Shown: positions 1 to 64,000 of the stretch, in pieces
Layout of the letters: the number at the start of each line of letters is the position of its first letter
How positions within the stretch are numbered: the stretch's first letter is position 1
DNA from: Eledone cirrhosa
Taxonomy: Eukaryota
Length of the DNA stretch: 64,000 bases
Assembly: GCA_964016885.1 (NCBI GenBank)
Contig: OZ024746.1
Coordinates: 90,272,001-90,336,000 of the forward strand
Reading direction: 5' to 3'
Notes under the pieces: generated by a model
Told to the model about the DNA's origin: nothing
Database searches by the model: none
Seen by the model: the letters and a program-made list of their open reading frames with translations, nothing else
Translations under genes and position numbers: made by a program

Positions 1-92
1 TCATTTTCCTGAAAGACACAATATGTATTCTTTGATATTTTGCTCTCCAAATCAATGGCATTCCTAGTGCGCACAGTTGTTATATATGATTT

Positions 93-268
93 AATTGTTT
101 CTACTTTTGGCACTTACCCAGTGTATTACTGGTACTTTATTTTATCGACCCCGTAAGGATGAAAGTCAAAGTTAACCTCGACGGGATTTGAACTCAGAAT
201 GGCAAGGGCCATAACTCTATGCGTCAAAGCATGGCGTCCGACCCTTTACCGATACTGCCAATCCACCG
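93..268 (-). mobile_element. tRNA-derived SINE (family A, ~180 bp), full length
   Basis: The minus strand reads A-box TGGCAGTATCGG, B-box GAGTTCAAATCCC, body 'gttaactttgactttcatccttacggggtcgataaaataaagtaccag' and tail 'aaaagtagaaacaatt'. An 18-bp TSD tgttatatatgatttaat lies at 78-95 and 281-298. Confidence 0.9.
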
Positions 269-986
269 ACTGCATATATATGTTATATATGATTTAATAG
301 TGGTGGCTCTGTCTATATAGATTTATTTTTGCTTCAGTGAATAAGGAAGCAGCCAAAAATCTTTTCCTATAACTCTGTCTTGTGTGAATGATTACTGATT
401 ACATTCATGTAGATTTTACATATGTTAAATTTGAAATTAAATGGGGAATGAGATGGAAATAGATCCAAAAGTAGATGTCATTCTTTTTAGCTTAGTGAAA
501 AGGGGGAAATGTATGCATTTAATTCTACTTTATGTTTCGAGTGACATATTCGGAATGGGTGCAGGGTTTCTTCTATTCTTATTATCATTGGCTAAGTTAA
601 AACAATAAGCGGATAACATGTTCTATCCCAAAATATGTAAAATATGTAATTGATTTGATACATGATGGAAAGTTAAATGCTATGTATCTAGAATTAAAAT
701 TGTTTTTACTTTAATTTATAAGCGTTGTTAAATTTCACTGAGTATAAAATATGCCAGGTAAACTAACCATTATATAATACATATTTTCCTCGTCTCGTCT
801 TCCATAATGTTTTAAGTTTTCCTAGTATATGGAAAGATTCTATACGTATTTCGAAGTTTCGTGTCTGTTGACACTAAACATGAGGTTGGTAAAATAATAT
901 CTGTTTTATATTATCTAATGATTCTTAACAACTCTATATGATACTTCCTACTGTATTTGAATGAAACATGTGTAAACATATTATAT

Positions 987-1172
987 AATTGTTTCTACTT
1001 TTGGCACAAGGCCAGCAATTTCCCAGTGCATTACTGGTACTTTATTGTATCTACCCTGTAAGGAGGAAAGGCAAAGTTAACATCGACGGGATTTGAACTT
1101 AGACCGTAAAGGGACGTAACTATGCTGGAAAGCATGGCGTCCGACCCTCTACCAATACTGCCAATTCACCGC
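987..1172 (-). mobile_element. SINE family A, full length
   Basis: Same head, body and tail as 93-268. TSD gtaaa(c/t)atattatataat at 972-989 and 1173-1190 (1 mismatch). Confidence 0.9.
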
Positions 1173-1406
1173 GTAAATATATTATATAATGTATTAAACA
1201 TTGGTTTATTTATTCATTTCATGTATGCTGTGTGAGTTTTATAATACTACTATGACTAGAAATTTACAGATTGGATTTAACTTTGAAATGATGTTTACCA
1301 ATCTTGATGTGTATACTAAAGTCACATCAAGCTTGAATATCTGTATGCCTTATGCATTTGTATTATCAACTTATTTGTTATAACTTATAAATAAATACAC
1401 ACATAC

Positions 1407-1511
<105 letters not shown>

Positions 1512-1859
1512 TACTCTCGCGTTCTATTGGTAACATGTAACCCAGTACAGTATCCAACCCCATCAAGCTCGCTTGGTGTGGAGAGTGTTATTTGGACACC
1601 CTGCGGGATGAAATACAAGACCTGGCAAAGGGCAGAGGCGCTCAGCAGAGTCAACGGCCATCCAAATAGTATTTTCTTTATCTTATTTTTTTTTTATACG
1701 GAGAGTTAAAACTCCGAGGCATAAACAGTTGAGGGCTGTCGTTCTATTTTCTGTGGCAAACATTTGCACCGACGATATGTGTCGGCAGATCCAAAAAGTG
1801 TGGTTGGTCCTACACACGCATTCAACACTTCTGATTTAGGCAAAAGACCAACAATATTT

Positions 1860-1975
1860 GGCAAGGTGAAAGTCGATTAAATCGAGCCTGCTGGTTACTG
1901 GTATTTTATTTTATGGACCACAAAACGATGAAATGTAAAGTCTACCTCGGCAGGATTTGAACTCAGAGAGCAGAG
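1860..1975 (-). mobile_element. SINE family A-related, diverged partial copy
   Basis: 'ttactggtattttattttatggaccacaaaacgatgaaatgtaaagtctacctcggcaggatttgaactcag' matches the family A body and B-box. Confidence 0.75.
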
Positions 1976-3869
1976 AATCGGAGACATTGTAGAATACACT
2001 TGCTGAATATACAGGACAGTTGGTCTAATCCGTGCGAACATCTTTACACTAAGAACCTTTTGCCACGGAGATATGAATTCCAAATTAGTTTTTGCGTGCT
2101 AACCTCATAAAATGTCATAATTATAATTTATCTTAATTATTATCGAAGTTTCATTTCGTTTTTAAAAATGGAGTGCATGTCTTGTTTGACACGTTTTAAC
2201 ATTTCATTTCCGAAAACATAAATAATATTTTTTCTGTGTTTATTTTTCAGTGTAACGTTTTTCTTTTTTATCTCAAAAGAAATCTGAAATCTGAAATGCT
2301 AAATTTTCTATTTAATAACATTAAAGAATATTCTTAAAATTGCCATACGTGAAGAGAAAAAGGCAATATTGAAACATAGCAAAAATATTGATGCTGGAAA
2401 TTGATAATCATAAACATGCTAATCTTCCTGTCTCACCAGATGGAAGGTTTATAACCAAATATAATGAGTATTTTGAATGTTAGTCTCCACAAGACAGTAA
2501 AATTATGAATTATCGGAAGAAAACGGAAATACGTGCAGGTAAAAGAGAGAAAAAAAATGAGTGTAACGTAACCTCAAGAGCAAATAAGAGATTATTAGGA
2601 GAATGTTACTGCAGAATTGCAGAATGTTTAAGAAATCGATTCTCAATGAAACGATTCGGTTCCCATCACATTGCCTGGGAAAATGTGCGACTGTCTTTTT
2701 GTAAAGACTCCAATAGAGGAAAAAATGTTGAATAGCCATGAGTAAATGAAAACTCTCTGCATGTCCGGCATTGTGATTGTAAATTTAATTCAACAGATCA
2801 CGTTGCGGATTGATTTACATTAGTGTTAGCTTGTACTTATATTTTGAGCTTTCAGCCAAGTAGTTTAGACTCTCATGAAATTGTTGTCTAGACTAAACAG
2901 TTGGATAACCCCTCACCACATCCGACAGTGAACGATTCTATTTAATTCTAGGCAATGCTATTGTAGTGATGATATTAACAAAGAATTGCATATAATAAAA
3001 ACAGGAAAATAAAAAAAAAGATTATTAACAAATATGCATCAGAAATCAAAACGATAGCTGCGTTTTACATTATATATGTCCCGTGTGAGATGTGCACTCG
3101 ACCCTCTTACGACCAGCTGACATATAGGTCCAAGTATTCAAAATTATAGGTTGATTTTTAATCATCTCCCTGATCATTCCACCGGTGCTAAAGTACAGAG
3201 CAGGCAATTCAACTGCATGAAACCCATGTCTTCCACATAACGAATACCTTATAAACACATAATATACCAATTTAAGGTTACAACTCCCAACAATACATTT
3301 TCTTATGCCGGACAACACGGACCACATTTAAGGCAGCTGCTATATTAATTGTCACATGTTAGCAGGAGAGACGCGTAACTTCACTGCCCTTTCTGAGCTG
3401 AACTGGAAAATCAAGTTAGATAAATCACAGTCTTCACTTGAATAGTAAAGTACAATGAAGTGCCTCCCGATAGTGTTGGGTCTTGAATCTCTAATGGAAA
3501 CACTCGAAATTCTTAAACGTGGCCACGTCTGATTATGAGAAAGGCGGACTTCTTAATCGTTCCTTGATATCTTACATCAAGATCCTTCCTCAAGCGATAT
3601 GGACGGTAAATGTATGTAGTGGGAGTGACAGATAAGCCTCTCCAATATCTGAATAATAGACATTAGAAGTATACATGTGTATCTTCCAGCCTCATAGAGC
3701 GATAATAAGGTATAAGCAGAAACACTTGTGGTTTCGCTACACACATTAAAGATGCCGATATAAATGACAGAATGCCACACACACGGATGCAAATACTGCT
3801 GGACTTGGCAATACACATTTATCTACACTAGAATGTACACTAGCAATTGCAAAACATTAGAGTAAAAAC

Positions 3870-3958
3870 AATAAAGCACCAGTAACGTACTGAGGTTCAT
3901 TCAATCGACTTCCCACCTTCAAATTACTCGCATTTGCGCCTAAAGCAGAAACAATTAT
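3870..3958 (+). mobile_element. SINE family A-related 3' fragment
   Basis: 'aataaagcaccagtaacgtactg...cctaaagcagaaacaatta' matches the family A 3' end. Confidence 0.6.
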
Positions 3959-4894
3959 AACCCACTAACCCACTAAACATATATACATATACACACTAAC
4001 AAATTGGAATGATTTATGCTAAAATAACACCGATTTAATAATTGTCAATATACATACTCAATAGGATCACAACTGACACATATCATCAAACCATGTTTAC
4101 CAGATCTTCCTATATATATTACTCCTTTAATAGTCTATAAGCTTATAATCCTAGTATATAAATATATTTATTTGAAAACCTCTTCATTCCTAATACTTCA
4201 AAGCACATATAACACCTATAAATGCTACGTATCGACTTTTATTATCATGGTATCTTTTATACACATTAATACATATATTTCATTGACACCCCCCCCCCCC
4301 CCCCCCCCCAGCCCTTTCAAAATTCATCCGTATAGGTATCTTACATCGCAATTCGCTATGCATCCATTCCATGCCCCCCAGAGGTCGTGGCATATCGGCA
4401 TGTTTTACAACATGAAATGAAGACTGCTATGTATATTTTTAACACAAGCCTCTACCTGAGATCTGGAACTTTTCCTTGTTTTAACCACGGGAAGTACGAT
4501 GCAGCATGACTCTCACCATATTGCATATCTAGAGATTTCAAAGAGGTTTTGGTCAATTGGAGCATAGAACTTCACAACACTTACAGGTTAGGATTAGGAA
4601 ATAATGGGAAAGGCTAGATCAGGCATGGGCAGCCTTTCTCGAATAGCGGGTCGCATGAGATATAGCTCATCATCAGGCGGGCAGCAAGCGCTAATTTACA
4701 TTCGTCCCTATAATAAAAGAAAGGGAGATAACTCTTCAGAATTCGTACACATTGTTTTCCTCGATCGTATGCGGGTAACACATTCACAAAGATTTCACTT
4801 AGGTGACTTAGATAAGCCATTCAGATAGCTTCGCCCATGACTGGGCTAGTTGCTACCTGCTAGATATGGTCGGGATTTCCTCAACTTGTTCTAT

Positions 4895-5195
4895 GTTTCT
4901 GGTACTGTAGTTTTGTATAAAGGATGGAAAGGCCACTATTCAGTTGTGGTGCTAGAAATGGCTTCATCCATCGAAGTGGGTATAACCACAAGTCCTGATC
5001 TGTCAGAATGTATTATGGACTGGATACCATTAACAGGGAGATTTGGCTTCTAGAAGCTTAAGCTGAAAGGTAGGTCTCCGTTAGTAGAGCAAGTTCATGC
5101 AGCAAATCAGGAATATGAATACAGATCCTTCCTTGATGAAGACACTGCAACATTAGATATAGTTAAGACTAAATCAAGTATCTTAATGGGAGGCT
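4895..5195 (+). pseudogene. RTE-clade LINE APE endonuclease fragment (degenerate)
   Basis: Translation VGITTSPDLSECIMDWIPLTGRFGF*KLKLKGRSPLVEQVHAANQEYEYRSFLDE...SILMGG resembles the RTE APE segment GVG...R...QVYAPN...F...ILLGDFN; it contains a stop. Confidence 0.65.
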
Positions 5196-5560
5196 ACAAG
5201 ATTATATATACCAAATATAGATAGGGTAGGATGCTATATCTACCTTTAGGTTAATGTCCGCAGCAATTATCGCTGAGTGTCACTTCGTTAAGCGCTAAAA
5301 CAAATTCATACAAGTAACAAATACTATACATAATGATTTTAAATATACTCACCTATATTTATTTTCTAACAAAATACACAGTAAGCAAAAACTTAGAATA
5401 TGTGTTTAATTCTTTACGATTTAATGCTATAATAGAATTATGATCCATGTTCTTCATATGAAATACATTCTCAAGTATCATTAAATTCAGTTCAAATAAA
5501 ACAATGAGAAAGAAGAGATGTTATTCTCCTTTTTCTCGGTCTTCTTTCTTAGACTCTTTT

Positions 5561-5655
5561 TTAATTCTTGAATAAGGCATTTAATTCTTGAATATCGCAT
5601 TTAATTCTTGAATATCGCATTCAATTCTTGAAAAACACATTTAATTCTTGAGTAT
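5561..5655. repeat. 20-bp minisatellite (ttaattcttgaatatcgcat) x~4.7
   Basis: Units start at 5561, 5581, 5601, 5621 and 5641. Confidence 0.9.
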
Positions 5656-7594
5656 TGTGTTACATGTGTTTATTCTTAATTATTCTGATACAAAGACATT
5701 CATGGAAACTGAATATATATTCAGATATCTGCAACTTTTATAATATACAGAGATATCAAATCATTTTCAGAAGAGATAGGTATAATGTGATTAATTAATA
5801 TCATTGCTAAGTTTATGTTCCATATATATATGCATTGTATTATTATATGTAACGGTGTGCATGGTAATTTATCTACATAATCAATAGGCTATTACATTTT
5901 AAATCCATATTTCAACAACAATAAAATGAACACTTTTCTGTTGGAATTTGTTTTATTTCTTTCCCCAGGGATTGACAAGTAAATTAAATCCACGAATCAA
6001 TAATATTACATCTTTAAATATATAGCATATTTTATATTTTATATTTTATATTTTAATTGGTAAATAATATTTTCCGTATATTTCCTTACATATTTGTTCT
6101 TAAATGTGTAATATAAATGTAATAACTATTGAAGGGAAATATGCTTTTGTCTGACAAAATGTAGTGTAAACGCGGCACATTATATTTGCTATATGTTTTA
6201 CAAGGGAACTCCAAGTGAGACAATACACCTACATTAAATAGGATGATAATGCATAGGCTAGAAAATTATAGCAACTAACAAATCCATAACAACTGACACT
6301 ATGTACTTAGCCCCATATTTGTCATCTAAACCTGTAAGATCGTTCTATGTTGGAATACAGCCGATTTATTTCATAATGACATATAGACAACGATTTAGCG
6401 GGTGCGAGAAGTAGTGCGGCCTTTTAGTGAAAACAAATTGTAGAGGAGGAATCAACACCTTTATTGAATTGTCACCTTAGCCTCCTTAGAAATATGAAAC
6501 CAAACTTGACCTCTTCGATGCTTGACTCAAGTATGAAAGACCCAGAGAAAGCATCACAACGTATTTTTGGCAAAAATCTAAAGACTCCACCAATCGACGC
6601 GATGCCACATGAGTACTTAATTACAAATATACGTTCTTTGATGTTTGAAAAATTTAAGCTCTGTAAAATGTTTAATTTTAATATTTAGTTTAACGTGTAA
6701 GCAACGTACTCCAAAATGGTATTATATAATCAATTCTCCTGCTCTTATGTTAGTCAAATTATTTGCATAAATAAATTCAAACACAATTGATTCAAAATCA
6801 ATATACCATTGTGATTCTCGTGTTCATATTTTAAATGACCTTCGTGGAGTTTCGCTCTTTATCCATTACTTCTATTTATCACTTTTAATTATCAAAATAT
6901 TCCTGTCGGCTTTTGCTAACTTTCTTAACGAAATGCCAAATTTCCCCCAGCGTAATAAAATTTTCGTATATTTAACGTTCAGTGAACTTTACTGTCAGTA
7001 CCGATTAATTAATTCCTCCTGAGGAATGCATTCACGAGTGAATATTATTAATGCAGGTTATTTTCCTGCCATCTACTTGTTTTGGCAATAAAAATGAACA
7101 TTTATTCTCCAGAATTTACTTAAATATCACTGTTTACCAAGTTCTGACTATTCAAGACTAGGTTGAACTATAGAAGCGAGATGCAACATCATCAGAAAAT
7201 AAATAAAATTTAAGTGTTTCAGAGTTCAAAATGACCCTGTCTCAAGATAAAACCACCACGTACTTCGTTATTTTGACCGTTTCATTGGTACCATAAAAGT
7301 GTAGTAAATTTCCTACATAGACATACATATATACTAACATTTTCCCAAACACACATCCCCACTCACACGCATACATATACGGAGATACACACATATATGT
7401 AAAGACAATACCGGGAAAAAATAAGACACGGTCATTGTATTCGTTATTCTGGGATTCACCAGCTCTGTTTTCATGTCTCCAAACAAAATAAAGTTAGTTG
7501 GCTAAAATACTGTGTAGTACATAACAAGGCATGAAAGGGGAAGTCATTGACTTGCCTCTACATAGAAAGCTCTAGGATAGGAAATACACACAGT

Positions 7595-7627
<33 letters not shown>

Positions 7628-7941
7628 GGTTGGTTTTGTCGCTGTGACTATATGTGACTAGCGTTGTATGCTGATGTTTCTTTTCTGTGGTTGTTGTCTT
7701 TGTCACTGCTTGAAGAGAATATATGTCGAACTTTTCAACATATGTGAATTGATTTAAAAGAGACCTCACTTCATTGAGCGCGTTCTGTATTTGCCTTGAA
7801 CGTCGGTTGTTGGTTATTTGCAGTGTTCTTTTTACACCATAATTCATAAGTAAAACGTTTAGTTTTTTGGTTTTGGAAATACATCATACAATAATCGGAA
7901 TATCATTTCCATGTTATCTATATTTCGACATCTTGTTTAAT

Positions 7942-8121
7942 AATTGTTTCTACGTTTGGCTCAAGGCCAGCAACTACCAGTGCATTACTGGTACTTTATT
8001 TTATCGACTCCGTAAGGATGAAAGGCAAAGTTAACCTCGGCGGGATTTGAACTCAGAATGGCAAGGGCCGTAACTCTATGCATCAAAGCATGGCGTCCGA
8101 CCCTCTACCGATGCTGCCAAT
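7942..8121 (-). mobile_element. SINE family A, inserted at the tail of a second SINE
   Basis: Full family A sequence flanked by tttaataat at 7936-7944 and 8121-8129. Confidence 0.9.
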
Positions 8122-8126
8122 TTAAT

Positions 8127-8343
8127 AATGGTTTCTTATATAGGCACAAGGCCAGCAATTTAGAGGGAGGGGATTAAATTGACACCAGTGCGTGACTGGT
8201 CGTTTATTTTATCGACCTCGTAAGCATGAAAGGCAAAGTTAACCTCGGCGGAATTTTAATCATATGACTCAGATCATAAAGGGCCGTAGTTCTATGCTGC
8301 AAAGCATGGCGTCCGACTCTTTACCGATACTTGCAACCCACCT
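8127..8343 (-). mobile_element. SINE family A long variant
   Basis: Family A head and body plus an extra segment 'ttagagggaggggattaaattgacaccagtg'. Confidence 0.85.
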
Positions 8344-8621
8344 CCCTACCATTATAATCATCGTCGTCGTCTTCGTCTCTGGTATACAATCACAGTCTCC
8401 TTCATCCAGTGTAAATTTCGTATTCTCTTGTGATGCGGTGGACTAGTGCATAGCCATGTCTAACGGAGTGATTTGTATGGTTTGACTGAAGTTGAATTGA
8501 GAACGGTAATTGACGGACGACATATTGCAAACTATCTCAACCTAGGTTCTACGGATTTCATGAACATATCGGAATGAACTAGCTTTTTAAAATATGTATT
8601 TCATTTTATTCACCACCAGAT

Positions 8622-8727
8622 AATTGTTTCTACTTTTGGCAGAAGGCCAGCAATTACACAATACATTACTGCTACTTTATTTTATCGACCTCGTAAGGAT
8701 GAAAGACAAAGTTAATCTCGGCGGGAT
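8622..8727 (-). mobile_element. SINE family A, 5'-truncated
   Basis: Tail and body present; the copy ends within the B-box (gcgggat). Confidence 0.85.
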
Positions 8728-10150
8728 AAGATGAAGATGAATTTAGCGAGCAGCGTGAACAACCGAATAATACAAGGTGTTCTAACGACTCTGACAAACA
8801 TTGTGATTTGTATGTGACAGGAATAGCTTATGGCGAGAGGTGAACCCATATTCTCACTGAACGCAATATACTAAGTGACAAACCAAGCTGTGCGTTTGTA
8901 AAAAAGTTAAATAAGATATATATTAATCAAGATTGTAATTAACTACTTATCAGTAAATTGTATTTTGAAGAATGCAAATAGGATATAAATTGCTCAAATG
9001 TTATATTTTCTGTTTCGTTCAACAATTTATCAGTCAAACCTCTTAAGGATAAACGGCTCCACGATAGATTATAGCTGTGATTGTATTCCATATTAACATA
9101 GCGTTTGATTAAAGCGTTACAGGGGCTGGCTCTAGTAGAATTAATTATAGATAATATACATATCTCAATTTCTTCGGTGCTCTACAATTTCAACCAAACT
9201 GCAGCTTGGTTTTATATACAAAGTTGATTGATAATTCCGAGATATTATCTCTTGCCTTAGGAAAATAAATATAATCTTTGTTTCGTACAATATTTCACAA
9301 TGAAATTATTTCAGCATATCGAAAACAAACATTCGTTGTGTTTTTTTATGGTATTAACAAGAACATCGTGCAGGAAAAAAGAACATATTTTCTTCTTTTG
9401 TTATTTGTTCTTTGGACTTTTTTGTATATCATTTTTATTCAATTTCCAAGTATAAATGTGAAGTCCTTGTACACAGCCCGAATCCTAGAATATTTACTTA
9501 AATGTGTAGAGGTATTTATAATAAATTATCTACAACTTAAACGTATCCAGGTTCGACATACTGCATGTAATTATCTGTTCAAAATATCTGTCATGATGTA
9601 GATCCGAATGTCATAAACACCATTGCAAATTTATAAAACATTTTGAGAAAAATGGATTAAAGGGGAAGTGTTTGTAAACACATCTGAAGGACATGATACT
9701 TCTGGTTTTCCTTCCCTAGTGTAGTTTCCCACTGTTATATAGTTCTTCCTTGGATCTTTTTGGTAAAGCTTACCCTTTTGTAAACATTCACACCCCACCT
9801 CATTTTCTTTCTTGTATGTCTTAGAAAAAAAACTGTCAGATGCTGATGTTGATCAGTGAGTTTGTCTGACTAACTCAGGTAAAAATCACTTCTAAGAAAT
9901 GAATTTAACAACCCACGCAGTGATATGGTGACTATTAATCGACATGCGATATTTATTTGCAACATGGTAGATTCAAACAGAAAACATCAATGATTAATGG
10001 TAATTAATGTGATGAGTAAAGAGCAATGCTATACTACGATAGACATTCATTTAAAATACATATATTTTTAATAAATAGATTTAACTTCAAGCCGAGTATA
10101 TGATAATTTTCTGTATTAAGTAAAGTTGGTGTTCGTTATAAGACATATGG

Positions 10151-10277
10151 CCCTCGCCATTCTGAGTTCGAATCCCGCTGAGGTTAACTTTGCCTGTCTT
10201 CCTTACAGGGTTGATCAAATAAGTACCAATAATACATTGGGTAATTGCTGGCCTTAAGCCAAAAAGTAGAAACAATT
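10151..10277 (+). mobile_element. SINE family A, 5'-truncated with TSD
   Basis: B-box gagttcgaatccc, body and tail present. Perfect 15-bp TSD ttataagacatatgg at 10136-10150 and 10276-10290. Confidence 0.9.
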
Positions 10278-10779
10278 ATAAGACATATGGTAGATATCTT
10301 TATTCAAATATGCCTTGTATATGATTCGCAATTATTACTCGCAGATTGCTGAAGGCGAAACTCAAGACTAGCGTTAGTTTGACGTTACATAACCTAGTAC
10401 ACGATGCAGTAGAAGGTATATATTCAAAATAATAGCCATATGTGTACCTAGAATAAGATGAATAATATATTCGATACATATGTTCAAGAATTCACCACGA
10501 AGAAATAAACAGTTATTTCCACTAAACGGGATGGCAAAACTTGTCCAGATTGAAATAATTGAATCAGCCGAATGAGAATCATAGTTACGAGAATGCGCTC
10601 ATCGTTCAACACATTATATACCTATTTTTATTTAAAACTAACTCTGTTCATGCCGTCGCTTATACGTGATCTTTTCACTGCTAACAGGACAAAAATGCAC
10701 AACATTCATGACTATAAGGAAAGGTTCGCATGAATAAGAAATTGAAAATGAGTTTGGATTGTACACTTGCTTCAATTAC

Positions 10780-11050
10780 TATGATAACCGAATGCTGGAG
10801 TTGGCATTTTACTGCACCAGCTAGTGCTATCCATAGACTTAGTTCAACCTTCCACCTGGTTCTGTGTTACTTAAAATTATCCACCTGATTCAATGGATCT
10901 ACTTTCACTTCGCAGGCTTCCTTGAGATGACGTGTGTCTCAGTCTTGGCAGTACTGATCAGCATATGTATCACTTCAACTTGAGACTAACTAAAGTCATG
11001 AAAGCCCACAAGTGTGGCAGCTGATAAAATGGGAAGTACTCTCGGATAAG
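10780..11050 (-). pseudogene. RTE-clade RT fragment (degenerate)
   Basis: The minus strand reads MLISTAKTETHVISRKP...LNQVDNFK...IALAGAVKCQLQHSVI, matching the RTE RT end pattern GMKISxxKTE...QVxxFKYLG...RIxxAxAV. Confidence 0.55.
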
Positions 11051-11429
11051 GAAGTCAGGATCATGTTTGCAGACACTATTGCATCGCAATTCAGAGATAT
11101 CCTTAAGCAAACTGAGGACGTGGAAACGGAGTAGAGACTGTTCACCTCGGCAATCATGCTTCATCTGTTTAAGTCTACAGGCGACAGCAGCTGGCTGGAG
11201 CGTCATGGGGGTTATATGAAACCTTGGTTCAATCAAGACCAGAAGGCTACATGTTTAGGTGTGTGATGTTACACCATTTCATTTGCATACTATCTTTAAA
11301 ATAAATATATTATTGCACCATAAAAAAAGTGGTGTATTCACCCTAAAATATTTAATAATTCAATTCTTAATATTTTACATATTCTAATAATGAAAAAATA
11401 AAAACATCTAATATGTCTCCCTATTCACT

Positions 11430-11862
11430 TACGCATCTTTGCAGAATGGAGGACGATCGAATCCCGAAACAACTTTTGTATGGCGATATATGTAAAGGTA
11501 CGAGACCACCTCACATTTTAAAGCTACGATTCAAAGAATCTGTATGGGACTCATTGAACAAATGTGGTTTGATGGTGGCTGACTGGGAGATAGAAGCGCT
11601 TGAAACAGAAAATGGCGTGGAATGGTGAATGATGGGGTCAATAAGGTTGAGGACAGACGTATAGAACAGGAGAATATCAAACAGGATATGCGTAAGCAAT
11701 GCTCTTGTGCATCTCTTGAAACGCTCGGTGCCTTCATTGAATTGGTTTGCCCTGGGTGTGGAAAGATTTGCGTGAGCAAATCTGGTCTCGGGAGCCAGAT
11801 TCATAGCCATGTTCAAAGTGAACCAGTGAACTATGATCTTCACGGATTGTGAAAGTTCACAG
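11430..11862 (+). pseudogene. RTE-clade LINE 3' end with terminal C2H2-type zinc finger
   Basis: HLCRMEDDRIPKQLLYGDICKGTRP...LRFKE, then a frameshift to CPGCGKICVSKSGLGSQIHSH; typical RTE C-terminus. Confidence 0.8.
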
Positions 11863-11985
11863 GCAGCTTGATCTAAACCTGAGACCAGGGAGATACATAG
11901 ATAACGCCAATGTGCAACGGAGTGCAAGTCTCTTAAAAAGCCATATCCGAACGCCACACATCTGAATCTGGAAAACAATTGCGTG

Positions 11986-12225
11986 TGGTTAGCTGGACAT
12001 GCTCACCGACATCCAGAGTTGACATTGCACTCAGTGCTCCTTTGGGAGCCCCTACATGGACACACTAGAAGAGGAAGACCAAGGTTAACGTATGTTGATC
12101 CCCTAAGGACAGACACTGGTCTGTTGGAGACGCAGGACATGGCAGCGATAATGAGGGACAGAGACCGCTGGAGAGAACTCGTCCATGGATCTCGGGAATT
12201 TTACCGGCCTTAGATAGATAGATAT
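11986..12225 (+). pseudogene. RTE-clade LINE 3' end (second family) with (TAGA)n tail
   Basis: [37 protein letters not shown]...DRDRWRELV...RP* followed by tagatagatagata. Confidence 0.85.
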
Positions 12226-12578
12226 TTCCAGGCAAGCAGTACGTAATGAAATGTTTACCCGTTAAAATATCTGCATAACATTGAAAGTAACTCATGAAGG
12301 TGTGAAGTTAAATGCAGCGAAACGAAATGCAGAGCTTACGTTAGAGAAGGGGAGGTAAGAAGCCGGGAATCACTATTATTAAAATGAAACCGACTGCTAT
12401 CTCCATCGCAGTTGAATGTGTTCCCTCTCCTAGAATCTACGAAATAACTGCTCGACATACCACAAAAGCTAAAATATGCCTTGTAAATTTGTCATTCGCA
12501 TAATCGTATGTTTTATCTGTAGTGTTTGTATCTATGCATATCTCACCATATATAGTCATATATATTTATGTGTGTGTG

Positions 12579-12650
<72 letters not shown>

Positions 12651-12653
<3 letters not shown>

Positions 12654-13119
12654 AAGGCGGGTAAAATTCCCGAGATCCATGGACGAGTTCTCTCCAGCGT
12701 TCACTGTCCCTCATTATCGCTGCCATATCCTGCATCTCCAACAGACCAGTGAGTGTCCTTAGGGCAACAACATATGTTAACCTTGTCTTCCTCTTCTAGT
12801 GTGTCCATGTAGGGGCGGCGTGTCACAGCTTGAGATCGGTGTGGAAGTCGGACCTTCGTAGAGACCTGAAAATCCGCCTCTTCATTGCTGTAGTGGTGTC
12901 TGTGCTGCTGTATGGGTCTGAGACTTGGACACTGACCAAGAGACTCACTCAGATGGTGGATGGGTGCTACACGAGAATGCTGAGGATGGCTCTGAACATT
13001 AATCAGTATACACTGTGGATGAAAAACTCAGAGCTGTATGGGAGCATCCCAAAAGTCAACTCAAAAGTGACACAGAGAAGACTGAGTTTGGCTGGACATG
13101 CTCACCGACATCCAGAGTT

Positions 13120-13122
<3 letters not shown>
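12651..13122. mobile_element. RTE-clade LINE insertion with internal inversion, embedded in (TA)n
   Basis: 12651-12816 is the reverse complement of the 3' end seen at ~12048-12213. 12813-13122 (+) encodes the upstream part, AACHSLRSVWKS...SVLLYGSETWTLTK...[16 protein letters not shown]. Confidence 0.85.
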
Positions 13123-13157
<35 letters not shown>

Positions 13158-13160
13158 CCC

Positions 13161-13219
<59 letters not shown>

Positions 13220-14129
13220 AATGGGGATGTTTGCCGGTTTTAATCGGGGGTAGCCACATTAATACCTATATATATATATAGGTATTCGAGGTGCAAAGAA
13301 TAGCACTAGATGCTCGTGTCGAGCAGATTGTCAATAATACTATATATAAGGAAACAGAGATTCAGTGTTGCATTATATAAAAAGAAATGACGACAAGGCA
13401 GAACGTTTGACCACGTCTTGACCAAACAACATATAATATTTTCACAAAAAAATGCATTTAGACATATGTATGTCAGATGGATTACAATATTCATTATTAC
13501 AAATACTTTGACTGTTCCCTGACTACTAGTACCAGTTTCAACACAGAATTATTTTAACGAGTATATTTCATTTGATTTGATTTTCGGCAACAAACCACGT
13601 GTGGACATGGATGGCGGAAAAAAACAAAAACAAATCACTACATCTCTTAGGGATCGCAGTAAGTACTTCACTAAATCTATAAACAACAATATACACACAC
13701 ATCTGTATACACATACATACCACAAGTTAAAAGAAACCACACTATTTCGTGTGAGACACTATACCGGCCACATTTGTAAAATATTTCTGAACATTGACTT
13801 CGCTTCTAACCCACATACACGTTTATAATTATATATATATATATATACTTATATATTCGTTTGCAGATATTTGTGTATACACACACACATAATACATAGG
13901 AAAACAGAAACAGAAATACAAAAACAAAACATAAACACACATTTATCTCGTTAACTTACGCAGCATATTTATTTGCTTACATGCGCAGATCCTTGTGTAC
14001 ACACACACAATATTTAGGAAAACGGAAACAAAAATACACGAAAAAAACTAAACGAAAAACAAACATTTTATTTCTATCGTAATCAAGTGTGCTAAACCTA
14101 TATTGTTTACATTCTGTGTTTTTCTACAG

Positions 14130-15250
14130 ATGGGCAGAAATAACAAAATTGCCATGGAGATATCCATGGATGAGGTCTGCGAAAAAACTGGTCGATGTTC
14201 CAAAATAGAACATTGCCCAGAAAATCACAGCTGCCATATTTGTACGGATCCGAAATCTCGTCCCGTAATCGCTGGGTCGAATGTGGAACCTGTCACATCA
14301 CTGTCTGCATTCAATGCGCCACCGGCTTCCGGAGGATCTCATGCCCCAAAAAGAGACATCATATTGCTATGATGGATGGACTCTTGGTCCTTACAGTGCC
14401 TTGCCTGGGTGTCAGACTCCACCAATGTTTTTGAAAAACAACAACAACAAAAAAGAAACACGATGAATGTATCTTCCTCTAACGTTGTTACTGAACAACG
14501 GCAAAAACCTGACACTGGCTTCTGCTGCGATTACTGTGGAAGAACATGTCTTCCGTTCCCAGTACATCTCGACACCAACGACCGACGACTGTGTCTTCCC
14601 CTACCATTCCCGTGGAGGAACATCATCATCATCAACAACAACAACAAAAACAAAAAAAAACAACAACAACAACAGCAGCAGCAGCAGCAGCAACAACAAC
14701 ATCAGCAACAGCAACAGCAACAACAACAATCGACCAGTACAGATTTTGTAGAATTGCAACAAATGATTTCTGCTTTAAGAAGGGAAGCAACAGGAATAAA
14801 AGCAAGCATTCGGGTAGGACCCCGCAATGAGGGGCCTTATCAGAATGCCTTATCTGGCGCACTTAGAAGACTGCGGAATCTGCTACCCATGAAGTAATTG
14901 CCATTGGGGTACCAGAGGACAAGGATGATCTTCAGGCATTTGCTGCCAGCTAAGCCAAAGACCTAGGCTGTGTTCCTCCAAATGGTGCTTTCCGCCTTGG
15001 TCGACCTGGTCCAAAACCCAAACTCATCAATCAGTCTTTTTCCGACCCCGCTGAGGCAATTTCATATCATCTGTTAAAGATGGGCGTGAAAATCGGATTA
15101 CCTCCCGAACACGCCCAGGCCTAACCCCCCCCCCCCACTGTACGTCCAAAGCTACGTGCTGCAGCTTCCTTGAATCGGAACTCAGCATAACATGAAAGTT
15201 TTAGTCTGCGTGATGATGGGCAGATCTGAAGGTGTGTTAAGGCTGGTGAA
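14130..15250 (+). pseudogene. CR1-clade LINE ORF1 (disrupted)
   Basis: ATG at 14130; Cys-rich N-terminal part, CAA/CAG tract, coiled-coil-like FVELQQMISALRREATGIK, then VIAIGVPED and FRLGRPGPKPKLI motifs typical of L1-type RRM ORF1 proteins. It lies directly upstream of the APE-RT ORF. Confidence 0.6.
14622..14729 (+). repeat. CAT/CAA/CAG trinucleotide tract inside LINE ORF1
   Basis: catcatcatc aacaacaacaac... cagcagcagcag caacaacaa is visible and translates as polyQ in one frame. Confidence 0.9.
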
Positions 15251-15384
15251 ACGTCGAAGAGAGATCCCAGCTGGTCTGAGTGTGCTCTACCCACAATAAC
15301 TGGCAATGAAAAAACTGCATCAACTCTGGGAAACTAAACCAGAACAACCTGCCATCCTCTACACACCATCATATACTGCAATCA

Positions 15385-18075
15385 GGGTACAAATTGTTAT
15401 CCTTAAATGCTGGAGGTTTATGCAACAAGATATATGTGTTTAACTCCTACGTCAGAAGTATCGACCCTGACTTCATCACAGTCACGGAAACATGGGCACA
15501 TTCCTTACTCTGTGATGCGGTGTTCAGCAATACTGGGTACAACCTTTTCCGCAAGGACCGCAGTAATCGCCGTGGTTGTGGTGTGATGGTCTACGTTCGT
15601 TCAGACTTTTCGGTAATTCCTTGCGTTGATTTGAACGAATCAGAAGAAGTTTTATTTTTGTGACATGCGTATGACCATGTCAACACTTCTGCTTGGTGTT
15701 GTTTATCGCCCCCAGACTACCATCAGGACACACTACTTTTCGATATCCTCAGAGCTGCTGTCAGGAAAACAGCCACTTATGTGTTTATTGCAGGTGACAT
15801 CAATCATCCTGAGATCATTTGCGAAACCTTTCGTTGGCCACAAAGTGCAAACGATTTCCTTGAGCTAGTGCTGGACTCAAACTGGTCACAAGTAGTCACC
15901 TCTCCAACAAGAGGTGACAGCACTTTGAACCTGATCTTCACCACTACTCCTGAAGTGGTTATCAGTTGTACTACTGAGGAACCTCTAGGCGACTCTGATC
16001 ATGCTATCAATCTGGCTCTTGCGGGCAGCAACAACAACCAGAACCATCTCCAATCTGCTTGCTTTGATTGGAAGAAAGCAGTTTGGAACTTGCACTGCAC
16101 TGAGCTACAGTGCCCAAACTGGCATGAGTTCTATAACTCTGGAGATGTGAACACTATATTCCAGAGCATCCTGGACTCAATATGGATAGCGCGTGCAGCA
16201 TCAGTGCCACGTAAGCAGAAAAAAACACACCCCAAAGTGCAATTTGGGAAGTTCAGCTTTCCGACTTGTCAGGAAAGAACGTCGGAACGCTGAACGGGAA
16301 TATAAACTGCATAAATCGGATGCCAACAGAAAAAAAAGCGGAATAAATCTTCCAACCATCTCAAGCAAGTGACAAAAGAGGCAGTGCTTGAATTAAAACA
16401 GTGCATAGCAACCAATCTTGACAGTAAGACGTTCTGGAAATATATTCATTCAAAGCAGAGACCTCACTCTCCAGTTGGTCCTCTTCGCAATCCCTACACA
16501 AGCCAGATCACTGACGATCCCAAAGAATGCGCAGAACTCATTGCTGAGTGCTATGCAAGCATTGCTACTGTTGAAAACCAGAATGTACCATCTCCACCAT
16601 CTCTAACATCAAATTCCATAACAACTTTCGAATTTAAAGCTGCAAAGTTGAATAAGTGTAACTATGCCTCCCCTGGTCTTGATGGTGTTACATACCTGCT
16701 TCTCAAACGTGGCGAGTACTTCCTTTTGCACCAGCTTTCTTTCTTCTTTCAATACTGTCTCAACACTGGTGCTACTCTGGAGCAGTGGAAAACTACCAGT
16801 CAACTATCGTCCCGTCAGTCTTATTAGCTGCTTTGCCAAACTGATGGAATCCTGTGTCAGAGAAACACTTTGTAGCTTCTGGAGCTCTCACAGCCTCATC
16901 CGGCCCTCGCAGTTTGGATTTATCCCTAACTCCAGCTGCTGTGATCAGCTTATCGAGTTCCTTGAAGACATTACCTGGATCACTGACAGCGGCTCATGGG
17001 TGGATCTTATTTACCTTGAGTTCGCTAAGGCTTTTAATTCTGTGCCACACAACAGACTTATGGCGAAACTCTCTGCAATGGGTGTGACGGATGATCTTTT
17101 TAAATGGTTGAAATCCTTAATTCTCAGCGGAAAAGAGGTAGTCACGGTTCTAGGACAGCATTCTTCACCATATGAGATGTCATCTGGTGTACCACAGGGA
17201 TCTGTTCTTGGTCCCTCTTTTGATTGTGGCATATATTAATGACATAGATGCCAACTAAAATAATTCCAGGGTACGAAATATGCAGATGAGATCAAGGTGT
17301 ACCTTGAAATCAAAAGGACTATCCTGAAATCTACAACTCTTTCCTACAATCAGACCTCGACACAATGCAGCGATAGATCACAGACTGGCAACTGAAGCTG
17401 GCTGTGGACAAGTGTACCACCATGTATTTTGGGAGGAACAATCCAGCCTCCAGATACTCCCTCCACAACACTGATATCAAGAAGTCCTCTTGTGAACGTG
17501 ACCTGGGCATTACTGTCAGCAGCGATTTGCGTTGGACAAAGCATGTCTCTAAGTTTGTCAAGAAGGCCGAGGCTCTCTTGGCAACACTCAGCAATATCTT
17601 TGTTAGCCGCTCTCCACCCATCTATTTAAAGTATATGCAGCTATGTTACGACCACACTTGGAATTCGCATCATCTGTCTGGAACCTCTATCTTGTTCGGA
17701 AGATTGACCTACTGGAAACTGTTTAGAGACGTGCAACAAAGCGCATACCCTCCATCAGACACCTACCATACTCTGAACGCCTTGCTTCCCTGGGCATGTA
17801 TTCATTGAAGCTCCGACTTGGTAAACACACACACAATTATTAACCATCTCGCCAACAACAACGCTGAGCACCTTTTTGATCTCCATGTGTTTAGCACACG
17901 TGGACATCCCTACAACATCAGAAAACAGCACAGCTCCCATGACTTTCGCAAACATCTTTTCACGCTTAGAGTTGCTGAAGCATGAAACAAACTGCCTGCG
18001 TCAGTTGTTAGCTGCCGAGACACTGCATCCTTTAAAACCCTCATACTTCACAAAATTCGCCAAAACTACACCTGA
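15385..18075 (+). pseudogene. CR1-clade LINE ORF2 (APE endonuclease + reverse transcriptase), frameshifted
   Basis: APE motifs LNAGGL, VTETW, RKDR..RGCGV, AGDINHP, LGDSDH. RT motifs SPGLDG, NYRPVSLIS, QFGF, YLEFAKAFNSVPH, SGVPQGSVLGP, YADE, DKC, ERDLG, and C-terminal YSERL..LG and RGH. Several frameshifts and stops. Confidence 0.92.
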
Positions 18076-18260
18076 TGTACACCTTCCATACACATGCAGA
18101 CATGTGTATATCATGACTCATGCACTGTTCATTTTTCTGACGTTTGTACATTACCCTATGTACTATACATATGCTTTTTGATGAGTTGTAGTGCACCTGA
18201 GCACTGTACAGAATATTTTCATGATTATTATATATACACATTAAATTACATATTACATAT

Positions 18261-18347
18261 TACCTTTCATCCTTACGGGGTCTATAACATAAAGTAGCAG
18301 TCATGCACTGGTAACTGCTGGCCTTGTCCCCCAAAAGTAGAAACAAT
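18261..18347 (+). mobile_element. SINE family A 3' fragment with TSD
   Basis: Body and tail present; 21-bp TSD attaaattacatattacatat at 18240-18260 and 18346-18366. Confidence 0.85.
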
Positions 18348-18469
18348 TAAATTACATATTACATATGCTTCAATGTCGATCAGCTCGAGGTACGATCGAT
18401 TAATGATCGATCCTGACTCTGGAATCGGAAGCTTCTCAGTAAGGTGTTCACATGTAGACTCACACCGAA

Positions 18470-18885
18470 ATGTCTATATGTGAACACAAATGAGGAGCTT
18501 TCGATTCCAGAGTCAGTATCAATCATCAACCGGTCGTTTCTCAAGCTGGACGGCAATGAAACATATGAAAAATGCGTTAAGAACCCCTTCGGATTCGAAT
18601 GACCTTGGGATTTGAACCTAGAATATTTCCATCCGTAGCACAAGTCCAGGCAGGGTTGTTTGTGGAAAACCTGTCTCTCATCTCCACGCCACCGATGTTG
18701 TTCAAGGGAAAGGCAATGGCTGAGACAGCTTGACACCAGTGATGTAACTCATTTCTACAGCTTAGTAAACTGGAGGAACGTGAGAATAAAGTGATTGGCT
18801 CAAAGATACAACGCACCACACGGTCCTAGAATCGAACTCACAACCTTCCGTTTGCAATGCCAATGCCCTAACCGCTAAGCCTGGT
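18470..18885 (-). mobile_element. CORE-type tRNA-derived SINE (family B)
   Basis: The minus strand has the tRNA-like head ggcttagcggttaggg...gagttcgattc and a CORE-like segment (plus-strand 'aaagtgattggctcaaagatacaac'). The 3' boundary is approximate. Confidence 0.7.
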
Positions 18886-18952
18886 ATCTTCATATATGTA
18901 ACATGTAATTAAATATGTATATGATGCAGCACTGATACTTTGTTCCCTTTAA

Positions 18953-18998
<46 letters not shown>

Positions 18999-19557
18999 GT
19001 GTGTCTGTTTGTATGTATAGAGAAAAGGTAGATGTACGTATGTGTGAATGCATGTATATGAGAAAATATATTTGCATTATTGTTTATATAATATATAAAT
19101 GTATCTGTTTGTGCGAACATGTATGCATTTCTGCCTGCCTTTTATGAAATGTTCATACATATGTAATAAACAATTTGTTTGTGCCTACGTGAGGTTAGTT
19201 ATCGAGCTTTTTGTTGAAAACGAGGAACAGTCATTGCCTTACATATGTCATTCAATAGAAGTTGTTTATCTTATGAAACAAAAATAGAGAAGTTGTTGTA
19301 CCAATACACCTTTTCCTCTTCACAATGAATTTCAATATTATTCTACACTATTTGTCATGCCTCTATTCTTATGTCCATTATGTTTCTCTTTTTTTTTAAA
19401 TTCATTACAAAGGGAAATCTATTAATTGATTTATTTTATTTTTGTAACCATTCAAAGAATAAGTTTTTTCCTAATTTTGAATGTAAAACTGTATTAACTA
19501 TACTAAATAGACGGAAAAATATGATCCTCTTCCTATATTACAACTATCATTTTATAT

Positions 19558-19632
<75 letters not shown>

Positions 19633-20888
19633 TTATATATAATCATCCATGTTACTTTTTATTTACACATACAAAGAAAATATATTGATAATTTGAAAAA
19701 AAGCAATATTGGAAATATATACGTAAATTTGGGAATTCCCTGGAGATAAAAAACATTATGAAAGCTATTGTTGCACACCGGTTATATTTTCTGATATTTG
19801 CAGATTATTAAAGAAGTATATTTAAATGTGCATTTCCACATTCTCTCATTTGGTATACCTTCGCATAACAAATGGATCTGAATAGTATTTTACAATTCAC
19901 GTGAAGACGTTTGTTTTATGAGATAAAAATAAGTATTACCAATCAGTTAGTTATAATTTTCAATAATGTTTTTAATATTACATACCTCATATTTCTGAAG
20001 CCGAAATCATACATTGTGGAATTTGAATTTCCTTCTTCTTGGTTCCAAACAAAGAGCAAGTCACGTACCGGGAAGGATTTAATCGAATTTAAAACACCCC
20101 TTTATTTATAGCCTAGTACGGAAATGAAATTCGGTATCTCTTTCTCTCACACACACCCTCATATATATCCATTGAAGTAGTAGATGTAGTAATAGTAGTT
20201 CTGTCGTTATCCCCATACACAATGCATGAGTTGTCAATGCAAAAAATTTACTTGCTATAAAAGAAAACTTTTTTTGATGGGTCGCATGATTTCTAACACC
20301 ACGGGCTTTAAAACAGTGAAAGGACAGTCACATTTCCGTACAACAGTAACATTTCTATTTGTTTTACGTGTTTGTTTATATTTTTCTTTGCAGTTTTTTA
20401 AACACGGCTTCTCGTAGCACATATTCAGAAACGGAATACAACAAATAATAATCCTCAAATGTTAAAAACCGGTTCAAAAGATACAAATTCACAAAAATAC
20501 TGCTATAACATTTCTACATATACACATAGGTTTCCTAGAGAAAACTTCCAAAATATGAATTGCATTTCTTAACTAAGGCAGTAAAAGACAGGTTTTACAA
20601 CTGCAACGATGACAATGACAGCTATAACTGTCTTATAGTCAGCACTCACACACTCGCTCTCATCTTAATATTAATTAATTCTAAATGCAGATCAGATTCG
20701 TTCATTTACAAGTACATTATCAACAAACGAACGCTTGTTATATTTTCAATCATTGCATATCAAATACAGCATAAGTGCATAGCCTCCGTTATAAATACAA
20801 AAACCAAAGCGAAATCAATCACACACACACACAGACACTTACACACATACACACCTGCACACCTATGCACACACACACACACCCACCA

Positions 20889-20948
<60 letters not shown>

Positions 20949-23568
20949 TTCGCTTTATAATGGTTTCTTTATGTCATACAGATCACTCTATCACCAAAAA
21001 ATGATACGGAATCAATCATAGAAAGCAAATATAAAATTTTAAGCGAGACACTCAGAGGCTTTTTACTTGAGTCGTTAGCAACGTAGTTAAAATGATTATG
21101 TCACTTCACACAGAAGGTAAGTTGATTGCAATGATAGGCAATAAAAAGGGAACTTTTTCTGATGTATCCGAACAAACAAGAAAAAAGTCGGATTTCCTCG
21201 TAAATTCTAACCTAAGCCAGTATTTATGATCGTTCTGTCAATATGTACAGCAACGTATGTTAATATGCAACAGTATCCTTTATGAGTTGGATGAAAGCGT
21301 ATGAAATGGACTAGGCGTGCTCAATGAGCCTTGGGTGTATTGACTGAAATATGTTTTCAAATATGTATTAATTGCCTTACTTAAAGTATATTTTAAAAAA
21401 ATAATAATTTAGATATTTGTAGGAGAATGATACTGGACACTTAATGTTAATAATTATGTTTTAAAACTAATTACAAATGCAGAAGCTTTATATTGATTGA
21501 CTGTATACATCACTGGCTAAAATATCCTGGAATAATTTTTTAAACAGCAGCTGGTCTTCATTGAGTATCAATCGAGTTTGATGAAACGTACACACATTTT
21601 TGGCGACCTGATACTTGTTTCCGGATATTTCGAGAACCTTTGAATTTATCCCCACGTTGGAATATTATTCATGGAATATTCTCAATAAGGCTTACATTTA
21701 TCATAGATGCATCTCCAAGAAACTACATATTTTGCAGCGCCAACTGTATTCTCTAAACATGGTGCACCTACTTGAGAAATCTGAAACCTACACACTGAGC
21801 TTATCGGCTTCCAAGAAATAACTTGCTGCCTCTATAACTAATAATTAATTTGGAATCATTTAAAACCGTTGTGTGCTGCGGCAGACGGTAGCAGATGGTA
21901 GAAACTTTCAACTATTCATATTACAACGTGATCTGAATCAATGAATATGAAAGAGCAGAAATTAAACACAATTTCGATTTATCCATAGTTAGAAAACGTC
22001 GACAATTTCTTGGCAATAGGCATCCAAACGAAAAAGATTATATATGCTCCCTCGTGTAAAATGTTAAGTGATGTTATTGTGAGTCAAAACGTTGACAGAA
22101 ATAAATAAGTATATACATTATAATATTAATTAAGCGTGCATCTGGTTCTTTTGTATACCCATATCTTTTGATATCGCGACATTTGTATACGTGTCTGAAA
22201 ATATAGATTTTCAGAACTTTCGATGCGAGCAGTGGCACATATGACGTGGGAGACTACTCCTCGTGTTTAAGATATATTTCCAACTGTAATGCAACATTTA
22301 CCAACCTTCTTAAACAACTGGATATTTTTCTGATAATATCCATTTAAGTCACATTTTATTCGAATTAGTAGATAGACGACTAAATATGCAATTCATTATA
22401 TAAGGGTTTAAGAACAACTGCATAGCTGGACCCTAAATAAATCAACAACACTAAAACAAAGAAAAATAACGTTTAGAACTGTAAACATACTATATTTGGT
22501 TGCTGTTACAGAAAAAGACAAACCTAGTTATCGCAATTTTTCTGGAGCTAGGAATTCCCTAATGAGTAATTCATTGTTATAAAATGGCAGAATGATCTCT
22601 CTGATGGCTATATAAACAGAAGGAAGTTGGAAGGAAGGAACTAGCTCTATTAAAAACTGGAGTGGGATAAGCTCCATCAGATTTAAATGACTATTGTGTG
22701 ACTTTACGCATGTCTGTGTCTTTGTGGTGGGCAGCTACATACTCAGCATCTCCATCAAGCAATTACAAGTTGAAATACAATAATTTTCTAGAGATAATGA
22801 AGATCGATTACAGACTAAATAGTAGAGAATTTGAGACAGTTCGCTTCAGAAACTTAGTCATGCATAATTGAATCGGATGGAGTTAAATGTCTCATGAAAA
22901 TACCATATTCCCTAAATTATTCGTCAGTCTTTGTCGTCTTCTCAATAATAAAAATTAATTTTAATCTTAGACCAATATTCGATTTTGAGAGGAAGTTATT
23001 TCGGAAGCACGGGGCAAATTTTAAGGAGGAGAATCTGACACTATCGATCATTGTCCTCCATTTTATGCCGCTAAAATTCGAAACAAAACATAAACTTAAA
23101 GCCACATGACTTTTGATTTTTAACATATACAATTATTTATTCATTGCTTAAAACACATTTTTCGTTAATCCCTGTAAAACATGCTTTCTGTCGTCTCCAT
23201 TCTGAAAAGATATCTATAAAATGCTCTTACTTTGTCAGTTTACGAAAGAAATATTTTTTATACGATATGTCACGGGTAATATGACTATCATTTAACATTA
23301 ACTCAAATTTGTACATGAATTATTTAATGTGTTTGTAATAGCTGTAAACATTATCAACTCAAATATAAAAATAATTATAAACTCTTTGCACCCTCCCATC
23401 ACCCATATTTTAAAGTTTATGTTTGACTATCCAGATATCATATTTCCATAAAAAACGCCTGCATAGATTTACAAATTACCAACACACATGAGTAACTCAC
23501 TTTCTATTTTCGTACTAATATTATATATTTCTTCAAATGAAACCATAACTAACCATATTACTAAAATT

Positions 23569-23698
23569 AATTGTTTCTACTTTTGGCACAGGGTCAGCAT
23601 ATAGCCAGTGTATTACTGGTACTTTATTTGATCGACCCCGTAAGGATGAAAGGCAAAGTTAACCTTGGCTGGATTTGAATTCAGCATGGCAAGGGCCG
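23569..23698 (-). mobile_element. SINE family A, 5'-truncated
   Basis: Tail, body and B-box present; it abuts a fragment of the fold-back family at 23701-23743. Confidence 0.85.
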
Positions 23699-23740
23699 CG
23701 TCGAAACGGCTTGAGCACTGCAGTCTGGGTCATACATTTT

Positions 23741-23803
<63 letters not shown>

Positions 23804-23811
<8 letters not shown>

Positions 23812-24335
23812 TATTGAGTTAGAAACTGAAAATAGTAAGAGAGTATTTTGAGTTCCTAACTCAATATCTGATATTGCCGGCTCTGTCTCATTGAGCTAAT
23901 TTAAAAGTCGTGTAAACCCGGCTAATAGTTTTAGCAGAATATGTTCATGAGACACCCGAGGCTTTGAAGACATGTGCGTTAATTCATATTAGCACACTAT
24001 TCAGTCTTCTGATATACTTAGAAGTGGAACGATTACTAATTCTTACACCTACTGAAGAGCAGAAAGTTGGTGATTCCTTCGGTTAATAATTTGCGAAACA
24101 CCTCCTATGTTTGATGGAGATGGTGAGTATGTATCTGCCCAACCACAAAGACACACACATGCTGTCTAGGTGTTTCAGGCAGTTGCCCAATATAGGTCTG
24201 TTCTTCATTTGATTTACTACTTTAAATTAAGTCTGACAAGCAATATTGTTATAGTTAGTAATGTTTTCCTCATAGTGAACTTGTTCCTTTATAATTCGAA
24301 CGCATGTACGTTTATATTTGTGTTTATCTCTCTAT
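23804..24335 (+). mobile_element. ORF-less hammerhead-bearing element between (TA)n tracts (diverged copy of the 61853-62680 family)
   Basis: Shares blocks with 62240-62680 (tattttgagtt..aactcaatat, gagctaa, atgagacac, gacatgtgcgtt, ttaataatttgcgaaac, aatatagg, tactttaaat, gaactt..tc). Has a terminal inverted repeat at 23804-23874. Confidence 0.75.
24045..24173 (+). ncRNA. type I hammerhead ribozyme (long loop III)
   Basis: Helix I acaccta(24045-51)/taggtgt(24167-73); core CUGAAGA 24052-58; helix II gca...tgc; GAAA 24095-98; helix III ACA/UGU; GUC site 24164-66. Confidence 0.7.
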
Positions 24336-24337
24336 GT

Positions 24338-24482
<145 letters not shown>

Positions 24483-25303
24483 TATTGTAGATATATTACA
24501 TACACAATGTTATTAGCTTCATGCTTGTTGAAAATGAGAATGAATGAATGCATAGATGCGTGTGCGTGTGTATGTGTGTATGCATGTCCGTGTTGCCCCT
24601 TGCTCCAAGGTATGCTAGTTTTACTTTCATTCCACTGAAATACAATCAATGATTTATTTTGTTAAATCATATATTAGCTTTCATATCCAGAACAGATGGC
24701 ACCAACCTCGTACTATATATATAATACCCCTTTCGTCCTGCATCAATTTGAAGGTTCCAAACTAGAGTAATACAATGCGGAGTAATATGAATTAGTTGAT
24801 AGAACGTTCTCCTATACATTATAAGTATTGATTGGGCTTTAAACGTCGTAGGGAGTTATTGTCTAAATTCTAATCCCCTCCGGGACCCTTGCCGAATGAT
24901 GACATATCCAAAGGAAAAAAATATATATTTGACATTCTTAGCGAGTAAATAAATTACTGCTTTTGAATATAATCTTAGTTAATTAAGAAATCAATTATTG
25001 AAGTTATTCCTAATTTAAAAGAAAGGGGGTTTGGGGACAATTTATACTACTGCAAGATTAATAAAATAACTACCAGCAGGCTAATCAACAAGCGAATTTA
25101 CGAATTGTTTAACAGTCACGTTGAAATAGAATACACTGTATATTTATGAAAGCATATTTTGTAGTATGCAGTGTCAATTGCTTTGTAGTCTAAAAAGGTA
25201 ACGTAGGTGTCCGGTAGACCGTATATAGGGCGACCGGATACTTTCCGTGCGTCTCATCATGTTTTTCAGTGCATTGATTCCTTTTTACATATTATGTCAT
25301 TAC

Positions 25304-25436
25304 AATCCCGCCGAAGGTAACTTTGCCATTCACCCTTACAGGTCCGATAAAATAATGTACCAGTTATGCACTGGGGTCAATTTAATGGAATGTTCTCTCC
25401 CCCAAATTCAGGTTGTGTCTGGATTAGAAACCATTA
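25304..25436 (+). mobile_element. SINE family A long variant, partial
   Basis: aatcccgccgaaggtaactttgcc...cttacaggtccgataaaataatgtaccag...ttagaaaccatta. Confidence 0.75.
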
Positions 25437-27297
25437 TTTCCACCATTCCTATTTGGAGGCTACAGCAGCTGCAGCATTGAGACTTACAGGTATCATTTAG
25501 AAAGACGGATAATATCATGTGAATGATAAAGCATCATTTAGTTTCTGTTCTGCTTAAAACATATTTAGACATTATCATCGTCAAAGTAATTTTGACGTGC
25601 AGTATTTTTCTTTTCCGTAAATAGAAAATACTTTAAAATTTCTCATTCAATCTCAATACATTTACGGCATGTTTAAATGAGAATTGCATGACGAATGCTT
25701 TTACTTTACTAATCTGTATATTTGGGCACATTCCATCAGCTACAATAAATTGAATCAAAGTTGATACAATATTAAATGGGAAGGTGTAAACAAGAGTGAG
25801 AATAGGGTGAAAATCACAAATTCATATAAAAGTTATTGTTCGTCCAGAATGATAAAAGTTATGTCAAAGAATGATATTTTCCTGGTGTGATTTTGCTATA
25901 GGTATTTTCTTTCCTATTCGTATATATTGTAAATTTGTTTACAATATCAATTGAATCACGACAAGGGATATTGATTGAATATCTTTTACTACATAAGTGT
26001 GAAACTGTCATCAATTCTTTTCAATTCATGGATCAAAATCTATTATCTGAAGGCAAAACTGAAATAGAATCCGCTTTGTATGATCATGGTTTGAATAATA
26101 GAAAAGAGTCTGCGGATATAAAAAACATTGAACATTGAAAAAATATTCTCATTTATTTTCTCCTGCATCATTGCTATATAACCATAGAAGGAAACGATTC
26201 GAATACAAAGGAAAATCAGTGTATTTTCAAGTAGCTGTCAATTGTTTCTAATATCATATAGAAATGACATGTTATAAAAAAAATTCTTATGTGAAAAATG
26301 GAATTGAATAGATATGGAATTGTTTGTATAATAATACATCATTATCGATAAGCGAAAGTAGTGATGGGAGGGGGGTTACAATATGTCTGTGTCAACATAT
26401 GTAAAGAAACGATGCATTAGATCATTTCACTGTCTGTAAGTAATTCAGAACGGTATAGTGCCTGAAATAATCTTACGGAAGTTAAGCTTCGTTCTAACGA
26501 AAATACAATTATATCATGCTTATGCGAGATTGGTATGTGCAAAAGCCACTTATGGCATGCACATAATTAAGTAACACTAATAGAAGTTCACGATTCATTT
26601 ACATTTGAGAACATAACATGTGCCGTTTATTGAATAAGTATACGATAATATTTCAGGAAAAGTCCCTATGTTAAGTCAGCAATATACACCATGTCCTGTA
26701 TGAAGGCTGAAATTTAAAGCCAGATCATTCATGGTGGAGACTGTGAAGACTAATATTGTAGTGGCTATAATCATACTGCTATTTCACGAAATATAATTAA
26801 TTCAATAATTAACAATTAACGAAGTTTCCATATGCATATCCCACATGGTAGGCTTGAAATTGATTTCATATATTTGAAGATGGGGCACATTATCTAAGTT
26901 TATATTTAAGCTTATTGCAACATCTGTCTTGTACTTCATACGTAGTGTTATAGTGATAGTTAGATCATTAAAATCATTATTATATTATGTAATGATTTAT
27001 TTGTCTCATATTTATAGGTGAAAATTATAAACGATAAGCTATTTGATATTAGAAAAAGGATAGCAGATTTTGATGTGAATCAATATATAATACTTAAGTG
27101 TATAGATATACCAATCATAAAGTGTATGAATCAAACGTCTATTTAAGTTTAACATATTCGTGATAATCATTCTGAAAAATACTTCTTCTATTTCATGTTT
27201 GTGAGTCATCAAATTGAATATACTTGCAATAATATCTAACAACTCGTGTCTATTGGCTTACGCTAATACAGATGATGACATCGTAGCATGATAGTAT

Positions 27298-27340
<43 letters not shown>

Positions 27341-27477
27341 CATATGCATTTTCTATATATCGAAGTGTGGTTGAGTAATATATAATCACATTCATCAAGT
27401 ATGTTTCATGAAGTAGGATATATATATATATATATATAGTGAAAGAATGAAGAATAACATGGTCAACCACACAAAGT

Positions 27478-27596
27478 GTTATTATAATAGACTCAATGTG
27501 GTTCAGTTTGAATAATGGAATTGTTGGATCGAAGCATTTTGGTTTGAAATTACCGAATTCAGTAGCTGCTTTATGCCTACAGAAAATTGACCGTTC
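27478..27596 (-). repeat. inverted copy of the Penelope-like element 3' end (inverted pseudo-LTR)
   Basis: Approximate reverse complement of ~30027-30143 (ctgtaggcataaagcagc...aatttcaaacca...ccattattcaaactgaac...gagtctatta). Confidence 0.85.
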
Positions 27597-27672
27597 AAGT
27601 GTTTATGAGTTTTTAGAGAACTTATTATTTTCCCTAGTAAATTCCTCATTTTTATTATTATTATGTACTAAC

Positions 27673-30089
27673 ATGGAAAGACACCATATAAGTATATCCT
27701 TAAAAAACATACCTATACCTACAGATAGGGATCATACACTCGTTATGATACAGCGTACAAATGACTTTATCCGTTAAATCCGATGGAAAGCATACCGTTA
27801 CGATAAAGGACATACTAATAATAAATATGAGGAATTTATTAGTGAAAAATACGGGTTCAAATCCTGCAAACATCCACCGAACAACCACCAAGTTGATGCC
27901 TTCGAAGTTGACCTCATGAACATGATAAACGGAACCAATTTAAAAAAACGGACACATTACAACAAACTGCAAAACCACATCAATGCAATACTAAAAAAAA
28001 ACTGCGTAACACCGACGGTGAAAGCGGACAAAAAGCACCAATAGTGAAAGCGGACAAAATATCAAACGTATACACCATGAGCCTTAATACATACAATAAC
28101 TTTATACGCCGTGAATTAGATAAAAACTACAAGAAAACTATGGAATATACACTCACTAATATTAATAAGGAAGGACTTAACATAGTAAACAGACTGAAAA
28201 TATCTAATAGAACCGAGCCTCTAACCCCTTGTAAACCCACATTTAATCTGAAAGATCATAAATACAAATTCGAAACTGACCCCACTATTAGATTAATATG
28301 CCCATGAAAATCGGATATAGGTAGAATTAGCAATATATACTAGATGGAATAATAGCACACATTATAGACAAACTAATAATTAAGCTTTGGGGTAACACTA
28401 ACGAAGCAATAGATTGGTTTAACAAAATAGACAATAAGAAAACATGTGACTTCATACAGTTTGACATCAATGATTACTACTCCTCCATTTCCCCAGTCAC
28501 CCTAAATAAGGCACTAACCTTTGCACAGAAAAACTCGGACCTATCCTCTGGTGAAATTAGAATAATACTAGTTGCTAGGAGAACTATCATTAGGTTCGAT
28601 AATAGTTACTGGGAAAGAAAAAAAACAGACAGAATAGCTTTGATATCACTATGGGATCTAACGACTCCGCTAAAATAACAGGCATAGTTAGAATATATAT
28701 AGCACATATCTTACATAAGGAAATTGATAACCACCAAGGAGGAATTTATAGAGACGATACACTCCTTTTAGCTAAAAATTTAAATAATCAAAACTTGGAA
28801 AGATTACGTAACACGATTAGAATATTCTTCAATAAACTAAGCCTAGATACCACTTTCGGACTTAATACTAAAAAAGCTATCTTCCTAGATGTATCACTCA
28901 ATCTAAACACAGGACTAATATAGACTTCCAAAAAAATAACGAAAATTTAGCCTACATTAGTTATAACTCAAACCACCATCGCCCCATAATTAACTCCATA
29001 GCACATAGTGTACCCCTTAGAATTTCATGCTTATCGTCTAATCTAGATATGTTTAAAGTACACAAAAACTACTACAACATAGCTTTGCTTAAGGCAGGCC
29101 ACAAGGATAGACTCAAATACATACCATATTCAAACAAAATCAACACACCTATCAACAATAACACCACCCACACCTATAGAAATAGCAAATATAGGACTCA
29201 ACATAGAAATAGACAACGAGCGCCAGAAATAAATGAACCGAATACTAATATAAGGACCCCTAGGAAATATAAAAAAAACCCAGAGATATGAAATACTTAT
29301 GGTTCAACACTATATTTAAATCCTCTATAAAAACCTTCTACATTATTTAAACTAATTGCCAAGCACTTCCCTAAACTTCACAAATACCATAAAATCTTTA
29401 ATAGAAATGCTATCAAACTCTCTTACTCTACTGCAGCCAACATAGAATCACACATACATGAAATAAGCTTTAGAACAATCTCTAATGAAAATAACCTACA
29501 AACAAACACCATAACACCAAATACAAAACACAAACACATAACAACATCGCAACCACACACACGTCAGTACGCATCACAACAAAACATCAACAAACACAAA
29601 TCTCAGTTCATACATAACAACATACAAAACCGCGTCGAAGAACCCGCACACAGGAAGGCCTAAAAATGTAACTGTCACTTATCGGATAGGTGCCCAATAA
29701 AAATAGATGCCTGGAGTCAAATATTGTGTATTGTGCACTATAAATCGAGGCAACTTAGCATGGCACTACATAGGTTCTACAGCTGGGGAGTTCAAAAGAA
29801 GAAGGTACGTCCACAGATATTCTATAAATAACCGTAGACTAATGCACACAACAACGCTCGCCAATAAAATCTGGCAGCTTAAAGATACAAACCAAGAATA
29901 CGGGATTAGTTGGTCGAAACTATCGGGGACAAAGGTCTTCAGAAATGGAATTCCCACTGCGAACTTTGCAATATGGAGTTGCTTCAAATGTTAAAGTACG
30001 ACAAAATGCTGCTTAACAGCAAAATAGAACGGTTAGGTTTCTGTAGGCATAAAGCAGCGACTAAATTCGTTAATTTCAAACCAACATGA
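27673..30089 (+). pseudogene. Penelope-like retroelement ORF: RT + C-terminal GIY-YIG endonuclease (Naiad-like), degenerate
   Basis: N-terminal ISLKNIPIP...IRWKA; VKADK; LKDHK..F...PTIRLICP*KSDIGRIS; FIQFDINDYYSSI; FDITMGSNDSA; GIYRDD; FLDVSLNLNTG; linker CNC..CP; VYC...YIGST..EFK.R...H; CELC..E...LN..E..CRH; stop at 30087-30089. Several stops and frameshifts. Confidence 0.9.
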
Positions 30090-30882
30090 TTCGATCCAAA
30101 AATCCCATTATTCAAACTGAACTACTTTGAGTCTATTACAATAATCCATTATCATTAACTGTCAATAGATCAACTAATCACTGAATCAACATCATAACCT
30201 TTCTTACTTCCACTAAACTACTTCACATCTTCCATTATATCCTATCATATTCTCTTCAACTCTCACATAACTTCCAATTTATTAATTTATCCTTTATTAT
30301 ATCTTCATAATATAATTTATCCTGTACTACTTCTTGTTAATATAATTTAACCAATATATGTGTGTGTGTGTTTGATGTTTTCATGTTTATACCATCACAT
30401 CTATATACTTTGACGACCACCACTGCCGCCAAAACTGTTTTCGCACACTGTTTTCACACACATATATATATTCTTTAACTTATTTTTTATCATCTTCATT
30501 CTAACTTATTTATTATTATTTATTTATTATTTTGTTTATGTTTTATTTATTGTTTCATTCTTTTATTTTTCTCTTTATCTTTTTCTCTTTTTTCTTCTTT
30601 CTTTATTACTGATGTGATTTGAAATATCTTAGTTTATTACAAACGCCGTGTATAATTTTGACCAGATATTCCGATATTGGCCCTAAGAATCCTCAAAAAT
30701 CTTGTTCTCGTTTACAAAGCGAACCTGTGCCACCCATGAGATTCTCGGAGAATAACACCTGAGTAAAAACAGAACATTATATCTTGAATTTCGGGTGCTC
30801 ATCAACCGCATGCCGATTTTGAAACGTTTACAAGGACTATCGCAGTGTCCCATATAACATTCTTTGTAATTAATACACTCAT

Positions 30883-31068
30883 GCGGTAGATTGGCAGTAT
30901 CGGTAGAGCGTCAAATGCCATGCTTTGCGGCAGATTATGTCCCTTTACGTTCCGAGTTCAAATCCCGGCGAGGTTAACTTTCCCTTTCATCCTTACAGAG
31001 TCGATAAATTCAAGCACCAGTAATGCACTGGGGTAATAGCTGTACTTGTGCCATAAGTAAAAGCAATT
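30883..31068 (+). mobile_element. SINE family A, full length
   Basis: A-box ttggcagtatcgg and B-box gagttcaaatccc; 17-bp TSD aattaa(t/c)acactcatgc at 30868-30884 and 31065-31081. Confidence 0.9.
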
Positions 31069-31654
31069 AACACACTCATGCAACATTTGTTGAATTTTAT
31101 TTTAATCAATACTTCTGAAATTTTCGCATCACAATTCTTTTCAATTAATATTGTCAATCATTCAAACAAGAATATAATATCTTACTATACCCTCTATTTA
31201 AAAATATAATGTTTTCATGGTTATGCCTTGACGGGATTTTTATTTATTAATACATTTTGGATTTATTAATGTAAAATAATTGTTTGTTCATATACTCTTC
31301 GCTGCAGAATTCCTTTAAGCAACATTTGTAATTGCAACTCTTGGTATTTTTTATATTTTTTCGTTCCCCCTTCATACACATATACATATGCAAACATTGA
31401 TACAAGTTGATACATACCAACATACACAATCAGATCCACCCCTCTCTCTCTTTCTCTGTCTCCCTCTTCTCTCTCTCTTTCTATAAATATATATATATAT
31501 ATATAGTAATAATAATAATTCTTAAGACTAAAATATCAAAAGAGGGCTCGATAAGGATAAATATATATCAAATATATAAGAACCGTACAGCAAATATTTA
31601 TTAAAATAACAGATTAAATTTTAATTAAACTTTAAACTGCTGTTATTTTAATAA

Positions 31655-31687
<33 letters not shown>

Positions 31688-31688
31688 T

Positions 31689-31786
<98 letters not shown>

Positions 31787-32528
31787 GTGTCTGTTTTTCT
31801 GTATGTGTTATATGTATTTGCATTTAAGTTTGAGTGCCAGAAACAATTTCGTGACGCTCATACATTCTCTATTTTACGAAGAAATTCGTACACATCAGTT
31901 TTCAGTATAAAGCCCAACATTTAAGTAGAATTTTGCTGAAGCTTCATAACTGAATAGGAAGATTGCTATGCTTACTTTAATGGTTACTTTGAATATTTTA
32001 TATAAAAAATATTCACGATATCTAAATATTTGGATTTAAATTCTGAGAAAAATAAGGAGTGTGTGCTTTTCAGCCTCTCGCTGTTGATAAATTGAGAACA
32101 TTATAGGCATGGATTTTAATGCATCGGATGTTTAGCGTAATCTTCTGGAAATTCAAATTCTATAGCAATCTTCCGATTCAATTTGGCGAACTAAATAAAA
32201 CTAATGCTAAACCAAACAGGAATTATGACACCATTACTTTGAAATAAGTGCATTTTAATGATATTTGAAAATGCGCAAATATTTAAGCAAGTGTCGAATT
32301 TAAACTGAGATGAACATTTCCTTCATAGTGCAAGACCAATTTAACGATAATGGAAACATTAAAGAGGAAACTCTTCATATTTCGTCACATGGTTCTTTTA
32401 TGAATGGGTGCATTACTCCAAAATCAAACTTACTTAGCTAAAGCAAATTTCCATGTGAATATATATATTAGAAAGTGAGGTTTTTTTTACAAAATAAAAA
32501 AAAACGAGGTGTCCTACACGAGTGAAAT

Positions 32529-32830
32529 TATAAGGAAAAAAGATGAAATCGAAAATGCAACTGGAGTCTTTTTCTATAAAAATTTATATTTATTTGTTTC
32601 CTTTACCAGTCTCGCAGTTCTTCTGCTTTTCAAAAGTAGAATTGAAATGGAGGGTTTGTGGTTTTTCTCACATTTGAGAAAAACCATGTGAGAAAAACCA
32701 CAAACCCTCCATATCAAATCTACTTTTGAAAAGCAGAAGAACTGGGAAACCGGTAAAGAAACCAAATAAATATATATTTTTATAAAAAAAGACTCCAGTT
32801 GCATTTTCGATTTCATCCTTTACCCTTATA
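32529..32830. repeat. ~145-bp-arm palindrome (fold-back/MITE-like)
   Basis: 32529-32673 is an imperfect reverse complement of 32686-32830; TATA at both ends. Confidence 0.85.
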
Positions 32831-33247
32831 TATATATAGTGACGAAACACAAGCCAATTGCATGAACTCATAATCCTTTATTTACTGCTATATATATTTC
32901 GATGATAGCCATTGAATGGCTATGACCTCATCAAGCAGTTAGTCAGTTCTTAGATATGCCAGTTCTGTGTTTATAGTGTTGATGGTAGCAGAGCCTTGGG
33001 ATATATGAGTTTGTTAGGAATAATTTAATATTGTCAGCAGGAATAGTCTTAATTCTCACTTGTCAGTTTATAGATGCTAGTAGGGTTGGTATTTGACCTC
33101 AAAGAGGCAGGTGGTGTTGTAAAGTTCAAACCGTCAGGCAAGATGACAATAGTTCCATATGACTGATTTTCACAAAAAACATTCCTGGTCTGATATATAT
33201 TCAATTAAATGTTAATAGTATGAAATAGATACTACAGGTCATTTTTA

Positions 33248-33545
33248 AATTGAGGAATTTATGTGGAGTGGTGCTACTGAAAATTATAGTTAGAGTAGAA
33301 AATTTACAAATAAAAAAACTTTTGTAGGTTGGCTTGCACTACACTGAAACCCACCACCACAGACACACACACACATCCACACATTCAAAATGAGGAATTA
33401 ATGTGGGGGAGGTAATACTTAAAATAATGGTTAGAGTCAAATACTTAGATAGTTTAGAACATTTTGAATTAAAAAGACTTATGTTGGTTGACTTGTACAT
33501 ACACTCACACATACCCCCTCAGACACACACACTTCTACACACACA
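33248..33545 (+). repeat. diverged ~140-155-bp direct repeat (2 units)
   Basis: 'aaa.tgaggaatt.atgtgg...ggt..tact.aaa.t.at.gttagagt...aaaaa.actt.tgt.ggttg.cttg.ac...cagacacacacac' occurs at ~33248 and ~33388. Confidence 0.75.
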
Positions 33546-33573
33546 TATATATATATATGTATATGTATATATA

Positions 33574-33754
33574 ATATGAACAGATTCAGGACCCCGACGG
33601 CTGAGCTCCAGCCGTTTCGACAGGTAGTTCGGATCTAGCTGTTCAAATGGCCGGAGCTCAACCGTCGGGTCCTGACTCTTTTCATATTACCCACTCTACA
33701 AAATCCGAGTACTCTGGGGCGTTATTGTCCACCTGGAATCTTACATCTTATTTG

Positions 33755-33757
<3 letters not shown>
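33574..33757 (+). mobile_element. short fold-back element in (TA)n (family C)
   Basis: A ~130-nt unit starting agttcggatctagctg at 33626 is preceded by an inverted copy of its 5' part; homologous to 36478-36682 and 48192-48337. Confidence 0.8.
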
Positions 33758-33819
<62 letters not shown>

Positions 33820-35903
33820 GGCGTAAATCTATTGGGCGTTGTAGGTATGTGTTGAAACGTTCAAGGAGTTATGTGTAATTAATAATAGATGATTGTAGTG
33901 TAATGGATATGTTTGTGTGTTGACGCATGTACGCGTTCGGGATGTTTGCTATCTATATGGTTATATGACTCTGGGGATACGTTGTATGTAAGAATATCAT
34001 ATTATTATGTGGTTTGGTGTGTGTGTATGATGTATTCTGATACTAGGCAAAATAAACGGATGTTTAAGCGAGGTGTGTAATAGATATATACGCTGGTATA
34101 TGGTTCGAAATGAAAGGCTTTGTGTTGGCAGGATGCGAAAGAAGAGGGTGTCTGGTGGGAAGAGACATAAATAAAAAAAGTGGGAAATCGCAGTCAAACG
34201 ATCGAGAAAGAAGCAATCAAAGCAGAAAGTGAGGCACGTTTCCTTATGACACCGCAGAATGGTAGATAGAAGAGAGAGTATCAATATTAGAGATTAGAGA
34301 TGTCATGACATAGAATATAAATTATAAATGCTGTCTGTTTACTTGTTACGAGAAGCCCACGTGATTGTATACCTCGGGCATAGGTATATAAGAAGTTAAA
34401 GACGACATAAAAAGTTACGTGAACAAACATTTATAAATTTATTTAAAAACAGATTGAGAAAAAAGTTGAAAAAATTATGAAGGCACGAAAGAAGAAATGA
34501 AAAGAAATATATAAAAATGATAGGATATGGGAACCATAACAATACATATATATCTACATACGAGGGTAAATGTATATATAGGCTTAATGAACGGTCCAGT
34601 ATGCAATGAGTGTCAGTCTGACTCTAGCGCAGGTTAATGCTCGATCATTCAAGTCTACTTCCATGTATGTGTATATACTACGACAGACGACATGTGTGCA
34701 TGAAAAGATGTGGACCAACAATATTAACATTACAGTCACATTCGCACAATGTAGCTTAAGTATAACCCTCTTCCATCTAGAGCACAGCTTAGATATTTGA
34801 TCAATTATTAGATACATATTAACACCAAACTGAGAGTGATAGAGTTAAGACAATTTTAGTCACCCGCTGAGGTTTAAACAATGCAAATATACTGATAAAA
34901 TCAAATAATGAAAAATATAAGTAAATTAAATTGTAAGAATTATCTGCAATTATTTTTGTATCAACACTTAAAGAACCAGATCAATTTATTACAGAGTGAA
35001 CAGCCTGGATTGCCCTATTTACACTGGCCTGTTTTTAACTCTTACTGTCACCACAATTGCTTCCACCTTCCTAATTTTGGCTCGCCAGAATCAGTGATCA
35101 TATATGCTGGAACCTGAAATGTTAATATCGTTTGGAAGTCAGGCTTATAAAAAAATCAACACAAAAAATCATTGATTTCGCCTAAACACCTGTCTGACGA
35201 AAATTCATAGCATATAGATTGTGTCTTTAGCAGTATAAATCTAACTGCATACCTTCCTCACTATTCGCACAATGTGACGCTTTTCAAGTAACAATATATA
35301 TGATTCTAGATTTAGACTTGTAAACCACTACTAACAGATATTTGCTATTCTTCATGACCTCCATAATTTATATAGTTTGAATGTGCTTCATCATAGTGTG
35401 ATTTATAATAATTTTGTGGTAGCTATTTGTTATTATTGATACTGTTGACAGCTATCAAAGCCCTTGGGATTAGTTCTTTAGGCAGTTGTATGAACTATTC
35501 TACATTCCATATTTAGATCATTCGAAATACTTCGTAATTCTTTTCTTACGGTATACTGCTACCATTTTCTGCATATTACATAATGTATACATTCCCTTAT
35601 ATGTATGTGCAACTTAACCATTTAGATTAAAAGCCATTTCATAGATTTAAGGGGAGTTAAAAATGCACCGATAAAATAATTTGGCGTAATCGGCTTTGAT
35701 ATATTGGCAGACACTGTTTAACTGCCCATTGTTTATTTATCTATATAGTACTAAACTTTGCGATTTCTTGCTTGCTTGTCTGTAATGTGATACAGCCAAA
35801 AGGGCGCATGATGGGAGAATACTTTGGCAGGAAGTTGCCCCTGAAATAGAAATACAAATTGAAGAAAACAAGCTAAGCGTAAATCGAAGCACGTGTTCCC
35901 TAC

Positions 35904-35957
35904 ATATGAGAGGAAGAGATGTTGGTTGTGACAGAGTAGATATAGAGAGTAGATATA

Positions 35958-35998
<41 letters not shown>

Positions 35999-36004
35999 AC
36001 ACAC

Positions 36005-36064
<60 letters not shown>

Positions 36065-36110
36065 CTATATCTACTCTCTATATCTACTCTGTCACAACCA
36101 ACATCTCTTC

Positions 36111-36119
<9 letters not shown>
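35904..36119. repeat. perfect inverted duplication around an (AC)n-(TA)n-(GT)n core
   Basis: 57-bp unique arms at 35904-35960 and 36063-36119 are exact reverse complements. Confidence 0.9.
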
Positions 36120-36149
<30 letters not shown>

Positions 36150-36318
36150 AGAGAGAGAGCTATGAGATAGAGAAACATAATGGAACAGAGACAGTTGGTG
36201 ATGTTGTTGTGCGTATGTTTGTATATATGTATATATATTTATATATACATATACATATGTGCGTGCATGTGTATATATATGTGTCTGTATCTATGATCAG
36301 TGTATATATATATATGGG

Positions 36319-36477
<159 letters not shown>

Positions 36478-36682
36478 AACGAAGGAAATGTGGTAAGGAA
36501 CCACATGGACCATAACGCACCAAAATACTCAATACTTAGGGTAGTAGATCGGGTAATAGGAACAAGTAGGACCCCGACGGCTGAGCTCAAGCCGTCTCGA
36601 CGGCTAATTCTGGACTAATTTAGTCCAGAATTAGCCGTCGAAACGGCTTGAGCTCACCCGTCGGGGTCCTACTTATTCCTAT
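36478..36682 (-). mobile_element. short fold-back element in (TA)n (family C)
   Basis: Full unit on the minus strand plus 63-bp inverted arms at 36556-36618 and 36620-36682 (3 mismatches). Confidence 0.85.
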
Positions 36683-36690
36683 ATATATAC

Positions 36691-36783
<93 letters not shown>

Positions 36784-36795
36784 TGTGTATATATA

Positions 36796-36856
<61 letters not shown>

Positions 36857-36868
36857 TGTGTATATATA

Positions 36869-36986
<118 letters not shown>

Positions 36987-39306
36987 TGTGTGTGTGTGTA
37001 TGTATTGTGATATGGAAATGTCTACTATAAATAACATAAAGGAATATATAGATAATTAATTACAATCGTCGGGCTATTATTTTTGGCACCAGGTAAGAAT
37101 ATTAAATTTATTTTACCGTAGCAGGCAATATATATGATCGTGCAAGACATTTTATATTGAATGAAATTGGAAACATTTTGATGATTTTACATTTATGGGA
37201 TCTTAAATTTGATCATTTCATTTTTCTGTGATCTAAGACGAAATTTACTGAAAATACTATCTGAAATCTTTGAAATAAACTTGCAATTTGAATTGTGGTA
37301 ATTTTTAAATTACTTCGGTTTTAAAAGCCTATTTAAGCAATCATTCTCTCGGGCTTGTAGGAAGGTTTATTTTCTCATTTAAAAAACACTGCAAGGATCT
37401 ATACATCCCGGGCAGTCCTATATAATTTCCAGCTGGTCATTTGACATAGATTGTGTGACCTCGTTTTCTGAATCAGTTTTGCTCGTTGTTCGCATGTCCA
37501 GCATAATACCCATCGATCATAATAATAATAAAGCAACAATACCCTAATATTAAAACAGATTAATTGGGAGAAATGTCGATATCAATAATTCGAAAAAATG
37601 ACGAACAAAATCGATACCAATTATGTACTCTTTATCAATAAACATTTATAGATGCGTTTGCTTTTAGGATTTCAGGTACATTTGAAATATAACTTCTGTG
37701 CTGCAGAAGATATTCGTATGCTGTCTGTATGGGAATTGATAAAGTCTTCTCTTGGACAATTTTAGCATAAGCTGCAATTATTAATGATCATTTATATGCA
37801 ATATGCTTCAATGAGGAATTCAGTACACAGTGTGTTCTTACAAGTAACAGTATATATGTGGCCTGATCAACACCATGTCTTCTGTACTTTAGTTTTACGA
37901 ACATGACCGATTATATATAAACAGCAACGTATATATCAATGCACAATACACACACACAGACACATAGACCCACATACAATCCAGGATATGTGTATGTATA
38001 GAAAGAGTGAGAGACGTATGTGTATGTAAGTATAAACAAATGTATTTGTGCGTACGTATGTGTTTGATTGCATTTAGAATGGTTATACAAAAATGTGTGA
38101 GAAGATGAATGCTTTGATAATTGGATTTGCAATAGTGACCATTGCATGTAATTTGGCAATTATATATTTCTAATATTGCATAACACATCTTTGACTAACA
38201 TTTAATTATAATTCTATACTACTTGTATTTGCATCTTCATACTCGCTAACATCTCTGTTGCTCTCTTCCTACTAACACCGATCCCACTTGTATTAATGTA
38301 GCACTGTTATAACTGCATATGACGAAACAAAGTGTGTATACTAATAAATAGACGTGCGAAGCTTCAATCAATTACATGTGAATTAAATTCAGATAAACTA
38401 TTTCCATTCCGATTTATACGTTTTTAAATTCGTTTCCGCTATTGTATTTAATGAAAACTTCTATTTATTGAAAGCTGTCCGGAGGAAAACTATCTATTAA
38501 GGCAGAGAGAATATATTGATTATTTAATAATCATCTCCACTTCATTCGGAAATATCCACTTAAATCTTTGTAAATGCATTGCCGATAATACATTGTAGGT
38601 AATATTGCTGAAGGCTTCATGAGACAAAATAAATAATGAATACATATATATATATATTTATTGTGTGTGTGTGTGGTGGGGGTGGGGGTGGGGTGGGGGT
38701 GTATGTGTGTGTACGTCTCTGTGAGCGAGTGTGCTGGTGTTAGTGGCGTAAAAAAAACAATACTACAATACTCAAAATAGGTTTGAAGTAGCAGGAATAA
38801 GGATAGGCAACTTAAAAGAATGACAACTTAGAAATGTAAAAGGCCATGAAATAAACAAAAAGAAATATTGTAAAACACAAATACCTATTTTGATTTACAT
38901 TTAACATTAATATCATTTTCGTGAAAGGCAAAGCGAACAAGTGTTACTTATTTATTGATTATATTATTATGTAATGAAGAACAGGTTTTCCTTTGGTTCT
39001 TCTATCCAGAAACGCAATATTTACCCAATAAAATATACATGGATGTTGTGATGATTTCAAAATATACTTAACTCTTTTCCAACAAGCAATTAAAACAGAA
39101 TGCGTTTTATGTAATTTTAAAAGAATCATATGTAAAATTTCAAGTCCATTAACATAAACCATGAAAGGATGTCATACCGAGATAGAAGAAATGGAGATGG
39201 AATTTAATTTTAATGAAAACAAATAAAAAATGTTATGTTCACAAAACGATATACTCTATTGACGAGTAAAAACGATAAATGTGGTTTTGAGTGAAGACGA
39301 TGGGTG

Positions 39307-39590
39307 CTCCAGTTGATTCAATCAGTGGATCTACTTGTTCAATAAATTAGCATGTGCGTGGCAGATACATGCACACGTAACACAGTTTTCAATGACATTC
39401 AGCGTGAGCTTCAGTGTGAGCTTCAGCGTGACGAGGCTGGTTCTTTGGATTATGTACACAGCATATTTTAACAAACTGAATAAACTGTAGAAACGTAAAA
39501 TCATGCGTTTTGCTTAAATATACAACGCAACGCCATACCGGGGAATGGAGATTACGATTTTACGAACCTGAGCTGAAGATACTGAGCAAG
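39307..39590 (-). mobile_element. CORE-type SINE, strongly diverged
   Basis: 'aaactgaataaactgtagaaacgtaaaatcatgcgttttgcttaaatatacaacgc...ggggaatggag' parallels the family B CORE/head at 18760-18840. Confidence 0.55.
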
Positions 39591-39660
39591 ACACTGTATT
39601 TTTCACATTAAAGGCGTCTGAAACGGTAAATAAATCTAGAGAAACAAAATGCATAAAAAT

Positions 39661-39817
39661 AATTGTTTCTACTTTTGGCACAAGGCCAGCAATTACCCAG
39701 TGTATTACTGGTACTTTATTTTATCGACCCCGTAAGGATGAAAGGCAAAGTTAACCTTGGCGGGATTTGAACTCAGAATTGCAAGGGCCGTAACTCTATG
39801 CGTCAAAGCATGGCGTC
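39661..39817 (-). mobile_element. SINE family A (head interrupted)
   Basis: Near-consensus tail, body and B-box, cut off by the element at 39824. Confidence 0.9.
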
Positions 39818-40160
39818 TGTGAATTATTGCCTCTGTGATTTTTCTCAACATTGACGCAATGTTTAGACAAATGACAGAGGCAATAAACATAAAAGAATTA
39901 CAACCAAAATTAAATAGAAAACATGAGTGGAACAGCAACATCACAACTTACAATTAAGGACAAAATGAAAACACACACGCACATAGAACAAACAACCAAC
40001 CTGTAAAATGTAAATAAACAAATAAATAAACGAATATAAACACACACACAGACACCCGGATGTGGCACATGCGCAGACTGAGCACACAACAAACACACAG
40101 AAACAAGATGGCGTAGGACAGAACAAAGCAGAGGCACAAAAACAAAGAAAATAATCCCCA

Positions 40161-40203
40161 GTCACTGAAGAGGTCACATAATGTGTGACGAAAGAACTTT
40201 GAC
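40161..40203 (+). ncRNA. minimal type I hammerhead-like motif (Penelope-type)
   Basis: gtca-CUGAAGA-g-gtcaca(taatg)tgtgac-GAAA-gaacUU-tgac: 4-bp helix I, 6-bp helix II, vestigial helix III. Confidence 0.6.
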
Positions 40204-40333
40204 AATATATAAACAACCATCTGGTTGTGGAACCAACCAACCAACCGGAAATTTATAAATTTATTATAATAAATTGAAGTGAAAGAAACTGGTGCGTGTG
40301 TTTCTTATTAGCAACATGACGCTCCCAAAGTAT

Positions 40334-40378
<45 letters not shown>

Positions 40379-42229
40379 GTACGTTAGCCCAACTGCCCAA
40401 ATGTGCAAACATATATTTCAGTGAAATACCTTTGCGTTGCTTCCATTTTATGAAGGCTTTTCTTTAGAGAAAAGTTAGATTGATGACTATCTGTGGGCTA
40501 AATTAACGATTTGTTGTTGAAACTTTACTAACGTGTGCTGTAACACCGCAATGTGTAATGTCATTAGCCTTTTTTCTACGTTATAAAATAACGAAAATAT
40601 CAAAGTGTACGAATAGAAATATTCCCTTCATAAAAGACAAAATCTATACAAATTATTTTCAACAACATGCAGAGAAATACTCGAAATAATTCTGTATCTC
40701 TTTCGCTTTTATTTCATTATTGGTACCATGAATGAATCATGGGTTATAGAACAAAATACAAATGTCTTTCGCATGTAGATGATGATTAATCATGGAATAA
40801 AATTTAGTTTCCCTTTGAGGAGAAACTGAAAAAAAAAACAGAAATGACTCGATAAATGACCTAAACTTCAACTGATAGCACGTTTAGCGAAGAAAATAAT
40901 TTATTATTCATTGAAAGAAGTGTGTTTCTTGTCAAAGAAATGTAACTGTCAATGTACTGCATATGAGAATGGCAATAGGTTTTCTAGAATTACATTCTGC
41001 TTCATACTATTGGAATAGCGAAGGTTTCTGTACAAATTTAGCTCTAAGAACATAATTTAATTTATAAATAAATAAATAAGAATAAACATAAAACACCCAC
41101 TATCCTTATCATAGAACCACACACTCACACTCTATCTGTCTCTCTCTTAGTCTATCTGAATAATTTTTTTTACTTTTGTTTATTTTCCACTTCCTCGGTT
41201 TCACACGTATCACGTAAGCGGTTCAAATATCTGTAGAGTTCTTTTGAGATATAAAGATATATCTATATTTTACAATGTGCTACATCTCATCAACATTTAT
41301 TAACACTCGATAACTTACAAATGGACTTTAGACTGAATAACGCAAGTATTGTGTTTTTGAGAAGACCGTGTATATTGATTTCTGTTTAGGCTCTTCTGTT
41401 AAAAGCCAATTTACGCAAGAATAGATAAGGAAGATTATAAAAAAAAAAATCATGGTATTAATGCATTTTGTTTACAGAACCCTAATTAATGTGATTTAAC
41501 AAGGCAAAACTAATTATTGAACAGCCTGCGACGCAGACTAATAAAAGGCAGATTATTTCCATCGTTATAAACATATAACATGCTAATTGATGCTTATATA
41601 TTACTGTACAACATGGCAGGCTATTAGAACCTCATAAACTGATGTATTATATTTTACTCAGAAATGAAAACCGCATTCATACATCCATATGTGAAAAAGA
41701 TCAATGTTGTTTTTTGAAGAAACAAACATCTCATGACGTAACCATCCTGTAAATGACAACTTATTGTTCTTTATGACCTCTCTGAAATTACTAAATTATT
41801 CTTAGAGAGCATTTTCTTCCCCGTACTTACCTAAATATGGTTGGTGAGATATTTGCTTATGCATTTATTGTACAACATTCCAGCAGTACATATGATTTGA
41901 AGTTTGCATTTAAAATAATTTGAGTGCTATGCATTACTTGTTCATTAGTACACGGTTTACATAACTGTTTCCTACATACATCATTGTATGGCACACACAT
42001 AACCACATATGAACAATCTCCACGTAGGCTTCGTCCGTTACTGTTTCGTACAGAAATTATTGTTCAATCTGAGCCTATGAAAAACATATGCCTAATGCCC
42101 AACGTAAGGTGCCGTGCTTTCTTGCATGTTTGCAAAGGAAAATTCAAAATCTTATCGTCATATTTATATAAATCCTCCGTTAAAAATAAATGAAGGTGGG
42201 TAAGTAGATGGTTAGTGCTATCACAACAG

Positions 42230-42276
<47 letters not shown>

Positions 42277-42424
42277 TCTCTAGTCCCGATCACCATAATT
42301 AACCACACAAAAAAGTCAAATAGACCAGGCTATAAGAATAAAAGGCACCTATGAAGAAACAGTAAATAAATAAATTATTTTTATCTGTATTTTCTTGAAA
42401 TTAAAGCTATAAATCAATATATAT

Positions 42425-43036
42425 ATAAATAAGGAAAGAAGAGTGACACGGTTTGCTGTACAAAAAAGCTTCTCATTTCTGACTATTGCCTCACTGAACT
42501 GGTAGGTCTAGAGATCGTTACCCGCTTGTTTTCACGTTATTCGATCACCAATACAAAGTTATAACCAGTCAATTCATCAGAGCTTGTGAGAATGTAAAGA
42601 AAATACAGGCACGGCTATTATATATAGTAGCGATGGCATTCAATCAGAACAATAACAACAATACTAAAAATGCTAGCAATAAATTATTTGAAATAATCAC
42701 AACGTCAATCTAGGTGGGAAGTATAGTATATCTACGATTTTAGCGTGTAAATCTAGCTGACATGAGGCAGATGTATAAAATTGATTGTATTGTTGTTATT
42801 GTTGTGATTGAATGCCATTACTACTATATATATATAGTAGCTATGATTGTATATTCTTTTCATTCTCACAAGCTCCGATGAATTCACTGGTTATAACTTT
42901 GTATTGGTGATCAAATAACGTGAAAACAAGCGGGTAGCGATCTCTAGACCTACCAGTTCAGAGAAACAATTGTCAGCAATGAGATTAAAAACCTTTTTTG
43001 TATAGCAAACCGTGTCACTCTTCTTTCCTGATTTAT
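42425..43036. mobile_element. ~240-bp inverted repeats (inverted pseudo-LTR pair) with a hammerhead motif
   Basis: 42425-42664 is the approximate reverse complement of 42788-43036 with a ~120-bp spacer. The arms contain CUGAUGA...GAAACAAUUGUC in consensus. Confidence 0.8.
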
Positions 43037-43203
43037 CATTACTCCAAGTGTTTACAACATAGGAATTATAGCATACTCATAACTTCACTATGGAAACGCC
43101 TTGTTGAGTCAAACTTAGCCAAGCTTTGATACCATCCACTACTCGGAGTACCATAATTGGACTACACTTAAGTGGACTACCTATAACAATAATTTGTTAC
43201 CCC

Positions 43204-43249
<46 letters not shown>

Positions 43250-43896
43250 ATAATAGCTTTAATTTCAAGAAAATACAGATACCAATCACACTCCTTAGAT
43301 AGATAGATAATTTTGTAGTAAATGATCATCGTAATTAATGTATATTCACTTAGCAACATTACAGGATTTATAGAGGAATGTTAGTGTACCTCATTCAAAT
43401 GAATGTAGGCTAAAATAGAACGATTGCCGAGAGTCAAGTGGAAGAATATCACGTTTATATACATAAATTGCTGAAATTATTTATGGTCTCACATGAAATA
43501 TTGTTATCATTTGAAACATACGTACTGTGCTAATTGCCCCAGCATAGCCTCAGCTGGATGGCTGGAACCGTTAAAAGGGAAAATAAAAAGACTATGTATA
43601 TATATATATATATATATGTGCGTGTTTGTGTGTGTGGGTGTGGGTGTGTGTGTGTGTCTGGTTCAATTAGGGGTAACCCCAGTAATTAAAGATAGTCAAT
43701 ATATAGAGTATACATATTTAATACATATATGGTTTCTAGAGGAGTAGAACTGTTTCATGCGAATGAAACAGTTCAAGTCCTGTAGAAGCCATATATATAT
43801 ATATATATATATATGACGGAACGATCGACTTTCTTCAAATCGGACCGAGGGAACAATGTTTCCGTTGGTCTTTCCAATTGCTAATCCTATCTATCG

Positions 43897-44032
43897 GTCG
43901 CAACTCCAGGTAGAAGGAGCAACGTGAAATAAAGTGACTTGCTCAAGGACATAACGCATCACCTGGTCCAGGAATCGAACTCACAACCGTACGATTGCGA
44001 ATCCAATTCCCTAACCACTCAGCCACACGCCT
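43897..44032 (-). mobile_element. CORE-type tRNA-derived SINE (family B), 5' part
   Basis: Plus-strand 'aaagtgacttgctcaaggacataac' (CORE-like) and a minus-strand tRNA head aggcgtgtggctgagtggttaggg...gagttcgattcc. Confidence 0.8.
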
Positions 44033-44039
44033 TGACAAG

Positions 44040-44088
<49 letters not shown>

Positions 44089-44225
44089 GTGTGTGTGTAC
44101 GGCCATGTTTGCCTCTACGTATGTGAGTAGATTTCAGGAATGATATTGTATCTCAATCGAATTTGTTATATAACTTGTATGTTAAATAGTTTTCTCTGAC
44201 ATTCTAACCAACACATTTACATACC

Positions 44226-44274
<49 letters not shown>

Positions 44275-44360
44275 AGACATAAATATATATATATAGTATG
44301 TGTGCCTGTGTATACATATATAAACATGTATATGTGTATATGTGTATAATAGATAAATAA

Positions 44361-44406
<46 letters not shown>

Positions 44407-44885
44407 TAAGTATCGTCCATGTGATCAATATATCATTTTAATTGGTAAACATTTATGATTTATCAATATTTAGTGCAAAATGTATAAATTTGGATTGAAA
44501 TTTACTCTGCGTGGACACGTAGCTAATGACATCTATTCAAAATATACTCTTGAATATTGGTAAAATGAGTTCAAGATGTATTTGTTATATTTTGCACTCG
44601 GATGACACTATATTCGGTACAAATTTAATTACTGCTCCACTATTCTTTCTGTTTGTAGCATCATTGGAAAAAAGTTTACTACGTATCACCTTTCATTCTC
44701 TATTATAATACATTTCATAAATTTGGTTTCCTCTCACTGTCATATCCACCTCTATCTATCTCGCCCATACTTTCTATACATATATATATATGTATATATA
44801 TATTATGTATATTTGTATGTGTGTTTTTCTGTATATGTATATACATATATATACAGGTGTTTCTCTCTCTCTCTGTATATGTATA

Positions 44886-44949
<64 letters not shown>

Positions 44950-45344
44950 TTCAAGATCAACAGGACGAAAACATTGTTACAATAATATAAAATCTAATTA
45001 GTTTCATGTTTGTCGTGAAAGATAAAAGAATGTTTCAATGTATCTGATGTTATCCTTCGTCAAAGAAAGCGAAGAGTTGACGTTTGGAGCAACCAAATAT
45101 ATTTTATCAGGATGTGTGAGGAGGGCTTGTTAGTAGTAATATTGTGTGGGTTGGAGAGTGCAGCTCTATTACTGCTATGGTGAATATATTTGAAGATTTA
45201 GTCCAGTAGCATTTTTTTCTTACGCTGACGCGTTTGTGTATATGAGTGTGCGTGTGTGTATGTGTATATAAATAAATTTATATGTATGGGTATATAAATA
45301 TAATCGCGCAAAAACACACAAACATATACTCACTCACAGACATA

Positions 45345-45510
45345 CATTCACTCAAACGCACACACATATATTTACACAAACACACACATACATTCACACA
45401 AACACACATACATTTACACAAACAGACACATACATTCATACAAACACACATACATTTACACAAACACGCACATACACATTTATACGATAAAAAACATACA
45501 TATACACTCA
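45345..45510. repeat. CA-rich minisatellite (~20/22-bp alternating units)
   Basis: cacacatacatttacacaaa / cacacacatacattcacacaaa repeated. Confidence 0.7.
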
Positions 45511-45749
45511 TACAGCGTAGTGTGTCTCCAACGCTTCCTTCCTTTTACACACACCTACATTCACGCAGGCAGCACATATATGATGTATATATGTTACTAA
45601 GAAAAATTCTCAACAATTGTAAAGATTGTAGAACTTTAGTTATTGGTCACTATGAGATTGTATTTAATTTGTCTTTGTGTTGGAGTGGTGTTTCTGATTG
45701 TGTTGATTTTATGTATATGTTTGTGTGCGTGTGTGTTTGCTACAATCCA

Positions 45750-46075
45750 GAATCACATCATGAGATTTATTACTGGCAAGCGGCTCAGTCACTGTATTGT
45801 ATCAGTGAGCTGCTCAACATTACCAAACTTAGACCAGTTACATCAATTGTCAAGTCAAGAGTACTCAAACTATCGGAAAAGATTAACTCGTGGTGCGAGT
45901 ACGTTATGCCTGGAAGGAAGGTTGGCTGGTAGAGAAGCAAAGGCCGGCATCCAAAACGATGGCTTGATAACGTGAACTCATGGACTGGTCTTGATCTTTG
46001 ATCTTTGATATCTGCTGCTGGTGATCGAACTTTGTGGAGAGAGATATTACACGTTAATGCTCAGTGTGCAGAGGG
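45750..46075 (+). pseudogene. RTE-clade LINE 3' fragment (degenerate)
   Basis: ELLNITKLRPVTSIVKSRVLKL...VMPGRKVGW*RSKGRHPKRWLDNVNSWTGL...AAGDRTLWREI. Confidence 0.7.
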
Positions 46076-46229
46076 TGTTTTCTTGTGTTGTTCGTTTAAA
46101 TGTGTTAGTGTGTATAATCAAATCATATGGGTGATTCGCTGTGTGTCTCCTAGAAAATTATTCGTAGCCTCAGAATGACAGCAGTTTAATTGCTGACAAC
46201 ATCTTCAGAATCTTCAAAAAAATTGGTAC

Positions 46230-46640
46230 AATGATTTTACTTCAATTGATTAGTTTAAACAAATAATAGTTGTGTCTAATAAAATATTAAGGTGTACCAA
46301 ATAATTATTCAAGTTAGTCTAAATTGTATTACAGTTAAACTCATTTATTATCTTGTTTGTTTCACTAATTATCAATCCATACTTCAATTGATTAATCATG
46401 TTAGTTTATTTGGTAACGCATGTTAGCTTAACTAATTAATGTCGTTAGTTTTAATGATTAATTGTTTGGAATAATTTAATTGGTCCTAAAAGTATAATAA
46501 ATCGGTCGTGTTAGTACAATCAATTGGACATGTTAATTTGATCGTGTTAGTTAAATAACTTTATCATGTATGTGTTTAATAAATTAATCATCTTAATTTA
46601 ATTAATTATTCATGTTAGTTAAACTATATAATCATGTGGC
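46230..46640. repeat. degenerate AT-rich minisatellite (core ttaatcatgttagtt)
   Basis: The motif (c/t)atgttagtt / ttaatca recurs at roughly 20-bp spacing. Confidence 0.6.
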
Positions 46641-48115
46641 AATAATGGTATAATTAATAAATGGGTAATACAATCATAAGTTATCTTGTTATCGGATATA
46701 CCACAAGCTGTGATATAATAACGGTAATATTGTGTATGCTGGGGTAAAGTATTAGGATGATGTATGTGTGTGACTGTTAGGATGTGTATGAGTGCTCATG
46801 TATAGTCTTGCCTATATATGTGTATGTGGTCCACCAGTTTATGTGCTCGTCTGTGACAGTGTTAGAGTTTACGTATGTAATTTTCTGTAAACCTGTGTTG
46901 CCGTATGTGTATATGCTTGTGTTTGTGCATGGTATATGAGTGAGTCTGATTGTGTCGTGGTTTGGGTGTGTATCAGTGTGTGTTATCATTTTCTATATGT
47001 TTGTATATGTGTGGATGTGTTTGTAAGTATGCGCATGTTTGGAAGTGTGTTAATGAATCTATGTTTCAATGTGTCTATTCGAGTGTGAAGGTGTGTGCGT
47101 TGCTGAAAGTTGTCATGTGGTTTTAATAGCGAATATATGGTGCTGTTTGGTCTGGAGGTGTACGTTTGGAGGTCAGCTGAAGGTAACGGGAATGTATGGT
47201 GACCTAACACTGCTTGCGAAGCAAATATATCTTCCAATCGATGGCTGGTTTGACCAATGTTGACTGCTTAATATCTACTCGTAGAAGAAACACTTGGCGG
47301 TGCAGCGGAAGGAGACCCCAGTGAGAGTGGTGGTGTTGGTGATGCAACGACGTGTGATAGTGCGGTCCACCGCATACCTGTGTTGAGGGGTAGGATTTGG
47401 GCAGAGGATTGAAACTGTAGAACAGTAATGTTGGCGGTACGTGCTCGCATGCGAGAGGTTGTACCGATAGAGTTGTTGATATAACGACCATATAGTTTGT
47501 GGCGCGACAGTTGTATTAGGAAACGACTTGGACCTCAAATTAGCCAACAAATAATTTGGCATAGGTGGAAGCGCCGGTTACCTGTTGCTAAAACACCACC
47601 GAAGGAAAAGCATGGTAAGGTGAGACCCTGACGATTTCCATGTTTATTTTTATAAGGATATAATTATATAATTATCTGTATTTCTATATATCTATAAAAA
47701 AAATACCATGATTTACTCTCTTATTCGGTTTATTGTTCTACGAGAGACAAAGTCCAAAATGACTTTTTATTGATGCAGGCATTACATTTACATCTCAATG
47801 AGAAAATTCCAAAGAAGCATATATTTTACAACACACGAAAACACTATTTTGCTTTAAAAAAATATCTTTTCTCTTTCATGAGAGAAATACAGATTTATAG
47901 AATGTTGTATCGTTATTCGACTTTTTCTAACAGATATCTCAAGGCAAAATCAATATTATTTTAGAATATGGCAAATCATTTTCCCAGCGATTTATTGCAT
48001 GTTCTGTGTATAATATCTAGTTTTACTTTATTCTTTCTTGAACCAACACATTTAACTCTCTTCATTCTATTTGATTGTCGTAAACTTACCTTAAATATGC
48101 AATACGTGAAATAGG

Positions 48116-48191
<76 letters not shown>

Positions 48192-48194
<3 letters not shown>

Positions 48195-48333
48195 CTAAGA
48201 AGGTGTGGTAAGATACCAGGTGGATCATAACGCACCAGAGTACTCGACACATAGGGTAGTAGAGTAGGTGAACACAGTTCGGATCTAGCTGTCGAAGCGG
48301 CCGGAGCTCTGCCGTCGGAGTCCTGACTCTTGT

Positions 48334-48337
<4 letters not shown>
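48192..48337. mobile_element. short fold-back element in (TA)n (family C)
   Basis: Antisense 3' part (48192-48269) joined to a sense 5' part starting agttcggatctagctgtcg at 48277. Confidence 0.8.
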
Positions 48338-48414
<77 letters not shown>

Positions 48415-48797
48415 CGATTGAAAGGAACGGGGCTGTGTGGTTACTGATAACGATTGTTAGAAATTAAAGGGACACAAATGTATATATATATAAATATATA
48501 TATATTTATATATATACATATTGCTATCTCTATACTTATATATGTATATTTTACTCTTCAATATGTTGCGATCCTTTAACAGTGATTATTCGGAGAGCCG
48601 AATAAACGTGGTATATTCGCTTACATTGGTTCAATAATTCTTCCAACAGAAATGGGCTTTAAAATCTAAAACAAACCTATTCGGGAAGAGATGACATGTC
48701 TATTCAGGAAATGTATCCTGCAACACTGGGCGGGTGGGGGTTTCTCTTCCTTATCCTATACATACATTCCTTTTTATTTGTGCAGGATTGCTATAAT

Positions 48798-48970
48798 AAT
48801 TGTTTTGTCACAACGCCAGCAATAATACCAGTGCATTACTGGCAACTGATTTTATCGCCCATATATTAATGAAAGGCAAAGTTAACCTCGGCGGGATTGA
48901 ACTCATACCGAAAAAGGACGTAAATATATGCTGCAAAGCATGGCGCCCGACTCTCTACTGATAATGCTAA
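48798..48970 (-). mobile_element. SINE family A, diverged
   Basis: 'atgaaaggcaaagttaacctcggcgggattgaactca...gcaaagcatggcgcccgactctctac'. Confidence 0.8.
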
Positions 48971-49939
48971 TAATGCTTGGATCAAATATCTAACGTTCTT
49001 ACCATTTCCCCAACATGCTGAACAAAAATTTAAATGGAAATATCTCTTAACAGCAGTATTATTAATATCAATTCTAACTATTATTTAATTAATATAATAA
49101 TTGATTTAGTTTTCAATTCGAAAGTTGTTACATAATACGGCGCTTGATGTTTTCAATATTAAGTTTCAAGTCCTTTAGGCATATTTAATTTATATTTTAT
49201 GTGTACGTGTATTAAGTATATCTCGAACATAGAATGACCGGGAATCACATTGTGTTAAATTGCACTAGGCAGCAGCGATACATAAAGGGGTTCTTGACAT
49301 ATGAAAGCATATTTTATATGTTTTATGATAGTTTTTGAAACATCATGTATTTTCAATAGAGAAAAATATTTACATACATGTCCATTAAAATTACAGTAAA
49401 TTATAATTAAATATAAATGATGTCTTCTCGGAAAATTAACCTGATATGAAAGGGTAGTATAAAGAGGTGAAATTAATTCTCGTGGTTGCGAGTTTCAGAA
49501 ATGGTACTTCATAACAAAATGGTAGTCTACCATTTATTAATATAGCGAAGAAAAATGATAACACGGTACTATTGTTTTAAATCACATACTTTGTTCGATG
49601 AACGAAAAGCTATTTTCCAGAAGCAAATTATGTTCTAGTATGTAAAATTACAGGAAATGAATTGGTATACTTGCGTGACAAAAATAATCAGCATTTATCT
49701 GGGGTGACAATTGTTATGTCAAATATTTGAAATTCTGAGGATGTGTGCATGATTCATGTAACAAAAAATCATTCATTATATACAGAATGTTAGCTTTGAA
49801 AAATATTATGTACAATTAATCATATCCAAATAGACAATATACTTTTCAATGTGCAAAAAGTAACCTCAATAACTGTATGTTCCACACACTTTTCTATACT
49901 CAATGAAAACTAATTCATTTGTCATAAAAAAAATACACC

Positions 49940-49983
49940 TTATAATACCCTAGGCGTCAATCGTTATAATACCCTAGGCGTCA
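49940..49983 (+). repeat. local tandem duplication (ttataataccctaggcgtca x2)
   Basis: Two exact 20-bp copies with a 24-bp period. Confidence 0.9.
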
Positions 49984-51665
49984 GTCTACAAGCTGATTAA
50001 AGCAGGTTTTGAACGTGTATTAATAAAGTTCGACAGATAGTTTCAAGTAACCCTGTCCGTTGTTGTTTCCATTGATGATCCATTGTATCTGCTGGTAGAA
50101 CTGTCACTGCGTTTAAAGATTGATAACAAACACTAAACACTCTTGCACATCCGAAATGATATATGTGACAATAACATCACACTGCACACTCAAATGGCAC
50201 AAACCTACTTGCATTTTGTTTTACTACATGGCGGAATATTAGTTTTAGAATACATTTACAGGCTACTATATTTCTTATCATTATTGAGCTCATTTCTTTA
50301 ATTGATAACTGATTTGTGGGTTACGCCCTTCGAAATTCGAAAGTGTATTCTTAGCGCACTAGTAAAAGTATTAGCACAAAATGCATCAATTTTTTAAATC
50401 AACAGTCCGACAAATGCACTATATATCTGTATAAAAGAAACCCACCTCTTCTTTCATGAAATATATAAGTACAAGAACAAATATAAAACAGTGACTGTCA
50501 AAGTCGAGTCTAGGAATATCACAATGAAAGAATAACTATTAATAGCCAAACTGAAACCCAAACTCTTCAAACGATTAGATCTTCACACCCAGTAGCTATC
50601 CAAGACATACAACCTACCACATTCTATCTCACTTGAAATATGGATACAAACATTCACCACTTCCAACGTTGAAAGAATTGCCAGTATTGATAAAGAAAGG
50701 TTATCCTTTAATATATGGACCTATAAATTATGCATCCCGATATTTATTTTTCAAATTTGAAACAATATTTTCCCAAACTGATTTTTTTTTCAGATTTGCT
50801 CACTAAATGTGTCTCAATCAATATATCTTTCTGAAATACTCTCAATCGTGATATAATTGTACTCAAGAAAGCAGAATACCACTGGCTGAGATCACCACAA
50901 CCGTGAAACTATTTAGCAAATACTCTAACTCCTACAATATAGATAGGTGAGGGCTGAAACTGTAGATTTTAAGCTAGTATTTGTTAAAGCGTAAATACGT
51001 GCGAACGTAACTGTATCCGATGTTTAACGTGGGAGGATGTTTTTTTTTTCCATTTTCAATATTTGTGATTTTACTTAAAACAATTTCAAAGACTTTGTAC
51101 ACATTATAAGTTTATTCGACGTATCTCCTCGCACTTCACCAGACGATACCATATGAAATAACAAACACAATTTTACAAACGAAATTAAAGAAAAATAACA
51201 AATATTTTTCAAAGACAAAACGTTTTCACCCTGAAGTCACTGGCAGGAAAACTCAAACGTTCTAAGTATTTTTTTTATTTTGGTTAATAAAGGAAAACAT
51301 AAATGAAAATAATAAATAAAAAAATAATAAAAAAACATGAAAAACATATTTCGTCTCTGGGACCCTGTTACACACGCATGTACACTAACACTACCACCAT
51401 AGCCTAAACAACAGCTACAACACTAATGCTAACAACACCAACAAAACAACAACAGAAATTAAATTATAATACGGATATCTAAAAAAGACACATGATAAAA
51501 CCAACAATTGGTGGGGAAGTGCAAGTCCTGTATCGACTCCTGTATTTGACAGGTAGTTTATTTTAACGACCACGGAAGGAGGAATGGTAACATTTATCTT
51601 GTCGGCATTTGACCTCAGAATATTATCCCAGAAACAAAAGCCGCAAATCGTTTCATCCAATGTTC

Positions 51666-52187
51666 TTACTTACTTGTACTTGTGTCGACATTCATCCTGG
51701 ACGGGTTGAGCCGGCTTCTTCCCTTGTCCTGACGGCATCCCGAACCATGGCAGCCCACGCACGACGGTCCCGGGCTAGGTCACTGGAGAGAGCGAGCCAG
51801 TCACGGTTCCATCGGCGGAGGCCTACCACCTGCGGACCTGAGAGTTCGGAGAGGTCCTCCTTGATCGTCGTTGCCCAGGTCTTCAGCTGCCCGCCAACGC
51901 GCTTGCGCCAGTTACGGAGTGGAGGTGGGAGGAGAACATCACGGATAAGTTCATCCGCGTGACCAAACCATCTCAAGCGCCGTTGCAGCAGCACTGAAGG
52001 AAGGGGTCGAATATTCAGGCGAAGACGAAGACTGGTGGTAGGTACCCGATCAACGTGTCGGCATCGAATAATGCGGCTGAGACAGTCATTGACGAAGACG
52101 TCCCGCCCTTGTTGATCGACTACCCTCATAGGCCATGTTTCACAGCCATAGAGGAGGATAGTTCGAACGACGGCCTGGTAGATTCGC
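51666..52187 (-). pseudogene. 5'-truncated GC-rich RTE-clade LINE with TSD
   Basis: GRIYQAVVRTILLYGCETW...QRRLRWFGH...GGQLKTWATTIKEDL...DRRAWAAMVRD...STRPG*, short-repeat tail (caagtacaagtaagtaa), 9-bp TSD ccaatgttc at 51657-51665 and 52188-52196. Confidence 0.9.
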
Positions 52188-54334
52188 CCAATGTTCAGGA
52201 GAGTTTGACTAATAATAAATGCTTGAAATCTGTATTTATGAGATGAATATATCCGTTGTAAACAACCGCTTCTCCATATTAAACTAGAATATAAATCAGA
52301 TGTGAAATGTAGACAGGAAAAAAGATGAATCAACTTACATCGTTTACTGAAATATACATATGGACAATATACCCACACCAAACCCCAAAACAATGCGCTC
52401 TCACACAATAAGAAATATATAACAAATTAAAAGAGATGTTTTGGAAATATCACCTAGAAGCAAATAAAAATATGTCTAAATGAATTAAGGATTAGACATA
52501 ATTTTCGCATTAGACACGAAAAATAGTGTACCAAATAGATTTAAACTAATAACGCACAAACTTACGGACAAAAGACTTTGCACACCTCAGAATTCATACG
52601 GTGATGCAGTGGAAGCATGATGCAAAGTGAAAATAAACCAATGTGAGGATCACATAGAGTGAAGTGCATCTAAAATGCAATTACAATTACCCACTAATAC
52701 TTGAGCCAGTTGATCGCAGGAAAGTCTAAAAAAAAAGTATTAAAAAAAGTCCAGTTTTCACGCTGCTGTTGGTACATAGACTGTTTAGTTTGGAACAAAC
52801 CTATTTACATCACTGCGGCTCACGTGCAGGAAAAGGATCACATTTATATGTCTAGGAAAACAGTTCTTACATGTAGTCACGATATTTCCGAAAGACTAGT
52901 GAAAGACACGGATCGAGTAGAAAGAAAGATACAGGCTTTGTATTCATCCAGGTGCAGAGCTAGTGAATGGTCGATGGAGATCTTGGTGCCACTTTATGTT
53001 ACCTATCTAGATGCTGTTGCTACAGTTTCTGTATGTTTTGCTGTTGTAATGATTTTAGTGATTGTCTCTTTCCTTCATTTGCTTTCGCTCATACACGTTA
53101 TTTTTTTCTTCTTCATGCAGATCACTTGACTGCTACCTCTGCTGTTTTTCTTGCAGTTGTGGTAGTTGTTGTTCTTATTCTTGGTTAGTTGGCTGACTTG
53201 TTAGAATCGTCCCGATTATTTTAGGGTGGAGGGTGCATTATTCTCTTACATTTTGTCACTGGCACTAATACCATTAATTTTGCTGTATCATGAATATGTT
53301 GATTCTTCCTTAGTAGAGTATTATCTAGACAGTTTTATGCCCATGTGTGCCTGGCTCTCACATGGTGGTTTGTGTTTTTTTTATTTTGGTAAGTTCCATT
53401 ATAGTTTCTTCTGTTGTGAATATGGTGGGAGTGTTGGGAAACGATCCATAATAAATTTAACCGGTTCTCTAATATATAATTAATTTGGCAAATTGTAGCT
53501 TCAGCAATATTCAAATTTGAATATGTATCTATTGACATCTAGAATGAAGTGTTTCTATCTTTACCGAATATATCTACGAATGCTAGGTGCACAAAATCAA
53601 TTATAAATGCCCAGCTTAAAATGACAAATGAAGGATTGCAAAGAAAGTACCAGTAAATAGATATAATGTTTATATGATGTAGCTTTTGCATAGCATTTCT
53701 GTGGTGTATAATCCATATCAATGAAATGTTGTCAACAATAACATTCAGGATTATTACAAATAACATTAAACTCTTTAATACTTGTGCACATATTCCGATA
53801 AATGAACGTTTCTTGAGGAAACGCATTTCTATTCCAACTTTGAAGCAACACTGTTATCAGCCTATAGCTTTATTCATTTCTAACACAACACTGTATTATA
53901 CAAAATCTTAACATTACAAAAGGAAACACGAAACCTATCCTGTGGTAGTTCCATGTCAATAATAGGACTTGGCATTTATTAGGCTTACAATTCTGCTCGT
54001 TCACTGGTATGTGATTAATAAAGGCATGTGCATTCTCCAAAGCTTCTAAACGATATGTAATGTGAACTAATTGAGGTGTAGTGTCTCATGATTCTTTCAT
54101 TTTTAAATATCTGACCCGTAATTGGAACCGTTACGTGATACGTAACGGATCAATGCAAAATATTGTGAGTAAGGACATAAATTAACTCCAAATGGATAAC
54201 TAGTATAGAAATGAATATACCATTTGTACATTGAATGTATTGAGTAGTATTTCTGCTTCGGGAATAATATATACCAATGCACATTTCAATCAGGTTTGCC
54301 AACAATGTCATTCGCTATTATTAAAAGCTATGGT

Positions 54335-54518
54335 GTTGGATTGGCAGTATCAATAGCGAGTCAGATGCCATGCTTTCCAGCATAGTTACACCCGTTTATG
54401 ATTTGAGTTCAAATCCCGCCGAGGTTAACTTTGCCTTTCATCCTTACGGGGTCGATAACATATAGTACATGTAATGTACTGGGTAATTGCTGGCCATGTG
54501 CCAAAAGTATAAACAATT
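54335..54518 (+). mobile_element. SINE family A, full length
   Basis: A and B boxes, body and tail present; TSD attattaaa(a)gctat at 54317-54331 and 54516-54529. Confidence 0.9.
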
Positions 54519-55275
54519 ATTAAAGCTATCATTTTGTCTAATTCAAAGAGAAAGCTATTTTGAAAAAAGATCTAAATCTAGTTGGATCCCCAAAATCGAA
54601 ATACACTCGATGAGATTAATTCCCATTCTTAAATGCTGTAACGTTTGTTTATATATCTAGGGTGATCTGTGAATATTTTTCATATTCTTACAGATTAAAA
54701 GCCGTATAACCTATCTAGATAGAAGATAATTTGTGATAATAAAAGGGGAACATATGAAATCAGCTATAGATACACATTGTAGGAATTAGTACATTGAACG
54801 TGAATAAATAATAATAAATGATTCCTATATTATTAACGTCATGTTTCAGAGGAATGCAACATATTGAACTACGTCTTCGTAATGGAAGAAAGGAAATGGT
54901 TTTATAATGACTTGAATAACTTTATCTCTCTTATCGGAAACTATACGCTATATGATATATAATTTATACTTACAAATGTTTAAGGGCAGAAGCTTTTAAT
55001 ATGCTTTAATGGATGTTCTTCAAATTATCAAAATGTTTCGAAAGTATTACTTAGTGACTGAATAAAATATATAAATAATAATACAAAAAATAATAGATTT
55101 GAAAACTTTGAAATAGCAGGCAAACATGTATGTAACTAGTTATTTCTCATACGATATGCTTTTTCTTTTGATCGTAAAATTTACATAGATTTGCGTTACT
55201 GTATTCTCAATTATTTCAAGGAAAGACACACACGTGCATACATAGATACACACACAGAAACACAAACGCGCGCAT

Positions 55276-55333
<58 letters not shown>

Positions 55334-56670
55334 ACCCACACACATATACACACAGACACACACACACGTATATATATATATATATATGCGTGTGTATGTG
55401 TGTGTGTGTGCGTGTCTGTATACATATCTGTGTAGATGTATATTATGATGCACTGACATGCGTGACATGCACTGCACTAACTAAGGTTTCAAGGCCTAAG
55501 TATGACCTTAACTCCAAATTTAATTGCGGTGAAGAATGCATGAATTGGAAACTGCTAGACTTACGCCTAACCCATCAGGCGTAGTGTGAATATCCGAACG
55601 AGATCACGTAAATAAATGGACTAAATATGTTTCTAAGGGACACGACCATGTTTTAAATGAGAATTTGTTTGATATATTGTTTATAAATGTGTGTCTTAAT
55701 GTCCGATGTGTTGCTAAAATATACGATCTGCTTGGTAATGTGATGTTAGAAAATAGTTTCAGGATGAATAATTGATATGTAGGAAAGTGTGACCTACCTA
55801 CAGGTTTGAATATACTGGAATTATGACTCATGAAGTATATGTATTGATTGCTATGTAGTCGTAAGTCTTTATATTGGCACGTCCATGATGATTGTATGTG
55901 GCTTTTTAGGTACAAACAAACATTAAAAGCCTCGTCATTCGTTTTCTGTGAAAATACGTAGGTATAGGATACAGTTCTTTGTTTCACTGATGAAAATCCA
56001 GGACTTGTGTAGTATCCATTTTTGTTATTTTTTGAGAGGAGAATGGGCTTTACCTTTTACCTGCCACACTCATTGCACTAGGGCCATGGTTGACTTCATT
56101 TCTGGGTGCCTATTATGATTAACATGTTCTTGTACCAAAACACAGATGAAATATTCACTAATCTATGCACGAGTGGTGGTTTTATGGGTCACATCTACTT
56201 AAAATATAATTGACTTCATATTAGAACTCTACTACATAGAGCAGTCTCGTTTTACTCTGAAAAGGGACCCTGGATCTACATCTAGTTTACATTTAGCAGT
56301 TTGTTTAATCTCATTGTAGGTCCACAGTAAGAGTTTATTCTCACTGAGTGCACACTAAATATTTTCCTACAACGATAGGTAAAATGCGTACCTATGGAAT
56401 CTAAAAATTCTACATTCATTGGTCTTTACCTTAAGGTAATAGGCGTGAAGCAGATGGATTTTTCATCTTGATCACTTTAGTATTTAAATCGGCCGTATCT
56501 GGCCAGAACTTTCTCAGCTCTTTCTGATTAAAATGGCAATAACTGGCTGCTTATACCTTCATTAAGATATTGTTCTCAAAATAATATAATATCAACATAT
56601 TGTAGATTGAAAATTATCGGATATTTATGTGAAATAAAGTGTTTACCCTGAAAATATAATAGTAAATATA

Positions 56671-56779
56671 GTTGTTTCTACTTTTGGCACAAGGCCACCA
56701 ATTACCTAGTGCATTACTGGTACTTCATTTTATCGACCAGTAAGGATGAAAGACAAAGTTAACCACGGCGGGATTCGAT
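56671..56779 (-). mobile_element. SINE family A, 5'-truncated
   Basis: Tail and body up to the B-box; flanked by taaatatagt on both sides. Confidence 0.85.
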
Positions 56780-57141
56780 ACTAAATATAGTGTAATGTAA
56801 ATACTAAAGTGGTATTCATGTTTTCGTTTATAGTTGTGGTATTTCAGTTGTATTGGGCTTTCCTTAGTCCTGTATTGAACCCGCTAACTACAGAGCCTTA
56901 GTTATGATGCGTTGCTGTTGTAATCACATATCTGCTTAGCAAAATAAAGATTTATATCCGACAACGAATATTAATATTTGGATTAAAAAACAAAACTCAG
57001 AATGTGCTGTTGCTGAATCATGATATATATATATATATACATATATATTTGCATAATAAATATTATATAATTAAATTGCTATGTAGAATATATAGAACAC
57101 TCTTTTATCATTTAACATTTCTACGGAAATACCCTCCCCCC

Positions 57142-57192
<51 letters not shown>

Positions 57193-57416
57193 TATATATC
57201 TTATTATGAATTGGCTGCCTTCATGCCTCCCCACTCATACACCTGCACCTCCCTCATCTCTCTTACTCTGATTACTCATATTGAGTTCAACAGGCACCAC
57301 CACATTTAACCGTTACAAACGTTCTTTACACCCTGAGAGTGTGGTCCGTTTGGGGTCTTCTCTCGGTCTATATTTTCCCTCCACCAATTCAAACTGAATT
57401 TCAAGAGCAACGCCCT

Positions 57417-57454
57417 GATAGTTCCCGATAGTTCCCGATAGTTCCCGATAGTTC
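57417..57454. repeat. 10-bp tandem repeat (gatagttccc) x~4
   Basis: Directly visible. Confidence 0.9.
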
Positions 57455-58943
57455 TGCAAGGTTCATAGAAGTACAATAAAATATCATTCAAATAATGAAA
57501 TCAAGCGTTCCGAAATAAGCTATGTTCTATATAACTAAAACCAGTCATATTTAGTTAAAATAAGATGTCCTTTACTGACTAAAAACATCGATTCTTTAAA
57601 CAACTTAATTGAGCTAGAAGAGTAGATAGCTACGTGCAATAAAAATAAACTGTTCTGTATATTAGAACTTTGCATTAGAAGCCATGCACTAACTGAAATG
57701 AAAATAGTTACAGTTTTACATCCTCCTTAAAAACCAGTCAAATATTCAGCTCAAATCTGTTTAATTATTGCCCTGCTTCCGTCTGAATGTTCTCATATTA
57801 ACTAAACTTGGGACTCTGTGTATACATCGAAGACGTAGACAGAAGAAAGAAGCTAATGTTGGCTTAGCATTCTTCATAATCTATATATATGAAGTTGTAG
57901 TTCCTGTCTGTGTGTTACTTTGTTTGTTCCCCAACTCCTCCTATGGTGTTGGAGATAGAATCGCATAACCATATATATTCTGAAACTACATTTCCCAGGG
58001 TACTTGGATAATTATATTTCATTTTGATCAAATGGTTCCCCAGAGGCACAAACCCCCGCTGAATATATTTTGCCTTCTATTTATATGAAATTTAAACCAT
58101 AGGTAAATGACACGATATGATGTCTATTCAAAAAAGTTTTGAATTGATATTTTGAAAACAAATATTTGTTTTCCAATTTTTCATGATTTACATTTTACAT
58201 TGAAAAATATTGAAATGCAGAGTCATTCTCCATAACTTATATCACTGATTTAAAATCAATCATCATTTTCTTACAAAACAAATGTGTGAAACGCAGCAAG
58301 AAGCAGGCAATTCGGCTAGTTTATATATAAGAGGATTTGATACAGTTCTGATGCGCTACGAATATTGTCAGCCAATGGAAGTAATGCAACAAATATGTGT
58401 ATCTAAAAAGGCATAATATTCAGGAAACACCAGGAGTCTAAAGTAATATGCCGAACACGGTGTTAAAACAATATTTTACTGGGTTCTCTAAATATTTGTG
58501 TCAGTGCAGCCTCTAAAAAACACGTGCGGCACATTGCAAATTTTGGGAACTCAGAAGATGAAACATGCTTCATGTGAATCCCACAAACTTTTCAAATGCA
58601 TGTATAGTGACTCTCACCCTGACAAATATGTGGATCAATAGTTCGTTTGTAAATATTAATGCTATTATATATTTTAATGTTTTATGTCAGATTCTGAAAA
58701 TCCAATTCATATAAATTCTCTTAGGAATAAACTCATCGGTGAAACGTGTAAACATTATCATGAAAAGAATATAACAATGAAAACATTGACACCAAAAGAT
58801 TCGTTTTATAGGCGACGCGAGAAACATTTTATATATGCTACGCTATACACTAGGAGTTAATATACCCTCGAGGAACTGTCTGATAGTTTAAGTAATGTAT
58901 AGACACACTGCTAACTACCTACGCAAATATATATCCCCCAATG

Positions 58944-59025
<82 letters not shown>

Positions 59026-59116
59026 TATGTACACGTACATACATATATGTATACCGACGTACTAAGAGTGGGAAATGAAATATCGTTTCATTTTTTCCGT
59101 TTATATATATATAAAT

Positions 59117-59233
<117 letters not shown>

Positions 59234-59243
59234 TATATATATA

Positions 59244-59274
<31 letters not shown>

Positions 59275-59328
59275 TTATATATATATACTCATGTATATAT
59301 ACACACATCTATACATACACACATGTAC

Positions 59329-59383
<55 letters not shown>

Positions 59384-59857
59384 ATAAATATGTTTAAATG
59401 GAGATATCCACTTTGTTTTGACTAAACAAGATACTGGGAAACTCAACGTGTTGTTTGATTATTAATAATGCAGATCAAATAAATACAATTTAAAACCAGG
59501 GAAGTGCGATTCGAAAGATTGGATAATAGCCAGCTTCACAGATCGTTAATATATATTTTAAAGGAACACCAAACCCTTTTTAGAACTTCTATCATATATA
59601 TGCTTTTTCTTCACGCGTTTCAGTAATTAGAAGCCAAAAAAATAGATAAGTTCTATGACTCATAGCCACATCAACATTAAAGGACATATTAATGTTAAAA
59701 TAATCCCAGAAAGTGGAGAATAAAAATGAAATTATAAAAACTAAAGTAAAACGCACAATGTGATAGGAAATAACGTCAAAACATTTCCAATAAGCGTAAT
59801 AATCCCAAATAGGTATGTAATTAATGCCTCATGTAAGAGGGATAATAAGCTTAAAAG

Positions 59858-60060
59858 TCTTCTTCTTCCACTTAATGCCGAGAGCGTGATGGGGTAGAGA
59901 GTCGCCAAACACACCTACCGGGTCCTATCATAAGCAGCAGTCTCCAACTGGTCAGGCAGTTTCCACAAATGTGATCAGCCAAGCTCATTTATGTTATCCA
60001 ATAGAGTTCCTCGGGGTATAGCGATGGGTGAGAAGCAAGCCAGCTGTTTTTGCCCGTAAG
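59858..60060 (-). pseudogene. RTE-clade LINE 3' fragment with (GAA)n tail
   Basis: The minus strand reads LDNINELG*SHLWKLPDQLETAAYDRTR followed by gaagaagaaga. Confidence 0.55.
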
Positions 60061-60304
60061 ATCTGTCCAGTGATTCTTTCCTAAAACATCCTAACCCCAA
60101 GCCCATAGTATTGGACCTGTGATACGCACATATCTACATTTGTGAGTGGATATCCACACATTTATACACATACCATAACTATATTTCCTTATTTTACTTT
60201 TATATATCTCTTGCATTACTTTTATTCATATATTTTTTTGACCGTTAAACTATTCCTTTCTCGGGGATATTTTTCATATGTATAAATGTGTACATATGTA
60301 TACA

Positions 60305-60381
<77 letters not shown>

Positions 60382-60414
60382 ATGTATGCATACGTATGTG
60401 TATATATATATATA

Positions 60415-60703
60415 TTATTTCACCTCAATTGGCCCTGCTCTCTTCAACATCACACCAGGACACGTCAAAACAGAAACTGACCACACAAAATTCAAGAAGT
60501 CTTTGGACAAATTCCCCCAAGTAATCCCGGACAAACCACCCACACCCGGATATGTATCCGCAAACAGTAATTCTCTTCTCGAATGGGCCATGGTGCCCAA
60601 ATCCTGAATTGAAATATATCGCCAGGTGGTGCTATTAAGTTAGACATGGCCTGGTCAATACTGGCCAAAACATTTCATAGTTATTCAAAGTTGTTCAAAG
60701 TTA
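60415..60703 (+). pseudogene. CR1-group LINE extreme 3' end with tandem-repeat tail
   Basis: [14 protein letters not shown]...FKKSLDKF...IPDKPPTPGY...NSLLEW*, a short 3' UTR, then the tail ttcatagtta ttcaaagttg ttcaaagtta. Confidence 0.8.
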
Positions 60704-60864
60704 TATATATATACATACATATAATCAAGGTTTATTAAATAAGAAAAAGTTTCAAAATAAATTTCAAAAAATTCCCTGTACTTACTATGGTTACATTTAC
60801 CTCATCGGTTTCGAGTCTCAACAATAAATGGATAGTCCTTACAGGCTTCCATTGAAAAGATAAA

Positions 60865-60921
<57 letters not shown>

Positions 60922-61008
60922 AATGCATCTCTTCTTTCCATGATATCCGGATTACATTGAGTTCTTCATACGGATTGGACACTACCGTAAACTCTTGGTA
61001 GATTTATC

Positions 61009-61045
<37 letters not shown>

Positions 61046-61047
<2 letters not shown>

Positions 61048-61390
61048 CCTGGACCTCTGTTTTACAAATAACGAAGTGATCATCCACAATGTAATGGTGA
61101 CACCAACAATATTCTCGATCATAACTTAGTAGAACTAATGATATATTGTCCGAGAGAACCAACAGAGACACAACCATTAAGAAGCAACGGGACCTTATCC
61201 AGACTTAACGTCTACAAGGCTAACTGGAAAAATATCAAGAGAGAAATCCGCAAGCAAATATGGAGGGAAAACACCGCCACACAAGACACCAATACACAAT
61301 TTCAACACTTCATGACAATGATACAAACTATATGCAAACAAGTTTGTCCCGGAGAAAAAGGCAAACAGAACAAAAAATCATATTGCGAAA
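61046..61390 (+). pseudogene. CR1-group LINE fragment: APE C-terminus/linker
   Basis: ILDLCFTNNEVIIHNVMVTPTIF(S)DHNLVEL...LNVYKANWKNIK. Confidence 0.75.
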
Positions 61391-61394
61391 GGTA

Positions 61395-61772
61395 GGAAAT
61401 CCTTATGAGCTGTCTTGTTCGACGGTTGGTCTAGCTCCCAATGACAAAGTTTGGTGCTAGTCCCTCCAGGATTTTCCACATGTAGATCACTGTGTATCTC
61501 TCCCGTCTTCGTTCCGAGGAGTAGAGGTTCTGTTATGTTAGCCTCTCCCTGTAGCTTATCTCCTTCATCGTGGCAATGGTGTAGCTTCGCTGGATTGCCT
61601 CGATCTCTGTGGTTAGTTTGACATTATAGGGTGACCACAACTGGGAGCAATATTCCAGACGGCTTAGGACAAATTTCCTCCATAGTGTCAACATGGTGTC
61701 TCGGTCTCTTGTCGGGAACGTCCTCAAGATCCAACCAGCGAGTCGTCTGCACATTGTCACCAATTTCATGGT
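61395..61772 (-). pseudogene. CR1-group LINE fragment: RT C-terminal region
   Basis: GWILRTFPTRDRDTMLTLWRKFVLSRLEYCSQLWSP...EAIQRSYT...SYRERL...LYSSERRRERY..IYMWKILEGLAPN. Confidence 0.85.
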
Positions 61773-61779
61773 GTACACG

Positions 61780-61816
<37 letters not shown>

Positions 61817-61852
61817 GAATGTATACATACACACAAATATATATGTATATCA

Positions 61853-62679
61853 CATATTGAGTTATAAACTCAAAATAGTCTTTTACAATTAAATAGCTCA
61901 AAGAAGGGAATGTTTCCGAGCCGTGCAATACGAATGAATAAATGAGAGGGATGAACACCTATACAAGTATAGATGGGTTCGAATTGTAAATGACCAAGTT
62001 CGGTAGGTTGAAAAATACTAATTTAAAATAATATAGTTTGCCTGTCTCGATTTAAAGTAATAAATCAATAAATATAAGAAATCTAAAGTTAGCTCTACGT
62101 AAGGAGCCGAGAATATCGAACACATGTTTACAATTCAAACACATGTTTACTTGTATCTGTGTTCATCCCTCTCATATATTCATTTGCATTACACGCCTCG
62201 GTAACATTCCCTTCTTTGAGCTTTTAATTGTAAAAGACTATTTTGAGTTTAAAAACTCAATATATGATATTCTCGGCTCCATACGTAGAGCTAACTTTAG
62301 TCCCACAAAACTGGCTGCTATTTTTTGCCGCATGAGTATGAGACACGTTAGGCGCTGTGACATGTGCGTTCAACAACACATAGTTCTCAGACTTCTAAAG
62401 TCTTTTGAAGTGAAAGGTCGAATTTCTTGGATACCCGCAGAAGAGCACATGGATACTGACTTTCACTTAATAATTTTGCGAAACAGCTTTAGAATCTGTC
62501 CGGGTATCAGGGCCATTGCCAAATATAGGTTTGTTATTTTAATGATTTATTACTTTAAATCGAGACAGGCGAACCATATTATTTGAAATTAATATTTTTC
62601 AACCTAACGAACTTGGTCATATACAATTTGAACACATGCACACTTGCATCGGTGTAGGTCCCTCTCATATATTCATTTG

Positions 62680-62680
<1 letters not shown>
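61853..62680. mobile_element. ORF-less ~493-nt tandem-unit element with hammerhead, plus an inverted partial copy, between TA-rich tracts
   Basis: Plus-strand 62129-62680 is 1.1 units (tacaatt.aacacatg...ccctctcatatattcatttg repeats at 62129 and 62622). 61853-62117 is an inverted, internally deleted copy. Confidence 0.8.
62430..62508 (+). ncRNA. type I hammerhead ribozyme (core U4 substituted by A)
   Basis: Helix I gatacccg/cgggtatc (8 bp, perfect); core cagaaga 62438-44; helix II gca/tgc; GAAA 62480-83; helix III ACAG/CUGU; GUC cleavage triplet ending at 62500. Confidence 0.75.
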
Positions 62681-62713
<33 letters not shown>

Positions 62714-62889
62714 CATATATATATATGTATATATATGTATATATATATGTGTATATATATATATGTGTATATATATGTATATATATATACACACAAATAT
62801 ATATATATATATGTATATATATATATGTATGTATATACACACAATTATATATATATATATAAATATATACATATATATATATATATATA

Positions 62890-62991
<102 letters not shown>

Positions 62992-63018
62992 TATATATAT
63001 GTATGCATATATACACAC

Positions 63019-63053
<35 letters not shown>

Positions 63054-64000
63054 GGCATATCTCATTTTTTGTATATGTAAAAAATTATTTAATTTGAACT
63101 TTTGTAAATTGAAATATTTCTGTGATTCAACATATCTTTTTATCTGTTTACTTTGTTTTTCATGCATTACTTAATGCTCCGCATATTTGAGGATTAAATA
63201 TCGGAATGTTAAAACATATTAAGTTTAAACATGTATGAATAAATTTATGAATAAGTTTTAAAATTTATGAATAATGGGAATCCGAAACTGAGTTTTTAGG
63301 TGATTTAGAGCTACATTTTTAACAATATATCAATATATTTTCTTCCCACTTCAAATGCATCCATTCATTTTCTTTATATAGGTAATAATAATTTCATCCT
63401 TGAAAAAATGAATCTCAAACAATAACACTAGAAACAATGAAATATCTTCATCTGTAAACAATATATATTTATGAAATTCAAATGTAAACAAACCTTATAC
63501 CATATACTATAAAATATGCGGCAGTTGTAAATGACAGCTTTCATCAATTTATTAGAAATAGAATGTGTGTTGGTTTAATATTTTTGTTATTGATTATCAG
63601 AATTCGAGGATTCATTTTGAAATGTCTTCTGTTGTTCGTTAGTTTAATATTCAAGGAACATTTTATTATAACATCCATAGGAGATGAACAGAAGGGGTGT
63701 AACACAAGGTCATGCTACACATGCCACATATCCTTTGATGTTTAATATAAATATTTAAAGCTTTAATAAGTTTTAAGCATGACAATATTTAATTTTAGAA
63801 ACAAATATCATTATAAAACTATATGGTTCAGCTTTTAGTATTGGTATCTTACATTAATTACATCGTTATCATTACTTGTCTCCATTACGTAATTTCGAGG
63901 TTGTTGGTCGTTTTGCTTAAAATAACATTTTGATCACCCAACATAAACATTTCCTGAACAAATTGATAGTCATATATGAGACAGCAGCAGCAACAGATTC

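Follow-up and report, generated by a model that had tools for sequence, protein, structure and literature searches.

A hammerhead-bearing, non-coding repeat of Eledone cirrhosa with Penelope-type insertions, a ribozyme selected in source elements as judged from its sequence, and a predicted folding switch

The window analyzed here is a stretch of 64,000 nucleotides of the Eledone cirrhosa genome (GCA_964016885.1, contig OZ024746.1, positions 90,272,001 to 90,336,000 of the forward strand), and all coordinates below are positions within it. The locus holds a decayed member of a non-coding repeat family with a unit length of about 500 nt; it lies between the left and right halves of a (TA)n target (23743-23807 and 24333-24496, neither assigned to a strand). 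The copy has two arms. An inverted, 5'-truncated arm on the minus strand (23804-23836) corresponds to unit positions 49-81 and terminates at the tail end of the element, and a forward arm on the plus strand (23831-24341), which belongs to subfamily A, covers unit positions 38-500 and is 90.4% identical to the majority sequence of its 11 closest copies. The inverted arm and the first part of the forward arm form a fold-back at 23804-23874 (z -10.3; 0 of 200 shuffles as stable). The original prediction had noticed this fold-back at the (TA)n tract and taken it for the beginning of the element; the structure is real but is the inverted 5'-truncated arm of the insertion, not a feature of the element. 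Weak Rfam matches of the fold-back to miRNAs were dismissed as noise.

The hammerhead lies on the plus strand of the forward arm. It is preceded by a 22-nt arm (24023-24044), for which loop II or a downstream segment is the predicted partner. The 5' strand of helix I (24045-24051) leads into the core bases C3-A9 (CUGAAGA, in DNA CTGAAGA; 24052-24058), and these are followed by a helix II of 3 bp with the G10.1-C11.1 pair and a 30-nt loop II complementary to the upstream arm (24059-24094). The GAAA core and the 5' strand of helix III occupy 24095-24101 (GAAACA at 24095-24100). After a private insertion in loop III (24108-24162), the stretch 24163-24173 contains the 3' strand of helix III, GUC (24164-24166) and the 3' strand of helix I (24167-24173), with the predicted cut after 24166. 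The downstream partner of the arm (24251-24271) begins about 85 nt past the cut. The core CTGAAGA, GUC and the perfectly paired helix I are thus found where they had been predicted. At 24101, a change of G to C breaks one helix III pair. When folded alone, neither 24040-24180 nor 62425-62515 was better than shuffles (z -0.06 and -0.52, respectively), and no hammerhead fold is predicted for the 23804-24341 copy (helix probabilities of 0), so that 24040-24180 is a poor construct for a cleavage assay.

Other repeats lie nearby. An abundant SINE-like repeat, which we take to be a SINE, is located immediately left of the (TA)n target (23567-23740) and occurs at 7-9 other places (families D19 and D20). 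A decayed LINE with endonuclease- and RT-like open frames occupies 15310-17805. Judging by their motifs, RT- and endonuclease-like stretches at 27261-29660 are presumably pieces of a broken Penelope-like element (PLE); the one piece tested had no Pfam match.

The window contains a second, diverged copy, of subfamily B. It consists of an inverted arm (unit 338-576, ending at the tail end) with a short second inverted piece (unit 77-111) on the minus strand (61847-62117) and a forward partial tandem (unit 433-495, then 1-495) on the plus strand (62127-62682). The homology of the 23804-24341 copy to 62226-62665 spans about 500 nt (61% identity with gaps, E 1e-29), and the two loci therefore align far beyond the ribozyme, as the original prediction demanded of them. 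Helix I has changed on both strands, as claimed: 3 of its 7 pairs differ on both sides between the copies and none is broken. The core is intact in the 23804-24341 copy, as described, but reads CAGAAGA in its partner (62438-62444). The fixed U4A core of subfamily B and the pairing of loop II, both described below, had been missed.

The long loop III of the locus copy has a local source. Positions 24108-24162 are identical at 50 of 55 nt (91%) to the reverse complement of 22708-22761, a unique donor (minus strand) 1.35 kb upstream, the sequence of which matches only two places in the genome, the donor and the insert. The insertion lies 4-6 nt before the cut site, its junctions show 1-2 nt of microhomology, and the distance from GAAA to the cut exceeds that in the partner copy by 51 nt net. 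Templated repair or a template switch is its most likely origin. Extra DNA is thus present in loop III, which had been given as about 55 nt longer, but it is not a family trait. The insertion spares three helix III pairs and the core, as would be expected if it defined a hammerhead subfamily; such a subfamily is nevertheless extremely improbable, because 1 of 90 copies carries the insertion (the other 29 A copies lack it) and its source is a unique sequence nearby. In itself, the long loop III is just a dated example of local templated insertion. Small private duplications were observed in loop III of several copies (L002, L008 and L060), suggesting that loop III may be a fragile hairpin. The long loop III and the fold-back are by-products; the interest of the family lies in its pattern of constraint, the U4A subfamily and the predicted switch.

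The E. cirrhosa genome (3.0 Gb) was searched with the A copy, the B copy and a C type first met in a flank, and 30 loci were taken for each; only the best 40 candidates were scored per search, and the samples are therefore biased to long, well-kept copies. At least two subfamilies had been claimed, and three were found, with units of 510 (A), 495 (B) and 517 nt (C). The majority sequences are 81% (A-B), 87% (A-C) and 75% (B-C) identical, and mean identity of copies is 90% within A, 93% within B and 71% between them. In a tree with a midpoint root, B and C are clades and A is paraphyletic to C. Exact subfamily 24-mers occur 24 (A), 21 (B) and 159 (C) times genome-wide and are present in 9, 7 and 15, respectively, of the 30 sampled copies; when scaled, these exact-pattern counts give lower bounds of about 80 (A), 90 (B) and 320 (C) core-bearing copies. 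The candidate numbers of a first look (2026-2936) were rejected as copy numbers.

The unit has a GC content of 0.34-0.36, 63-66% of it is paired, and the circular fold of the whole unit is more stable than shuffles in the three subfamilies (z -7.1, -5.1 and -4.9; 25 shuffles each). It is organized head to tail, with its own start directly after the unit end. Among five extra loci fetched, one contains 2.4 units head to tail with three hammerhead cores, and these units share 32 departures from the C majority vs. 11 that are unshared. Further, 18 of the 90 sampled main arms are longer than one unit plus tail, whereas the majority are shorter. Two C cores 2.7 kb apart proved to be a local duplication without an ORF, and a Pol III box reading of the unit, weak by eye, was dropped.

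The insertions are Penelope-type. Of the 90 main arms, 87 stop either where the unit stops or after another 81-87 nt of a following unit (the tail), and the 5' ends are ragged. Most sampled copies (81/90) adjoin (TA)n, and 62 of 90 have an inverted 5' arm, the length of which is very different between copies (33 nt in the 23804 copy, 239 nt in the partner B copy). In two-armed insertions with both ends classifiable, the tail is on one arm only in 47 of 49 (A, 15/15; B, 15/17; C, 17/17); this asymmetry was tested for A and B only (Fisher p 3e-6), because the C query itself contained the tail. The marks described for Penelope-like insertions are an inverted 5' arm, a tail, partial tandems, 5' truncation and microsatellite targets (PMC8557442; PMC11167929), and the inverted 5' arm, one-sided tail and microsatellite target found here are all those of a Penelope-mobilised non-autonomous element. 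The two fixed 3' ends fit the two RT start sites with nicking of both strands that are described for an anole PLE (PMC11167929). Small hairpins at unit positions 56-72 and about 127-145 are conserved in A, B and C, and the one that lies just inside the tail end is a possible RT start signal.

The copies share 5' truncation, partial tandems, the inverted 5' arm, a tail at one end, microsatellite targets and two RT start sites with EN+ PLEs as these are described in PMC8557442 and PMC11167929, but differ from them in lacking an ORF, in a tail of 81-87 nt vs. 30-40 nt and in showing no sequence relationship to either PLE family checked. A tblastn search with the RT-EN protein of a PLE gave no match inside any copy and matches only in flanks, and the repeat therefore lacks the RT plus GIY-YIG ORF of an autonomous PLE. 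It might be argued that the units are only the terminal repeats (pLTRs) of an autonomous PLE, seen as 5'-truncated copies; the insertion anatomy is the same as that of PLEs (PMC8557442), and with the best 40 candidates scored per search a rare full-length element could be missed. We consider this quite improbable, since 30 of 90 main arms are preceded by their own unit 3' end, one locus has 2.4 units head to tail, the PLE protein matches inside no copy and the 5' flanks share no coding sequence by eye.

The preferred reading is that of a non-coding repeat which depends on the enzyme of another element. Very probably, a borrowed RT/GIY-YIG enzyme would prime on both strands of a (TA)n break; the unit end would be the start of one cDNA and the tail end that of the second, and these truncated products would be joined head to head. 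We examined PLEs of this genome as partners. A young 4.2-kb PLE (33 loci; identical 775-aa ORFs and a small hammerhead of its own) shares no sequence with the unit and was rejected. An older PLE (15 loci) beside one C copy was likewise rejected, as it is without unit sequence and is co-inserted in the same (TA)n only. The 3' region of this old PLE family (about 75% copy identity; L126-L140) shares short motifs with the reverse strand of the unit 3' end, at E 0.01-0.04, which is not significant. The young 4.2-kb PLE, presumably Neptune-type by its motifs and a candidate for an active element, has a 476-aa open frame in addition to the 775-aa RT/GIY-YIG frame and a tail of about 140 nt, and dozens of equal-scoring intact-length copies of it were observed (L093-L095, G000:C4:322580001-322590000 and others), in tandem and inverted pairs.

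Across the family, CUGANGA, GAAA and NUH occur in type I order; the majority sequences of A and C are canonical, and B is a core variant. The Rfam hammerhead model gave no gathering-score match in the window and none at E up to 10 on 23800-24340, for which the long loop II and the insertion may be responsible. The heptamer CTGANGA occurs 22 times in the window vs. 20.5 expected, that is, at chance level. Because Rfam finds nothing and the heptamer alone is at chance level, the support for the ribozyme rests on the family. The motif resembles the minimal hammerheads of PLEs as described in PMC4209133 in its type I order, its G10.1-C11.1 pair and its occurrence in PLE-type repeats. Several motifs of the minimal kind flank the fetched loci; in contrast to these, the motif of the unit has a stable helix III of 5-7 bp and a non-palindromic loop, so the hammerhead would work here as a monomer and not as a dimer. 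The literature on Penelope hammerheads of octopus yielded PMC8557442 as the only relevant paper.

We examined 15 helix pairs, one of them misregistered by trimming, in an alignment of 90 rows (88 distinct). Pairing was found in 88.7% of the cells, and both-side changes numbered 116 vs. 41 in shuffled alignments and 7-12 in slid controls; two of five covariation measures (pairs with double change and pair types) did not exceed shuffles. Helices I and III show double-sided changes, and the 3-bp helix II one-sided changes only. RNAalifold gave no structure on the gappy 90-row alignment. Changes were then mapped by parsimony on a tree built from 324 well-filled columns minus the hammerhead. Five double changes each fell on a single internal branch, and every one of them is compensatory; 5000 random sets of 15 column pairs gave a mean of 0.17 and never more than 3. 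The B stem accounts for three of the five, and the others occurred in an A clade of 12 copies and a B clade of 17 copies. Two further helix pairs changed stepwise. The compensatory change that had been claimed from two copies is thus found across the family. A distal extension of helix II (columns 54-58 with 65-69; 76% paired in C) failed in C and was given up for the arm pairing.

The 11 core columns have no internal and 24 terminal changes, compared with 159 internal and 594 terminal changes in outside columns (Fisher p 0.008; chance of 11 all-zero columns 0.0015). U4 and N7 are not among these 11 columns, U4 having been dropped after its variation was seen; when U4 is included, there are 2 internal changes in 12 columns. 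Terminal rates per column are similar in the core (2.18) and outside it (2.40), and inserted copies thus decay neutrally. Core positions that are unchanged on ancestral branches and decay at the background rate in copies indicate, at the level of sequence, that the ribozyme was selected in source elements, as the original prediction supposed for active masters. Hammerheads may merely parasitise Penelope-type elements (PMC8557442), and hammerhead mutants of the anole PLE did not affect insertion in vitro (PMC11167929). The frozen core of source lineages, together with free decay in inserted copies, argues for a needed function and, if true, would provide in vivo evidence for a role of cleavage in Penelope-type propagation. 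The three natural subfamilies are ready-made compensatory variants.

U4 is a normally conserved base of the hammerhead core. In subfamily B, A4 was found in 30 of 30 copies, giving the core CAGAAGA, and the B 24-mer has 21 matches genome-wide with A and none with U. Two internal branches carry a change of this base: on the stem of B it became A, and in a small clade of A copies it became C. One compensatory change inside subfamily B postdates U4A. CCGA (U4C) was observed in 4 of 30 A copies (L006, L019, L021 and L024), two of which form a clade. U4C is a tolerated natural hammerhead variant, and a viroid carrying it stays infectious (PMC3088659); U4A is not among the variants seen in the text of that paper, whose figures and supplements may list it, and none of the papers listed for hammerhead and U4A concerns a core variant by title or abstract. 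We infer that the U4A ribozyme rather likely still cuts, but more slowly. As an alternative, the fold may have been kept for RT binding or priming, with cleavage dispensable and subfamily B catalytically dead. This would agree with the fixation of A at a normally conserved base, with copies that run through the cut site and with the insertion of the anole PLE without need for cleavage (PMC11167929). We find it unlikely, because no internal branch, including those of B, shows a change at the remaining 11 core positions, all unpaired and catalytic, a compensatory helix III change spread within B, and the U4C viroid variant remains infectious (PMC3088659). As the U4A core is fixed, motif searches requiring CUGANGA miss whole amplified families.

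The consensus fold of the whole unit (-104 vs. -42 +/- 6) forms helices I-III and has 9 pairs changed on both sides (shuffled mean 4.2, maximum 7 in 20), and conservation is higher in its paired columns (76% vs. 42%). The 22-nt arm has two complementary segments in the unit. Its duplex with loop II has energies of -20.4 (A), -18.8 (B) and -19.1 kcal/mol (C), which none of 2000 shuffles reached in any subfamily, and the complementarity covers about 20 of the 30 loop nucleotides. Its duplex with the downstream segment, which starts 84-88 nt past the cut, has energies of -15.9, -11.1 and -14.9 kcal/mol (0, 34 and 1 of 2000 shuffles, respectively), the B partner being weak. When arms were combined with loop II of another subfamily, five of the six combinations were weaker (-9 to -13.5) than the arm with its own loop; the exception is the A arm, which pairs equally well with the C loop II (-20.0). 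Next to the junction, all three subfamilies retain a helix of about 6 bp whose letters differ between them, including a U-A to C-G change between A and C, and 10 of 30 C copies have an A-C mismatch in the arm:loop II helix.

When growing prefixes of the majority sequences were folded, helix I stayed at a probability of 0.26 or less in every subfamily as long as no more than +90 nt were included, and reached 0.9-1.0 once the prefix extended to +120 nt or beyond. In A and B the two other helices then form as well; in C they do not, and its full-length majority fold contains helix I, with helices II and III at probabilities of 0.02 and 0.11. These folds are equilibrium calculations in which pseudoknots cannot form. 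They predict a co-transcriptional switch, in which the 22-nt arm would pair with loop II and block the ribozyme, or with the segment about 85-110 nt past the cut and release it. In nascent RNA, an arm:loop II hairpin of 13-18 bp would enclose the core in its loop and keep the ribozyme off; later, the downstream partner would displace loop II and extend helix I, and the ribozyme would cut. The same arm pairing would bring together the ends of the cut monomer for ligation, so that cut monomers could close into circles. For this joint proposal of off state, release and circle closure, we judge the chances to be about even.

Alternatively, the arm:loop II pairing might not be an off state but an activating pseudoknot, formed by loop II and the extension of helix I. 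It adjoins helices I and II where stems I and II touch, the junction-proximal helix of about 6 bp persists through changes of letters, and about 40% of hammerheads are reported to use such pseudoknots, of 6 bp in the tested case (PMC3088659). We regard this as rather unlikely, since complementarity over about 20 of 30 loop nucleotides would leave a linker too short to span it and helix I is extended when the arm pairs with its other conserved partner; the final fold could nevertheless accommodate a short pseudoknot. The unit resembles the pseudoknotted and core-variant hammerheads of PMC3088659, as far as that source describes them, in a predicted Watson-Crick contact between the stem I and II regions and in tolerated core variants, of which U4C is named, but differs in a pairing of about 20 bp with a competing partner.

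Returning to the switch, the life cycle would begin with transcription of a tandem source locus; the arm:loop II hairpin would hold the core shut until the downstream partner frees it. Sampled copies freely cross the cut site; copy starts spread on both of its sides, and no barrier to reverse transcription was seen there. That copies run through the site suggests that the template was uncut or re-ligated RNA, and such RNA, or circular RNA, would be copied into (TA)n from both sides of the break. The predicted switch, if true, would make available uncut templates as well as cut monomers that can circularise. Overall, we consider it likely that this non-coding repeat is copied by the Penelope-like RT of another element, with its type I hammerhead selected in the sources and, as predicted, inactive until transcription has run about 100 nt beyond the cut. 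More tentatively, it may be a delay-switch retrozyme, in which loop II is antisense to the arm, only near-complete units would be cut and circularised, and the design would tolerate a U4A core that went on amplifying under selection.

The repeat has the features of a retrozyme that can be read from DNA, namely no RT, tandem hammerhead units and a self-paired unit of low GC, and circular RNA is a candidate form of it. Like the non-LTR retrozymes described in PMC7229834 and 10.64898/2026.07.22.740005, its units are non-coding, arranged head to tail and carry a single type I hammerhead; it has low GC (34-36% here), strong self-pairing and dispersed monomers, and mobilisation by PLEs has been proposed for them. 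Unlike these as described there, its unit is 495-517 nt (vs. 170-400 in PMC7229834 and 51-972 in 10.64898/2026.07.22.740005), its copies are mostly two-armed partial tandems rather than arrays, its 30-nt loop II is complementary to an arm, and it has a U4A subfamily. Among the papers listed on the subject, none described a folding switch of a retrozyme. At least five other types of hammerhead-bearing repeat, with a short palindromic helix III, were observed near the repeat, in (TA)n neighbourhoods that they share with it (flanks of L019, L026, L027, L030, L035, L036, L042, L043, L048, L050 and L057).
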